NCBI GenBank assembly: GCA_963727485.1 | Contig: CAVSGM010000003.1 | Location: forward strand, 96,001 to 160,000 | Direction of reading: 5' to 3' | Length of the DNA: 64,000 nt | Source: an uncultured delta proteobacterium | GTDB lineage: Bacteria > Myxococcota > Myxococcia > SLRQ01 | Shown here: positions 1 through 64,000 of the stretch, piece after piece | Numbering within the stretch: the first letter of the stretch is position 1 | Layout of the letters: each line of letters begins with the position of its first letter | Position numbers and translations under genes: made by a program | The notes under the pieces: model-generated | Databases searched by the model: none | Seen by the model: the letters and a program-made list of their open reading frames with translations, nothing else | Told to the model about the DNA's origin: nothing

Positions 1-264
1 GACGGTGCCGTTGACCATCTCGGTGCCGAAGCGCTCGGCCTGCTTGCGGAAGAGCTCCATGAGGTCCGGGCCCATCACCCCCTCGGGGAACCCGGGGTAG
101 TTCTCCACGTCGGTGGTGATGGTGAGCTGGCCGCCGGGCTGGATGCCGTCGACCAGGATGGGCTCGAGGTTGGCGCGGGCGGCATAGACCGCGGCGGTGT
201 AGCCGGCGGGACCGGAGCCGATGATGGCGACCTTCCGGACGCCGTCCTTCGGAGTGCTGGACAT
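1..264 (-). CDS. trxB: thioredoxin-disulfide reductase, 5' part (runs off the window start)
   Basis: Manual translation gives [62 protein letters not shown], the classic TrxB N-terminus; GGGAG RBS upstream. Confidence 0.95.
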
Positions 265-360
265 GAGGATCTGCTCCCAGAATGCGGGGGGTTGTCGGTT
301 TGGCCCCCTGGGATATCACACCGGAGGCCGTGTTATAGTCCGGTATAAGCCCCCGAACGG

Positions 361-823
361 ATGGACGCCTCCGCCCTCAAGCAGATCGAGCTCTTCAACG
401 GGCTCACCCACCGCCACCTCGAGGCGTTGGCGTCGATCACCGAAGATCGCACCCACGACGCCGGCACCCGGCTCTTCGCCGAGGGGGACGCCGGAGACGA
501 GCTGTTCATGGTCCTCAAGGGCAAGGTCCGGATCTCCAAGATTGTCGAGGGGGTGGGCGAGGAGGCCCTGGCCATCCTCGAGCCCGGCGCCTACTTCGGC
601 GAGATGGCCCTGGTCAGTGATCTCCCCCGGTCCGCCCACGCCACCTGCAACACCCCGGTGGAGGTGGGCGTCATCCGCCGGGAGGCCTTCGAGCAGCTCC
701 TCTTCCTCGACAAGGATTCTCGCCTACGAGCTGCTCTGGACCTTCGTGCGCACGCTGTCCCGGCGGCTGGCCGAGACCAACGACAAGATCAAGGCGTTCT
801 TCGCCATGTCGAGCCGCTTCTAA
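361..823 (+). CDS. stand-alone cyclic nucleotide-binding domain protein (apparent +1 frameshift at 717-718)
   Basis: LFAEGDAGDELFMVLKGKV...GAYFGEMAL...PRSA cNMP motifs; removing one T from GATTC (715-719) joins FLDKD to LAYELLWTFVRTLSRRL, giving about 153 aa. Confidence 0.85.
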
Positions 824-917
824 GGAGGGGCCCCCGGGCCCCCCACAGGTAAGGTCGGACCACGGGAGCCCAAACGGGCCTTCCAGGTAGACTCCGCCAC
901 CCCGCAAGGCCTGCATC

Positions 918-3122
918 ATGACGTTCCAGCTCGTCCTCGCCGTGGTCCTCCTGCTCGTCGTCGCCGGTGCCGGCGTCGCCGTGATGGCCTCACTGCGCAA
1001 GAAGCGCGAGGCCAAGGATACCGCTGCCTTCCACGCCTCCCGGGAGCGTGAGCTCCACATCCCGGTGTCGCTCCACCCGGTCATCGACCCGGACATCTGC
1101 ATCGGGAGTCTCGCCTGCATCCGGGCCTGCCCCGAGGGTGACATCCTGGGCATCGTGGAGGGGACGGCGCGGCTCATCGAGGGAGCCAAGTGCATCGGCC
1201 ACGGGCGCTGCGCCGAGGAGTGCCCGGTGGACGCCATCAAGCTGGTCTTCGGCTCCGGCGAGCGCGGGGTCGACCTCCCCAGCCTCGCCGCCGGCTTCGA
1301 GACCAGCCGCCCCGGGGTCCACATCGTGGGCGAGCTCGGGGGCATGGGGCTCATCAAGAACGCCATCGCCCAGGGGGTGCAGGTCGTCGACCACCTGGCC
1401 AAGACCGTCGCCAACCCCGGCAACGGGGCCACCGACGTGGCCATCGTCGGCGCCGGGCCCGCCGGGCTCGCCGCCGCCGCCGCCTGCCGCACCCACGGCC
1501 TCTCCTTCCGCCTCCTGGAGCAGCACACCCTCGGCGGCGCCGTGGCCCACTACCCGCGCCAGAAGCTGGTGATGACCGAGTCGGTGGAGGTCCCCGGCTA
1601 CGGGCGCATCGGCAAGAAGACCCTCCGCAAGGAGGAGATCCTCGAGACCTTCCAGGACCTGGCCACCACCACCGGGGTGACGGTCGAGGAGGGGGTGAAG
1701 GTCGAGTCCCTCGAGGGCGACCTCGACCGCTTCGTCCTCCACACCACCCAGGGCACCGTGCAGGCCCGGCGGGTGGTGCTGGCGGTGGGCCGCCGGGGCA
1801 CCCCGCGCAAGCTGGGCGTCCCCGGCGAGGAGCTCGACAAGGTCACCTACGGCCTCATCGACCCCGACCAGTACGAAGGCAAGCGGGTGATGGTCATCGG
1901 CGGTGGCGACAGCGCCATCGAGGCGGCGGTGATGCTCGCCGAGGACACCGGGGCCGAGGTCTCAATCTCCTACCGCGGCCCCGCCTTCGCCCGCTGCCGC
2001 CCCGCCAACCGGGAGGCCATCGAGCGGATGGTGGACGCGGGGCGGATCCACGCCTTCATGAGCTCCAACGTGCGGGCCATCGAGGACGACGCCGTCCTCA
2101 TCGACGTCGGCGGGCGCCAGGCCTGGCTCGCCAACGAGTACGTCATCGTCAACATCGGGGGCGAGCTCCCCTTCGCGTTCCTGGAGAACGTGGGCGTCGA
2201 GGTCAAGCGCCACCACGGCGAGGACCGGGGCTTCAAGCCCGGGGTCGACTTCGACCAGGAGGAGAAGGCCAGCCGCCGGCTCAACCTCAGCCTCTTCGGC
2301 GTCGGCGCGGCGATCATCGCCTTCCTCGCCATCGTCGGCTGGAGCTACTACCTCATCCCCGTCGACCTGCGGCCCAACTCGCCCCTGGACGCGGCCCTCA
2401 AGCCGTCGGGGTGGTGGGGGCACGGCGTGGGCATCGTGGCCACCGGGTTCATGATGCTCAACTTCCTCTACGCGGGCCGCAAGCGCCTCAAGTTCCTGAA
2501 CCGGGGGAAGCTGCGCAACTGGCTCTCCTTCCACATGTTCGTGGGGTTCATGGCGCCCCTGGTCATCGTGTTCCACGCCGCCTTCCAGTCCCGGAACCTG
2601 CTGGCGACGGTGACCGCGGTGTCGCTGGGGATCGTGGTCGCCACCGGCATCATCGGCCGCTTCCTCTTCGGCCTGGTGCCCACCAGCAAGGGCAAGGCGG
2701 TGGAGCTCGCCACCCTGCGCAGCCGCTGGGAGCGCCACCGCTCGCGGATCACCAACCTGATGGCGGCCTCGGCCTCGCGCCTCGAGGCGCGCAAGCTTCT
2801 GGCCTGGGCCACCACCGAGCTCCCCGACGACGTCACCCTCACCCGCCACCTGCTGGAGATGCCCGGGGAGCTGACCCGGGCCTGGAAGGGCCTGAACGCC
2901 GCGAGGCCGCTGTTCGGCGAGGCCGAGCACTTCAAGGACTTCCGCAACGGCTACCTGCGCCTCCTGCTGATGCGGACCCAGGTGGGCTTCTACAAGAGCC
3001 TCAAGCGCCTGATGGGGGTGTGGCGGATTCTCCACGTGGCCCTGGCCGTCCTCATGGTATTCGTCATCGCCGCCCACATCGGCGTGTCCCTCTACATCGG
3101 CTACACGTGGATCTTCCACTGA
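918..3122 (+). CDS. membrane-anchored ferredoxin + TrxR-like FAD/NAD(P)H oxidoreductase + di-heme b transmembrane fusion protein
   Basis: N-terminal TM helix followed by RKKR; CIGSLACIRACP and CIGHGRCAEECP; GAGPAG, GGGDSA and SYR motifs; C-terminal TM helices with two H-x13-H pairs (FHMFVGFMAPLVIVFH, LHVALAVLMVFVIAAH). Confidence 0.85.
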   Translation: MTFQLVLAVVLLLVVAGAGVAVMASLRKKREAKDTAAFHASRERELHIPVSLHPVIDPDICIGSLACIRACPEGDILGIVEGTARLIEGAKCIGHGRCAEECPVDAIKLVFGSGERGVDLPSLAAGFETSRPGVHIVGELGGMGLIKNAIAQGVQVVDHLAKTVANPGNGATDVAIVGAGPAGLAAAAACRTHGLSFRLLEQHTLGGAVAHYPRQKLVMTESVEVPGYGRIGKKTLRKEEILETFQDLATTTGVTVEEGVKVESLEGDLDRFVLHTTQGTVQARRVVLAVGRRGTPRKLGVPGEELDKVTYGLIDPDQYEGKRVMVIGGGDSAIEAAVMLAEDTGAEVSISYRGPAFARCRPANREAIERMVDAGRIHAFMSSNVRAIEDDAVLIDVGGRQAWLANEYVIVNIGGELPFAFLENVGVEVKRHHGEDRGFKPGVDFDQEEKASRRLNLSLFGVGAAIIAFLAIVGWSYYLIPVDLRPNSPLDAALKPSGWWGHGVGIVATGFMMLNFLYAGRKRLKFLNRGKLRNWLSFHMFVGFMAPLVIVFHAAFQSRNLLATVTAVSLGIVVATGIIGRFLFGLVPTSKGKAVELATLRSRWERHRSRITNLMAASASRLEARKLLAWATTELPDDVTLTRHLLEMPGELTRAWKGLNAARPLFGEAEHFKDFRNGYLRLLLMRTQVGFYKSLKRLMGVWRILHVALAVLMVFVIAAHIGVSLYIGYTWIFH

Positions 3123-5662
3123 CCCCAAGGGCCACCCGCCTGCTGGCGGGCGCGGCGGCGGTCCTCTGCCTCTGGGCGACGCCCGGCGTGGCGCGGGCGC
3201 AGATCCTCTCCCCGGGGAAGCTGGCCGAGGTCCACAAGCACCTCGAGGGGCTCACCAACTGCACCAAGTGCCACGGCGGCGGGTCGGCGGTCTCCGAGCC
3301 CCGGTGCCTCGCCTGCCACACCCTGGTGCGCAGCCGGGTGAAGGCCGGCAAGGGCCTCCACGGGCGGCTCTCCACCAAGCAGCTCGCCTGCGAGAAGTGC
3401 CACACCGACCACCGGGGCCGGGACGCCAACATCATCAAGTGGGGCGCCGGGGGCGAGAACGGCTTCGACCACGCGCGCGCCGGGTGGCCGCTCACCGGGG
3501 GCCACAAGAAGGTCGACTGCAAGCAGTGCCACACCCGAAGGCTCATCGTGCAGCTCGACGTGAAGCAGTACCTGGCCAAGCACCCCAGGATGCACACCTG
3601 GCTGGGGCTCTCCCAGCGCTGCGCCAGCTGCCACTTCGACGAGCACCGGGGCCAGGAGTCCACCAACTGCGCGCTGTGCCACGACACCAAGAAGTGGATC
3701 CCGGCGCCGCTGTTCAACCATGACAAGACCGCCTACAAGCTCCGGGGCAAGCACCGCCGCGTGGCCTGCGTGAAGTGCCACGCCCGGAAGGCCGACACCA
3801 CCACCCCCGCCGACGCCTTCCCCAAGCCGGTGAAGCAGGACTACGAGGTCTTCAAGCCCGTCAAGCACGCCCGGTGCCTCGACTGCCACGCCGACCCCCA
3901 CAAGGGGAAGTTCGGGCTGAACTGCGAGGGCTGCCACACGGTCAACGGGTGGAAGATCATGAAGGCGAGCGTCAACAAGATCGCCTTCCACCAGAAGACC
4001 CGGTTCCCCCTCGTCGGCGCCCACCTCACCGTGAGCTGCCGCGCCTGCCACGGGCCCTTCCCCGGGCAGAAGGCCGTCTTCCGGGGGCTGCCGTTCAAGC
4101 GCTGCACCGACTGCCACGCCGACGCCCACCAGGGGCAGACCGGCAAGCTCGACTGCGACGCCTGCCACACCCTCTCCAGCTTCTCCCCGGCGAAGTTCAG
4201 CATCGCCGACCACGCCAAGAAGACCGACTACCCGCTGGAGGGCGCCCACGCGGCGGTGGCCTGCAACCTCTGCCACACCCCGAACCGGCGCCTGCTGCGC
4301 CAGGTGAGCTGGCGGGTCAAGCGCAAGCTCAAGCGGGAGCGGCGGCCGCTCCTGGTCAGCGACATGCGCCTCTCGATCCCCAAGCGGGATCGCAAGTGCC
4401 TCTCGTGCCACCTCAACCCCCACGGCCACCAGCTCGACGACGCCATCCGCAAGCACGGGTGCATCGAGTGCCACGTGGTCAAGGACTGGCACGACGTCAG
4501 CCGCTTCGACCACGACACCGAGAGCCGCTTCCCCTTGAACGGCGGCCACGCCAAGGTGGCCTGCGGCAAGTGCCACTTCCAGAAGGTGAAGATCGCCGGC
4601 AAGCTTCAGATCCTCTACCGGCCCCTGTCGATGGAGTGCGAGAGCTGCCACACCGACGTCCACCTGGGGCAGTTCCAGGGCACCGCCAAGAGCCGCTGCG
4701 TCGACTGCCACACGGTGAAGACCTGGAAGGTGACCAGGTTCGTCCACCGGCCGCCGTTCACCCGGTACACCCTCACGGGAGCCCACGCGAAGCTCAAGTG
4801 CGCCGCCTGCCACGTGCCCATCCGGGTCGACGGCCACCAGGCGGTGCGCTACCGCCCCCTGCCCTCGAAGTGCGAGGGGTGCCACGCCGACTTCCACCAC
4901 GGGGCCTTCGCGAGCCTGAAGATGAAGGGCGTGAAGCAGGGCGCCGGCTGCGCCGCCTGCCACACGGTCAAGAGCTGGTCCGACGCCACCTTCGACCACG
5001 ACCCCACCGGCTTCCCCCTCGAGGGCGCGCACCGGACGGCGAGCTGCTGGGGCTGCCACATGAAGGACCTCTCGGCGCCGATCCCCAAGACCTGCAGCGG
5101 CTGCCACAAGGATCCCCACGCCGGCCAGCTCGGCACCCAGTGCGACACCTGCCACGACGAGTCCACCTGGAAGTCGAGCTTCGGGCCGGTGCAGCACGCG
5201 CGCACCGGCTTCCCCCTCACCGGGCGCCACGCGACCATCCCCTGCCAGGAGTGCCACTTCGAGGCGCGCAACCAGACCTTCAGCCGGGTCAGCCCCAGCT
5301 GCTACGGCTGCCACCGCGCCGACTTCAACCGGGCCGCCACCGTCTCCATCGACCACGTGAAGGCGGGCTTCTCCCACGACTGCGCCCAGTGCCACTCCAC
5401 CTGGGCCTGGACCCCGGCGGCGTTCCCCGGCCACGACACCTGCTTCCTCATCAGCGGCGGGCCCCACGACCGGATCACCTGCCGGGGCTGCCACACCTCC
5501 CTGACCGGGGCGACCATCACCGGGGCCTGCAACTCGGGCACCTACACCTGCGTGCGCTGCCACGCCCACGACAAGACGCGGTCCGATGCGCAGCACCAGA
5601 ACGTCCCCGGCTACCAGTACAAGGACCAGAAGTGCTACGAGTGCCACAAGTTCGCGGGGTAG
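3119..5662 (+). CDS. secreted 30-heme cytochrome c built from triheme repeats (start uncertain: CTG 3119 or GTG 3107)
   Basis: 30 CxxCH motifs counted by hand; signal peptide ending VARA-Q; repeated H..FPLxGxH..CxxCH units; the upstream part of ORF 1190..5662 is only a shadow frame. Confidence 0.9.
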   Translation: MTPRATRLLAGAAAVLCLWATPGVARAQILSPGKLAEVHKHLEGLTNCTKCHGGGSAVSEPRCLACHTLVRSRVKAGKGLHGRLSTKQLACEKCHTDHRGRDANIIKWGAGGENGFDHARAGWPLTGGHKKVDCKQCHTRRLIVQLDVKQYLAKHPRMHTWLGLSQRCASCHFDEHRGQESTNCALCHDTKKWIPAPLFNHDKTAYKLRGKHRRVACVKCHARKADTTTPADAFPKPVKQDYEVFKPVKHARCLDCHADPHKGKFGLNCEGCHTVNGWKIMKASVNKIAFHQKTRFPLVGAHLTVSCRACHGPFPGQKAVFRGLPFKRCTDCHADAHQGQTGKLDCDACHTLSSFSPAKFSIADHAKKTDYPLEGAHAAVACNLCHTPNRRLLRQVSWRVKRKLKRERRPLLVSDMRLSIPKRDRKCLSCHLNPHGHQLDDAIRKHGCIECHVVKDWHDVSRFDHDTESRFPLNGGHAKVACGKCHFQKVKIAGKLQILYRPLSMECESCHTDVHLGQFQGTAKSRCVDCHTVKTWKVTRFVHRPPFTRYTLTGAHAKLKCAACHVPIRVDGHQAVRYRPLPSKCEGCHADFHHGAFASLKMKGVKQGAGCAACHTVKSWSDATFDHDPTGFPLEGAHRTASCWGCHMKDLSAPIPKTCSGCHKDPHAGQLGTQCDTCHDESTWKSSFGPVQHARTGFPLTGRHATIPCQECHFEARNQTFSRVSPSCYGCHRADFNRAATVSIDHVKAGFSHDCAQCHSTWAWTPAAFPGHDTCFLISGGPHDRITCRGCHTSLTGATITGACNSGTYTCVRCHAHDKTRSDAQHQNVPGYQYKDQKCYECHKFAG

Positions 5663-5741
5663 GCGTCTTGACCACACGCGTCCTTACAACGGCGCCGGAT
5701 CGGCTGACGGACGGCGGCGCAACCAGGGATAATCACGCCTG

Positions 5742-6575
5742 ATGCGTCGCCTCGCCCCACGCGTCCTGGTGCTCGCCTGCGCCGGGGTCCTCCTCGCCGC
5801 CGCCGCCTGCGGTGACGCCGGGGACAACCGCCACACCAACCACTGGCTCACGGCCCTGACGCCGTCGGACCACGCGACCTGGTTCCCCATCGACTCCGGT
5901 GCCCACAAGGGGATGGACTGCAACCTCTGCCACGGCAGCTTCGACAGCTTCAAGGGCTTCAGCTGCACCGGGTGCCACGCCCACGACCAGTCGGTCACCG
6001 ACCCCCTCCACAGCGGGGTCCCCGGCTACAGCTACGGGCCCACCACCTGCTACATGTGCCACAAGAACGGCACGGTGCGCTTCGACCTCGCCCAGCACCA
6101 GAAGGCCTTCCCCATCGGGGACGGCACGCCCCATGCCACCGAGGCCTGCAGCGACTGCCACAGCGACTCCAGCCGCCTCGGCGAGGTGGCCTTCGTCACC
6201 TGCGGCAGCTGCCACGCCCACAGCCAGGCCAAAACCGATCCCTTCCACAACCAGCCCAAGGACGGGGGCGCCCCGGTGGGCCAGATCTACGCCTGGGGCG
6301 TGAACACCTGCATCCAGTGCCACCTCGACGGGCGCATGCTCCTGCGCGCCGACCACACCCCGCAGGCGACCTACAACGGCAACAACGTCGCCATGGGACC
6401 GCACCTCCAGGGCGCCATGTGCGCCGACTGCCACCTCACGCGAGACTTCAAGACCTTCACCTGTGGCCCCTGCCACGACCCCGGGGGCTTCGCCGCGGAG
6501 AAGACCGCGGCCTGCGACACCGCCAAGGGCTCAGCGTGCACCGATCTCGAGAAGTACAACTACTTCTACAAGTGA
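5742..6575 (+). CDS. octaheme cytochrome c lipoprotein
   Basis: Lipobox LAAAA-C; eight CxxCH motifs (CNLCH, CTGCH, CYMCH, CSDCH, CGSCH, CIQCH, CADCH, CGPCH). Confidence 0.9.
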   Translation: MRRLAPRVLVLACAGVLLAAAACGDAGDNRHTNHWLTALTPSDHATWFPIDSGAHKGMDCNLCHGSFDSFKGFSCTGCHAHDQSVTDPLHSGVPGYSYGPTTCYMCHKNGTVRFDLAQHQKAFPIGDGTPHATEACSDCHSDSSRLGEVAFVTCGSCHAHSQAKTDPFHNQPKDGGAPVGQIYAWGVNTCIQCHLDGRMLLRADHTPQATYNGNNVAMGPHLQGAMCADCHLTRDFKTFTCGPCHDPGGFAAEKTAACDTAKGSACTDLEKYNYFYK

Positions 6576-8174
6576 CACCGGTGCGGGCGCTGGGCCTCTG
6601 CGTGATCCTCGGGTTGATGGTGACGGGTCACCCGGCTCATGCCGGACGGGGCCGGGTCACCTACGCCACCGAGCACTGGGCGTTCCTCGACCAGGGGCGC
6701 GCCGACGGCCTGGTCGACGGGCGGCGGGTGGCGCTGGTCCGCCACGGCCATCGGGTGGGACGGTGCCGGGTCGAGCACGTGGCCGAGCACCACGCCGCCT
6801 GCGCCATGCGCGGGGCCCGGTCCGGAGATCTGGCGGTGTTCCGGGGGCGGGCGCCCCGGCCCCAGCGGGAGGCGCTGGGCAAGCCCCCGGCGCCGGTGTC
6901 CCGGGCGGTGGCCCGGCACTTCGCGCGGCTGCGCATCGCCCGGGTGCCCTTCCGGGGGACCTTTGGCGCCGGGAACCTCACGGGGATGGCCCTCGCCGTG
7001 GACGTCCAGCACCAGAGCTGGGTGGGGCTGGCGGCCACCGCCACCCGCTACCACCGCGAGTCGGTGGAGATCTCGCTTGCGGGGATCCCCATCTGGAACG
7101 GGTTCACCGCCTCCGCCGACGCCACGGTGGCCTGGTGGCCCGACCGCCCCAGCAACACCCGCTACCGCCCCGACACCCCGCTCCAGCTCTTCGTGTGGCA
7201 GACCGCGGTGACCCGCCGGGCCCCCGGCGGCCTGACCCTCTCCGCCGGGCGCTTCGTGCCCTGGCACACCCCGGGGCTCACGCTGCTCGACGGGGTGCAG
7301 GCCGGGTGGGCGCCCGCGTCGGGGACCGCCGAGGTGGGCCTCTACGCCGGGACGCTGCCGGACATCATGACCCTGGCTCCGTCCACCAGCCAGTGGACCA
7401 CCGGCGCCTACTTCTCCCAGCGGCTCGGGACCAACCAGGCCTTCCGCTTCAGCTACGAGGGCCGCCTCGCCTTCACCCACTACGCCAACGACCCGGCCCG
7501 GGTGGAGACCGAGGTGGTCACCTCCACGGACATCGGCTCGGCGGTCTCCGCGGACCTCGACCTGCGCCTGGCCCTGGTGGGCCAGACCCAGCCGGCGCCG
7601 GGGGTGGACGCCTTCCGGGGGTCGGTGACGGTGCGGCCGGCCGACGGGATCTCGGTGCGCGCCGGGTACCGGTACCTCTCGCCGTTTGCCGCCGACGCCG
7701 ACGCCCTCTTCGCCTGGAACGTCCCCGGGAGCCGGCACCTGTCGGCCTCGGTCTCCTGGGCCCTGTCCCCGGACCTGACCCTGGGGGTCGACGGCGACGG
7801 CGCCTGGATCCTCGACCAGGTGAGCACCACCCGCGCCGACATCGGGCCCTCCGTGGACTTCCCCCACCTCTTCGGGGAGCACGGCGGGGTCTCCCTGGGC
7901 GTGCGCGAGGGCTTCGGGTGGACCGGCGGGCCGGTGGCCTGGGCCCAGGCGATTCTGGTCGCCCCACCGGGGCTTCCACCTGATGCTCCGCGGCGACTAC
8001 ATGTCCACCACCTTCGTGGGGCGCGTGGGCGATCGGCTCCAGGAGGGCGGGCTCTACGGGAGCGTGGACTTCGACCTCACCCGGACCCTCTCGGCGCGGC
8101 TCGCCCTGGGCGGGCGCGGGGGGTTCGGGACCGGGGCGATCACCGCGAACGCCGGGATCACCGGGCGCTTCTAG
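6572..8174 (+). CDS. probable outer-membrane beta-barrel protein (apparent +1 frameshift at 7951-7955)
   Basis: GTGA overlap with the upstream stop; signal peptide ending AHA; many amphipathic beta-strands; GATTC->GATC joins WAQAI to WSPHRGFHLMLRGDY and ends ANAGITGRF (terminal Phe, BAM-type signal). Confidence 0.75.
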
Positions 8175-8207
8175 GGCCGGCGGCTCGCCCTGGGCGGCGG
8201 GCGGCGC

Positions 8208-8235
8208 GGCGGTCCGGCGGTCCGGCGGTCCGGCG
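8208..8235 (+). repeat. short tandem repeat (GGCGGTCC)x3
   Basis: Directly visible in the intergenic region after the barrel gene. Confidence 0.7.
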
Positions 8236-8338
8236 TTCGCACGGGTGGTCCGCGGGCCGGTCGCGTCGCCGGGGCCGGGGGCGTCGCGGCGGGCCGGGGG
8301 CGCTGGGCGGGGCCGCGGATCCCGCCGGGCGGCGGGCG

Positions 8339-8354
8339 TGGCATGGGCGCTGCA
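8339..8354 (+). promoter_or_regulatory. putative sigma54 (-24/-12) promoter of radC
   Basis: TGGCATGGGCGCTGCA, GG-N10-GC spacing, just upstream of the ATG at 8371. Confidence 0.55.
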
Positions 8355-8370
8355 CTGCGCCCCGTCCGTG

Positions 8371-9054
8371 ATGAGACCCCTGCCGCTGGTCGACGACCGG
8401 CCCCGGGAGCGCCTGGCGGCGCTCGGGGCCGAAGCCCTCTCCGATCGTGAGCTCCTGGCCCTGGTGCTCGGCGCCGGCGGGGGCGCCGGAGGGCCCGCGG
8501 TGGCGGCCTCGGCGCTCCTGCGGCGCTTCGGCGACCTCCACGGGGTGGAGCGGGCCCGGCCCTCGGAGCTGATGCGGGTCCCGGGCCTCGGCGCCGCCCG
8601 CACCGCGGCGCTGCGGGCGGCCCTGGCCCTCGGCCGGCGGGTGGTCGCCGCCGAGCGGCCCCGGGGCGAGCCGGTGAAGAGCGCCGCCGACGTCCACGCC
8701 CGCCTCTCGCCGGTGCTGCGCCACCACGACCGCGAGGTCTTCGTGGTGGTCCTCCTCGACGTCCGCCACCGGCTCCTGGCCGAGGTCCGGGTCGCCGAGG
8801 GCGGACTCACCGCCTGCGCCATCCATCCGCGCGAGGTCTTCGAGCCGGCGCTCCGGGAGCGGGCGGCGGCGGTGATCTTCGTCCACAACCACCCCAGCGG
8901 CGATCCCACGCCCTCCCACGAGGACCTGGCCCTCACCGCGCGGCTGGTGATCGCCGCCGAGGCCCTCGGGGTCAGGGCCCTCGACCACGTGGTCATCGGC
9001 GACGGGCGCTTCGTCTCCATGGCCGACCGGGGGCTGATGGGGCGCCCGGCTTGA
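8371..9054 (+). CDS. radC: RadC family JAB-domain protein
   Basis: DRPRERL..GAEALSDRELLA N-terminus, HhH motif, HPREVF, HNHPSGDPTPSHED, LDHVVIG. Confidence 0.93.
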   Translation: MRPLPLVDDRPRERLAALGAEALSDRELLALVLGAGGGAGGPAVAASALLRRFGDLHGVERARPSELMRVPGLGAARTAALRAALALGRRVVAAERPRGEPVKSAADVHARLSPVLRHHDREVFVVVLLDVRHRLLAEVRVAEGGLTACAIHPREVFEPALRERAAAVIFVHNHPSGDPTPSHEDLALTARLVIAAEALGVRALDHVVIGDGRFVSMADRGLMGRPA

Positions 9055-9077
9055 GGCGCCGCCGCAAAGGAGCCCGC

Positions 9078-9443
9078 ATGTCCCGACTCGCCGTCCCCCT
9101 CGCCGGCGCCGCGCTCGCCGCCTGCAGCCCGCCCGCCCCCGCGACGTCCTCGCGGCCCCCGGCCCCCTCCGCGCGCCGGGCCGGTCCCGCAGGCGCCCCC
9201 GCGCGGCCGCTGGCCAGAACCTGCCCCGCCGACGGCGAGGTCGATCGCATCGAGGGGCCGTACGCGGTGGTGGTCGAGCCCGGGGGCGACGTGGTCGACT
9301 GCCCCGCCGGCGGCCTCCACGAGGGCGACGTCCTCCGGGGCGGCCGGGTGGACCCTGGGGCCACCGCGCGCCTCGCCGCCGACGTCGCGCGCCTCCGCGC
9401 CCGCCTCGGCGCCGGCGACGACGGGGCGGACCTGAACCTGTGA
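9078..9443 (+). CDS. small lipoprotein with DUF3006-like domain
   Basis: AAGGAG RBS; lipobox LAAC; VDRIEGPYAVV...LHEGDVL...DPGATARL resembles the DUF3006 pattern. Confidence 0.6.
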   Translation: MSRLAVPLAGAALAACSPPAPATSSRPPAPSARRAGPAGAPARPLARTCPADGEVDRIEGPYAVVVEPGGDVVDCPAGGLHEGDVLRGGRVDPGATARLAADVARLRARLGAGDDGADLNL

Positions 9444-9496
9444 TCCCGGGGGCCGCATTTCCCTCGCGCGCCATGCCGGGTACAACACCCGGGGCC

Positions 9497-11680
9497 ATGG
9501 ATCTCGACACCGAGCTCAAGCAGCACTTCGGCTTCGACGCCTTCCGCCCCGGCCAGCGGGGGATCGTCGAGGCGGTCCTCTCGGGGCGCGAGGTCCTGGC
9601 GGTGATGCCCACCGGCGCCGGCAAGAGCCTGTGCTACCAGCTCCCGGCGACGATGCTCGAGGGGGTCACGGTGGTGGTCAGCCCGCTCATCGCCCTGATG
9701 CAGGACCAGGTGCAGTCCCTGACCGAGCGGGGCATCGAGGCCTGCTTCATCAACTCCAGCCTCGGCGCCGACGCCCAGCGCCAGCGCATCGAGGACATGA
9801 TCGACGGGCGCTGGCGGCTGGTCTACGTGGCCCCCGAGCGCTTCCGCCACAAGGCCTTTGTCGAGGCGCTGGGCAAGGCCAACCTCGCCCTCTTCGCGGT
9901 GGACGAGGCCCACTGCATCAGCGAGTGGGGCCACGACTTCCGCCCGGACTACGCGCGCCTCGGCGAGGTCCGCGGCTGGCTCGATCCCCCGCGCATCGCC
10001 GCCTTCACCGCCACCGCCACCCCCGAGGTCCGAGAGGACATCCTCCGGCAGCTCGGGTTCAAAGAGCCCGATGTCGAGGTCCACGGCTTCGACCGGCCCA
10101 ACCTCTGGTTCGGCGCCGAGCACCTCCGGGGGCTCAAGGAGAAGGCGGCCCGGGTCGAGGCGCACCTCGGCGCCATGCGCGAGGCCCACGGGGACGACGC
10201 CTCGGCCATCGTCTACTGCGCCACCCGGCGCCACGTGGAGAGCGTCGCCGAGCAGCTCACCGCCTCAGGCGAGCGGTGCCTCGCCTACCACGGGGGCATG
10301 GGCGCCGAGGCCCGCCGCAAGGTCCAGGAGACCTTCATGGGCGAGGGCGGGTGGACGGTGGCCGCCACCAACGCGTTTGGCATGGGCGTGGACAAGGCCG
10401 ACATCCGCCTGGTCCTCCACCACGACCTCCCCGGGACCCCCGAGGCCTACTACCAGGAGGCCGGGCGCGCCGGGCGCGACGGCGAGCCGGCGCGGGCGGT
10501 GCTCCTGTGGAGCAGCGGGGACCTGCGGCTCCACGAGCTGCTCATCGACGGCTCCACCCCGCCGCCGGAGGCGGTGACCCGGGTGTGGGACCGGCTCCGG
10601 GGGCGGCCCGGGGCGGTGCTCGCGGGGACCCTCAAGGAGCTCGCCGGCCGGGTGGGGCTCAACCAGGTGCCGGTGGAGTCGGCGCTCCGGCTCCTCGCCC
10701 GGGCGGGGCACCTGGCCACCGAGGACCTCGACGACGGGCGCGTGCGCATCCGCATGCGCACCCCCGAGGCCACCGTCGACGACCTCGACATCGACCTCGA
10801 GGCCCTCGGGCGCCAGGGGACGCTGGCCCGGGCGCGCCTGCGCCGGGTGGCCGACTACGCGGGCCGCGAGCTGTGCCGCCGGCGCACCCTCCTCGACTAC
10901 TTCGGCGACCCCGACGCCCCCGAGGACGGGGCGCTGTGCGACGGCTGCGACGTCTGCGACCGCGCCCGCATCCGGGGCACCGACGCCGCCGCCCTCGACG
11001 ACGACCTCGCCCGCACCCGGGCGGTGGGCGCCCTGTCCCTGGTGGCCGCCTTCGACGGCCGCTTCGGCCGGAGCAAGCTCGCCCTGGCGCTGGCCGGCAG
11101 CCGGGCCCAGTCGCTCGCCCGCACCTCGCTCGACGGCCACCCGGCCTTCGCCCTCCTCCAGGAGGCCGGGCAGGACACCGCGCGGACCCTCCTCGACCGG
11201 ATGGTCGCCGGGGGCTTCCTCGAGGTCATCGGTGACGAGTACCCGGTGATCCGCCTCGGCGACCGGGGCCGTGCGGTCCTCGGGGGCCGGGAGGCGCTGC
11301 CCACCGAGGTGCTGCTGGCCGCGGCCCCGCCGCCGTCGCTGTCGGTGGGGTGGGGCGCCAGCGCGGGGCGCGGCGGCGGCGCGCGCGCCGGGTCGGGCGG
11401 CGGCGGATCGCGCAGCGCCCGGACCCGCGCCGCCGACGACCCCGACCTCGCCCCGCGCGACGCGGCCGAGGCCGAGCTCGCCGACGCCCTGCGCACCCTG
11501 CGCACCCGGCTGGCCAAGGCCGCCGGTGTCCCGCCCTACGTGGTCTTCGCGGACAAGGACCTCTTTGCCCTCGTCCGCGCCCGGCCCACCGATGAAGCGA
11601 GCTTCCTCGCGGTCAAGGGCATGGGCCCCGGGCGCTACGAGAAGTGGGGCGCCGAGATCCTCGCGGTGTTCGCGGACTGA
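9497..11680 (+). CDS. recQ: ATP-dependent DNA helicase RecQ with Zn-binding, RQC and HRDC domains
   Basis: MPTGAGKSLCYQLP, VDEAHCISEWGHDFRP, YYQEAGRAGRDG, CRR..CDGCDVC, C-terminal VPPYVVF HRDC. Confidence 0.95.
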   Translation: MDLDTELKQHFGFDAFRPGQRGIVEAVLSGREVLAVMPTGAGKSLCYQLPATMLEGVTVVVSPLIALMQDQVQSLTERGIEACFINSSLGADAQRQRIEDMIDGRWRLVYVAPERFRHKAFVEALGKANLALFAVDEAHCISEWGHDFRPDYARLGEVRGWLDPPRIAAFTATATPEVREDILRQLGFKEPDVEVHGFDRPNLWFGAEHLRGLKEKAARVEAHLGAMREAHGDDASAIVYCATRRHVESVAEQLTASGERCLAYHGGMGAEARRKVQETFMGEGGWTVAATNAFGMGVDKADIRLVLHHDLPGTPEAYYQEAGRAGRDGEPARAVLLWSSGDLRLHELLIDGSTPPPEAVTRVWDRLRGRPGAVLAGTLKELAGRVGLNQVPVESALRLLARAGHLATEDLDDGRVRIRMRTPEATVDDLDIDLEALGRQGTLARARLRRVADYAGRELCRRRTLLDYFGDPDAPEDGALCDGCDVCDRARIRGTDAAALDDDLARTRAVGALSLVAAFDGRFGRSKLALALAGSRAQSLARTSLDGHPAFALLQEAGQDTARTLLDRMVAGGFLEVIGDEYPVIRLGDRGRAVLGGREALPTEVLLAAAPPPSLSVGWGASAGRGGGARAGSGGGGSRSARTRAADDPDLAPRDAAEAELADALRTLRTRLAKAAGVPPYVVFADKDLFALVRARPTDEASFLAVKGMGPGRYEKWGAEILAVFAD

Positions 11681-11712
11681 GCACGTCGCCAGACCGCGAT
11701 GCGCGCCGGCGG

Positions 11713-12102
11713 CTACAGCGCCTTCACCCGCTCCCGCATGTGGGCGATCACCTCCGAGTGCTCACGCTGCGGGCTGAACATGATGAGCTCGGCGTCCGAG
11801 GTCACCTTCACGTTGTGCCCGGGGGGCCAGTAGAACAGGTCGTTCCCCCTGACCGTCTCCGTCTTCCCCCCCGCGTCCGTGGCGACCAGCTCCCTCCGGA
11901 CGACGAAGCCCCAGTGCGGACACTGGCAGAGGTCGCCCTCGAGCCCCTCGAACAGGGGCGTGGTGTCGACGCCGGCGGCGAGCGAGAAGTACTCGCCGCC
12001 GATCCGGCCCAGTCCGGTCGCGTCGCCGAAGTCCGTGTGCTGCCGGATCACGGCGCCCGGAATCTCCATCTGCACCTCGACGTCGCTTTTGGCTACGTGC
12101 AT
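11713..12102 (-). CDS. cupin-fold protein
   Basis: CQCPHWG and FYWPPGHN cupin motifs; ATG at 12102 with a GGGGGA RBS. Confidence 0.75.
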   Translation of the reverse strand: MHVAKSDVEVQMEIPGAVIRQHTDFGDATGLGRIGGEYFSLAAGVDTTPLFEGLEGDLCQCPHWGFVVRRELVATDAGGKTETVRGNDLFYWPPGHNVKVTSDAELIMFSPQREHSEVIAHMRERVKAL

Positions 12103-12279
12103 CGGACTACATCCCCCGTGGAGGGGCGGGAGTTCACCCCGCCCGTTGCGAAGGCCGAAGGATTCGGCCGGTCCCGACGTGGGCAGGTGCGCTCGAGGGG
12201 CAACGGACGGTTGACCCCCCACAGCCAGCGGCTTAGCCCAGGTAGACGGGCGGGGACCGGTGGATGCGCACCGCCTCGC

Positions 12280-13143
12280 TCACGGGGTGAACTGCACGCC
12301 GCTGTAGAGCGACTCCTGGTACGGCATCGCCGAGATGGCAAAGGGTGCCTGGGGGTCCTGGCCCGGCGACTGCATCGCGATGACGGTGGCGTAGCAGGTC
12401 TTCCCTGCGTGGAGGATCCCTGGCGGCACCGGGAAGGTGGTGGAGGGCGTGTACGCCTCGAGCACCATGCCGGTGCTCGACTCGTAGAGGGAGACCAGGT
12501 ACTCGTCCGGCGTACCGAGGGCCGGCGCCGTCCAGGAGAGCTCGGGGGTGGTGGTCGCGCCGCTGACCGCGTTCAAGGCGTCGACGCCGTTGACCTGCAG
12601 GTCGCGGATGGGCCCGAGGCCGGGGGTGACGGGGGCGCTGAAGAGGTCGGCTTGCGACCCGCTGCGGGTGACCCCGAGGATGAGATTGCCACCCTGACCA
12701 TTGCTGCCGGTCACCTGGAGGTTGGTGCCGGCCTCGACATACCCCAGCAGGTCGTAGGCGCCCCCGAAGGCATCCTCGTAGGCGAGCGCGTCGAGGGAGA
12801 TGGAACCGGTGCCGTCCGGAGCCTTCGCCTGGAGGACGGCGCCACCGAGTGCAGCGAAGCCGAAGGGTGGCGGCGCCAGGACCGGGGCGAGAATCGCCGA
12901 GGGGCTGGTGGACGTCAGCGGCGTCGCGCCCGCCGGGGCGCCGTCGAGCAGCGCGCTGGCGAAGGCATCGCGATCGACGGTCACCGACAGGGTCCCGGCG
13001 GCGCTGGCGCCCAGCGGGGACAGGGCCACCTGGAGCTGGTCGGCCTGCCCGTCGACCATGGTGAGGTTGGGAACCGGAGCGGCGGCCACGGGGCTGGTGA
13101 CCTTGGCGCCGTCGCTCCGGGCGACGGTCCGGACCTGCACCAC
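12280..13143 (-). pseudogene. N-terminally truncated paralog of the C-terminal half of the upstream lipoprotein (orphan module or remnant)
   Basis: Collinear similarity to 13232..15160 (VALSPLGA/VAMSALGA, LAYEDAF/LSYEDPY, TPELSWTAP/TPQITWTPP, VPPGILHAG/IPQGILAPG); no signal peptide; in-frame stop near 13255. Confidence 0.55.
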
Positions 13144-13231
13144 TTCGCCGCCGGCGAATGAGGGGCCGGCCGGGACCCGTGCCTCCTTGCCTGACGTCGC
13201 ACCGTCTACCGGCCCCGTCGTCGCCCCAGCC

Positions 13232-15160
13232 CTACGGCTGGATCGGCGGGAAGTTCACCCCGCTGCGGTAGAGCTCGAGGCCCACCGGCGAGCGCAGGTG
13301 GCTGGGGTCCGCACCGGCGCCCCCGTAGGCATCGACGGTCACGCTGTAGTAGGTCCCCGGCGCCAGGATCCCCTGGGGGATCCGCATCTCCGGATCCTGG
13401 GTGTAGAGCCAGGCGAGGATGTTGAGGGGGGCGTCCTTCGTGGCGATCGACACCGCGTAGTAGGCAGGGGTGGCGCCGGTGGTGGGCGGCGTCCAGGTGA
13501 TCTGCGGGGTCACGCCCACGGAGGTGAGGACCGCGCCGGTCTGCTGTCCGTTGACCCGGATGTTCGCGACCGCGCCGATCTTGGGGATGATGGCGGCGGT
13601 GCCGGCCTCGGCCAGCGACAGGGTCCCCTGGTAGGACACGTGGGTGTAGTAGTTGAACAACGGCGTGGTGCCGGGCTGGTAGTTCGCCCGGGTGTAGGTG
13701 AAGCTGCACCAGAAGCGCCGGTGCCAGCCGGCCGGGTAGGGGTCCTCGTAGCTCAGGTTCCCGAAGTCCAGGTTGGGGGTGGTGTCGCCGATGGAGGCGG
13801 ACCACACCATCGCCGGGTGGGCCACGAAGGGCGAGGCCATCGGGTCGGCCTGGATGGTCACCGAGCCCTGCCACTCGTGGAGGCTGTCGGGGTCGGAGGG
13901 CGCCGGGACCGTGTCGAACCAGGCCTGGAGCCCGGTGCCATCGATGGACAGGGGCAGGGAGTGGGCGTGGGGCGCGCCCAGGGCCGACATGGCCACCGAG
14001 GTGGTGGTGCTGCTGCCGCTGGCCAGGGCGACCGAGCTCACCGTCCCGGTGCTGGCCATCTGGTAGTCGTAGCGGTTCGTCCCGCGAACCCCGTGGACCT
14101 GGACCAGCCTTGCGGTGTCCGAGCTGGTGAGCAGCGGCTGGTTCTTGAAGTTGAAGGTGGCGTCGCAGCTGGTGGCACCAGAGGTGCTGGGGCCGGTGCC
14201 ACTGTAGAGCTTGGTGATCCCCAGGGTGGGCGCCATGAGGCCGATCCCATCCAGGTTCTGGGTCCACGCCGCCAGCCCGGTGACGTGGGCCACCAGCTGG
14301 GTGTTGTTGGCGCCGGTGGCCAACCCGGGCCGCACCTCGGTGAAGGTGGTGAGGTCCAGGGTGGCGTCGTGGCTGGAGAAGGTGAGGTTGTCGGGGGGCA
14401 GGGTGTAGCGGAGGGTGTAGCTCGGCGACGGCGGCACCCCGGTGGCCCGGATCACGCCCTGGAGGTCCCCGGTGGCGGGGTAGAGGTCGAGGCCGTGGGT
14501 GGCGTTGGGGACGTAGGCGGCCACCATCGCCGAACGGAGGTCGGTGGCCACCGGCGTCCCGCCGCTGGGCGTGTCGTGGATCGTCGCCACCAGCCCGTAG
14601 ACGGTGACGGTGTCGTGGCCGTCGGTGGTCGCGACGAAGCCCGAGCCCAGGCGCACCACCCCGAAGCGCACCTGGCCGCCGGCGACGGTGGCGCCGAGGC
14701 GCTCGAAGCCGGTGCCGGCCGGGTCGGACCAGTAGGCGGCGGCGGTGCCGGCGTCGCCGACCAGGGGCAGGGAGACGGTCACCGGCCGGGTGATCGCCGT
14801 GGCCGCCGGGCCCAGCTGCCAGGTGCGCGCCGTCGAGGTGAACCCGCTCGGCGGCGCGTCCAGGGTGTGGGTCAGGGTGATCTGGGTGTCGGCGGCGAGC
14901 GCCCCCACCGGGAAGGTCACCGTGGCGCCGTCGAGGGTGATCGTGCCCCCGTCGAAGCCGATGGTCTGGGTGGCCTGGGTCTGGGTGGGCCCGGTGCCCC
15001 CGTCGCCCGCGCCGCCGTCGGTGCCGCCGGTGCTCCCGCCATCGGTGCTCCCGCCATCGGTGGTGCCACCGCCATCCGGGTGCCCGCCGGCGGGGCTGGA
15101 GCCGCACGCGGCGGCGAAAAGGGCGATACCGAGGATCACGAGCCAGGGCTTCAGGCGCAT
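13232..15160 (-). CDS. large surface lipoprotein (DGG linker, ZU5-like domain, beta-sandwich/FN3-like C-terminus)
   Basis: GGAG RBS; MRLKPWLVILGIALFAAA-C lipobox; TDGG repeats; TIGFDGGTITLDGATVTFPVGAL ZU5-like start. Confidence 0.75.
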   Translation of the reverse strand: MRLKPWLVILGIALFAAACGSSPAGGHPDGGGTTDGGSTDGGSTGGTDGGAGDGGTGPTQTQATQTIGFDGGTITLDGATVTFPVGALAADTQITLTHTLDAPPSGFTSTARTWQLGPAATAITRPVTVSLPLVGDAGTAAAYWSDPAGTGFERLGATVAGGQVRFGVVRLGSGFVATTDGHDTVTVYGLVATIHDTPSGGTPVATDLRSAMVAAYVPNATHGLDLYPATGDLQGVIRATGVPPSPSYTLRYTLPPDNLTFSSHDATLDLTTFTEVRPGLATGANNTQLVAHVTGLAAWTQNLDGIGLMAPTLGITKLYSGTGPSTSGATSCDATFNFKNQPLLTSSDTARLVQVHGVRGTNRYDYQMASTGTVSSVALASGSSTTTSVAMSALGAPHAHSLPLSIDGTGLQAWFDTVPAPSDPDSLHEWQGSVTIQADPMASPFVAHPAMVWSASIGDTTPNLDFGNLSYEDPYPAGWHRRFWCSFTYTRANYQPGTTPLFNYYTHVSYQGTLSLAEAGTAAIIPKIGAVANIRVNGQQTGAVLTSVGVTPQITWTPPTTGATPAYYAVSIATKDAPLNILAWLYTQDPEMRIPQGILAPGTYYSVTVDAYGGAGADPSHLRSPVGLELYRSGVNFPPIQP

Positions 15161-15359
15161 CTTGCGTCTCCGGGGGTCGTCGGCGGGGCCAAGGGACGAC
15201 GTCGCCGGGTCCCGCCGGTGGCGCACCTCCGCCGACCGACCGTCCCCGACCTCCGCGCCTCCCGCGTGGGTGGACGCCGGCCACCTCAGCCGGCACAGAC
15301 CGAAGCGTGCCAGCCCGCGCCAACCGCGGTCAATACGACTCCCCCGGTCTGGGGAGGCG

Positions 15360-18300
15360 CTAGGAGCCCAGGCTCGCCAGCAGCTTCCTGGCCTCGCGCG
15401 CGTGGTGCCCGCGGGGCGCCAGCTTCAGGTACGCCTCCAGGGCGGCCTTGGCGTCGGCGGCGTCCTTGAGGTCCGCGAGCACCTGTCCCAGGGCGAAGCG
15501 CGCCGAGGCCCGGCCCGGGTCGAGCTGGACCGCCTTCTCGAGATGCGCCCGGGCGACGGCGGTCTTCCCCTCGGCGACGAGGATCTGGGCCACCAGCTCC
15601 CGGTTCTCGGCGGTGTCCTCGGTCTTCACCGCCCGCCAGGCGGCGGACTGGGCCTTCGCCAGCGCCGGCTTCCGGGGGACGGTCTGCCACGCCTGGGCCA
15701 CGTCGCGCCAGGCGCCGGCGGCGTCGTGGGTCCGCCCCGCGTGGGCCAGGCGGTAGGCGGCGGTCTGGAGCGTGGGCACCGCCTTGCGATCCTTGAGGAT
15801 CATCAGCGCCCGGCCGTAGGCCCACTCGCCCCGGGCGTGGCCGTGGTCCTGGTCGAGGGCCTCCTTGGCGTACTTCTCGGCGCGCTTGGCGTTCCCCCGG
15901 CTCGGCCGCCCGAGGTAGGCCATGGCGAGGTCGGCGAGGACGTCGGCGTCGTCGGGGGCCAGGCGCTGGGCCCGCAGGAGCGCCCGCACCGCGCCCCGGC
16001 TGTGGCCCAAGGCCAGGAGCACGTCCCCGAGGACCTGCTCGTTCTTGGCGTCCGAGCGGTCGAGGTGCCGGGCCTTGAGGGCGTGCTTCTCGGCGTCGTC
16101 GAGCTTCCCCTGGGCCAAAAGCGCCCGGGCGAGACCCCGGTGGGCGCTCGCGTCCCGGGGGTGGTCGGCGAGGACCTTGTGGAACGCGTCGGCGGCGGGG
16201 TCGGCCTCCGACCGGGCCAGGTGCGCCTGCCCCAGCCCCACCAGCCCCTCGGCGTAGTAGCCGTCGAGGGCCACCGCCTTCCCCAGGTCCTTGAGGGCGA
16301 GGTCCGAGCGGCCCCGGGCGAGCTCGGCGAGGCCGAGGTCGGCAAGCGCCCGGTAGTCCTTCGAGTCGTAGGAGAGCGCCCGGGCGAGGTCCCGGCGACC
16401 GTGGCGGTCATCCTTGCTCGCCAGGGCCACCCGCCCCAGCGCCCACCACACCAGGGGGTCGTGGCGGCGCACCCGGGCGGCCTTGTTGAGCACCGCCTGG
16501 GCCCGGGCGGGATCCCCGGCGCCGGCGTCGGTGAGGGCCAGGTAGATCGCCGCCTCGGCGGGCATCTTCCCGTCCTTGGTCTTGGTGGCGTCGAGGGCCC
16601 GGCGGGCGCCCCGCCAGTCCCCGGCGAAGTAGTCGGCCATGCCCCGGAGCAGCGCCGTCTGCTCGTCGGGGTGGCGCACCGCGGCCAGGCGCGTCCCCGC
16701 GTCGTGGTAGCGGCTCCAGGCGAGGAGGATGCGCCCCTCGAGCAGGTGGAGCTTCCCGTCGTGGGGGGCGCGCTCGAGCGCCGCGTCCACCGCCGTGAGG
16801 GCCCCGGGCAGCTCGAAGTGCGCGAAGTGGATCCGCGCCAGGGTCGCGGCGATCTCCGGGCGGTCGGGCTGGGCCGCCATCGCCTGCTTGAGCCGCGCCA
16901 CCGCCTGGTCGTGCTGGCCCTTCTTCTCCAGGAGCCTTCCTGCGAGGACCGCCAGCTTCGCCCGGGTGTCGGGGACCAGGTGGGCCTTCTGCTCGGTGCC
17001 CACCAGCTTGACGATCCCCAGCGCCCCGTCGAGGTCGCGGCCGAGCTCGAGCTTGGCCTCGGCGGCGGCGAGCTGGGCCCGGACGTGGTCGGGGACCATC
17101 TCCCGGACCTTGTCGAAGTACCCGGAGAGCGCCTGGTCCCACTGGCCCTGGCCGGCGAGGTAGTCGCCCACCGCCATCAGGGTGCGCACCAGCACCGTGT
17201 TGTGGTCGAGGGCCGCCTGGAAGCGCTCGGTGGCGGCCTTGGCCTTCCCCTGGTCGAGGAGGGTGAGCCCGGCGAGGTACTGGAGCAGGCCGCTGTCCTT
17301 GCGCCTGGCCACCGCCGCGAGGATGTCGGCGCCCACCTGCTTGCGGGCGTCGCCGGCGGTCAGGTGGTAGCGGGCGTCGAGGACGGCGTCGGGGTCGGCG
17401 GCGACCACCTTGGGGTCCTCGAGGAGCGCCTCGGCCTCGGCCCGGTGCTTGGGATCGTGGTCGAGGTCCGCGTAGAGCAGGGCGTCGGCCTCGGCCTCGA
17501 GGGCCTTGGCCTCGGCGTTGTTCGAGTCGAGGTCGAGGACCCGGCCCAGGGCCCCGAGGGCCGCGGTGTAGCTGGCGTCGGTGTCCCGGGCGATGCCGTT
17601 GCGCGCGGCGATGAGGCCCTGCTTCACCGCGTCCTTGCGGTTGGCCCGCCGGGCGTAGACCAGGGCCACCCCGGCGGTCCCCAGCGCCAGCACCACCGCC
17701 CCGCCGATGGCGAGGAGCTTGCCGTGGCGCTGGAGGAAGGTGCGCGGCGGCGCGCCCCCGGGCATCATCTTCTCCCGGAGCTCGCGCTCGTAGCGGGCGG
17801 CGATGACCTGGGCGGTCTCCTCGCCGGCGGGCGCCACCACCACCTTGGGCTCGGCGCGGGTGGGGGCCGCCTGGGGATCCGGGGGCAGCTCGAGGCCGAA
17901 GAGCTCGGTGGCCGGCTTCGGGGGGGCGCCCTTCCGGGGCATGGGCGGGGGCACCGGGGGCGGCCCGCTCATGATGGTGGGGTCGTTGGGGCCCGGGCCC
18001 CCGGGCTCCACCCCCCGGCGCCGGGGGGCGGACGGGGGCGGGGCCGGGACGTCGGGGATCGGCGCGTCGGGATCCCAGGGGTCGGCCCCGGGCGCCAGGG
18101 CCTCGGACTGCGCCAGGGCGGCGTGGAGGTCGGAGCCGGCGGCGCCGAGGGCGTCGAAGGTGGCGGTCATCCCCGGGAGGACCGCCTCGTCGTCGGTGCC
18201 CCCGCCGGCGGCGGCGAAGGGATCGGCGAGGGGCGCGCCCCCGGGCTCGGCGGCGGCGGCCCAGTCGGTGGCGGGGTCGGCGGCCAGCGGCGGGGCGTTG

Positions 18301-19043
18301 CCGTCGATGGGGGCGTCGTCGAGGGCCGCGGTGGGGGCGGTGTCGTCGCTCTGGGGCAGGGCGGCGATGGCGAGCTGGGTCGGGGCGTCCGGGTCCGAGG
18401 GGCCGGTGGAGGCGGCGGCGACCTGGTCGAAGGCGGCGTCGAGGGCCGACTCCACGGTGGACGCGCCGGGATCCGCAGCGGCCAGGGCGCCGTCCGGGGA
18501 CGGGCCGGCGTCCGGGGGATCGCCGAAGGCGAAGCCCGCGCCGGGGGCGGCCGGGGGCAGGGGCAGGTCGCCGCCATCGGGCTCGGCGCCGAGGGCCGGG
18601 CGGACCACGGTGGGCTCCGCCTCGTTCTCCTGGGTCTCCCCGCCGGTGGCGCGCTCTGCCTGGTCGAGCCACCCGCGGACCCGGGCGTCGCCGGGCTGGA
18701 GGCTCACCGCCCGCCGGAGGATGGGCAGGGCCGAGCGGTAGAGCTGCTGCTTGAGCAGCACCTCGCCGATGAGGTTGTAGGCGTAGGGGTTGTCCGGGTC
18801 GAGGGCGACGGCCTCGTCGAACTGGTCGAGGGCCGAGCCGGGATCGCCGAGGCCGATGAGCGCCCGTCCCCAGAGGACGTGGCCCACGATGGACTCGGGG
18901 TGGTGGTCGAGCCCCTGCCGGCAGGTCTCGATGGCCTCCTGGAAGGCGCCCTCGTCGAGCAGCGCCCGGGCGAGCTCCACGAACACCATGGAGCCCGGGT
19001 CGGCCTGGAGGATGAGACGATACTTCTCGATCTTCTTCGCCAT
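15360..19043 (-). CDS. large single-pass membrane TPR protein
   Basis: N-terminal TPRs, acidic Pro/Ala linker, TM segment LLAIGGAVVLALGTAGVALVY, then many TPR-like helices. Confidence 0.8.
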   Translation of the reverse strand: MAKKIEKYRLILQADPGSMVFVELARALLDEGAFQEAIETCRQGLDHHPESIVGHVLWGRALIGLGDPGSALDQFDEAVALDPDNPYAYNLIGEVLLKQQLYRSALPILRRAVSLQPGDARVRGWLDQAERATGGETQENEAEPTVVRPALGAEPDGGDLPLPPAAPGAGFAFGDPPDAGPSPDGALAAADPGASTVESALDAAFDQVAAASTGPSDPDAPTQLAIAALPQSDDTAPTAALDDAPIDGNAPPLAADPATDWAAAAEPGGAPLADPFAAAGGGTDDEAVLPGMTATFDALGAAGSDLHAALAQSEALAPGADPWDPDAPIPDVPAPPPSAPRRRGVEPGGPGPNDPTIMSGPPPVPPPMPRKGAPPKPATELFGLELPPDPQAAPTRAEPKVVVAPAGEETAQVIAARYERELREKMMPGGAPPRTFLQRHGKLLAIGGAVVLALGTAGVALVYARRANRKDAVKQGLIAARNGIARDTDASYTAALGALGRVLDLDSNNAEAKALEAEADALLYADLDHDPKHRAEAEALLEDPKVVAADPDAVLDARYHLTAGDARKQVGADILAAVARRKDSGLLQYLAGLTLLDQGKAKAATERFQAALDHNTVLVRTLMAVGDYLAGQGQWDQALSGYFDKVREMVPDHVRAQLAAAEAKLELGRDLDGALGIVKLVGTEQKAHLVPDTRAKLAVLAGRLLEKKGQHDQAVARLKQAMAAQPDRPEIAATLARIHFAHFELPGALTAVDAALERAPHDGKLHLLEGRILLAWSRYHDAGTRLAAVRHPDEQTALLRGMADYFAGDWRGARRALDATKTKDGKMPAEAAIYLALTDAGAGDPARAQAVLNKAARVRRHDPLVWWALGRVALASKDDRHGRRDLARALSYDSKDYRALADLGLAELARGRSDLALKDLGKAVALDGYYAEGLVGLGQAHLARSEADPAADAFHKVLADHPRDASAHRGLARALLAQGKLDDAEKHALKARHLDRSDAKNEQVLGDVLLALGHSRGAVRALLRAQRLAPDDADVLADLAMAYLGRPSRGNAKRAEKYAKEALDQDHGHARGEWAYGRALMILKDRKAVPTLQTAAYRLAHAGRTHDAAGAWRDVAQAWQTVPRKPALAKAQSAAWRAVKTEDTAENRELVAQILVAEGKTAVARAHLEKAVQLDPGRASARFALGQVLADLKDAADAKAALEAYLKLAPRGHHAREARKLLASLGS

Positions 19044-19276
19044 GACACCCGGGGGCTGGGCCGCTCGGTGCGGCCAGAAATCGGGATGCTAGCACGGGGT
19101 CTTGACCGGCTCCAAGGCGTGTCGGACCCTCGTGGTAGAAGGGCGGCCGAAGTGCTACCGTGCCTCTCTTCACAGGGGTGCGATCACCCCCCGCCCTTCC
19201 ACGGCCAGCGGCGGGGCGGCATCGGGACGGCCGTCACCGGGCGAGTGCCCGGCACGATACGCAAAGAGGAGCGACC

Positions 19277-19738
19277 ATGGCAGGGAGCGTGAACAAGGCC
19301 ATCGTCATCGGGAACCTCGGGCGAGACCCCGAGGTCCGCTACACCCCCGGTGGCCAGGCCGTCTGCAACTTCACCGTCGCCACCAACGAGCAGTGGAAGG
19401 ACAAGAGCGGCGAGAAGCAGGAGCGCACCGAGTGGCACCGCATCGTCGTCTGGGGACGGCAGGCGGAGCTGTGCGGCGAGTACCTCGCCAAGGGGCGCAC
19501 CGTCTACGTCGAGGGTCGGCTCCAGACCCGCGAGTGGACCAACCGTGAGGGTCAGAAGCAGTACACCACCGAGATCGTCGCCCAGGCGGTCCAGTTCCTC
19601 GACAAGGCCGGCGGTGGCGGTGGCGGCGGGAGCCGGGGCGGCGGCGGCGGCGGTGGTGGCGGCGGTGGGCGCGACGACTTCGGGCCGCCCCCTCCGGGCT
19701 TCGACGACCAGGGCGGTAACGACGACATCCCCTTCTAG
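19277..19738 (+). CDS. ssb: single-stranded DNA-binding protein
   Basis: [19 protein letters not shown], Gly-rich linker, C-terminal DDIPF; GAGGAG RBS. Confidence 0.97.
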
Positions 19739-21920
19739 GTGACCAAGGCCGTGGCCGGCGACGTGCTCCTCGAGGTCCTGCGCGCCGAGGGCGTCGCGTC
19801 CGAGGGGGACGCGCGCGCGGTCCTCGAGCGTCACGCGCGCCTCGGGGGCGCCCTGGACACCTGCGCCCTCGAGCTCTCGGTGGTCGACGAGGCGGGGCTG
19901 CTCCCCGCCCTCGGCCGGGCCACCGGGCTCCCGCCGGTGGACGTGGGGCGCCTGCTCCACGCCCGCTCCGAGGCGGTGCAGCGCCTGCCCCGGCCGGTGG
20001 CGGTGCGCTACGGGGTGATGCCCTTCGAGATCGTCGACGGCACGGTGCACCTGGCGGTGAGCCAGCCCCTCGACGACGAGGCCATGGCCGTGATCGAGAG
20101 CCGGCTCCGGGCCACCCCCCGGCTCTTCGTGGCTCCGGAGGTGCGCCTCAAGAGCGCCCTGGCCCTCCACTACCTGGTGCCCCTCTCGCCCAGGCTGGCC
20201 ACCCTGGCCTACGGCCTGGGGGTGCCCCCGGTGCCCGCCACCCGGGACGGCGACGCCGCCGACCCCGAGGCCCCCGTCCCGGCGTCCAGCCCGGCGCCCT
20301 CGCCGCTCGGCGAGGTGCTCACCGCCGCCCGGGACCGGGTCCTCGCCGCCACCGACCGCGACGAGATCGTCGATGCGGTCCTCGGCTTCGGCCGCATGCG
20401 CTTCCCCTGCGTCGCCGCCTTCGCCCTGGTGGCCGGGCGGGTCCAGGGCCACGACATCCGCGCCGACGACCCGGCCGTGGACCGGGACCGGGTCCGGCGG
20501 GTCAAGGTCTCCACCGCCTGGCGCTCGGTGTTCCGCACCGTCCTCGAGACCGGCGGCCACTACCTGGGGCCGGTGCCCCAGACCGAGCTCGACCGGCTCC
20601 TGGTCGCCGACCTCGGCCGGCCCCAGGCCCGGCGCATCCTGGTGGCGCCGGTGTCGGTGCGGGGCCGGCCGGTGCTCATGCTCTACGCCGACGGTGGCGC
20701 CGGCGGCCTCGATCCCGAGGTCGCCGCCGAGTGGCTGCTCCTGGCCTCGGCGATGCCCGCGGCCTTCGAGCGGGTGCTCCTGGCGCGCAAGCACGGGGAC
20801 GCGCCGGCGCCGGCGGTAGTCGACGCGGGAGAAGCGTCGAATCGGGCCCGAGCCGGCTTCCGCCGAGGCGCCGGCCGTCGTGGACTCGGACCTGGAGCTG
20901 GACGTGGCCGTGGAGGTGGACGCGGAGGAAGCGTCGATCGGGCCCGAGCCGGCTTCCGCCGAGGCGCCGCCCCCGCCTGCGGCTCCGCCTCCCGCCCCAT
21001 CCGCAGCTCCCGCTCCCGCCCCAACTCCCGCCCCAACTCCGCCCCCGCCTCCCGCCCCGGCTCCCCCGCCGGACGCCAGCCTCCAGTCCGACGTCGGGCG
21101 GCTGCTCGCCGGCGGGCCCGGCTCCGGCGACGCCCTCGATCGCATCGTCGCTCGCGGCGCCGGGGCCACCGAGCGCCTCGCCCGGCTCTTCCCCGGGCCG
21201 CTGAAGGTCCGGGCCCACAGCGTCGCCGAGATGCCCGACGACCCCTTCGCCCACGGGCCGGTGATCGCCGCCTTCGCCCGCCTGGGGCCGGTGGCCCGCC
21301 CGGTGCTCCTCGACCTCGCCCGGGCCGAAGGCAACCCCGCCCGGCGCCTCTACGCGGTGTGGCTCCTCGGGCGCGTCCCTGGCTCCGAGGCGCTCCCCCT
21401 GCTCACCGAGCGCCTCTTCGACGCCGACCCCATGGTCACCGTCGCCGCCCGGGACGCCCTGCGGGCCCACCAGGGCGTCCCCGGCTTCCCCGACGCGGTG
21501 GCCACCCTCCGCGGCGAGCTCGGGCAGCCGGGCCAGCCCGCCCGCCTCTGCGACGTGATCCGGGCCCTGGCCCACCTCCGGGACCGGACGTCGGTGCCCC
21601 GGCTGGTGGGGCTCCTCGGCCACGGCGACCGGGAGGTCACCCGGGCGGCGGAGCGCGCCTTGAGCGCCATCACCAAGCAGGCCTTCGGGGGCAGCGCCCG
21701 GCGCTGGGAGAAGTGGCTCGCCGCCAGCGGTGAGCGCTCGCGCTTCGAGTGGCTCATCGAGGGGCTCAAGCACAAGGATCGCGGTGTCCGCCTCTCCGCC
21801 GCCGAGGACCTCGAGCGCCTCACCGGCGAGAGCTTCGGCTACTTCTCCGACGCCCCGCCCAAGGAGCGGGCCCAGGCGGTGGAGAAGTGGGAGGCCTGGT
21901 GGCGCGCCCAGGAGGCGTGA
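19739..21920 (+). CDS. GspE-N/MshEN-like + GAF-like + Pro-rich linker + HEAT-repeat protein, FrgA-like (apparent +1 frameshift at 20839-20843)
   Basis: LGGALDTCALELSVVDE..RLPRPVAVRYGVMPF T2SSE_N-like start; HEAT repeats in frame 20880..21920; GAATC->GATC fuses the two frames. Confidence 0.65.
20822..20969 (+). repeat. two ~51-bp direct repeats (20822-20873, 20919-20969) encoding DA(G/E)EASIGPEPASAEAP
   Basis: Copies are near-identical; copy 1 has an extra A in GATC. Confidence 0.85.
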
Positions 21921-22027
21921 CCGCGGGGCGCTGACGGGCCGCCGCCGCCGGCGCCTTGCCGCCCGTCCCCCGGGTCGATAACATCCGCCGCCCCCGGGCC
22001 CATGGGGCCCTTTCCCAGGGAGCCGCG

Positions 22028-23605
<1,578 letters not shown>

Positions 23606-23639
23606 GGTCCGGGGCGTCTCCGGGTGCGAAAGGCAGGCC

Positions 23640-25172
23640 ATGGCTGACAACAGGCCCTTCAAGAAGATCCTGGTCGCCAACCGCGGCGAGATCGCGGTGC
23701 GGGTGATGCGCACCTGCCGGGAGCTCAAGATCCCCACGGTGGCGGTCTACTCCGACGCCGACCGCGCCGCCCTCCACGTGCGCTACGCCTCCGAGGCGGT
23801 GCGCCTGGGGCCGGCGCCCTCCAACGAGAGCTACCTGCTCATCGACCGGGTGATCGACGCGGCGAAGCAGACCGGCGCCGAGGCCATCCACCCGGGCTAC
23901 GGCTTCCTCTCGGAGAACCCCGCGTTCTCCGAGGCGGTCGCGGCCGCCGGGCTGACCCTCATCGGCCCCTCGGCGGCCTCGATGATCGCCATGGGCGAGA
24001 AGACCCGGGCCCGGCGGGAGATGATCGCCGCCGGGGTCCCGGTGGTCCCCGGCTCCGAGCACGCCATCGCCGACGAGAAGGAGGCCGAGGCCTTCGCCCG
24101 GAAGGTCGGCTACCCCATCATGCTCAAGGCCGCCGCCGGCGGTGGGGGCAAGGGGATGCGCAAGGTCGACGCCGAGCGTGACTTCATGAGCGCCTGGCGC
24201 GCCGCCCGGGGCGAGGCGAAGAGCTCGTTCGGCGACGACTCGGTCTACATCGAGAAGTACCTGGAGAAGCCGCGGCACGTGGAGATCCAGGTGATGGCCG
24301 ACGCCCACGGCAAGGTCGTCCACTTCGACGAGCGCGAGTGCTCGGTGCAGCGCCGGCACCAGAAGGTCATCGAGGAGACCCCGAGCCCCATCGTCGACGC
24401 CGAGATGCGCGCCAAGATGGGCGAGGTCGCCTGCAAGGCCGCCGCGGCGGTGGACTACCGGGGCGCCGGGACCGTGGAGTTCTTGGTCGACGCCCACAAG
24501 AACTTCTACTTCCTGGAGATGAACACCCGCCTCCAGGTCGAGCACCCCATCACCGAGCTCACCCACGACGACGTGGACCTGGTCCGCCACCAGATCGAGG
24601 TCGCCGCCGGCAAGCCCCTGGAGCTGGTGCAGTCGGACATCGTCAGCCGGGGCCACGCCATCGAGGCGCGGATCTACGCCGAGGATCCCGACCGGGGCTA
24701 CGTGCCCACCCCGGGGCGCATCAGCTACCTCCGGCCTCCCGGGGGGCCGGGGATCCGCATCGACGGCGGGGTCTACGGCGGGTTCACCGTGCCCATCTAC
24801 TACGACCCGATGCTCGCCAAGCTCTGCGCCCGGGGGCCCGATCGCGAGACCGCCATCGCCCGCCTCGACCGGGCGCTCTCCGAGTACGTGATCAGCGGGA
24901 TCAAGACCAACATCCCCTGGCTGCGCCGGGTGCTCGCCCACGACATCTTCCAGAGCGGCGACTACGACACCTCCTTCCTCGACAAGGCCGCAGACGACCT
25001 CAAGCCCAGGCCCTCCGCCGAGCTCGAGGAGGTCGCCGTCCTCGCCGGCGGCATCGTCACCCACGACCGCTACCAGCGCCTCGCCGCCCAGGCGGCCACC
25101 AAGGGCGAGGGCGGCAAGCAGGCCGAGAACCCCTGGAAGCTCCAGGGCCGCTTCCGGGTGCTGCGTCGCTGA
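23640..25172 (+). CDS. pccA: biotin carboxylase subunit of acyl-CoA carboxylase
   Basis: KILVANRGEIA, HPGYGFLSEN, GGGGKGMR, FLEMNTRLQVEH. Confidence 0.88.
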   Translation: MADNRPFKKILVANRGEIAVRVMRTCRELKIPTVAVYSDADRAALHVRYASEAVRLGPAPSNESYLLIDRVIDAAKQTGAEAIHPGYGFLSENPAFSEAVAAAGLTLIGPSAASMIAMGEKTRARREMIAAGVPVVPGSEHAIADEKEAEAFARKVGYPIMLKAAAGGGGKGMRKVDAERDFMSAWRAARGEAKSSFGDDSVYIEKYLEKPRHVEIQVMADAHGKVVHFDERECSVQRRHQKVIEETPSPIVDAEMRAKMGEVACKAAAAVDYRGAGTVEFLVDAHKNFYFLEMNTRLQVEHPITELTHDDVDLVRHQIEVAAGKPLELVQSDIVSRGHAIEARIYAEDPDRGYVPTPGRISYLRPPGGPGIRIDGGVYGGFTVPIYYDPMLAKLCARGPDRETAIARLDRALSEYVISGIKTNIPWLRRVLAHDIFQSGDYDTSFLDKAADDLKPRPSAELEEVAVLAGGIVTHDRYQRLAAQAATKGEGGKQAENPWKLQGRFRVLRR

Positions 25173-25189
25173 CCTGTTCGGAGCCCACC

Positions 25190-25699
25190 ATGAAGCTCAC
25201 TGCGAAGATCGACGGCGAGACCCGGGACCTGACGGTCACCGACGGCGAGGGCGTGTACACCGTCACCCTCGACGGGGTGACCCACCACGTGGACGCGCGG
25301 CCCATGGAGGGCTCGACCTGGTCGCTGCTCATCGACGGCCACAGCTACGAGGTCGACGTGGTGCCCGATGCCGACACCCCCGACGACCTCTCGGTGCGGC
25401 TGCGGGGCCAGACCTACGAGATGACCGTCCTCGACGAGCGGCGGATGCGCATGCGCGAGGCCACCGGGGCCTTCGCCGTCGAGGGCCGCGCCGTGGTCCG
25501 CTCGCCCATGCCCGGCAAGCTGGTGCGCACGCTGGTCGCCGTCGGCGACGAGGTCGAGGAGCACCAGGGCCTGGTGGTCGTCGAGGCGATGAAGATGGAG
25601 AACGAGCTGCGGGCGCCCAAGGCGGGCACCGTGGTGGAGCTGCCCGCCGAGGACGGGCAGCTCGTCGAGGGCAACGCGGTCCTCGTGGTCATCGAGTAG
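25190..25699 (+). CDS. biotin carboxyl carrier protein (BT domain + biotinyl domain)
   Basis: SPMPGK...VEAMKMENEL biotinylation motif. Confidence 0.92.
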   Translation: MKLTAKIDGETRDLTVTDGEGVYTVTLDGVTHHVDARPMEGSTWSLLIDGHSYEVDVVPDADTPDDLSVRLRGQTYEMTVLDERRMRMREATGAFAVEGRAVVRSPMPGKLVRTLVAVGDEVEEHQGLVVVEAMKMENELRAPKAGTVVELPAEDGQLVEGNAVLVVIE

Positions 25700-25756
25700 G
25701 CGGGCGGCGGCCCCCCGGGCACCGGCGCACGTCGGTCGCGCCGCCCTACGCCGGGG

Positions 25757-26101
25757 TCACTTGACCCCGGAGATGCAGCACGCGTTCTTGTTCTGGGCCG
25801 GCACCTTGTTCTTGAGCCAGCACCGGGGCGAGTCGCCCTGGAACCCGGGCTTGACGTAGACCCAGGCGACGCACTGGGCCTCCTTGGCGCAGTCCTGCTG
25901 GCAGAGGGCGGGGTTCGGGGCCGGGAGGTCGAAGTCCTTGTAGTCATCCCCGGGGCGGTCGATGCCCGTCTGCATCGCCGGCGTCGTGGTCGCGGCTGGC
26001 GAGGTGCCGGTCATGGGGCCGGCGGCGATCACGCAGCCCCCGGCGCCGAGGCCGAGGAGCAGGGCAGACGACACGAGGGTGAGCAGAGCAGCAGTGCGCA
26101 T
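25757..26101 (-). CDS. PAN/Apple-domain lipoprotein
   Basis: Lipobox GAGG-C; GIDRPGDDY...CQQDC...C.AW.Y....CWLK PAN pattern; GGGAG RBS. Confidence 0.8.
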   Translation of the reverse strand: MRTAALLTLVSSALLLGLGAGGCVIAAGPMTGTSPAATTTPAMQTGIDRPGDDYKDFDLPAPNPALCQQDCAKEAQCVAWVYVKPGFQGDSPRCWLKNKVPAQNKNACCISGVK

Positions 26102-26231
26102 GGGTTCTCCCGTTTGGACGACGGCGCGGGGGCGCGCCGAGGCGTGCCCCCGGCCCACCCACGCGCAGTCGAGCGAGCATACCGCGACGCCCGCGCCGGC
26201 GCCCTGAAAGCGGCCCGCGCGGCGCGCCTGG

Positions 26232-27383
26232 CTAGGGGCAGTCCGAGAGGGTCGCCGCGTCGCCCTCCACGTTGCCCTGGGCGTCGTTGGTGAAGGTCAC
26301 CGTGGGGCAGCCGGTGAGGTTCGAGCCGCTGCGCAGGCTGATGGCCCAGCCGCTGCTGTCGGAGACGGTGACGTGGTCCATGGTCAGGATCGCGGCGCTC
26401 AGGAGGATCTCGGCGTGGTCGAGGTTGGGCTCGGAGCCGGCGTCGGAGATGGTGGCGTTGTGGATCTCGTTGCCCGCGGACTGCAGCGAGATGCCCTGCC
26501 AGTCGCCGGGGACCCCGTCGGCGCCGGTGATGGTGACCGGGTCGGCGGCGGTGCCGTTGACGATGAAGTGGCAGCCGGCGTCCACGGCGAGGTACTGCTG
26601 GTTGGCCATCTTCACCGTGACCCCGGCGTCGAGGGTGAACGTCGAGTTGGCCCCGACCTCGATCCATGCGGCCACCAGGTAGGGCACGTCGAGCTTGTGC
26701 CAGGTGCTGTCGAGGCCCATGGCGTTGTCGTCGTCGACGCGCAGCTCGTCGTGGGTGTTGCCGGTGAGCTGGTTCGAGGGGTCGATGTGCCCGACGTTCA
26801 CGGGCACCGCCCACCCGGGGAACTTGTTGCCGGTGACCTTCGTGTTCGTCAGGTCGAGCTCGCCGGAGGCGATGAAGCCCGCGGCGGGGCTGCCGGTGAT
26901 GGTGCCGTGGTCCATCTTCACCAGCGAGTTGCCGTAGATCGCGAGGCCGGCGGCGGAGTTCCCGGCGCCGGTCCAGCCGTCCGCCCCACCGTTCTTGATG
27001 GTGACGTACTCGAGATCGTTGTCGGTGGACTTGGAGTCGAAGAAGCCGACGCCCATCCAGTACCCCGGGGTGTTGTCCTTGCCCTGGAGCACGATGGGGT
27101 CGGCGGCGGTGCCCACCGCCTTGAGGTGGGCGTCGGAGTCGATGCGCAGCTCCTTGCCGTTGGCCACCGTGAGGGTCACCCCGGGCTTCAGGGTCAGGGT
27201 GCCGCCGGTGACCTCGAGGTTGTCGGCGGCGGTGTAGCAGCCCTTGGCGAGGGTGACGCCGCCGGAGACGTCGTTGCTGGTGAGGGCCTGGCAGCCGCCG
27301 CCGGGGCCGACGGCGATGGGCCCGCAGGCGGCGAGGGTGAGGGCGAGGAGGGCGAGGAGGGCGGGGCGGGCGTGTCGCTTCAT
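26232..27383 (-). CDS. beta-helix repeat lipoprotein
   Basis: Lipobox LAAC; two internal repeats [19 protein letters not shown] / [19 protein letters not shown]. Confidence 0.75.
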
Positions 27384-27644
27384 GGCGGAGGGGACCTCGA
27401 TGGAGTGGGGGGATCGGGGCCCGAGCCGATGGACCCCTGCACCTCCGACGTGTACCCGGCGCCCGTCAAGGAAGCGTCAATCCCCCGGAATCTATCGGCT
27501 TTTGGAGTAGGGGTGGACCCTCGTCGGCGCGCCGCGTAGAAACGGGAAGGGGAAGGACCGAGGGAAACGGGATCGCGCCACCGATCCCAGGGGGAAGCGA
27601 GTGCCGTCCGCCCCCGCTGCGAGGCCCGGGTTCCGCTGCCGCTG

Positions 27645-30600
27645 ATGCTCGAAGACACCGAAGACGCACCTCTCGACCTCCAGCTCCTCGGGCCCCCGGC
27701 CCTGTGCCGCGGTGGTCGGCCCCTGGAGCTGCCCACCCAGAAGGCCCTGGCGGTCGCCTGCGTCCTGGCGGCAAGGCGGGGGCCGGTGTCCCGGGCCGAG
27801 CTCGCCGAGCTCCTCTGGGGCCCGGGCCGCACCCGGAACGTCCGCCAGGCCCTCTACACCCTCCGGCGCCTCCCCGGGGTCGCGGGTCGCCTCGGGGACG
27901 GCGATCCGGTGACCCTCGACGCGGACAGCGACCTCGCTCGTTTCGAGGCCGCCCTCGACGCCGGGGACGCCGCCGCCGCCCTCGACGCCTGGCGCGGCAC
28001 CTTCCTCGATGCCTTCGAGGTCCGGGGGGCCCCGGCCTTTCAGGAGTGGGTCTCGGAGATGCGCACCCGCCTCGAGGGCCGTCACCACGAGGCGGTGCGG
28101 CGGCGCCTCGGCGAGCTCGAGGCCGGCGGGCGCGCCCGGGAGGCTCGACGGCTCGCGGCCGCGCTCCTCGCCGCCGACCCCCTCGACGAGGCCGCCCACC
28201 GCGCCGCCATCCGCCTCGCCTGGATCGACGGCGATCGCGAGGGGGCGCTGGCCGCCTGGGAAACCTGCCGCCACGTCCTCGCCCGGGAGCTCGGGGTGGC
28301 CCCCGACGCCGAGACCAAGGCCCTGGTCCAGGAGCTCCTCCGCACCGGCGACGGGGAGCCGGCCCCCCGTCGCATCCCCCTCGCCGTCCTCCGGCCCCCG
28401 GTCCTCGCCGGCCGCGACGCCGAGCGGGCCCGCCTCGAGGCCGCCTGGGACGCCCGCCGGCCGGTGCTCCTGGTGGGCCCGGGCGGCTCGGGGAAGAGCC
28501 GCCTCGCCGAGGAGGTCGCCCGCAGCCGGGGCACTGTGCTCCGCGCCGGCGGCCGCCCCGGCGACGCCGGCGTCTCCTACCTCGGCCTCGCGCGTCTCCT
28601 CCGCCGCCTCCTCGACCAGGTCCCCGACCTCGAGATCGACCCCTGGATGGCCCCGGAGCTCGCCCGGGTGGTCCCCGACCGTGTCGGGGTCCCCCCCGCC
28701 GAGCGCGACGACCCGGCGAGCCGCGCGCGCTTCGTCCGGGCCCACACCGAGCTCCTCACCCGGGCCGGGACCGCGGTGGACACGGTGGTGGTCGACGACC
28801 TCCACCTCCTCGACGCCCCGAGCTTCGAGCTCGCCCACCGCTTCCTCTCCCAGGGCATGGGAGAGGCCGGCCCGCGCCTGGTGGTCTGCACCCGGGACGA
28901 CGGCCTCGAGGGCGCGGCCCGGGAGGCGCTGGCGGCCCTGGTGGACGAGGGGGCGGTGGAGCGCATCGATCTGGCGCCCCTCACCCCCGCCGGGGTGGCG
29001 GCGCTGGTCGCCGGCCTGGGGATCCCCGACCTGGCGCCGCTGGCCCAAGAGCTCCACCGGCTCACCGGCGGGAGCCCCCTGGAGGTGGTCGAGACCCTCA
29101 AGGACCTCTTCGCCTCCGGCGCCCTCGACGCCCAGGGGACGGGGGACCTGGGCGCGGAGGCCCTGCGCGCCCAGGTCCCGACCGCCTCGGTGGCCCGGCG
29201 CCTGGAGGCCCTCCCGCCCCTGGCCGCCCGGGTGGCCCAGGCCCTGGCCCTGGCCGAGGATCCCCTGGGCGCCGAGGCCCTCGCCCGGGTGGTCGACGCC
29301 GATCCCTTCGAGGTCGCCGGTGCCCTGGACACCCTGGAGGCCGCGTCGGTGATCGAGGACGGAGCCTTCGTCCACGACCTGGTCCGGGAGGCGGTGGAGG
29401 CCCGGGTCGCCCCGGGTACCGCCCGCCTCCTCCACGGACGCCTCGCCGCCGCCCTCGAGGGCGTCGGCGCCAGCCCCGCCACCGTCGCCGGGCACCTCCT
29501 CGCCGCCGGCGATCCCGCCGCGGCGGCGCCCCAGCTCCTCGCCGCCGGGAAGGAGGCCGCCGCCCGCTTCGCCGACGACGAGGCCCGGCGCCTCCTCCAC
29601 CGGGCCCTCGAGGCCCACGACGATCCCCGGCTCCACCTCCAGGTCTGGCTGGCCCTGGAGGCGGTGGCGGCGCGGACCGGCGAGGGCCAGGCCGAGGCCC
29701 TGGCCGCCCTGGCGCGCCTCGCCGAGACGCTCCAGGACGACGTCGCCCTCTACGAGTCCAAGCGCCGGGAGGCCCAGCACCGGGTGGAGCGCGGGGAGCC
29801 GGCCCGGGCGGCGGGGCTCGCCGAGGCGGCCCTGGACATCGCCCGGCGCCTCTCCGACCCGGTGCGCGCCGGCCACGCCCAGGTGGTGCTGGGCCTGGCG
29901 CGGCTGCGCGCCGGCGACCTCGACGGCGCCCGGGGGGCCTTCGCAAAGGCCGCCGACGCCCCCGACGACGGCATCCGCATCCAGGGGCTCAACGGCGTCG
30001 GGGCGGTGGACGGGATCCGCGGCGACCTCGAGCCCGCCTTCGCCCTCCACCAGGAGGCCCTGACCCTCGCCCGGGCCCGGGGGGACGTCACCGCCGCCGG
30101 GCGCCTCCTCAACAGCCTCGCCGCCACCGCCGAGCGCCTCGCCTGGTACGATCGGGCCCGGGACTTCTTCGGCGAGGCCATGGCCCTGGCCCGGCGGACC
30201 CGGGACCCGCGCAGCGAGGCCATCGCCTGCCTCAACGCCGTGGAGATCGACCTGCGCCTCGGGCGTTTCGCCGACGGCCTCGCCCACCTCGACACCGGCG
30301 AGGACCTGGCCCGGGGGCTCTCGGTGCCCCGGCTGGTGGCCCTGGGGGCGGTGCGGCGGGGCACCCTGGAGCGGGCGGTGGGGCGGCCGGAGGCGGCCGT
30401 GGCCCACCTCGAGGCCGCCCGGGCCGCCTACCTCGACGCCGAGGACGCCCGGAACGCCGCGGTCCTCGCCTTCAACGTCGCCCTCGCCCGGGCCGAGGCC
30501 GGGGTGTCCGGGGCCCTCCGGTCGGCGGTGGCCGCGGTCGGGGACATCGAGGCCGCGGGGGTCCAGGACATCGCCGCCTGGGCCTGGCTGGAGCTGGCCC

Positions 30601-30980
30601 TGGTCACCGGCGATCCCGGCGAGGCCCGGGTCTTCGCCGCCCGGGGCCCGAAGGCCAAGGACAACCCCCACGTGCGCCTCCTCGCCGCCCTCGCCCGGCA
30701 GCGGGCGGCGCTCCTCGAGGGGCGGGGAACGCTGGAGCCGGACCTGGCGGGGCTCGCCACCCGGCTCCCGGTGTGGGAGGCGGCCTGGGCCGAGGCGCTC
30801 CTCGCCCGGGCGAGCACCGGGGACGCGGCGCGGCGCCACGCCCGCACGGCCCGGGACCAGGTCGCGGCCCAGGCCGAGGGGCTCCCCGAGGACCTGGCGG
30901 CGGCGCTCCAGGGGCGGCTGTCCCAGTGGCTCGCCGACGAGGCGCAGGCGGTGGATCTGGCCGCGGTTGCCGACGTTTGA
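27645..30980 (+). CDS. SARP/AfsR-like transcriptional regulator (wHTH-BTAD-AAA ATPase-TPR)
   Basis: [29 protein letters not shown], Walker A GPGGSGKS, Walker B VVDDLH, TPR C-terminus. Confidence 0.85.
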
Positions 30981-31033
30981 CCATCCCGCGGGGCGACCGT
31001 AGAGTCACGGCCGCAGCAGGCGAGGAGGCGCCC

Positions 31034-32734
<1,701 letters not shown>

Positions 32735-32746
32735 GGCCGGGCGTCG

Positions 32747-33727
32747 ATGGAGGGCGGGAGCAAGAAGGCGGTCCTCGCCGCCTTCGGGGCGAACCTCGGC
32801 ATCGCCGTGGCCAAGCTCACCGGCTTCGCCTTCACCGGCGCCGCCTCGATGCTCGCCGAGGGCATCCACTCGGTGGCCGACACCGCCAACCAGGCGCTGC
32901 TCCTCCTCGGGAGCCGCCGGGCGCGCCACGCCGCCACCCCCGACCACCCCTTCGGCTTCGGCCGCGAGCGCTTCTTCTGGGCCTTCGTGGTGGCGCTGGT
33001 GCTCTTCAGCATGGGCGGGCTCTTCGCGCTGACCGAGGGCATCGAGAAGCTGCGCCACCCCCACTCCCTGGAGTCGCCGGGGTGGGCGGTGGCCATCCTG
33101 GTCCTCGCGGTGTTCCTCGAGGGGTGGAGCTTTCGCACCGCGGTCAAGGAGTCGCAGAGCCACCGGCCCGGCTGGGGCTTCTGGTCGTTCATCCGCCGGG
33201 GGAAGGTGCCCGAGCTGCTGGTGGTGATGCTCGAGGACCTCGGGGCCCTCATCGGGCTGGCGTTTGCCCTGGCCGGGGTGGGGCTGGTGATGATCACCGG
33301 CGACGCCCGCTTCGACGCCATCGGCAGCATCGCCATCGGCGCGCTCCTGTGCGCCATCGCCTTCGTGCTCGCCCGGGAGATGAAGAGCCTGCTCATCGGC
33401 GAGTCGGCCAGCGAGGAGGTGGTGGCCCGGATCCGCGGGGCCATCGAGGGTCACCCGCAGGTCGAGCGGCTCATCCACCTGCGCACCGAGCACCTGGGGC
33501 CCGAGGAGCTGCTGGTGGGCGCCAAGGTCGAGCTCGACGGCGCGCTCACCTTCGACGAGGTGGCGAAGGCCATCGACTCGGTGGAGGTGGCGATGCGCCA
33601 GGCGGCGCCGTCGGCGAAGGTCATCTACCTCGAGCCCGACGTGTTTCGGCCCGAACGGTCCCCGGCGGCCGGTGCGGCGGCGGGCGGAGAGGTCGCCTCC
33701 GAGCCCCGGGTCACGGCTGGCAGCTGA
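32747..33727 (+). CDS. cation diffusion facilitator family transporter
   Basis: SMLAEGIHSVADT, HPFGFGRE, EDLGAL, six TM helices plus cytoplasmic domain. Confidence 0.9.
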   Translation: MEGGSKKAVLAAFGANLGIAVAKLTGFAFTGAASMLAEGIHSVADTANQALLLLGSRRARHAATPDHPFGFGRERFFWAFVVALVLFSMGGLFALTEGIEKLRHPHSLESPGWAVAILVLAVFLEGWSFRTAVKESQSHRPGWGFWSFIRRGKVPELLVVMLEDLGALIGLAFALAGVGLVMITGDARFDAIGSIAIGALLCAIAFVLAREMKSLLIGESASEEVVARIRGAIEGHPQVERLIHLRTEHLGPEELLVGAKVELDGALTFDEVAKAIDSVEVAMRQAAPSAKVIYLEPDVFRPERSPAAGAAAGGEVASEPRVTAGS

Positions 33728-34490
33728 CCGGGGCGTCGTCGGCGGAGGTCCCCAGCTTCAGGGTGGCCGTCGCCGGGACGTCGGGGTCGGTGACGGTGAC
33801 GGTCACCGGCTGACCCAGGGTCCCCGCCGGCAGGATGCTCAGGGCGTTGGCCCGGATCCCCTCGCCCACCAGCGGGCTGTCGAAGGCGACCGCGTCGGGC
33901 CCGTCGGCGGTCAGCGGCAGCAGGCCCACCATGGCCTTCCCGTGGGCGTCGGTGGGGACCGCGAAGACCGTGAGGCGCTGGTTGGCGTGGAGGACGAAGT
34001 CCGCGAGGCCGGTGGTGGCGCTGGTCGCCTCGGTACACTTCGGCCCCTGGGTGAGGACGCCGAAGCGCTGGGACAGCCGGAGCCCGTGGACGTCCTCGGC
34101 GGTCATCGACAGGTGGTCGAGCTCGGTGCCGTGGTCGAGGGCCACCAGGTCGTAGGTCCCCGGCGACGGGAGCACCACCGCGAACTGGCCGAAGCCCATG
34201 GGCGAGACGGCGCCGGCGTCGTGGCCGCCCTGGCGCACCGCCAGGGTGAGGCCGGTGTCGGTGGACTGGTCCGCCGGCGCCTGGAGGGCCACCAGGAGCG
34301 TGGCGCCCACCGCCACCGGGGCGGCGAAGTCGTTGGTGTCCGCGTAGTCGAGGACCTGGGAGAAGCGGACCTTCCCGGTGGCGCCGACCTGGCCGTCGGA
34401 GTGGCAGCCGGCGAGGGCGACGAGGCAGACGGCGGGCAGGATGGTGGCGAGGCGCGGGGCCCGGCGGGCGAGGCGATGGGGGGCGTGCAT
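33711..34490 (-). CDS. hypothetical lipoprotein (Ig-like, beta-rich)
   Basis: AAGGAGGAG RBS before ATG 34490; lipobox LAGC. Confidence 0.75.
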   Translation of the reverse strand: MHAPHRLARRAPRLATILPAVCLVALAGCHSDGQVGATGKVRFSQVLDYADTNDFAAPVAVGATLLVALQAPADQSTDTGLTLAVRQGGHDAGAVSPMGFGQFAVVLPSPGTYDLVALDHGTELDHLSMTAEDVHGLRLSQRFGVLTQGPKCTEATSATTGLADFVLHANQRLTVFAVPTDAHGKAMVGLLPLTADGPDAVAFDSPLVGEGIRANALSILPAGTLGQPVTVTVTDPDVPATATLKLGTSADDAPVSCQP

Positions 34491-34520
34491 GTTCTCCTCC
34501 TTGGAAGCACCCCGGAGGGG

Positions 34521-34537
34521 AGCAACGGGCGTACCGG
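34521..34537 (-). promoter_or_regulatory. putative sigma54 promoter
   Basis: Minus strand CCGGTACGCCCGTTGCT, GG-N10-GC. Confidence 0.5.
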
Positions 34538-34620
34538 TGCCGCCATGGTACACAACCGCCCGGGATCAGGCGCGGTCGCCCACCGCGGCACAGGCCGGCC
34601 GGGGCAGGGGAGACAGGCCC

Positions 34621-34638
34621 TGTGCACCCCCTTGCACA
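34621..34638. promoter_or_regulatory. palindrome TGTGCA-N6-TGCACA, possible enhancer-binding-protein site
   Basis: About 85-100 bp upstream of the sigma54 motif. Confidence 0.4.
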
Positions 34639-34667
34639 AGAGGCGCACGGGCCCGCCCCCCGGCGCT

Positions 34668-34934
34668 CTAGCGGGCCTCGGTGGCCTGCTCGGCCTCGAT
34701 CTCGGCGATCACCTGGCCGGGGCGCACCGCGGTGTCCACCGGGGCCAGGACCTTGGCCAGGCGTCCGGTCGCCGGGGCCTCGATCTCGAAGCTCACCTTC
34801 TCGATCATGCCCTCGGCGATCACCGCGCCCTGCTTCACCCGGTCGCCCTCCTCGGCGAACCAGTTGGTGATCGCGCCGTCCTGGTCCTTGTCGTCGCCCC
34901 AGACGTCGGGGACCACCACCTTCACCGTGGCCAT
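34668..34934 (-). CDS. stand-alone lipoyl domain protein
   Basis: WFAEEGDRV..EGMIEKVSFEIEAPATG lipoyl-lysine pattern; 88 aa with no catalytic domain. Confidence 0.85.
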   Translation of the reverse strand: MATVKVVVPDVWGDDKDQDGAITNWFAEEGDRVKQGAVIAEGMIEKVSFEIEAPATGRLAKVLAPVDTAVRPGQVIAEIEAEQATEAR

Positions 34935-34947
34935 GACGGGCTCCCGG

Positions 34948-35955
34948 TCAGCGGGTGATCGAGGCGGCCGCCTCGACGATGCGCTGGGTGGAGGGGATGA
35001 CGAACTGCTCCAGGGGCCGGCTGTAGGGGATGGGGACGTCGGGGACCGCCAGGCGCTTGATGGGCGCCCGGAGGAGCCCGGGATCCTTCTCCACCACGGT
35101 GGCGGCGATCTCGCCGGTGAGCCCGAAGCTCTGGTAGTCCTCGTCGACGATCACCAGGTGGCCGGTCTTGGCCACCGACTCCAGCACCGTCTCCCGGTCC
35201 AGCGGCACCAACGTCCGCAGGTCGATGACCTCGGCGCTGATCCCGTCCTTGTCGAGCTGCGCCGCCGCCTCCATGGCCCGGTGGACCATGAGGCCCGCGG
35301 CCACCAGGGTGACGTCGGTCCCCTCGCGCTTCACGGCGGCCTTCCCGAAGGGCACCGCGTAGTCCTCCTCGGGGACGTGGGTCGACGCCGTGGCCGGCGA
35401 GGTCATCCACCCCAGGCCCATCAGGCCCTTGTGGAAGAAGTAGGCCACCGGGTTGTCGTCGCGGATCGCCGAGATCATCATCCCCTTGGCGTCGTGGGCG
35501 TTGGACGGCACCACCACCTTGAGCCCGGGCACGTGGGCGAAGACCCCGTAGAGGGTCTGGGAGTGCTGGGCGGCGTCGCTGTAGCCGCCTCCGTAGGCGG
35601 TGGTGAGCACCACCGGCAGGTGCACCGCCCCGCCGCTCATGTAGGTGTTCTTCGCCAGCTGGTTGTAGATCTGGTCGAAGCAGACCCCGAAGAAGTCCAC
35701 GAACATCAGCTCCACGATGGGGCGCATCCCCTCGGCCGCGGCCCCGATGGCGGCGCCGATGAACGCCGTCTCGGAGATCGGGGTGTCGCGGATGCGCTCC
35801 TTGCCGAACTTCTCCAAGAGCCCGGTGGTGGAGCTGAAGATCCCCCCGTACTTGCCCACGTCCTCGCCCAGGTAGAAGACGCTCGGGTCCCGGTTCATCT
35901 CGTGCTCGATGGCCTCCACCATCGCGCGACTCATCGAAAGCTTGCGCTCAGTCAT
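34948..35955 (-). CDS. TPP-dependent 2-oxoacid/acetoin dehydrogenase E1 beta subunit
   Basis: GEDVG, DTPISE, ELMFVDF, AAQHSQ, EVIDLRTLVPLD. Confidence 0.92.
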   Translation of the reverse strand: MTERKLSMSRAMVEAIEHEMNRDPSVFYLGEDVGKYGGIFSSTTGLLEKFGKERIRDTPISETAFIGAAIGAAAEGMRPIVELMFVDFFGVCFDQIYNQLAKNTYMSGGAVHLPVVLTTAYGGGYSDAAQHSQTLYGVFAHVPGLKVVVPSNAHDAKGMMISAIRDDNPVAYFFHKGLMGLGWMTSPATASTHVPEEDYAVPFGKAAVKREGTDVTLVAAGLMVHRAMEAAAQLDKDGISAEVIDLRTLVPLDRETVLESVAKTGHLVIVDEDYQSFGLTGEIAATVVEKDPGLLRAPIKRLAVPDVPIPYSRPLEQFVIPSTQRIVEAAASITR

Positions 35956-35963
35956 GGCTCACC

Positions 35964-36950
35964 TCACACGAAGACGTTGCGGAGCGCCTCGTGGGGCTCC
36001 GGGTAGGGGCTCTTCCGCGCGAACTCGAAGGCCTCGTCCAGCTCGGCCTCCACGCTCGCCTTCAGCTCGGTGTCGGCGTCGTCGTCCAGGAAGCCCGCCT
36101 CGAGGAGCTGGCGGCGCAGCTTCTCGATGGGGTCCTTCTTCTTGAGCTCGCTCACCTCGGTCTTGGGGCGGTAGAGCTCCGGGTCGCCCTGGAAGTGGCC
36201 GAAGTAGCGGTAGGTGTGCACCTCGATGAGGGACGGCCCCTCCCCGGCGCGCGCCCGCTCCACCGCGGTCCCGGCGATCTCGTAGAGGGCGATGGGATCG
36301 TTCTCGGGGACGTAGCTCCCCGGGATGCCGTAGGCGCCCGCCCGGTCGGCGTTGGACTGCACCGCGGTGGCCACCCGCTTGGGGACCGAGATCGCCCAGT
36401 CGTTGTCCTCGAGGACGAAGATCACCGGCAGGTGCCACAGGGCCGCGAGGTTGAGCGACTCGTGGAAGGCGCCCTGGTTGGCGGCGCCCTCGCCGGCGAA
36501 GGCCACGGCCACCGTGTCCCTCTTCTGCAGCTTCGCCGCGAGGCCCGCGCCCACCGCCGGCGGCAGCCCCGAGGCGATGATGCCCGAGCACGAGAAGTGC
36601 ACCTTGGGGTCGAACAGGTGCATGTGCCCGCCCTTGCCCTGGCCGAGGCCGGTGCGCTTGCCGAAGATCTCCGCGGTCATCTTCTTGAGGTCGACGTCCT
36701 TGGCGATGGCGAAGTGGTGCGGCCGGTGCGGCGCGGTCACCGTGTCGTCGGGGCGCAGGTGGCCGATGACGCCGACGGCGACGGGCTCCTGGCCGGCGGC
36801 GAGGTGCATCTCCCCGGGCACCGGCCCGAAGCCGATGTCGAAGCGCGGGCTCTTGCCCTCGTTGTAGGCCTCGGCCATGCGCTCCTCGTAGCGACGGATG
36901 AGCTGCATCTTGCGGTACATCCACAAGCGCTTCTCCCGGTTCGGCTCCAT
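35964..36950 (-). CDS. TPP-dependent 2-oxoacid/acetoin dehydrogenase E1 alpha subunit
   Basis: GQE, GKGGHMH, GEGAANQG...N TPP motif, TYRYFGH; AAGGAG RBS. Confidence 0.92.
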   Translation of the reverse strand: MEPNREKRLWMYRKMQLIRRYEERMAEAYNEGKSPRFDIGFGPVPGEMHLAAGQEPVAVGVIGHLRPDDTVTAPHRPHHFAIAKDVDLKKMTAEIFGKRTGLGQGKGGHMHLFDPKVHFSCSGIIASGLPPAVGAGLAAKLQKRDTVAVAFAGEGAANQGAFHESLNLAALWHLPVIFVLEDNDWAISVPKRVATAVQSNADRAGAYGIPGSYVPENDPIALYEIAGTAVERARAGEGPSLIEVHTYRYFGHFQGDPELYRPKTEVSELKKKDPIEKLRRQLLEAGFLDDDADTELKASVEAELDEAFEFARKSPYPEPHEALRNVFV

Positions 36951-37149
36951 GGTGGCTGCTCCTTCGGGCGCACCTCGACCGTGGCGGTCGTTCGTCGTGA
37001 GGCGAGCGACCGGGGCGGCCCCCTGGCGTCCCGCGCTGGCCCGATGACCGGGCCGTGTTCCCCAAGCGTACGGCGACGGAGATAGGGACGACGGGGGGGC
37101 GAGACAATGGCCCATCGCGCCGGGTCGCGCGGAGGGCTAGGATCGCCCC

Positions 37150-38766
37150 ATGGGAGATGGGCAGGACGCACGGAGCCACTGGGGGTGGGGCCTCACGGGC
37201 CGCTTCCCCAATCGCGAGGCGCGGATCGCCATGGGCCGGCAGGTGGCGGCGCTCCTCGGCGCCGAGCCCTTCGAGGCGAGGGACCCGGTGCCCCTCGCCG
37301 AGGCCCGGCTCCCGGCGCCGCGGATCGCGGTGCCCGGGGCGCTCGCGGACCTCGCCGACGTCACCCCCTTCGCCCGCGCCGGCCACACCTACGGGAAGGG
37401 CTACCCGGATCTCCTCCGGGGCTTCGAGGGCGAGTTCGCCCACGCCCCCGACGCGGTGGTGGTCCCCCGGGCCGAGGACGACCTCTCGCGGATCCTCGAG
37501 TGGGCCGCCGGGGCCAAGGTCGCGGTGGTCCCCTATGGCGGCGGCTCCAGCGTGGTCGCCGGGGTCGAGTGCGACGTCGGCGACCGCTTCGCCGGGGCGG
37601 TGAGCCTGGACCTTCGCGCCTTCGACCGGGTCCTCGAGGCCGACGACGTCTCGCGCACCGCGCGGATCCAGGCCGGCGCCACCGGCCCGCACCTCGAGGC
37701 CCAGCTCCAGGGGACCGGGCTCACCCTGCGCCACTTCCCCCAGAGCTTCGAGCACTCGACGCTTGGCGGCTGGATCGCCACCCGCGCCGCCGGCCACTAC
37801 GCCACCGGGCCCACCCACATCGACGACCGGGTGGCGAGCGTGCGGATGGTCACCCCCACCGGTGTCTGGGCGAGCCGGCGCCTCCCGGGCTCGGGCGCCG
37901 GGCCCTCGCCGGACCGGCTGGTCCTCGGCTCCGAGGGGATCCTCGGGGTCATCACCGAGGCCTGGGTGCGCCTGGTGCCGCGGCCCACCTTCCGCGCCTC
38001 GGCGAGCGTGCGCTTCGCCGACTTCCACCCCGCCGCCGAGGCGGTGCGGGCCCTCACCCAGTCGGGCCTCCAGCCGGCCAACTGCCGGCTCCTCGACAGC
38101 CGGGAGGCGATGATCAACGGCGTGGCCTCGGGCGGGAAGGCGGTGCTCCTCCTGGGCTTCGAGTCCGCGGATCACCCGGTGGACGGGTTGCTCGCCCGGG
38201 CTCTCGAGCTCGCCGGGGATCACGGGGGCGAGGTCGACCCGAAGGCGGCCCGGAAGCAGGGCCCCGGCAAGGAGAAGGCGAACAAGCGCGACGAGGCCTC
38301 GACCTGGCGCGACGCCTTCCTCGCCGCCCCCTACCTGTTCAACACCCTGGTGAGCCTCGGCGTCATCGTCGACACCTTCGAGACCGCCTGCCCCTGGGAC
38401 CGCTTCCCCGCGCTCCACGCCGGCGTCATCCACGCCATGAAGGACGCGATGAAGCGGGTCACCGGCGGGGGCCTCGTCACCTGCCGCTTCACCCACGCCT
38501 ACCCCGACGGGGTGGCGCCCTACTTCACCTTCGTGGCCCCAGGAAGCCCCGGGAGCCAGCTCGCCCAGTGGACCGAGCTCAAGGCGGCGGCGAGCGAGGC
38601 GGTGCTCACCCACGGCGGCACCATCGCCCACCACCACGCGGTGGGGCGCCGCCACCGCCCCTGGTACGACCGCCAGCGTCCCGCACCCTTCGCCGCGGCC
38701 CTCAAGGCGGCCAAGGGCGCGGTGGACCCGGCGGGGATCCTCAACCCCGGGGTCCTGGTCGACTGA
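37150..38766 (+). CDS. FAD-linked oxidase, alkyldihydroxyacetonephosphate synthase-like
   Basis: PYGGGSSV, HFPQSFEHSTLGGWIATR, GSEGILGVIT, HHHAVG, DPAGILNPG. Confidence 0.8.
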   Translation: MGDGQDARSHWGWGLTGRFPNREARIAMGRQVAALLGAEPFEARDPVPLAEARLPAPRIAVPGALADLADVTPFARAGHTYGKGYPDLLRGFEGEFAHAPDAVVVPRAEDDLSRILEWAAGAKVAVVPYGGGSSVVAGVECDVGDRFAGAVSLDLRAFDRVLEADDVSRTARIQAGATGPHLEAQLQGTGLTLRHFPQSFEHSTLGGWIATRAAGHYATGPTHIDDRVASVRMVTPTGVWASRRLPGSGAGPSPDRLVLGSEGILGVITEAWVRLVPRPTFRASASVRFADFHPAAEAVRALTQSGLQPANCRLLDSREAMINGVASGGKAVLLLGFESADHPVDGLLARALELAGDHGGEVDPKAARKQGPGKEKANKRDEASTWRDAFLAAPYLFNTLVSLGVIVDTFETACPWDRFPALHAGVIHAMKDAMKRVTGGGLVTCRFTHAYPDGVAPYFTFVAPGSPGSQLAQWTELKAAASEAVLTHGGTIAHHHAVGRRHRPWYDRQRPAPFAAALKAAKGAVDPAGILNPGVLVD

Positions 38767-38797
38767 AGGTGGGGCCGGGGGATAGACCATCCCCATC

Positions 38798-39658
38798 ATG
38801 AAGACACTCGACGGGAAGGTGATGGTGGTCACCGGCGCCAGCCGGGGCCTGGGCCGGGCGATCGCCGAGGCGGCCGCCCGGGAGGGCGCCAAGGTGGTCC
38901 TCACCGCGCGCACCGCCTCCAAGCTCGAGGAGGTCGTCGCCGGGATCACCGCCGCCGGCGGCGAGGCGGTGAGCGTCCCCTGCGACGTGGCGGACCTCGA
39001 GGCCGTCCGGGGCGTGGCGCGGCTCGCCCTCGAGCGCCTCGGCGCCCTGGACGTCTGGGTGAACAACGCGGGCACCAGCGCCACCTACGGCCCCATGGTC
39101 GACATCGACGTCGCCGCCTTCGACCGGGTCATCGACACCAACATCCGCGGCACCTACTACGGCACCGTCACCGCCCTGCGGCACTTCGCCGAGGTCGGCC
39201 GCGGGAAGCTCATCAACCTCTACGGCCGCGGCGACGATCGCCCGGTGCCGATGCAGGCCCCCTACACCGCCAGCAAGGCCTGGGTGCAGTCGTTCACCCG
39301 CTCGGTCGCCAAGGAGGCCGAGGGCAAGGGCTACGAGGTGATGGCCATCAACCCGGGCCTCACCGACACCGACATGCTCCGGCGCATCGACGTGGTCGAA
39401 GGCTTCGAGCAGAAGGTCACGCCGCTGGCCACGGTGATCCAGATCTGGGGCCACCCGCCCGAGGTCCCGGCGGCGAAGGTGGTGTGGATGGCCTCGGGCG
39501 CCACCGACGGGAAGAACGGCCTGGAGGTGCGGGTGCTCTCCCGGTCGAAGATGCTCGGCGGGGCCCTGGGGTGGCTCGGCCGCAAGGTCACCGGCCGCCT
39601 CGGGGAGAAGCCGACCCTCGAGGTGCACCCGAAGCCCGCCGCCACCGGCAAGGGCTAG
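38798..39658 (+). CDS. short-chain dehydrogenase/reductase
   Basis: TGASRGLG, NNAG, YTASK. Confidence 0.9.
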   Translation: MKTLDGKVMVVTGASRGLGRAIAEAAAREGAKVVLTARTASKLEEVVAGITAAGGEAVSVPCDVADLEAVRGVARLALERLGALDVWVNNAGTSATYGPMVDIDVAAFDRVIDTNIRGTYYGTVTALRHFAEVGRGKLINLYGRGDDRPVPMQAPYTASKAWVQSFTRSVAKEAEGKGYEVMAINPGLTDTDMLRRIDVVEGFEQKVTPLATVIQIWGHPPEVPAAKVVWMASGATDGKNGLEVRVLSRSKMLGGALGWLGRKVTGRLGEKPTLEVHPKPAATGKG

Positions 39659-39676
39659 GCGGTCGCCCGAGGTCGG

Positions 39677-40681
39677 CTACTGGTAGATCTCGGGCTTGGG
39701 ATCCCGGGTCATCAGCTCGACCACCGCCTGCTTCGGCGACAGGTCCTCGTAGAGCACCTGGTAGACCACGTCGGTGATCGGGGCGCTGGCACCCATCTTC
39801 GCCGCCAGGTCGTGGGCGCTCTTGGCGGTCTTCACGCCCTCGGCGACCATCCCCAGGTCCTCGAGGATCTGCGGCAGCTTCTTGCCCTTGCCCAGCTCCA
39901 CGCCCACGGTGCGGTTCCGGGACAGCGAGCCGGTGCAGGTCAGCAGCAAGTCGCCCATCCCCGCCAGCCCCATGAAGGTCAGCGGGTTGGCGCCCTTGGC
40001 GACCCCCATCCGCGAGATCTCCGCCAGCCCCCGGGTGATGAGCGCCGCCCGGGCGTTGTGGCCGAAGCCCAGCCCGTCGGCGATCCCCGAGGCGATGGCG
40101 ATGACGTTCTTCAGGGCCCCGCCGAGCTCCACGCCCATGACGTCGTTGGTGGTGTAGCTGCGGAAGTAGGGGGCGGAGAACAGCCCCTGGACGTCCCGGG
40201 CGATCTTGGGCCAGTAGGCGGCGATGGTCACCGCCGTGGGCTGCTGGCCGCAGACCTCCTTGGCGAAGCTCGGCCCCGAGAGGAACGAGAGGTAGGGCTG
40301 GTGCTGCTCGGGGAGGACGTCCTCGAGGATCTCCGCCACCGTCATCAGGGACTCGTTCTCGATCCCCTTGGAGGCGGCGATGAGCGGCGCCTGCGACGGC
40401 AGGGCCGCGGCGGCCTCGCCGAGCACCGGGCGGATCGCCGGGGTGGGCACGGCGATGACCACCGCCTCGGCGCCCTCGAGGCTCGCCGCCAGGTCGGTGG
40501 TGGCGGTGAGCGAGTCGGGCAGGGTGTGCCCCTTGAGGTAGCGGGTGTTCTCGTGCCCCGACCGGATGTCCTCGGCGAGGCGGGCGTCGCGCAGCCACAC
40601 GGTCACCTCGTGACCCTGGCGCGCCAGCAGATCGGCGAGCGCGGTCCCCCAGGACCCGCCCCCGAGAACGGAAATGGCCAT
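39677..40681 (-). CDS. gpsA: NAD(P)H-dependent glycerol-3-phosphate dehydrogenase
   Basis: GGGSWGTALA, LSGPSFA, GGALKNVIA, GDLLLTCTGSLSRN. Confidence 0.95.
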   Translation of the reverse strand: MAISVLGGGSWGTALADLLARQGHEVTVWLRDARLAEDIRSGHENTRYLKGHTLPDSLTATTDLAASLEGAEAVVIAVPTPAIRPVLGEAAAALPSQAPLIAASKGIENESLMTVAEILEDVLPEQHQPYLSFLSGPSFAKEVCGQQPTAVTIAAYWPKIARDVQGLFSAPYFRSYTTNDVMGVELGGALKNVIAIASGIADGLGFGHNARAALITRGLAEISRMGVAKGANPLTFMGLAGMGDLLLTCTGSLSRNRTVGVELGKGKKLPQILEDLGMVAEGVKTAKSAHDLAAKMGASAPITDVVYQVLYEDLSPKQAVVELMTRDPKPEIYQ

Positions 40682-40690
40682 GCCCCGACT

Positions 40691-42688
40691 CTAGAGCGTC
40701 TTCACGTAGGCGACCAGCGCTTCGAGCTGGTGCGCGGTGAGGCTGGCCGTGTGCCCGTGGACCTCGGCCCCGCTCCCATCGTCCCGGAAGTCCACCAGGC
40801 GCTGGGTGATCGTCTGCGCCGCGCCGTTGTGCAGGTAGGGCCCGGAGGTGAACACGTCGTGGAGGGTCGGGGTCTGGAGGGCGTGGGTCATGTCGACGAC
40901 CGGGATGCCCGTCGCCGGGTCGGTGAGCGTGGTGAAGGTGCCGACGTCATGGTCGAGGTTGTCGGTGGTGGTGACCCCGGTGTGGCAGACGTTGCACCCG
41001 GCGGCGCCGGAGAAGAGCTGCTTGCCCTCCTGCTGGAGCGCGGTGAGGGTCCCGTCGGCGGCGAGGTTGGGGTTGTCCGGGGCGAGGACCGCCCGGGACT
41101 GGAGGAAGGCGAGGATGTCGTCGAACTGGGGCCCGGTGAGGCCGGTGCCGCCCATGCGGGTCTGGACGATCTCCTGGAACCCGTGGAAGTCGGTGATCTC
41201 CCCGGCCCAGTGGAAGGGCCGGGTCTGGGCGAGGAAGCCGGTGGCGAGCAGCGGGGTGTTCCGCGGCCCCTCGGTGAACATCCAGGTGCGGCCGTCGTCG
41301 CGGCCCTCGGGGTGGCAGGAGGCGCAGGAGATGCCCCCGAGACGGGTGTCGGTGAGGCTCGGGTCGACGGCGGAGTAGAAGAGCCGCCGGCCGCGCTCGA
41401 CGTCGGGGGTGAGCCACGCCGGGGCGTCCGTGACGGAGACGGTGCGGGTCACCTGGAGGCGGTGGGCCACGTCGGCCACCCCCGGGGTCCGGGCGATCTC
41501 GGAGACCGTGTAGGTGTGGGCGTTGTAGACGAACAGGTGCTTGCCGTCGGCGGCCAGCGCCACGCCGGTGGGGAACTGGCCGCCGGTGTCGACCACGCCC
41601 CACACCCCCTCGAAGCGATCGGTCCCCGAGTGGGGCCCGTCGGCGTCGAGCACCGCCAGGTCGTCGGAGCCCTGGAAGGTGACATAGAGGAACGGGCTGC
41701 TCGGATCGGCGACGGCGGCGCTGGGGGCGTTGAGGACCGCGCTCCCGTCGGTGGCGATGACCGGGGGCGGGACCTTGGTGGCGTCGAGGGAGCCCGCGGG
41801 CGGGGTGTCGGTCAGCGGCCTCCCCGGCCCCGAGCTGGTGGTGCCGTCACCGGGGGCCGGGTCGGCGACCACCAGCGAGAGGCTGTCGAGGTTCACCGAG
41901 CTCACCCCGGCGGCGACCACCGGGACCACCCGGCCGCTCCCCGGAGAGCCGCCGTAGGCGTCGGGGCTCTTCGTGGCCACCGCCGCCTGCCGCGCCTCCA
42001 CGTCGAGGACGTAGGCGTGGGCGCCGTCGGAGGAGACCACCATGGCGCCGGCCTGCTCGGCCACGGTCGGGGCGCCGATCCGGCTCTGCATGGTCAGGGG
42101 ATCCTGGGCGAGGCGCACCGGGGCCACCGCCGGGGTGCCGGTGGCCGGGTCGAGGACCGCCACCTGGCCCTCCTTGAACGCGGTGACCAGGAGCTTGCCC
42201 CGGGCGAGGCGCACGCTGCGGGCGTGGTCGACCTTGGCGGTCCACCGCGTCGCCAGGGTGGCGGTGTCGAGGGCGTCGACCTCGCCTGCGGTGAAGCAGG
42301 CGACGTAGAGGGTCTTCCCGTCGGCGGAGAGGGTGAGGCCCACGGGCTCGGCGCCGGTGGGGAGGGTCGCGGTCACCTGGTCGGTCGTGGGATCGAGGAC
42401 CGACACCGAGCGGCTCCCCCGATTGCTCACGAACACCCGCCCGTCCCGGGCCACGGCGACGCGCGTGGGGAAGCGGCCCACCGGGACCTCGGTCTTCACC
42501 TTCAGGGTGGCGGCGTCGACGACCGAGACGGTGCCCTGGTCGGCGTTGGCGGTGTAGAGGGTGGCGCCGTCCGGGGAGATGCCCAGGGACCCGGCGCTCC
42601 GGGCGGTACGGACCTGGCTGGGGCCGGGGCAGCCGGCGAGGGCGAGGGCCGAGAGGGCGGCGGCGACGAGGCGGCGTGGGCGATACAT
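40691..42688 (-). CDS. lipoprotein with YVTN/YncE beta-propeller fused to a di-heme cytochrome c (bCcP/MauG-like) domain
   Basis: Lipobox LAGC; repeated LY.AN/VFVSN/LYVT blades; CASCH, RNTP, CNVCH, TPTL..PYLHNG. Confidence 0.8.
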   Translation of the reverse strand: MYRPRRLVAAALSALALAGCPGPSQVRTARSAGSLGISPDGATLYTANADQGTVSVVDAATLKVKTEVPVGRFPTRVAVARDGRVFVSNRGSRSVSVLDPTTDQVTATLPTGAEPVGLTLSADGKTLYVACFTAGEVDALDTATLATRWTAKVDHARSVRLARGKLLVTAFKEGQVAVLDPATGTPAVAPVRLAQDPLTMQSRIGAPTVAEQAGAMVVSSDGAHAYVLDVEARQAAVATKSPDAYGGSPGSGRVVPVVAAGVSSVNLDSLSLVVADPAPGDGTTSSGPGRPLTDTPPAGSLDATKVPPPVIATDGSAVLNAPSAAVADPSSPFLYVTFQGSDDLAVLDADGPHSGTDRFEGVWGVVDTGGQFPTGVALAADGKHLFVYNAHTYTVSEIARTPGVADVAHRLQVTRTVSVTDAPAWLTPDVERGRRLFYSAVDPSLTDTRLGGISCASCHPEGRDDGRTWMFTEGPRNTPLLATGFLAQTRPFHWAGEITDFHGFQEIVQTRMGGTGLTGPQFDDILAFLQSRAVLAPDNPNLAADGTLTALQQEGKQLFSGAAGCNVCHTGVTTTDNLDHDVGTFTTLTDPATGIPVVDMTHALQTPTLHDVFTSGPYLHNGAAQTITQRLVDFRDDGSGAEVHGHTASLTAHQLEALVAYVKTL

Positions 42689-42702
42689 GGCAGGCTCCCG
42701 TT

Positions 42703-43482
42703 TCAGCCGGCGAGGTCGAGGCCGACGGAGACGTAGGGGAGGGTGGCGTTGGCCACGGCGGTGGCGGTGAGGGGGACGTCGATCCCGAAGCGGGCGACGA
42801 AGCCGAGGTTCCGGTTCACCGGCAGCTCCACCCCCAGGTGCACCGGGAGGGCGAAGCCCAGGGTGAACGGCGGCGGCGGGCCCGCCAGCGGCACCGCGAG
42901 GGGCGCCAGGTTCCAGGCGGCGAGGAGGCCGGTGTCGGCGAAGAAGGTGGTGGTACCGAGGCGCGCCGAGACCACGACGCCCCCGGTGACGTCGACGTCC
43001 CGGTCCATGGTGAGCTTCAGGGCGCTGGCGTCCCCGTGGCCGAGGCTGGCGTCGACGCCGAGGCGGGCGGCCACGGCGAAGCCGCCGCGGTGGTGGAAGC
43101 ACCAGCGGCTCGAGACCCCGACCACGTTCAGGCCCCCGTAGAGGGTGGCGACGCCGAGGCGGAGATCGAGGGCCGGGGTGAGGCCGTAGGCGGCCTCCAC
43201 CTCGAGGAACGGGAAGCCGAGGCTGGCGGCGACGCCGAAGCGCCCGCGGCCGAGGGTGGTGCCGCCGAAGAAGCTCCCCGGGCTGCTGTCGCCCTGGGCC
43301 TGGGCGCGCCACCCGAGGAACGGCTGGGCGGCGTCGGCGCGGGCGGCGGCGGGGACGGCGAGGAGGACCGCGGCCAGGACCACGGCCGCGGTGCCGGCGG
43401 CGGCGTGGGACCCGGCGTGCCGGGCACGCACGGCCCGGCGCCTGCCGCCCCCCGCGGCGTTCCCCCTGGCTCGCATCCTCAT
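42703..43482 (-). CDS. secreted hypothetical protein, probable small outer-membrane beta-barrel (start uncertain: 43482/43476/43431)
   Basis: Signal peptide ending AARA; alternating hydrophobic strands; C-terminal YVSVGLDL. Confidence 0.55.
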   Translation of the reverse strand: MRMRARGNAAGGGRRRAVRARHAGSHAAAGTAAVVLAAVLLAVPAAARADAAQPFLGWRAQAQGDSSPGSFFGGTTLGRGRFGVAASLGFPFLEVEAAYGLTPALDLRLGVATLYGGLNVVGVSSRWCFHHRGGFAVAARLGVDASLGHGDASALKLTMDRDVDVTGGVVVSARLGTTTFFADTGLLAAWNLAPLAVPLAGPPPPFTLGFALPVHLGVELPVNRNLGFVARFGIDVPLTATAVANATLPYVSVGLDLAG

Positions 43483-43497
43483 CCAGGTCAGGATTTT

Positions 43498-43514
43498 AGC
43501 AAACCGCGTGCCGG
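43498..43514 (-). promoter_or_regulatory. sigma54 promoter
   Basis: Minus strand CCGGCACGCGGTTTGCT, a close match to TGGCACG-N4-TTGC. Confidence 0.7.
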
Positions 43515-43637
43515 CTCGTCTTCCCCGCGCCGCGATCGCCAAGCCCCTGAAACCAGGGGGCCGCCTCGTCCAGAGGTGCGTCAGCCGCGACGCGCCCCCT
43601 CGGAGAACCGCGAAGAGGCTGTCACGGATCCGTCGTC

Positions 43638-43910
43638 CTAGGAGACGTTCTCCACGAGCTGGAAGGCCAGCCGGCGGATGAGGATCCGCCGGAGCATCGC
43701 CCGGGCCGAGGATCGCTGGACGTCGTCCTCGACGTCGGCGCGGACCTCGTCGGCGAGCCGCATCACCAGGTCGACCTTGCGATCGTCGATGCGGGAGAAG
43801 TTCTCCTCGTCGCGGCGCTCGAGAAAGAAGTCGAGGCCGTGCCGCCGGAGGAAGAGGAAGAGAATGCGCCGGGCGCGGGCGTGAAGTGCCAGCTCGATGA
43901 CCTCTGCCAT
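43638..43910 (-). CDS. small helical hypothetical protein
   Basis: MAEVIELALHARARRILFLFLRRHGLDFF..., GC3-rich codon pattern. Confidence 0.55.
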   Translation of the reverse strand: MAEVIELALHARARRILFLFLRRHGLDFFLERRDEENFSRIDDRKVDLVMRLADEVRADVEDDVQRSSARAMLRRILIRRLAFQLVENVS

Positions 43911-44016
43911 GCGGCGCATTGTCCCCGGGAACCGCGGCCCCACAAGAAAACCGGAGAAGTGCAACAGGTCGCCACAACCCCGGTGGACGCCGGGCCGGTG
44001 GGGTCCCTCGCCGGCT

Positions 44017-44715
44017 TCAGAGGCCGAGGGCGGCGAGGAGGGGATCGACGTGGGCGGAAAGGTCCGGGGCGTCGCCTTCGAGGTGGGGCAGGGGGCCGAG
44101 GACCGAAAGGCCGGTGAGGCGCGCGAGGATCTCCGCGTTGTCCAAGATCGACGGGTCGTCCCCGGGGCCCACGGGATCGGGGCCGGCGTTGAGGACAATC
44201 GCGGCGACCGAAAGGCCCCGGGCCCGGCACGCCTCCACGGTGAGGCGGCTGTGGTTGAGGGTGCCGAGGCGGGCGCGGGCCACCACCAGGAGCGGCAGGC
44301 AGAGGGCCACCGCGAGGTCGGCGACGTCGTGCTCGGCGGTGAGGGGGACGAGGAGCCCGCCGGCCGCCTCGACCACCACCACCGGGTGGCGCCGGGCGAG
44401 CTCGGCGTAGGCGGCGAGGGTGGGCGCGAGGGTGAGCGTCCGACCTTCCCGGGCGGCGGCGATCCCCGGGGCCAGCGGGAGGCGGAAGCGGTGGAGGCAG
44501 ACGGTGTCCAGGGGCTGGGTGTCCCCGGCGGCGGCCTTGAGCTTCAGGGCGTCGGCGGGGAGCAGGGTGCCGTCCGGGGCCTCGGCGCAGCCGCTCTCGA
44601 AGGGCTTGAGGACGCCCACGTCCACGCCCCGGGCCACAAGGCGCCGGACGAGGGCGCAGGCCACGGTGGTCTTGCCCACCTCGGTGTCGGTGGCGGTGAC
44701 CAGGAGCCCGGGCAT
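44017..44715 (-). CDS. bioD: dethiobiotin synthase
   Basis: TATDTEVGKT, KPFESG, VEAAGGLLVP, LGTLNH. Confidence 0.93.
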   Translation of the reverse strand: MPGLLVTATDTEVGKTTVACALVRRLVARGVDVGVLKPFESGCAEAPDGTLLPADALKLKAAAGDTQPLDTVCLHRFRLPLAPGIAAAREGRTLTLAPTLAAYAELARRHPVVVVEAAGGLLVPLTAEHDVADLAVALCLPLLVVARARLGTLNHSRLTVEACRARGLSVAAIVLNAGPDPVGPGDDPSILDNAEILARLTGLSVLGPLPHLEGDAPDLSAHVDPLLAALGL

Positions 44716-46148
44716 CACTTCGCCGCGGGGGTCTTCGAGGCGGTGGGTGTTGCCTGCGCCGACGGAGGCGCGGTGATGGTTCCGTCCCGGGCGACGACGA
44801 CGCCGGTCGTGGGGAAGTCGGACGCGGTGAGGGTGCGCACGAGATCGATCACCCGGCCCTTCGGATCCGGCCTCGGCACGCCCTTGCCCGCAAGCTCGGT
44901 GGGCAGGATCTTCCCGCGGAGGAAGCGGCCGTGGGCGTTCATCGTCACCTGCAGGATCATCCCGAGGGCGGTGGGGCCGGCGAGGTGGAAGCGGCCGTAG
45001 GTGGCGAAGTTGCCCAGGGAGTAGGCGATGAGGTGATGCTTGTAGACCTCCATCGCCCGGGCCACGTGGGGCCCGCTGCCGAGGACCAGGTCGGCGCCGG
45101 CGTCGATGACCCCGTGGGCGAAGACCGGCAGGTCGCCGCGATCCTCGCCGAAGAACAGCTCGTGCCCCTTCACCACGTGGAGGTGGCTCGCCCCCTCGCC
45201 GCCGCCGTGGAAGTAGACGATCACCAGGTTGTGGGTGCGCTTGGTGGCGCGGACCAGGGCCCTCGCGGTCTTCAGGTCGTTGACGTCGTTGCACGACGGC
45301 GAGGTGTGGAAGGCGATCATGGCGATCTTGAGGCCCTTGCGCCGGACCTCGGCGATGGTCCCCGGGGGGCCCGACCACTTGATCCCCAGCTTGTTGAGGG
45401 TGTGCTCGGTCTCCTCCCGGCACAGCTCGCCGTAGTCGCCGGCGTGGTTGTTGGCCACCGACGCCAGGTCGACCCCGGCGCGCTTGAGGTAGCGGCCGTA
45501 GCGGGTGGGGGAGCGGAAGGCGTAGCAGTTGGCCCCCGGCGCGCACTTGTGGCTCACGCCGTGATCGCACAGCGGGCCCTCGAGGTTCACCGAGGTGAGG
45601 TCCGCGTGGCGCAGCTCCGGGGCCACCGCGTCCAGGAGGTGCCGGCCGTCGTGGGGCGGCAGGAAGCCCTTGGGGACGGTGGTGCCCATCATCACGTCGC
45701 CCACGGCCCGGATGGTGATCGTCGTGCCCTTGGGGGCCGCCGGGGGCGGCGGCGCCGGGGCGTGCCTGCGCGAGTCCCGGAGGCGCTGGGCCAGGGCGAG
45801 CTGCTGCCTGGCCCGGGGCAGGTACTCGGCGAGGTGGGGGTAGTGGGGGGCGAGCTGCTTCACCCGGCTCCACTCGAAGACCACCTGCCCCCAGGCGCCG
45901 TCGAGGTAGTAGGCCCAGCCGAGCTGCCAGTGGCAGTCGGCGCGCTCCGGGGCCAGGTGGACGCAGCGCCGGAGGGCGGTCTGGGCGCCGGCGGCGTCCT
46001 TCTTCTTCAGGGCGGCCACCCCGGCGGCGAGGGCGGCGTCGGCCGGCGAGGCCTTGGCGGTCGGCTTCGTCGCTGGCGGCGCGGCGAGGGCCGGGCGGGC
46101 GAGGGCGGCGACGACGAGGAGGGCGAGTGGGGCAGGACGGCGCAGCAT
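44715..46148 (-). CDS. secreted TPR + CapA/PgsA-family metallophosphatase domain protein
   Basis: Signal peptide; TPR; AVGDVM, NLEGP, ANNHAGD, FHGG, GPHV, YSLGNF. Confidence 0.85.
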   Translation of the reverse strand: MLRRPAPLALLVVAALARPALAAPPATKPTAKASPADAALAAGVAALKKKDAAGAQTALRRCVHLAPERADCHWQLGWAYYLDGAWGQVVFEWSRVKQLAPHYPHLAEYLPRARQQLALAQRLRDSRRHAPAPPPPAAPKGTTITIRAVGDVMMGTTVPKGFLPPHDGRHLLDAVAPELRHADLTSVNLEGPLCDHGVSHKCAPGANCYAFRSPTRYGRYLKRAGVDLASVANNHAGDYGELCREETEHTLNKLGIKWSGPPGTIAEVRRKGLKIAMIAFHTSPSCNDVNDLKTARALVRATKRTHNLVIVYFHGGGEGASHLHVVKGHELFFGEDRGDLPVFAHGVIDAGADLVLGSGPHVARAMEVYKHHLIAYSLGNFATYGRFHLAGPTALGMILQVTMNAHGRFLRGKILPTELAGKGVPRPDPKGRVIDLVRTLTASDFPTTGVVVARDGTITAPPSAQATPTASKTPAAK

Positions 46149-46190
46149 GGCGCCGCAGTCTAGCAGCGGACGAGACTCGACGGGGCGCGG

Positions 46191-48441
46191 CTAGTCCGGG
46201 GTCACCAGCTCGCCGCCAAACGGGCTGGAGTTCTTCACGAAGAACACCGAGCGCAGCCCCTCGGCCATGGCCTCGAGCTGCTCGGCGGCCTTCGCCTCAC
46301 CGCCGGCCTCGGGGACCGAGAGGCCGAGGAACACCAGGTCGGCGTCGGCGCTCTGGGACTGGATCATCTCCCGCACCGTCTGCCCCTCGGGGCGCAGCTG
46401 CACGGTGACCTCGGCGTCGATGCGGATCTCCGGGAGGAAGCGCCCGAGGTGGCGCTCGGTCTCGCCCTTCATGTGCTCGTTGCTGGCGAGCGACATCACC
46501 CGGATCTTCGCCCCGCGCCACTCGGGGTTCCTCGTGAGCAGGTGGGCCAGCAAGAGCATCAGGTCGCCGTTACGCTGCAGGCCCCCCCACCACACGTGGA
46601 TCTCCCGGCGGCGCTTGCCCTTGCCGGTCAGGAGCCCCGGCTGCACCCGGGCGACGATGGCCGACTTGTGGAGCTTCTCCAGCCGGCGCACCACCTGGAG
46701 CAGCTCGGCCATCCGCGCCGCCTCCCGCGGCCAGCCGAGCAGCGCGGTGTTGGAGTCGAGGCCGGCGATGCCGTTGGCCTGCATCACGCTGGCGATCCCC
46801 GGCAGCGCCTCGTCCACCGCGTCGACCTCCCCGAAGGCGATGAGCCCCTCCCGGTCGAGGACCCGGGTGAGACGCTCGGTCCGGGCGTCGAGGTCCACGT
46901 CGAGGAGGTCGCCGACGACCAGCTCGCAGACCGTGACCACCCCGCGGCCCTGGGAGAACCAGGTGCCGAAGCGGACCAGGTCGAGGTGGCGCTCGACGTC
47001 GTCGACGAAGGTGAGGATGTGGGGCCGCCAGCTCCGTGCGGTCATCGGCCGGCGCGAGAGGCGCAGGAGCGACCAGCGGATCAGCGCCTCGTACATCCCC
47101 CGGCGGGCGTCGCCCCACTCGGCCCGGCGCTCCCGGCGCCCGAGCCACAGCCACAGGGCGATCTCCACGGCGATGGCCGCCGCCGCCGCCTTGGCGTCGA
47201 TGAGGAACATCACCGCGAACGAGCCCAGGGCGCCGACGAGGCTCACCAGCCAGGGCACCCGGATCTTGGGGCGCCAGGAGGCGTCGCCGGAGAGGGTCTC
47301 CAGGGCGGCGACCAGGTTCACCATCCCGTAGACGGTGAGGAAGAACATCGAGACCACCGGGGCCACGGCGTTGAGGTTCCCCAGGAGCACCGCGCCCAGG
47401 GCGATGGCGACGGTGCCGATGAGGCCGAGGATGGGCTCGCCGGTCTGCTTCCCCGCGAGCATCTTCGGCGCCAGCTCGTCCATCGCCAGCGCCTGGAGGG
47501 TGCGCGGGGCGCCGAGGGCCGAGCCCACCGCCGAGGAGAAGATCGCCCCCCAGAGCCCGGGGACCACCAGCCAGGCGCCCAGAGGCGCGATGCGGGTCCA
47601 GATCAGCGGGTCCTTGAGGGCCTGGGGATTGGCGCCGGCGTGGAGGAGGAACGGGACGCCGAGGTAGATGACGAAGCCGGTGAGGGTGGCGGCGATGGCG
47701 CCCAGGGGGATGGCCTTGCCCGGGTTGCGCAGGTCGCCGGAGAGGCCGAGGCCGGCCATCACCCCGGTGACCGCCGGGAAGAACACCGCGAACACCACCC
47801 AGAAGCCCACGGCCTTGGCGGCGGGGGCGGCGACGGGGACCGGGTCGGCGACGTAGTGGCCCCGGAGGACCCCGACCGCGAGCGCCGCGATGGCCATGAC
47901 GATGAGCACCATCAGGGGGATCTGCGCCTTGAGGGCGGCGTTGGCGCCCTTGAACGCCAGGATCCCCACCGCGGCGACGATGACGAAGGCGGCGAGCTCC
48001 ACCGGGACGCCCGGCCACACGATGCGCAGGGACTCGGCGAGACCGAAGGCGTAGAGGGTCACCGAGAACGCCTGGGAGAGGAAGAGCGGCACCCCGATGG
48101 CGCCGCCGATCTCCAGGCCCAGGCTCCGCGGAGATCATGTAGTAGGCGCCGCCCACGCCCACGTGGATGTTGGTGGCCACCGCCGAGAGCGAGAGCGCGG
48201 TGATGAGGGTGATGACGTTGGCGATGACGACGATGAGCAGCGTCTTCGGCAGGCCCACCGAGCCCACGACCCACCCGAAGCGCAGGAACATGATCACGCC
48301 GAGGATGGTGAGCACCGTCGGGGTGTAGACCCCGATGAAGGTGCCCAGCTTGCCGTCCTTCGGCCGCCGCGGCTTGCGGAAGCGCGAGAGCAGTCCCCCC
48401 TTCACCGGCGACCGCGTCGCTGTCTCCTCGCCCTTGGCCAT
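46191..48441 (-). CDS. cation-chloride cotransporter (SLC12-like) amino acid permease family (apparent +1 frameshift at 48130-48131)
   Basis: LGTFIGVYTPTVLTILGVIMFLR, GGAYYMIS|RSLGLEIGG, FFPAVTG..GDL, SWRPHIL, VWWGG. Confidence 0.85.
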
Positions 48442-48499
48442 GGGCGGAGAGGGTACTCGGGGACGGGGGCTTCGCGCGAGGGGGGAAGCGCGGCGGCCC

Positions 48500-49540
48500 C
48501 TAGCCGAAGAACACCGCGGCGTCGTCGTAGAGCGCCTGGTCGATGCCCTTGAGCTTGGCGGTGGCCTCGGCGAGCGGCACCTCGACCATGGCGGTGCCCT
48601 TGAGGGCGACCATCATCCCGAACTGCCCCCGCTGCACCATCTCGGCGGCGTGGAGGCCGAAGCGGGTGGCGAGCACCCGGTCCCAGGCGGTGGGGCTGCC
48701 CCCGCGCTGCACGTGGCCCAGGGTGGTCACCCGGGTCTCGATCCCGAGGCGCTCCTCGAGCTCGGCGGCGAGCCAGGCGCCGACGCCCCCGAGGCGCGGG
48801 CGGCCGAAGTCGTCGGGGGTGGCGATGGCGGTGATGAGCCTGGGCTCCCCGTCCTCGCCGATGATCCGGGCGCCCTCGGCGACGACCACGATGGAGAAGT
48901 TCTTCCCCCGGCGGTGGCGGCGCTCGAGGCTCCGGGCGAGCTCGTCGAGGTCGGTGGCCCGCTCGGGGACCAGGATGGCGTCGGCGCCCCCGGCCATCCC
49001 CGCGTGGAGCGCGATGTGGCCCACGTGCCGGCCCATGACCTCGACCACCATGACCCGGCTGTGGGCCTCGGCGGTGGTGTGGAGGCGGTCGATGGCGTCG
49101 GTGGCGATCTGCACCGCGGTGTCGAAGCCGAAGGTGTAGTCGGTGGCGGCGATGTCGTTGTCGATGGTCTTCGGCACCCCGACCACCTTGAGCTGGCCGC
49201 GCTCGTGGAAGCGCCGGGTGATGGAGAGGGTGCCCTCGCCGCCGATGGCGATCACCGCGTCGAGGCCGAGCTCGGCGGCGGTGTGCTCCACCCGCGCCGG
49301 GCCGTCGTCTGCCTGGTAGGGGTTCACGCGGGTGGTCCCGAGGATGGTGCCCCCGGCGTGGAGGATCCCGCTGACCGCGCGCTGGGTGAGCTTGAAGTGG
49401 TCGCGCTCGAGGAGCCCCTGCCACCCGCCCCGGATCCCGGTGACCTCGTAGTGGAGGGACACCGAGCGCCGGACCACCGCGCGAATCACCGCGTTGAGCC
49501 CCGGGCAGTCGCCGCCGCCGGTGAGGATGCCGACCTTCAC
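48500..49540 (-). CDS. pfkA: 6-phosphofructokinase (group III type)
   Basis: [37 protein letters not shown] start. Confidence 0.9.
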
Positions 49541-49641
49541 GGGTGCCTCGTTACGCCAGGGTGGGCAGGGCTGCAAGCACGGATATCCTGCGCTGCGCCG
49601 GATCGTTGCCCGGCCGGGGTCGCGGTGCTAATCCCCCACCC

Positions 49642-51036
49642 ATGAAGACGCGCATCGAAACCGACTCCATGGGTGAGATGGAGGTCCCGGCGGACCGCTA
49701 CTACGGCGCCCAGACCGCCCGCTCCAAGTCGAACTTCAAGATCGGCGGCGAGACCATGCCCCGGGAGATCCTCCGGGCCTTCGGGATCCTCAAGAAGGCC
49801 GCGGCGATCACCAACCGGGACCTGGGCAACCTCGAGCCGGCCATCGCCGACCTCATCGTCAAGGCCGCCGACGAGGTCATCGCCGGCAAGCTCGACGACC
49901 ACTTCCCCCTGGTGGTGTGGCAGACCGGGTCGGGGACCCAGTCGAACATGAACGTCAACGAGGTCATCTCCAACCGCGCCATCGAGCTCGCCGGCGGACA
50001 GATGGGCTCCAAGAAGCCGGTCCACCCCAACGACCACGTCAACCGCTCCCAGTCGAGCAACGACACCTTCCCCACCGCCATGCACATCGCCGCGGTGGAG
50101 CGCATCGAGGACCACCTCCTGCCCAAGGTGAAGCAGCTGCGGGACACCCTGGCGGGCAAGTCCGAGCAGTTCGCCGACATCGTGAAGATCGGGCGCACCC
50201 ACCTCCAGGACGCGGTGCCCCTGACCCTGGGCCAGGAGATGAGCGGCTGGGTGGCCCAGCTCGACCACGCCCTGGCCGCCGTCGAGGCCACGCTCCCCCA
50301 GCTCCGGGAGCTGGCGCTCGGCGGCACCGCGGTGGGCACCGGGCTCAACACCCACCCCAAGTACGCCGAGCAGGTGGCGGCGAAGATCGCCGAGCTGTCC
50401 GGCCACGCCTTCGTCACCGCGCCCAACAAGTTCGGGGCGCTCGCCGCCCACGACGCCTTCGTGGGGACCAGCGGGGCCCTCAAGCAGCTCGCCGCCGCGT
50501 GCATGAAGATCGCCAACGACGTGCGCTGGCTCGCCAGCGGCCCGCGCTGCGGCATCGGCGAGCTGAAGATCCCCGAGAACGAGCCGGGCAGCTCCATCAT
50601 GCCGGGCAAGGTGAACCCCACCCAGGCCGAGGCCATGACCATGGTCTGCTGCCAGGTCTTCGGCAACGACGCCACCATCGGCTTCGCCGGCTCCCAGGGG
50701 AACTTCGAGCTCAACGTCTACAAGCCGGTGATCGCCTTCAACCTGCTCCAGTCGGTGCGGCTCCTCGGCGACAGCTGCGAGAGCTTCGACATTCACTGCG
50801 CGGTGGGCATCGAGCCCAACCGCGAGGTCATCGAGCGGAACCTCAAGAACTCCCTGATGCTGGTGACGGCGCTGAACCCCAAGATCGGCTACGACAACGC
50901 CGCCAAGGTGGCCAAGCACGCCCACAAGACCGGCGGCACCCTCAAGGACGCGGCGGTGGAGCTGGGCCTGCTCACCGCGGAGGAGTTCGACGCCGCCGTC
51001 CGGCCCGATAAGATGGTCGGACCCCTCGATCTGTAG
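49642..51036 (+). CDS. fumC: class II fumarate hydratase
   Basis: [31 protein letters not shown]. Confidence 0.97.
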
Positions 51037-51057
51037 TCCGCCTCCAGGAGCGTCCGC

Positions 51058-51786
51058 ATGTCCCCGAGCCCCCGCCTCGCCCTCGCCGCCGCCGTCCTCT
51101 TCGCCTGTGCCGCCTGCAGCGGCGGGAGCGGCGGGGGCACCCCCGACGGCGGCACCGACGGGGGCTCGAACGGCCAGACCGACCAGGCCTACTTCGGGCT
51201 GACCGACGGCACCTGCTACGGCTTCCTCCAGGCCGGGGGCACCGCGGGCCGTCCCCCGGACGCCACCATCGGGATCCAGGCGGACAACACCCTGGGCTAC
51301 CCGGCGCTGCGGGTGGACTACCGGGTGGGCGGCTTCGTCCTCCGCACCGACTTCGTGACCGTGGACAACGGCCAGGTGCTGCTCCACCGGCGCGAGGAGA
51401 CGGGCAACCCCGGGATGCAGGTGGAGTTCAGCCCGCCCATCGTGCTCCTCGAGCGGCCGGTGCGGGAGACCGGGACCTCGCCTGTCACCACCGACTCCAC
51501 CTCCACCGACGTGACCGACAGCAGCACCGCCGCCTGGCACGTGGAGGTCACCGTCGCCGCCACCCAGTCCACCCAGACCACCCAGCAGAGCGCCCCCTAC
51601 GACGCCTACCCGGTCTACCTCGCCTACCAGCACCCGACCCTGGGGGCGGCGCAGCAGGACAAGCTGTGGGTGGTCCCGAACACCGGCTTCGTGCGCGCCG
51701 ACCTCGACGGCTCGAGCTGGCCCGACGTCACCCTCTCCGCCATCTGGCAGCTCAAGCCGGGGGAAAGCCGATGCACCGCGCCGTGA
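51058..51786 (+). CDS. hypothetical lipoprotein
   Basis: AGGAG RBS; lipobox AAC; PDGGTDGG linker. Confidence 0.75.
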   Translation: MSPSPRLALAAAVLFACAACSGGSGGGTPDGGTDGGSNGQTDQAYFGLTDGTCYGFLQAGGTAGRPPDATIGIQADNTLGYPALRVDYRVGGFVLRTDFVTVDNGQVLLHRREETGNPGMQVEFSPPIVLLERPVRETGTSPVTTDSTSTDVTDSSTAAWHVEVTVAATQSTQTTQQSAPYDAYPVYLAYQHPTLGAAQQDKLWVVPNTGFVRADLDGSSWPDVTLSAIWQLKPGESRCTAP

Positions 51787-52637
51787 TCCGTTCCGTCCGC
51801 CGGGCCCTGGTCCCGGCCCTGGGCCTCGCCCTGGGCCTCGGCTTCGGTCTCGCCTCGTGCAAGACCGCGCCGCAGGTGAAGGCGCCGGGCACCTTCACCG
51901 TCGAGCCCACGGGCCTCAAGACCACCCACCAGACCCTCTCGAGCTTCACCGTGACCCTCTCGGCGTCGGTGGAGAACCCGGGGAAGGTGCCGCTGACGAT
52001 CACCGGCGCCGACTACACACTCACCGTCGGGGGCAAGGTGCTGCGCACCGGCCACGCGCCCCTGGAGCTGACGGTGGCGCCCACGAGCAGCGGCCAGCTC
52101 TCGTTCCCAGTGGCGGTGGAGTACGCCCTCAAGCTCGAGGAGCTCCAGAAGCTCGCGAGCACCCCCACCATCGATCTCCTCCTCGGCGGGACCATCGACG
52201 GCAAGCTGGGGACGCAGGCGGTCCAGGTGCCCTTCTCCCGGGCCGGGCAGCTTCGCAGCCCCCGGCTGCCGACGGTCAAGCTCGGGACCCCCGACGCCGC
52301 GCGCCAGAGCCTCTCGGAGATCGCCGCCACCTTCCGCCTCCAGGTGGAGAACGACAACCCGTTCCCGGTGAAGCTCGACGGCCTCGACTACGTGCTCACC
52401 GTCCAGGGCGCCGACGTGGCCTCGGGGACCGTCGGCGACCGGACCACCGTGCCGCCCTCGTCGACCCAGACCTGGGAGGTCCCGACGGACCTCACCGAGA
52501 AGACGGTCCCGGGGATGACCAAGGCGATGAAGGAGAACAACGCCCTCGACGATCACCTCAAGGGCGTGTTGCACCTGGGGCCGGTGGACGTGCCGGTGGA
52601 TCTGACCTCGCAGATCACCTTCACCGAGCAGCGGTAG
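51771..52637 (+). CDS. lipoprotein with two LEA_2/WHy domains
   Basis: Lipobox LASC; VENPGKVPL and VENDNPFPV..GLDY repeats. Confidence 0.8.
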   Translation: MHRAVIRSVRRALVPALGLALGLGFGLASCKTAPQVKAPGTFTVEPTGLKTTHQTLSSFTVTLSASVENPGKVPLTITGADYTLTVGGKVLRTGHAPLELTVAPTSSGQLSFPVAVEYALKLEELQKLASTPTIDLLLGGTIDGKLGTQAVQVPFSRAGQLRSPRLPTVKLGTPDAARQSLSEIAATFRLQVENDNPFPVKLDGLDYVLTVQGADVASGTVGDRTTVPPSSTQTWEVPTDLTEKTVPGMTKAMKENNALDDHLKGVLHLGPVDVPVDLTSQITFTEQR

Positions 52638-52722
52638 CAGCGGTCGCGCCCCGGGGGCGGCGACCCGCCGGCGAGGTCGGTGAGGTCGGTGACGGTGGGG
52701 GCTTGATTCTCGGGTCGGCTTT

Positions 52723-52758
52723 CAACTAACAATCAAAAAATCATTTGATTGTTAGTTG
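52723..52758. promoter_or_regulatory. operator: perfect 15-bp inverted repeat CAACTAACAATCAAA-N6-TTTGATTGTTAGTTG overlapping the promoter
   Basis: AT-rich island; TTGATT -35 at 52703-52708; lies directly before the ArsR gene. Confidence 0.8.
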
Positions 52759-52766
52759 GAGTGACC

Positions 52767-53444
52767 GTGCCCAAGACCGAAGTCCGAGACCAGCTCTACG
52801 AGGCCTACGCCCGCATCGGCCAGGCCGCCGGCAGCCCCCGGCGCCTGCGCCTGCTCAACATCCTTGCCCAGGCCGAGAAGACCGTGGAGGCCCTGGCCGA
52901 GGAGACCGGCCAGTCCACCGCCGCGGTGAGCGCCCACCTCAAGGTCCTCCGGGAGGCCCACCTGGTCGCCGGCCGCCGGGAGGGGCGCCACGTGCGCTAC
53001 CGGGTCGCCGACGACACGGTCACCCGGTTCTGGGTCGCCCTCCAGGCCCTCGGCGAGGCGAGGCTCCCCCAGGTCCGGGACACGGTCCACCGCTACTTCT
53101 CCGAGCCCGAGACCCTCGAGCCCTTCGACGCCTGGACCCTCCTCGGCCAGGTGCAGCGTGGCGAGGTCCTCCTCCTCGACCTGCGAAAGGCCGACGAGTA
53201 CGCCGCCGGCCACATCCCCGGCGCCCGCTCCGTCCCCGCCATCGAGCTCGAGTCGCGTCTCGCCGAGCTGCCCACCGATCGCCGGATCGTCGCCTACTGC
53301 CGCGGCCCCTACTGCGTGGTCGCCCTGGAAACCGTCGAGCGCCTCCGGGCGAAGGGCCTGGAGGTGCGGCGCCTCCCCGCGGGGATCGCCGAGTGGCAGG
53401 CCGGCGGCCACGACCTCGAGCGCATCCCCAACCCCCTCACCTGA
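52767..53444 (+). CDS. ArsR/SmtB family regulator fused to a rhodanese domain
   Basis: SPRRLRLL..VSAHLKVLREAHLV HTH; DLR..EYAAGHIPGA and YCRGPYC rhodanese motifs. Confidence 0.88.
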   Translation: MPKTEVRDQLYEAYARIGQAAGSPRRLRLLNILAQAEKTVEALAEETGQSTAAVSAHLKVLREAHLVAGRREGRHVRYRVADDTVTRFWVALQALGEARLPQVRDTVHRYFSEPETLEPFDAWTLLGQVQRGEVLLLDLRKADEYAAGHIPGARSVPAIELESRLAELPTDRRIVAYCRGPYCVVALETVERLRAKGLEVRRLPAGIAEWQAGGHDLERIPNPLT

Positions 53445-53459
53445 ACCGGAGTCCCCACC

Positions 53460-54413
53460 ATGTCCGCCCCCCTTGACGCCTCCAAGCGCGCCGACGCCCT
53501 CTTCCGGGGCCTGTTCAGCCTCCTCTTCGTGGTCGCCGGGATCGAGCACCTGTTCAACACCCAGAAGGTGGTGGCCAAGCTCGCCCACGCGCCGCTGGCC
53601 TGGCTGGCCACCGACCTCGCCCCGCCGACCTTCCTGGTCGTCGCCGCGGGCGTCACCCTCTTCGTCTTCGGCCTGATGATGCTCCTGGGCTTCCGCACCC
53701 GCCTGGCGGCGGTGGTCCTCATCGCGGTGCTCATCCCCATCACCATCACGGTGCAGGTGGGCAGCGTGAAGACCATCGGGCCCCTGCTCAAGAACGTGGC
53801 GCTCCTCGGCGGCCTCATCCACTTCGCCTCCGTGGGCAGCGGGCCGGTGAGCCTCGACGCCCTCTTCGCCCGCCTCCGGGGCCAGACCCTCGAGGGCGAC
53901 GGCCTCACCCTCTTCGGGCGGTCCGCCGGGGTCGGGGCGCTCGCCGCCGGGGCGCTGGCCCTGATCCTCGGGGTCGTCGTGGCCTCCATGGGCTGCCCCC
54001 GGGCCGCCGCGGCGGAGGAGGGGCACAAGGCGTGCGCCGCCCCCAAGCGCGCCGCCCTCGGCGCCCCGGTGGAGAAGGCCGAAGGCGTCGCCTTCCTGGT
54101 CCGCGACGTGTCCACCCTCAAGGCGAGCCTCGGCACCGCCGGCCAGATGCTCCACGGCCAGGGCTTCCCCGTCGCCCACGCCGAGGTGGTGGTCTGCGGG
54201 AAGCTGGTCCAGCAGCTGGTCATGGGCTCCGACCTCGAGCCCGCCATCGAGCGGGCGAGCCAGGGCGGGGTGAAGGTCGTGGCCTGCGGGCTCTCGCTCG
54301 CCCACATGCACGTGGACCCCCGGAGCCTCTCGACCTACGTCTCCACCGTCCCCAACGGCCTGGTGGAGATGGTCCGCCTCGAGGCGAAGGGCTGGCAGGC
54401 GGTGTCGCTCTAG
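53460..54413 (+). CDS. DoxX membrane domain fused to a DsrE/DsrF-like domain
   Basis: LFRGLFSLLFVVAG..LGFRTRLAA..KNVALLGG DoxX; VVVCG..VVACGLSL..VPNGLVEMVRL DsrE-like. Confidence 0.75.
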   Translation: MSAPLDASKRADALFRGLFSLLFVVAGIEHLFNTQKVVAKLAHAPLAWLATDLAPPTFLVVAAGVTLFVFGLMMLLGFRTRLAAVVLIAVLIPITITVQVGSVKTIGPLLKNVALLGGLIHFASVGSGPVSLDALFARLRGQTLEGDGLTLFGRSAGVGALAAGALALILGVVVASMGCPRAAAAEEGHKACAAPKRAALGAPVEKAEGVAFLVRDVSTLKASLGTAGQMLHGQGFPVAHAEVVVCGKLVQQLVMGSDLEPAIERASQGGVKVVACGLSLAHMHVDPRSLSTYVSTVPNGLVEMVRLEAKGWQAVSL

Positions 54414-54435
54414 CGGCAGCCGGGGCCCGGGCCCG

Positions 54436-55341
54436 CTACCCCTTCCCGCGGGTCCGGGTCTTCCCCGGCTCGGCGGTCTTCTCCACGAACTCGATCATCT
54501 TCCCGGCGATGTCCTTGCCGGTGGTGGTCTCGATCCCCTCGAGGCCGGGCGAGGCGTTCACCTCCATGACCACCGGCCCGTGGTGCGACCGGAGGATGTC
54601 CACGCCGGCGACGTTGAGCCCCAGGATCCGCGCCGCGCGCACCGCCGTCGACCGCTCCTCGGGGGTGATCTTCACGGTCTCGGCCTGGCCGCCCCGGTGG
54701 AGGTTGGAGCGGAACTCGCCGGCCTTCGCCGTCCGGCGCATGGAGGCGACGACCTTGTCCCCGATGACGAAGAGGCGCAGGTCCGAGCCCTTGGCCTCCT
54801 TGATGAACTCCTGGACGATGATGTTGGCGTTGAGGCCCATGAACGCCTCGATGACGCTCTCGGCGGCCTGGGAGGTCTCGGCGAGGACCACGCCGATGCC
54901 CTGGGTGCCCTCGAGGAGCTTGATCACCGACGGCGCCCCGCCCACGAACTGCAGCAGGTCCCCGACGTCGTCGGGGGAGCGGGCGAAGCCGGTGACCGGC
55001 ATCCCGATGCCCTTGCGCGCCAGCAGCTGGAGGCTCCGGAGCTTGTCCCGGGCCCGGCTGATGGCCACCGACTCGTTGAGGCAGAAGACGCCCATCATCT
55101 CGAACTGCCGCACCACCGCGGCGCCGTAGAAGGTCACCGAGGCGCCGATCCGGGGGATGACGGCGTCGAAGCCCTCGAGCTTGCGCCCCCGGTAGTGCAC
55201 CGAGGGGTTGTGGGCGGAGATGTTCATGTAGCAGCGCAGGGTGTCGATGACCTCCGCCTCGTGGCCCCGGGCCTCGCAGGCCTCCACCAGCCGGCGGGTG
55301 GAGTAGAGCTTTCGGTTGCGGGACAGGATGGCGATCTTCAT
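54436..55341 (-). CDS. rimK: ribosomal protein S6 glutamate ligase (ATP-grasp)
   Basis: [46 protein letters not shown]. Confidence 0.95.
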
Positions 55342-55410
55342 GGCGCGTCCTCCGGAGAACGGGCGGAGCGGGCCTCGGCAGAGCGGGCCGGGGCCGGGGC
55401 CGTGCGGGCG

Positions 55411-55885
55411 TTACGAGTGGGCGCCCGATCGCCGGCGCGGGCCGTAGGCGCGGCGGAGCGTCCGGCCGGTGAGGTAGGACGCGCCGGGGTCGACGAGCAT
55501 CCGTCCGGCGAGGGCGGTGCGACCTAGTAGCATCCGGAAGCGCATGGTGTCACGAGCCGTCAGCGGAGATCTCCACCGGCACCGCGAGGTCGCCGACCAC
55601 CACCTCGGTGGCCAGGATCGGCCGGCGCTCCCGGTGCCCCCCGGAGTCGCTGACCACCCGCTCGTCGGCCACCGGGGCGGCGCACACCAGCTCCACGTCC
55701 GAGCGCCGCTGCAGGGGGTGGAGGCGAAAGCGCACCCAGGGCGCGCCCCGGTCGAGGTAGCGCTCCACGGCGAAGGCGTGCAGCGCGCTGGTCCGCGCCC
55801 CGGTGTCGATCTTCGCCTTCACCGCCGGGATCCCGAGCCCCGGGAGGGCGACCCACTCGCGCCAGCCGACGGTCAGCACGCTCAC
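55411..55885 (-). CDS. RimK-associated retropepsin-like protease, RimB-like (apparent +1 frameshift at 55565-55566)
   Basis: [23 protein letters not shown]; correction gives [32 protein letters not shown] start overlaps the glmS stop. Confidence 0.82.
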
Positions 55886-57714
55886 TCGACGGTGACGCTC
55901 TTGGCGAGGTTTCTGGGCTGGTCCACGTCGGTGCCGTGGTGGTCGGCGACGTGGTAGGCGAGCAGCTGCAGGGGCACCACCGCCAGGAGCGGCTCGGTGA
56001 GCGCCGACGACTCGGGGATCCAGAGCACGTCGTGGGCCAGCCGCCCGATCTCCGCGTCCCCCTCGGTGGCGATGGCGATCACCCGCCCGCCCCGGGCCCG
56101 CGCCTCCTCGAGGTTCCCCAGGACCTTCTCGTAGGCCGAGTGCCTGGTGGCCACCACCACCACCGGCAGCCCCTGGTCGATGAGGGCGATGGGCCCGTGC
56201 TTCATCTCGCCGGCGGGGTAGCCTTCGGCGTGGAGGTAGGAGATCTCCTTGAGCTTGAGGGCCCCCTCGAGGGCGATGGGGAAGGCGATGCCCCGGCCCA
56301 GGAAGAGGAAGTCCCGGGCGGAGGCGACGTCCCGGGCGAGCTCGGCGATGTGCGCCTCGTCCTCGAGGAGGTGCTCTACCTGCCGGGGCACCGCCGCCAG
56401 TGCCTCGAGGTGGGCCCGGCCCTGGGCGGCGTCCACCGTCCCCCGGAGCCGCCCGAGGCGAAGCGCCACCAGGTAGAGGGCGGCGAGCTGGGTGGTGAAC
56501 GCCTTGGTGGAGGCGACGCCGATCTCGGGGCCGGCGTGGGTGTAGAGGACGTCGTCGGCCTCCCGGGCGATGGCCGAGCCCAAAACGTTGACGATGGCGA
56601 AGGTACGGGCGCCGAGGCGCTTGGCCTCGCGCATCGCCGCCAGGGTGTCGGCGGTCTCGCCGGACTGGGAGATGGCGAGCACCAGGGTCCTCTCGTCGAT
56701 GACCGGCTGCCGGTAGCGGAACTCGCTGGCGTAGTCGACCTCCACCGGGACCCGGGCGAGCTGCTCCACCAGGAACTTGCCCACCAGCCCCGCGTGCCAG
56801 CTGGTCCCACAGGCGACGATCACCACCCGGGAGATCGCCTCGGCGTCGGCGCGGGAGAGCTTCACCTCGTCGAGGACCACCTCGCCGTGCTCCGGTCGCA
56901 TCCGGGTGCGCAGGGTGTCGGCGATGGCCCGGGGCTGCTCGTGGATCTCCTTGTGCATGAAGTGCTTGTGGCCGTTCTTCTCGGCCATCACCGGGGACCA
57001 GTCGATGCGCGTGGTCTCGCGGGAGACCGGGGTCCCGTCGAAGCGGATGATCCGCGCACCGTCCCGGCGCACCGTGGCGATCTCGCCCTCCTCGAGGAAG
57101 ATCACCTCCCGGGTCCAGGGCAAGAGCGCCGGGACGTCCGAGGCCACGTGCCACGCCCCCTCGCCCCGGCCGAGGACCAGCGGCGAGGCGTTCTTGGCCA
57201 CCACGATCTCGTCGGGGTGATCCGCGTGCATCACCACCAGGGCGTAGGTGCCCTTCACCCGGGCCCGGGCCGCGCGCACCGCCTCGGTGAGGTCGCCGCC
57301 GCTCTCGTCGAGGGCGTCGGCCACCAGGTGGGCGAAGATCTCGGTGTCGGTCTCGCTGACGAAGACGTGGCCCGCGGACTCGAGCTCCCGGCGCAGGGCC
57401 AGGTGGTTCTCGATGATCCCGTTGTGGACCACCGCCACGTCCCGGTACCGGTGGGGGTGGGCGTTCTTCTCGCTCGGGGGCCCGTGGGTCGCCCACCGGG
57501 TGTGGCCGATGCCCAGGTGGCCCGGGGTCGGGTGCGCGGCGAGGGCCGTCACCAGCCCGGCGAGCTTCCCCTCGCAGCGCACGATGTCCAGGCCGCCGTC
57601 CCCGAGGACCGCGACCCCCGCCGAGTCGTAGCCCCGGTACTCGAGGCGCCGCAGGCCCTCGACCAGGATCGGCGCCGCTTCCTCGGGGCCCACGTAACCA
57701 ACGATGCCGCACAT
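55882..57714 (-). CDS. glmS: glutamine--fructose-6-phosphate aminotransferase
   Basis: [35 protein letters not shown]. Confidence 0.97.
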   Translation of the reverse strand: MCGIVGYVGPEEAAPILVEGLRRLEYRGYDSAGVAVLGDGGLDIVRCEGKLAGLVTALAAHPTPGHLGIGHTRWATHGPPSEKNAHPHRYRDVAVVHNGIIENHLALRRELESAGHVFVSETDTEIFAHLVADALDESGGDLTEAVRAARARVKGTYALVVMHADHPDEIVVAKNASPLVLGRGEGAWHVASDVPALLPWTREVIFLEEGEIATVRRDGARIIRFDGTPVSRETTRIDWSPVMAEKNGHKHFMHKEIHEQPRAIADTLRTRMRPEHGEVVLDEVKLSRADAEAISRVVIVACGTSWHAGLVGKFLVEQLARVPVEVDYASEFRYRQPVIDERTLVLAISQSGETADTLAAMREAKRLGARTFAIVNVLGSAIAREADDVLYTHAGPEIGVASTKAFTTQLAALYLVALRLGRLRGTVDAAQGRAHLEALAAVPRQVEHLLEDEAHIAELARDVASARDFLFLGRGIAFPIALEGALKLKEISYLHAEGYPAGEMKHGPIALIDQGLPVVVVATRHSAYEKVLGNLEEARARGGRVIAIATEGDAEIGRLAHDVLWIPESSALTEPLLAVVPLQLLAYHVADHHGTDVDQPRNLAKSVTVE

Positions 57715-57806
57715 GTCCTAAACCTCTACACCGGGTTCGCCGGCGCACCCAAGAGCCGGTCGCGATCGCCGCCGGGCCACCGGGCACGGTCCCCAGGGGG
57801 CCGGCC

Positions 57807-59165
57807 CTATTTCCGCTTCCTGCCCCGGGGCTTCCTGGGCGCCCGGCGCGCCACCCAGCCCTCGAGGTTCTTCTGGGGCCCCCGGGCCACCGCCAGGGCC
57901 CCGGCGGGGACGTCCTTGGTCAGGGTGGACCCGGCGCCCACGTAGGCCCCGTCGCCGACGGTGATGGGCGCCACCAGGGCGGTGTTCGAGCCGATGAAGC
58001 ACCCGGCGCCGAGGGTGGTCTGGTGCTTGGCGGCGCCGTCGTAGTTGCAGGTGATGGTCCCGGCGCCGACGTTGGTCCCGGCGCCCACCTCCGCGTCGCC
58101 GAGGTAGGAGAGGTGGTTGGCCTTGGCGCCCCGGCCCAGGTGGGCCTTCTTGGTCTCCACGAAGTTCCCCAGGTGCACCTCGCCCTCGAGGACCGACCCG
58201 GGCCGCACCCGGGCGAAGGGCCCGACCCGGCACCCGTCGCCGATGACCCCGTCCTCCACATGCGACCAGGGCAGGAGGGTCACGCCCCGGCCCACCCGGG
58301 TCTCGCCCAGGAGGTGGCAGCCGGCGCCGATGACCGTGTCCCGGCCAATCGCCACGCCCTCGTCGACGTAGGTGTTCGCCGGATCCTCGAAGCTCACCCC
58401 GCCGACCATCAGCGCCTCGTTGATCCGCCGGCGCATCAGTGTGGCCGCCCGGGCGAGCTCCACCCGGTCGTTGACCCCGGCGACCTCGCTGGGATCGGCG
58501 ACCGGCACCGCCTTCACCGTGAGCCCCCGGGCCACCGCCACCGCCACCACGTCGGTGAGGTAGAGCTCCCCCTGGGCGTTGTCGGCCCTCAGGTTTCCGA
58601 GGGCCGCCTCGAGAATCTTGCGGTCGACGTCGTAGATCCCGGCGTTGATCTCCCCGAGGCGCCGCTCGGCCGGGGTGCAGTCCCGGTGCTCCACGATCCG
58701 CACCACCCGCCCGTGGCCGTCGCGGACGATGCGCCCGAGGCCCGTGGGGTCGGCGGGCTCGGTGGTGAGCAGCGCCACCGCCGCCTTGGCCCCGGCGCGC
58801 ACCAGGCGCTGGAAGGTGGCCCGGGTGAGCAGGGGCACGTCGCCGTAGAGGATGCGCACCCGCTTGGCCCGGCCCACCTCGGGGAGGGCGCAGCGCACCG
58901 CGTCGCCGGTGCCCCGCTGGTCGCGCTGGGTGACGAAGCGCAGGGGCGCCCCGGGGAAGGCGGCCTCGAGGGCCGCGCGCACCGCCTCGCCCTGGTGGCC
59001 GACGACGACCACCACCCGGCGGCTGCCGGCGTCGAGGGCCCGGCGCACCGGGTAGAAGGCCAGCGGCCGGCCGCAGAGGGGGTGGAGGACCTTGGCGGTG
59101 GCGGAGCGCATCCGGGTGCCCTTGCCCGCCGCGAGGATCACCGCTGCATCGGGAGTCGAAGCCAT
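57807..59165 (-). CDS. glmU: bifunctional UDP-GlcNAc pyrophosphorylase / glucosamine-1-phosphate acetyltransferase
   Basis: LAAGKGTRM, LYGDVP, ELYLTD, hexapeptide repeats, HLSYLGD, TCNYDG. Confidence 0.96.
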   Translation of the reverse strand: MASTPDAAVILAAGKGTRMRSATAKVLHPLCGRPLAFYPVRRALDAGSRRVVVVVGHQGEAVRAALEAAFPGAPLRFVTQRDQRGTGDAVRCALPEVGRAKRVRILYGDVPLLTRATFQRLVRAGAKAAVALLTTEPADPTGLGRIVRDGHGRVVRIVEHRDCTPAERRLGEINAGIYDVDRKILEAALGNLRADNAQGELYLTDVVAVAVARGLTVKAVPVADPSEVAGVNDRVELARAATLMRRRINEALMVGGVSFEDPANTYVDEGVAIGRDTVIGAGCHLLGETRVGRGVTLLPWSHVEDGVIGDGCRVGPFARVRPGSVLEGEVHLGNFVETKKAHLGRGAKANHLSYLGDAEVGAGTNVGAGTITCNYDGAAKHQTTLGAGCFIGSNTALVAPITVGDGAYVGAGSTLTKDVPAGALAVARGPQKNLEGWVARRAPRKPRGRKRK

Positions 59166-59231
59166 GGGGGGCATCTACCGGGGCCGCCGTCGGGATTCAA
59201 GCGGGGCCGGCGCCTTGGCCCCGCGCGGGCG

Positions 59232-59564
59232 TCAGTGCCGGGTGGCGACGAAGGCCTGGATCCGCGCCCGGTCCCCGGGGGCGATGTCCACGAACCGGAC
59301 CCCCATGGCGGGCTTCGGACCCGGGCGCGACCACACCACCTTGCCCACCACCGTGAACGGCCGGCCGCTGCCGGGGCCGAGGCGGAGGGTGACGAAGCGG
59401 CCCGTGGCCAGGGGGGCGTCGGTCGAGAGGGACACGCCCCCGCCGCCGATCTCCCCGGCGGTCACCTGGCGTCGGCTGCGGTCCCGGTCGAAGAGCTCGA
59501 CCAGGCCGGACCAGGCGGTGCGAGGGAAGCGGCGGGTCTCCGGGGCTCGGTCGTCGTGGCGCAT
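59232..59564 (-). CDS. PilZ domain protein
   Basis: RRFPR, EIGGGG (degenerate D/NxSxxG), GKVVW, MGVRF. Confidence 0.8.
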   Translation of the reverse strand: MRHDDRAPETRRFPRTAWSGLVELFDRDRSRRQVTAGEIGGGGVSLSTDAPLATGRFVTLRLGPGSGRPFTVVGKVVWSRPGPKPAMGVRFVDIAPGDRARIQAFVATRH

Positions 59565-59577
59565 GGTGGAAGCAACT

Positions 59578-59594
59578 AGCAGGCCCCATGCCAG
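59578..59594 (-). promoter_or_regulatory. putative sigma54 promoter of the PilZ gene
   Basis: Minus strand CTGGCATGGGGCCTGCT, GG-N10-GC. Confidence 0.55.
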
Positions 59595-59671
59595 CTTCCC
59601 GGGGAGGCACCGAACCCAGGCGGGGATCCCCGGATGTCGGGGGGTTGGGGCGCCCGTCGCCCGGGAGTGGC

Positions 59672-62458
59672 TCACCCCGCCGCCTGGGCGGCCGTGATCC
59701 AGGTGTCACTGTCGTCGCCCTGCCACACCGGCCGGATGGGATCGAGGCCCAGGGGATGCCCGAGGGCGCCGCCGTAGAGGACCCGGTAGATGGCGTAGAA
59801 CGAGAGCACCTTCTGGACGTAGTGCCGGGTCTCGGAGATGGGGATCTCCTCGACGAAGGCGTCGAGGGGCAGGTGGCCCCGGGTGGCGACCCACCGGCGC
59901 ACCGCCCGCTCCCCGGCGTTGTAGGCGGCCACCGCCAGGGCCACCCGGCCGCGGAAGTCCCGGAGGAGCCGGGCGAGGAACGCCGCGCCCACGGCGATGG
60001 ACACTCCCGGGCGCTTCAGCTTCCAGAACCGGAAGTGGTGCAGGTGGATCGCCCGGGCGATGGGGTAGGCGGTGTGGCGCATCACCTGGGTGAGGCCGAG
60101 GGCCCCGGCCGCCGACCGGGCCCGGGGCTCGAAGCCGCTCTCGGCGCGGATCAGGGCGTAGAGGAGGGCCCCGGGGACCCCGTCCGCCGCGGTGGCCCGG
60201 GCCACGTCCCCGGGCCAGGGCCTCGGGTAGGCCAGCCGGGCGTCGGCGGCGGTCTGCCCGGCGGGGAAGGCGGGCAGGCCCCCCTGCCAGGCCACCGGGG
60301 CCATCCGGTGGGACCGGCGCAGGTCCCCGAGGCGGGCCCACAGGAGGCTGGCCACCCGGCGGTCGGCGTCGACCAGGGTCCCCCGGTCGAGACTGAACAG
60401 CGCCCGGCGGGCCTCCCGGGTGAGCCCCAGGCGCAGGTAGGCCGCGGCGGCGGCGACGTCGGGGTCGAGGCCCGCGGCCGGCTCGGGCGGGGCGACGGGG
60501 GTCGCCGGCCGGCGCCGCGCCACCGCCGCGCGGGCGTCGACCCCCAGCGCCTCCAGCCGGTCCCAGGCGAGGAGGCCGTAGTAGTCGAGGGGGCGGGTGG
60601 CGGCGACCTCGAGGTAGTCCCGGCGCGCCGACCGGGCGTCGCCCTGCATCTCCTGGATCCGCCCGCGCCAGTAGGCCGCGCGCTCGAGGAGGCGGCGCCG
60701 CGCCACCGGCGCGGGCTCCGGGCGGCCGTCGGGGTGGAAGCGGATGCCCAGGGTCGGGGCCGGGGCGGGGCGGGCGCGGCGCACCTCGGGGCCGAGGGGG
60801 GGCCGGGCCCCATGGGGGCGCGCCGGTGGGGCGGCAACCGCTGCCGCGGCGGCGACGGTGGGCAGGCCGATCCCTGCACCGGCGGCGGTGGCCAGGGTGC
60901 CCACGGAGACGGTGACCTCGGCGAGGGACCGGAGCGCGCCGGGCCCGGAGGCCGGCGCCGGGTCGGAGGCCGGGGCCGGGTCGGGGGCCAGGGCCGGGTC
61001 GGGGGGCGGCGCCGGGTCGGGGGCCGGGAGGCGCTCGGGTGACGGCGCGGCCGGCGGGTCGGCGGCGAGGCCCGCGGGGACCCGGACCAGGGGCCGCGCC
61101 GAGGCCGGGAGGCGGGTCACCGTCGACGGGATGGCCGGCGGGGGCGACGCGGGGATGGGCTCGGGGCCCAGCAGGGTGGCCAGCCACGCCCGGGCCGCGT
61201 CGCCGCGCCCGGCCTTCCAGGCGAGCCAGGCGAGGCCGAAGCGGCAGGCGTCGGCGGCCGGGGCGGCGGGGTGGCCGAGGGCGCACCGGCGGTAGAGCCG
61301 GGCCGCGGCCGGGGTGTCTCCGCCCCGGGCGGCGAGGCGGCCGGCCCGGCGCAGGGCCGTGGCCGCGGCGTCGGTCCCGGGGTGGCGCCGGGCGGTGGCG
61401 AGGTAGGCGGCGAAGGCGGCGGTGCTGTGGCGGCGGGCGACGAGGTCGGCGTGGATCACCTCGGCGCCGGCGAGAAGCTCCGGGTCCTTGGCCTCCCGGG
61501 CCACCCGCCGGAGGTAGCGCCGCGCGGTGCGGAACCAGCGGATGTGGACGTAGAGCTCGGCGGTGACGAGATCGAGCTGGGTCCCCGCCCGGTGGGCCCC
61601 GGCCGGGAGGAGGCGGCGCAGGTGGCGCACCGCCCGGAGGGCCCGGCGGGGGTGGAGGTGGAGCACCGCGTGGCGGGCCCGGGCCAGGAGGGCGTCGACC
61701 TTCGGGGGCGCCGGGCGGACGCCCCGGGCGGCGAGGCGGCGGAGCCGGTCCCGGGCCGCCCGGCCGGCGGCGCGCCGGGGCCACAGGGTCGCCACCCCCC
61801 GGTCGAGGGCGGCGGCGTCCCGGAGGCGGTCCTGGGCCTGGCGCCTTTGGCCGGTGCGGGCGAGGTGCCACGCCTGCCGCTCCAGGCACCCCGCGAGGAG
61901 CCCCCAGGCCCGGTCCTCCCGGGGGGTGCCCTCGAGGGCGGTGACCGCGCGGTCGGCGAGCTGGCAGGCGGCGTCCACCGCGCCCCGGGCGAGGCGGGCC
62001 CGGACCCGGAGGGTCACCGCCTGGAGGCCGAAGCGGCTCCCCAGGGGCACGGCACCGAGGGCCGCGGCGGCGGCCTGGAGGTGGCCGGTGCGGGCGAGGA
62101 GGTCGCCGTGGTACCAGGCCACGTCGGCGGCGAGCCCCGGGGGCGCCGCCGGGCCGTCGAGGGTGGCGAAGATCGCCAGGGCCTCGCCGGCGCGTCCGGC
62201 CCGGCGCAGGGCCAGGGCCCGGACGAAGGCCAGGGCCGGGGCGCTCCGGGGATCGAGGCGGGGATCGGCGCCGGCGCGGCCGGTGAGGTCCAGGGCCCGG
62301 GCCAGGGCGTGGCGGTCCACGGCCCGGGCGGCGGCGCGCACCTGGGGATCGGAGAGGCCCGGGAGCCTTGGCAGGGCGGTGGCCGCGCGGGCCGGCCCCG
62401 CCGAGGCGACGGCACCGGCCACGATGCAGGCGCCGAGGGTCCGACGAAGCACGGGCAT
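59672..62458 (-). CDS. soluble lytic murein transglycosylase (Slt70-like, TPR + SLT) with a Pro/Ala insertion
   Basis: Signal peptide; IRAESGF, GALGLTQVM, AAYNAG, ETRHYVQKV; start 62458 or 62470. Confidence 0.85.
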   Translation of the reverse strand: MPVLRRTLGACIVAGAVASAGPARAATALPRLPGLSDPQVRAAARAVDRHALARALDLTGRAGADPRLDPRSAPALAFVRALALRRAGRAGEALAIFATLDGPAAPPGLAADVAWYHGDLLARTGHLQAAAAALGAVPLGSRFGLQAVTLRVRARLARGAVDAACQLADRAVTALEGTPREDRAWGLLAGCLERQAWHLARTGQRRQAQDRLRDAAALDRGVATLWPRRAAGRAARDRLRRLAARGVRPAPPKVDALLARARHAVLHLHPRRALRAVRHLRRLLPAGAHRAGTQLDLVTAELYVHIRWFRTARRYLRRVAREAKDPELLAGAEVIHADLVARRHSTAAFAAYLATARRHPGTDAAATALRRAGRLAARGGDTPAAARLYRRCALGHPAAPAADACRFGLAWLAWKAGRGDAARAWLATLLGPEPIPASPPPAIPSTVTRLPASARPLVRVPAGLAADPPAAPSPERLPAPDPAPPPDPALAPDPAPASDPAPASGPGALRSLAEVTVSVGTLATAAGAGIGLPTVAAAAAVAAPPARPHGARPPLGPEVRRARPAPAPTLGIRFHPDGRPEPAPVARRRLLERAAYWRGRIQEMQGDARSARRDYLEVAATRPLDYYGLLAWDRLEALGVDARAAVARRRPATPVAPPEPAAGLDPDVAAAAAYLRLGLTREARRALFSLDRGTLVDADRRVASLLWARLGDLRRSHRMAPVAWQGGLPAFPAGQTAADARLAYPRPWPGDVARATAADGVPGALLYALIRAESGFEPRARSAAGALGLTQVMRHTAYPIARAIHLHHFRFWKLKRPGVSIAVGAAFLARLLRDFRGRVALAVAAYNAGERAVRRWVATRGHLPLDAFVEEIPISETRHYVQKVLSFYAIYRVLYGGALGHPLGLDPIRPVWQGDDSDTWITAAQAAG
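60957..61028 (-). repeat. four 18-bp tandem repeats encoding (P/L)(A/P)(P/S)DPA units
   Basis: GCCGGGTCGG(A/G)GG.C.G. units visible on the + strand. Confidence 0.75.
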
Positions 62459-62578
62459 GAAGACCACCATAGACGTCCGGGACCGCCCGGGCCACGTGCC
62501 CCATGCGCCTTGCGACCCATCCCGGGCGCTGCCTATACTGGCCCCGCCGGCTGGCCCCCCCAGCCCTCGAGCCCCCCG

Positions 62579-62932
62579 ATGACTGCGGTCCTCGTCCTCC
62601 TGGTCGTCTCCCTCACGGCGTACTTCGCCCTGCGGCTGCGCGAGGCGAAGCGGTCCCGCCTCGCCCTCGAGGCCGAGCTGCGCGCCGTCCAGGGCCGGTT
62701 GATGCAGGTCGAGGGGCACCTCGGCGGGGCCCACGAGGACCTGGTCGTCCTCACCCACGTCCTCGTCGAGCGCGGCGTCGCCGACGAGGAGGACCTCGAC
62801 GAGATCCGCCAGCGGGTGGTGGAGCAGCCCATCCGCCGGGCCGAGGAGCGCGAGGAGCTCCTCGAGGGCTCGGGGCTCTCCGACGACGCGGTGGTGGTCG
62901 AGGGCCCCGACCCGGGCCGGACCATCCACTGA
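62579..62932 (+). CDS. small membrane-anchored coiled-coil hypothetical protein
   Basis: N-terminal TM VLVLLVVSLTAYFAL; TATACT -10-like hexamer upstream. Confidence 0.65.
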   Translation: MTAVLVLLVVSLTAYFALRLREAKRSRLALEAELRAVQGRLMQVEGHLGGAHEDLVVLTHVLVERGVADEEDLDEIRQRVVEQPIRRAEEREELLEGSGLSDDAVVVEGPDPGRTIH

Positions 62933-63263
62933 CCGCCCCGGCCGCCCGGCCCCAGGCGCGTGTTGCGGACAGCGCCTCGTCGCTTGAGGCGCCGGGGGTG
63001 CCCTGGCGGTGGGGGCGCGACCCGTCGAATACGTCACAACGTATCCCATTGGGGCAATCCGCCCCAACGTATCCCAACGTGACGCATTCAGAGGGGTGCC
63101 GAGGGTGCCCTCGGCGCGGAGTGGAGCGACAGCGGCGAGAGTCCCGACGACTGCGAGCACCACCCACCGATGATGGAGCGGGTCAAAGAGACCACCGGGT
63201 CCTACCTGGCGCGGGTGCTGGCGGACGCGGGCGCCTGGCGGGCGGCGTCTCCGCGACACGCCC

Positions 63264-64000
63264 CTAGAACCCGGCGGCCACCCCCTCGCCCCGGGGGTCG
63301 GCGGCGCCGAAGCGCACCCGGGTCCCGGGGTCCACCAGGATGCACGCGGCGTTCCCCCAGGGCCGCCGTCGCACCAGGTGGTGCCCGAGGGCCTCGAGCC
63401 CGGCGATCGTCGCCGGGTCCAGGCCGTGGGGCTCGTAGTAGGTCTCATCCGGGAGCCACTGCTCGTGGATCCGCGGCGCCGCCACCGCCTGGGAGAGGTC
63501 CATGTGGAAGTCGACCACGTTCAGGAGCACCTGGAGGACGGTGGTGATGATGGTCGGCCCCCCGGGGGCGCCCAGGGCCAGGTAGAGCTTCGCGTCCTTC
63601 CCCTCGCCCCGGAACACCAAGGTCGGCGACATGCTGGACAGCGGGACCTTCCGCGGGGCGATGGCGTTGGCCTCGCCCTGCACCAGCCCGTAGACGTTGG
63701 GCTGGCCCGGGGCCGAGGCGAAGTCGTCCATCTCGTCGTTCATCAGCACCCCGGTCCCCGGCGCCATCACCCCGGCGCCGAAGCCGTAGTTGATGGTGGT
63801 GGTGAGGGCCACCGCGTTCCCGGCGGCGTCGACCACCGAGAGGTGGGTGGTGTCGGGGCTGGGGTCGCGCTCCGGGGCCAGGTGCTGGGGCAGGTCCCTG
63901 GACGGGGTGGCGTGGAGGGGGTCGATGCCGGCGCGCAGCCGGTCGGCGTAGGCCATGCTGGTGAGCCTCGCCACCGGGTCGTCGACGAAGGCCGGGTCGC
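63264..64000 (-). CDS. ggt: gamma-glutamyltransferase, 3' part (runs off the window end)
   Basis: TTHLSVVD nucleophile, MNDEMDDF, PLSSMSPT, GAPGG, AADPRGEG. Confidence 0.95.
   Translation of the reverse strand, partial: DPAFVDDPVARLTSMAYADRLRAGIDPLHATPSRDLPQHLAPERDPSPDTTHLSVVDAAGNAVALTTTINYGFGAGVMAPGTGVLMNDEMDDFASAPGQPNVYGLVQGEANAIAPRKVPLSSMSPTLVFRGEGKDAKLYLALGAPGGPTIITTVLQVLLNVVDFHMDLSQAVAAPRIHEQWLPDETYYEPHGLDPATIAGLEALGHHLVRRRPWGNAACILVDPGTRVRFGAADPRGEGVAAGF

Follow-up and report, generated by a model that had tools for sequence, protein, structure and literature searches.

The genes between positions 918 and 8174 of the window (the whole 64,000-nt stretch of DNA analysed) match, by published signature and gene content, a variant of the PCC3 cluster type, which was predicted from sequence together with PCC4 (He, Barco, Emerson and Chan 2017, Front Microbiol 8:1584, PMC5566968). 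In this variant, the membrane protein of the cluster (IMP) is fused to an Fe-S/FAD protein. We lean towards the view that the encoded proteins carry electrons from cytoplasmic NAD(P)H to the cell surface by way of two predicted b-haems and 38 c-haems, without involving quinones. In view of the match to PCC3, the set described in the preliminary description of this DNA is no new kind of conduit; the element that is new relative to PCC3 is the flavoprotein partner.

As described earlier, the locus comprises five plus-strand genes of one orientation, and these genes are real. They are located between a divergent trxB-like gene (1-264, minus strand) and radC (8245-9054). Overlapping gene ends at 3107-3122 and 6572-6575 point to coupling. 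At 6572-6575, the proposed stop/start overlap is indeed present as GTGA. An overlap had also been proposed at 3119-3122; the likeliest start of the 30-haem cytochrome gene is GTG 3107 and not CTG 3119, which gives an overlap of 16 nt with the upstream gene. No further multihaem gene was found in the window among high-GC3 frames of at least 120 aa.

Table 1 Features of the locus, with positions in the window
Feature	Position	Strand	Basis and remarks
cNMP-binding protein gene, stand-alone	361..823	+	PF00027, E=1.4e-21; frame-broken near 717
734-aa fusion: N-terminal membrane anchor, Fe-S domain, TrxR/YpdA-fold FAD and NAD(P)H domain, 5-helix membrane domain	918..3122	+	Pfam, NCBIfam, AF2
Two ferredoxin-type cluster motifs with three Cys each: C61-x2-S64-x2-C67-x3-C71-P and C92-x2-H95-x2-C98-x3-C102-P	1098..1226	+	37-sequence alignment
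Dinucleotide motifs GxGxxG (residues 178-183, FAD) and GGGDSA (residues 328-333, NAD(P)H)	1449..1916	+	Invariant columns, 37-sequence alignment
Membrane domain, residues 455-734: W535-x3-H539-x13-H553, T576-G-x-x-G580, W702-x3-H706-x13-H720	2280..3119	+	Alignments, hydropathy
851-aa Sec-type exported cytochrome c, 30 CxxCH in ten triplets	3107..5662	+	CxxCH count
277-aa cytochrome c, 8 CxxCH, lipobox-like LLAAAAC signal end	5742..6575	+	Sequence
Outer-membrane barrel gene: signal peptide, small beta N-domain with two conserved Cys, ~22-strand barrel, final Phe	6572..8174	+	Family profile, AF2; frame-broken near 7953

In the fusion protein, Pfam located a Fer4 dicluster at residues 53-103 and Pyr_redox_3 at residues 176-430 (E=1e-42), and hydropathy indicated six helices in all; the FAD/NAD(P)H and Fe-S domains and both H-x13-H pairs that had been ascribed to this protein were thus all found. 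Homologues are abundant: at least 7997 of the 8000 sequences scored had E≤0.001. The residues of both cluster motifs are invariant in an alignment of 37 sequences, where the six Fe-S ligands are the only conserved cysteines and no redox-active CxxC is present. Of 80 related ORFs, 79 share the His that fills the second position in motif 2, all 80 have GxGxxG and 67 have GGG[DN]S. The AF2 model of the 734-aa protein had a mean pLDDT of 77.9, with values of 44-54 in the Fe-S domain. The closest solved structure was YpdA/Bdr (7a76; E=7e-42, Z=20.9); the structural matches to the whole model were filled by the flavin domain (residues 167-434). This domain scored below the NCBIfam cut-offs for both YpdA (TIGR04018, 155 vs 340 bits) and TrxR (TIGR01292, 73 vs 343 bits).

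The membrane domain is predicted to hold two bis-His b-haems. The four histidines of its motifs and its TGxxG (here T576-G-I-I-G580) are invariant both in the 37 sequences and in 19 sequences from several phyla, and 67 of 70 related ORFs contain both W-x3-H-x13-H motifs. No Pfam family reached its threshold with this domain; the score of Ferric_reduct PF01794 was 18.9 vs 28 bits (E=0.0016), and a PF01794 search of 21 genomes matched other genes and not the orthologues of the fusion gene. Comparison of the 19-sequence alignment of the domain with eight MsrQ-like proteins of relatives gave an hhalign probability of 0.15% (E=0.39), and the nearest clusters in an atlas search with residues 455-734 had no Pfam family. 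A search for stand-alone membrane proteins returned 70 matches, mostly fragments from contigs of 1-5 kb, of which only P0276, P0340 and P0341 resembled whole proteins (~300 aa).

The counts of CxxCH motifs agree with the 30 and 8 haems previously assigned to the two cytochromes, and the signal end of the smaller one with its assignment as a lipoprotein. The 30-haem protein corresponds to the 20-haem and 10-haem gene pair of most relatives: among nine relatives' loci, the 20+10 split was seen in eight and the fused form in one, and the 20-haem gene directly follows the flavoprotein/membrane gene in eight of the nine. The 30-haem protein has 28 aa per haem, and its 71 His and 6 Met fit bis-His ligation. 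With the DmsE/MtrA model TIGR03508, it scored 59.1 bits at a cut-off of 192.2. The 8-haem protein is likely a surface lipoprotein cytochrome. At the same place, four of nine relatives' loci encode lipobox proteins with 7-11 haems and the same N-terminal motif, and versions with 27-29 haems were found elsewhere.

The last gene belongs to a barrel family with 324 representative relatives, and its pieces had no match in Pfam or NCBIfam. A structure prediction made with a 52%-identical relative yielded an outer-membrane barrel of 22 strands (AF2, pLDDT 89.4). Its structural matches were outer-membrane barrels only; barrels of TonB-dependent transporters were the best (Z 18-20), and MtrB was mid-ranking (Z 14.1, rmsd 7.9). 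While the barrel family and the terminal Phe of the preliminary description were confirmed, the single open frame was not: the 1603 nt of the gene as assembled are read in frame 2 to about 7955 and then in frame 3 to a GRF-stop at 8174, and the match to the family profile is spread over two successive frames, the first covering model positions 3-470 and the second 457-538. The cNMP gene had likewise been described correctly as to its domain, but its frame is not intact as assembled (the C-terminal helix runs on in the frame of ORF 221..823), and it is not a conserved neighbour. No homologue was detected near the module by tblastn in 90 related loci, and the cNMP gene is outside the conserved set.

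Both frame breaks consist of a single extra base in the same GATTCT context. At 717/718, all three public short-read contigs that cover the site have one base fewer. At 7953, where the near-identical runs X1, X3, X4 and X5 give no cover, one base fewer was found in the single covering contig, which comes from a related strain (~91% identical) and is the one contig on which the repair at this site is based. Dropping these bases brings both the cNMP and the barrel gene back in frame. Because the base is absent from the public short-read contigs at either site, we conclude that the breaks are probably assembly errors. A general mis-assembly of GATC sites was considered and rejected, as the window has 353 GATC but only six GATTC, two of them at the frame breaks. 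If instead the breaks were genuine, as the window as given shows them and as the missing cover at 7953 in the near-identical runs would allow, the module would be decaying in the source organism and the conduit would be incomplete there. We find this hardly credible in the light of the shared GATTCT context and of the contigs lacking the extra base; moreover, the similarity of the barrel gene's downstream frame to the family profile persists up to the end (E=1.2e-8), and this frame terminates in Phe.

Gene order supports a conserved module made up of the genes for the flavoprotein/membrane protein, the giant cytochrome and the barrel. The four genes for the flavoprotein/membrane protein, the cytochromes and the barrel were syntenic in all ten relatives' loci, where a 20-30-haem gene always followed the flavoprotein gene and the barrel gene followed in nine, the tenth stretch having ended early; of the five-gene synteny proposed earlier, everything except the cNMP gene was therefore recovered. 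In 301 Myxococcota genomes, the flavoprotein gene was present in 83, the barrel in 75 and both in 74 (tables compared by hand), so that 74 of the 75 barrel-positive genomes have the flavoprotein gene, a ratio of nearly 1:1. In the nine genomes with the flavoprotein only, the match does not extend beyond about residue 450.

In other phyla, separate adjacent genes encode the flavoprotein and the membrane protein, beside cytochromes with at least 17 haems; the fusion found here therefore argues that the two proteins work together. Among 80 cross-phyla loci, which were selected by likeness to the flavoprotein and not to the barrel, the membrane domain occurs in 69 (as a fusion in 16 and as its own gene in 53), a cytochrome with at least 17 haems in 63, and the two together in 62. 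A profile HMM of the window-type membrane domain also detected stand-alone proteins of ~300 aa beside 18-24-haem cytochromes in proteobacterial MAGs; these membrane protein genes and the flavoprotein genes adjoin such cytochromes in Alpha-, Beta- and Gammaproteobacteria.

These loci bear on the question of whether quinones take part. He et al. (2017; PMC5566968) proposed the IMP to be a quinone-active cytochrome b. The two-haem domain could accordingly resemble the anchor of a di-haem succinate:quinone reductase or a cytochrome b, with menaquinone reduced by the flavoprotein or menaquinol oxidised by the membrane domain. The cytochromes would then receive their electrons from the quinone pool, like those of the CymA/ImcH/CbcL systems. 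The flavoprotein gene of Proteobacteria is divergently placed, sometimes ~4 kb away, and the coupling could therefore be looser there. Nevertheless, we consider a quinone-coupled path distinctly unlikely: the flavoprotein and the membrane domain are fused in Myxococcota, across phyla they are strictly adjacent, 62 of the 80 loci holding both together with a large cytochrome, and a fused cytoplasmic donor renders a quinone step unnecessary. A non-rigorous search identified no quinone-site motif.

Another alternative is a role in biogenesis or maintenance, with no respiratory flux through the unit. The flavoprotein/two-haem unit would then provide the periplasm with the reductant that the giant cytochromes need to mature or be repaired (haem or thiol reduction), in the way that Fre-MsrQ feeds MsrP. 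Such a role would suit the alphaproteobacterial locus L080, where the flavoprotein gene lies directly after a dedicated set of ccmF, redoxin, ccmH and ccmI genes on the same strand. Yet in Myxococcota, Bacteroidota, Ignavibacteriota and others the unit opens the cytochrome-barrel operon with overlapping gene ends and no ccm genes in between, and its near 1:1 co-occurrence is with the barrel, which makes a biogenesis function very improbable.

For the favoured quinone-free path, we infer the use of NAD(P)H, the bypass of quinones, the direction of flow and the binding of the cytochromes by the barrel. The N-terminal helix would place the Fe-S and flavin domains in the cytoplasm, because basic residues follow the helix and an export signal is absent. 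NAD(P)H would reduce FAD, and electrons would pass over the two Fe-S clusters to a b-haem on the cytoplasmic side (H539/H706) and then to one on the periplasmic side (H553/H720). From there, they would enter the N-terminal 20-haem part of the large cytochrome, which may be long enough to span the periplasm, and continue through the C-terminal 10-haem part, presumably seated in the barrel. At the surface, the 8-haem lipoprotein would receive them, with Fe(III)/Mn(IV) minerals, humics or partner cells as the final acceptors. The membrane potential would favour this outward direction, and the path would then be a non-conserving redox valve or reductase and not a coupling site. It is odd for a respiratory pathway that export of NAD(P)H electrons by the module would waste energy.

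The same wire could also be used inwards. Electrons would then be taken up at the surface, with Fe(II), reduced humics, a cathode or a partner cell as their source, and the membrane potential would drive them over the c- and b-haems to NAD(P)+ or a ferredoxin-like acceptor at the flavoprotein, in a quinone-independent reverse electron flow. The TrxR-type ferredoxin-NADP+ reductases that are among the closest solved folds are reversible enzymes, and the proteobacterial loci with 18-24-haem cytochromes mentioned above would fit uptake. Furthermore, PCC3 was described from Fe(II) oxidisers, in which it is also frequent (PMC5566968; Gallionellaceae survey, PMC10734462), and a preprint on Sideroxydans reports that the inner-membrane gene of PCC3 copy 2 is up during iron oxidation. 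The sequence itself, however, sets no direction. To our knowledge, every characterised flavin and two-b-haem transmembrane system (NOX, FRE, Fre-MsrQ) sends electrons outwards, and the relatives of the source genome include MAGs named after Anaeromyxobacter, a metal-reducing genus. We therefore regard inward flow as possible, though rather unlikely.

A more speculative proposal, about which we are doubtful, is that the flavoprotein/two-haem unit reversibly connects the NAD(P)(H) pool with a continuous wire of 40 haems, as a gate that needs no quinones and whose direction is set by the membrane potential: an over-reduced cell would release surplus reductant to minerals, and an energised cell would draw extracellular electrons uphill to NAD(P)+. 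If true, the uphill mode would be the missing short-cut by which iron oxidisers with PCC3, and bacteria of many phyla that take up electrons, obtain NAD(P)H. A function as conduits for extracellular electrons was proposed in 2017 for the widespread PCC3 clusters, in a model that links them to quinones. Both the fusion found here and the fact that the two genes are always neighbours in other phyla suggest that the wire begins, on the inside, with a cytoplasmic flavoprotein of the NAD(P)H type. If this is true, the energetic accounting of metal reduction and iron oxidation changes, extracellular electrons could serve to make NAD(P)H or the cell could balance its redox state by this route, and the module offers a compact, self-contained set of parts for bioelectrochemical engineering.

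With YpdA/Bdr and the TrxR-type ferredoxin-NADP+ reductases (7a76, 7a7b, 3ab1, 3lzw), the flavin domain shares the two-Rossmann TrxR fold without the CxxC disulfide. Those enzymes are soluble, single-domain proteins, whereas here the flavin domain is preceded by a membrane anchor and an Fe-S domain and followed by a haem-type membrane domain; in addition, YpdA/Bdr, the nearest solved relative, is a disulfide reductase and not a ferredoxin reductase. The likeness to NOX, FRE and PF01794 proteins lies in the two His pairs on two helices, 13 residues apart (12-13 in the family), although haem binding is a prediction here, and in the proposed logic of cytoplasmic NAD(P)H, flavin, two stacked bis-His b-haems and an outside acceptor. 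In contrast to those systems, the dehydrogenase here is N-terminal, of the TrxR/YpdA fold and combined with Fe-S clusters, and not FNR-like and C-terminal; the PF01794 score is below threshold, with no profile similarity to MsrQ-type members; and the acceptor would be a multihaem cytochrome, not O2 or an Fe(III) chelate.

MtrCAB of Shewanella and Pcc/Ext of Geobacter are fed from the quinone pool by CymA/ImcH/CbcL, and we know of no flavoprotein dedicated to them. They resemble the present module in that a barrel and periplasmic and lipoprotein multihaem cytochromes are encoded together as a trans-outer-membrane conduit (ExtEFG, with ExtG a dodecahaem protein; Jimenez Otero et al. 2018, PMC6148476), but neither the barrel nor the 30-haem protein found here matched the family models of MtrB/PioB or DmsE/MtrA.

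The closest correspondence is with PCC3, like the present module a cluster predicted from sequence and one that a 2025 preprint calls functionally unverified. The published IMP of PCC3 and PCC4 has five helices, of which the third and fifth carry WX3HX13H and the fourth SGXXG (PMC5566968); the membrane domain described here likewise has five helices and two WX3HX13H motifs with [S/T]GxxG between them, with Thr in place of Ser. The periplasmic cytochrome of ~21 (21-27) haems encoded next to the IMP gene (PMC5566968) has its counterpart in the ~20-haem part of the large cytochrome. A further lipoprotein-type multihaem cytochrome, which may correspond to the extracellular cytochrome of 10-35 haems, an outer-membrane barrel and a low residue-per-haem ratio are also shared. 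The module differs from PCC3 in the 20+10 fusion of its periplasmic cytochrome, in the 8 haems of its outer cytochrome and in its host, which is Myxococcota-like and not a proteobacterial Fe(II) oxidiser. We found no literature link between the flavoprotein and PCC3 in the portions of the published accounts covered here; Supplementary Figure 4 of He et al., on the domain architectures of PCC4 'redox genes', may bear on the matter. A further difference from the PCC3 of those accounts is the fusion of the IMP to a cytoplasmic Fe-S/FAD/NAD(P)H protein.

As the preliminary description had stated, five co-oriented genes, here on the forward strand, occupy the opening 8.2 kb of the window (67–75% G+C). 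They lie between a gene for a thioredoxin-reductase-like (trxB-like) protein and radC. The start of gene 3 had tentatively been placed at CTG 3119, but GTG 3107, 16 nt inside gene 2, is likelier: a Sec-type signal peptide of normal form follows from it, and CTG serves as a start codon less often. With this start, the product has the features of the proposed Sec-exported 30-haem cytochrome, with its CxxCH motifs arranged in ten triplets and with 71 His versus only 6 Met. Gene 4 has the features of the eight-haem lipoprotein postulated for it, and its stop overlaps the start of gene 5 (the barrel gene) in the sequence GTGA at 6572–6575, as reported before.

Coordinates of the features in the window and in the loci (L-numbers) of relatives
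Feature	Position	Strand	Remarks
Thioredoxin-reductase-like gene	1–264	−	divergent from the cluster, open at window start
Gene 1	361 onward	+	cNMP-binding domain PF00027 (E = 1.4e-21)
Gene 2	918–3122	+	734 aa, fusion of Fe-S, flavoprotein and membrane domains
Gene 3	from 3107 (probable start GTG)	+	851 aa, 30 CxxCH
Gene 4	5742–6575	+	8 CxxCH, signal sequence ending LLAAAAC (lipobox-like)
Gene 5 (barrel)	from 6572 (GTG)	+	
radC	8245–9054		downstream flank of the cluster, recQ next
Open frame	13232–15226	−	664 aa, lipoprotein-like signal end, Gly/Thr-rich repeats
Lipoprotein cytochromes	L026:1092–4643; L041:6418–9969; L037:16554–20333; L038:16609–20340		27–29 CxxCH, just up- or downstream of the cluster
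Dedicated cytochrome c maturation set	L080:5728–9966	+	alphaproteobacterial isolate record; CcmF, redoxin, CcmH, TPR CcmH/CycH-type

The gene 2 product opens with a hydrophobic helix and then basic residues; next come a ferredoxin-type dicluster domain (Fer4_10, residues 53–103) and a two-Rossmann flavoprotein domain (Pyr_redox_3, residues 176–430, E = 1e-42). Together with two H-x13-H pairs in its membrane domain, this agrees with the FAD/NAD(P)H and Fe-S protein described previously. At least 7997 full-length relatives were found at E ≤ 0.001 (8000 scored); the best ones listed were 50–57% identical, and among those with a name, "NAD(P)-binding domain-containing protein" from Myxococcota MAGs prevailed. 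The closest solved structure in both sequence and fold was YpdA/Bdr (7a76; E = 7e-42; Z = 20.9), and thioredoxin reductases, AhpF and TrxR-type ferredoxin-NADP+ reductases were also among the closest; the YpdA model TIGR04018 scored 155 bits, under its 340-bit cut-off. The AF2 model of the product had a mean pLDDT of 77.9, with high values for the flavin domain, 75–93 for the membrane domain and 44–54 for the Fe-S domain. In an alignment of 37 gene 2 relatives, the FAD motif (G178, G180, G183) and the second dinucleotide motif (G328, G330, D331, A333, E335) are invariant. A conserved CxxC is absent from these 37 sequences, which rules out a TrxR-type disulfide reductase.

Six cysteines are invariant in the same alignment; they form two ferredoxin-type motifs (C-x2-S-x2-C-x3-CP and C-x2-H-x2-C-x3-CP), neither of which has the customary second Cys. 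When this region (window 1098–1226) was compared in 80 related ORFs from many phyla (L032–L111), the second motif had His in place of that Cys in 79, and the first had Ser in 42, Cys in 24, Thr in 12 and Ala in 2. This suggests that a His-ligated or three-iron cluster is conserved across phyla.

According to hydropathy, gene 2 encodes an N-terminal anchor and five further helices within residues 455–726, the fourth and fifth of which are separated by a basic helical insert of ~110 residues. W535, H539, H553, T576, G577, G580, W702, H706 and H720 are invariant in the 37 sequences. The predicted topology has the N-terminus outside and both the Fe-S and the flavin domain on the cytoplasmic side, which would place H539/H706 near the cytoplasmic and H553/H720 near the periplasmic face. 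He et al. 2017 (PMC5566968) describe two putative porin-cytochrome cluster types, PCC3 and PCC4, whose inner-membrane protein (IMP) is given there as having five helices with WX3HX13H on helices 3 and 5 and SGXXG on helix 4; its proposed role is to carry two b-haems and to link to quinone. This signature matches the gene 2 membrane domain exactly, except that Thr replaces Ser in SGXXG. On this signature, the membrane domain of gene 2 corresponds to the PCC3/PCC4 IMP.

An HMM of gene 2 residues 460–734 was run on the best 80 of 569 confirmed loci retrieved from genome_contigs by gene 2 alignment. It matched 69 of the 80, and in 53 the domain was a separate ORF of ~300–380 aa. Both W-x3-H-x13-H motifs were present in 67 of 70 membrane-domain ORFs, and [ST]GxxG between the His pairs in 68; the four His, both Trp and GxxG are invariant across fused and free forms (19 sequences from several phyla). 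No Pfam family reached its threshold for this domain (Ferric_reduct, 18.9 versus 28 bits; DUF4405, E = 0.03). A PF01794 search of 21 genomes matched other genes and never gene 2 orthologues, and no similarity emerged when the profile of the domain was set against one of eight relatives' MsrQ-like proteins (probability 0.15%). The predicted di-haem membrane domain would thus act like a NOX-type one, yet is not assignable to that family.

A gene 2 orthologue, full-length or split between contigs, was found in 10 of the 40 closest genomes. In the ten loci retrieved for synteny comparison, a gene 3 homologue (43–52% identity) always directly followed gene 2, and a barrel homologue (27–34% identity) lay downstream in nine, the tenth stretch having ended too early. 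The cNMP-binding gene does not share this conservation: in 90 related loci, tblastn found no match to gene 1, nor to radC or the trxB-like gene. On this comparison we place gene 1 and the trxB-like gene outside the conserved set. Gene 3 is split into 20-haem and 10-haem genes, the latter with its own signal peptide, in 8 of 9 full loci; the window and one relative carry the fused form. A third cytochrome of 8–11 haems, with a clear lipobox and the N-terminal motif of gene 4, precedes the barrel in 4 of 9 loci, and 27–29-haem lipoproteins with the same motif adjoin the cluster in others. Because of this common motif, the outer cytochrome of the module probably ranges from 7 to 29 haems.

Among 301 Myxococcota genomes (including G199, flagged unpublished), 83 had a gene 2 match and 75 a barrel profile match. 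Comparison of the tables by hand gave 74 genomes with both, one with the barrel only and nine with a match to the flavoprotein half only; these counts are descriptive, as relatives are not independent. The window's genome has a single copy of each. Two or three full-length fusion genes were observed in G025 (C10, C3), G302 (three contigs), G242, G289 and G220, and in G025 cytochromes and a barrel gene lie downstream of both copies. In Myxococcota genomes without the barrel (G074, G076, G094, G103, G111, G134, G137 and others), open frames of ~920–1030 aa match only gene 2 residues ~55–430 (36–38% identity); in these, the half with the Fe-S and flavoprotein domains seems to have another fusion partner.

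The best 80 of the 569 loci include MAGs labelled Ignavibacteriota, Bacteroidota, Calditrichaceae, Zixiibacteriota, Acidobacteriota and Gemmatimonadales, as well as Alpha-, Beta- and Gammaproteobacteria. Loci of the Bacteroidota and Ignavibacteriota type carry, in this order, the genes for the membrane protein, the flavoprotein, a 20-haem cytochrome, a 13–58-haem cytochrome and the barrel; in Proteobacteria, the genes for the membrane protein and two ~18–24-haem cytochromes are divergent from the flavoprotein gene. A cytochrome of at least 17 haems was present in 63 of the 80 loci, in 62 of them together with the membrane domain; the nine loci with neither were mostly short or ended just beside the gene. 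The barrel HMM matched 26 of the 80, and since it was built from Myxococcota-type sequences, distant porins were probably missed. In L080, the cytochrome c maturation set separates the flavoprotein gene, whose strand it shares, from the operon for the membrane protein and cytochromes; a similar ~4 kb gap was seen in other proteobacterial loci.

A search of 1.84 billion representatives for the barrel gave 324 relatives (E ≤ 0.001), typically of 530–580 aa, and 5 of 7 orthologues end in Tyr or Phe. For structure prediction, we used the closest intact relative (P0123; 52% identical, 535 aa, 65 aligned sequences) and not the frame-broken window copy. In the model (pLDDT 89.4, pTM 0.72), two nearly invariant Cys lie in a small beta N-domain, and from residue 144 onward 22 strands extend to the C-terminus, which supports the assignment of gene 5 to outer-membrane barrels. 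Foldseek returned outer-membrane barrels only. In an exhaustive VIA search, 22-strand barrels of TonB-dependent transporters ranked first (SusC-like 5t3r, Z 20.0; FyuA, 18.4; BtuB, 17.8), whereas MtrB (6r2q_B) ranked lower (Z 14.1, rmsd 7.9 over 338 residues). Judging from the model, a plug-less barrel of 22 strands would have room for a haem protein.

The barrel gene had been delimited as 6572–8174 with a terminal Phe. The Phe (Gly-Arg-Phe-stop at 8174) stands, but these 1603 nt are not a single open frame as assembled: profile positions 3–470 match one frame (6584–7966) and positions 457–538 the next (7926–8165, E = 1.2e-8). Gene 1 also shifts frame near 717, its typical C-terminal helix carrying on in the frame of ORF 221..823. 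The preliminary description mentions neither break. The hexamer GATTCT occurs at both breaks (715–720 and 7951–7956), and GATTC only six times in the 64-kb window. In Logan contigs of four public runs compared with window 300–8300, a base was missing at 717/718 in all three covering contigs (runs X1, X2 and X3) and at 7953 in the sole covering contig (X2; a strain ~91% identical); in a second comparison, X1, X3, X4 and X5 had no contig over 7953. Since one base fewer restores a single frame in each gene, both breaks are probably assembly errors, the barrel case being based on one contig of a related strain. The assembly method may err systematically at GATTCT-type sites, so that further genes of this genome could carry the same kind of error.

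Flavoprotein and membrane protein, whose genes are separate and adjacent elsewhere, are fused in Myxococcota, which argues for their acting as one unit; the conserved operon argues that the cytochrome-barrel conduit is what this unit works for. Most economically, the module would be read as an NAD(P)H-fed chain to the c-haem wire and the barrel. Going beyond domain identification, we infer that electrons would pass from NAD(P)H through FAD and the Fe-S clusters to the first and then the second b-haem, from there to a periplasm-spanning c-haem wire without a quinone step, and out through the barrel, into which one of the cytochromes would enter. Outward flow would be aided by the membrane potential, and to our knowledge it is the direction in all characterised flavin/di-haem systems. 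In reverse, the membrane potential would lift extracellular electrons to NAD(P)+, a direction that is attractive for PCC3-bearing iron oxidisers and that we nevertheless regard as rather unlikely. Outward flow, the favoured direction, would conserve no energy and so suits a redox valve more than a principal respiratory pathway.

The accounts of PCC3 in a survey of Gallionellaceae (PMC10734462) and in a 2025 Sideroxydans preprint describe four genes of unverified function and do not mention a flavoprotein. Full-text literature searches found no link between such a flavoprotein and PCC3, and a related protein might already be present in Supplementary Figure 4 of He et al. (domain architectures of PCC4 "redox genes"). 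New from the window is the fused 30-haem form of the cytochrome, and our analysis adds genome-level co-occurrence counts for Myxococcota, a profile comparison with MsrQ-type ferric-reductase domains that came out negative, and evidence that both frame breaks are probable assembly errors. The PCC3 cluster type itself is already published; the part that appears new is its link to the flavoprotein.
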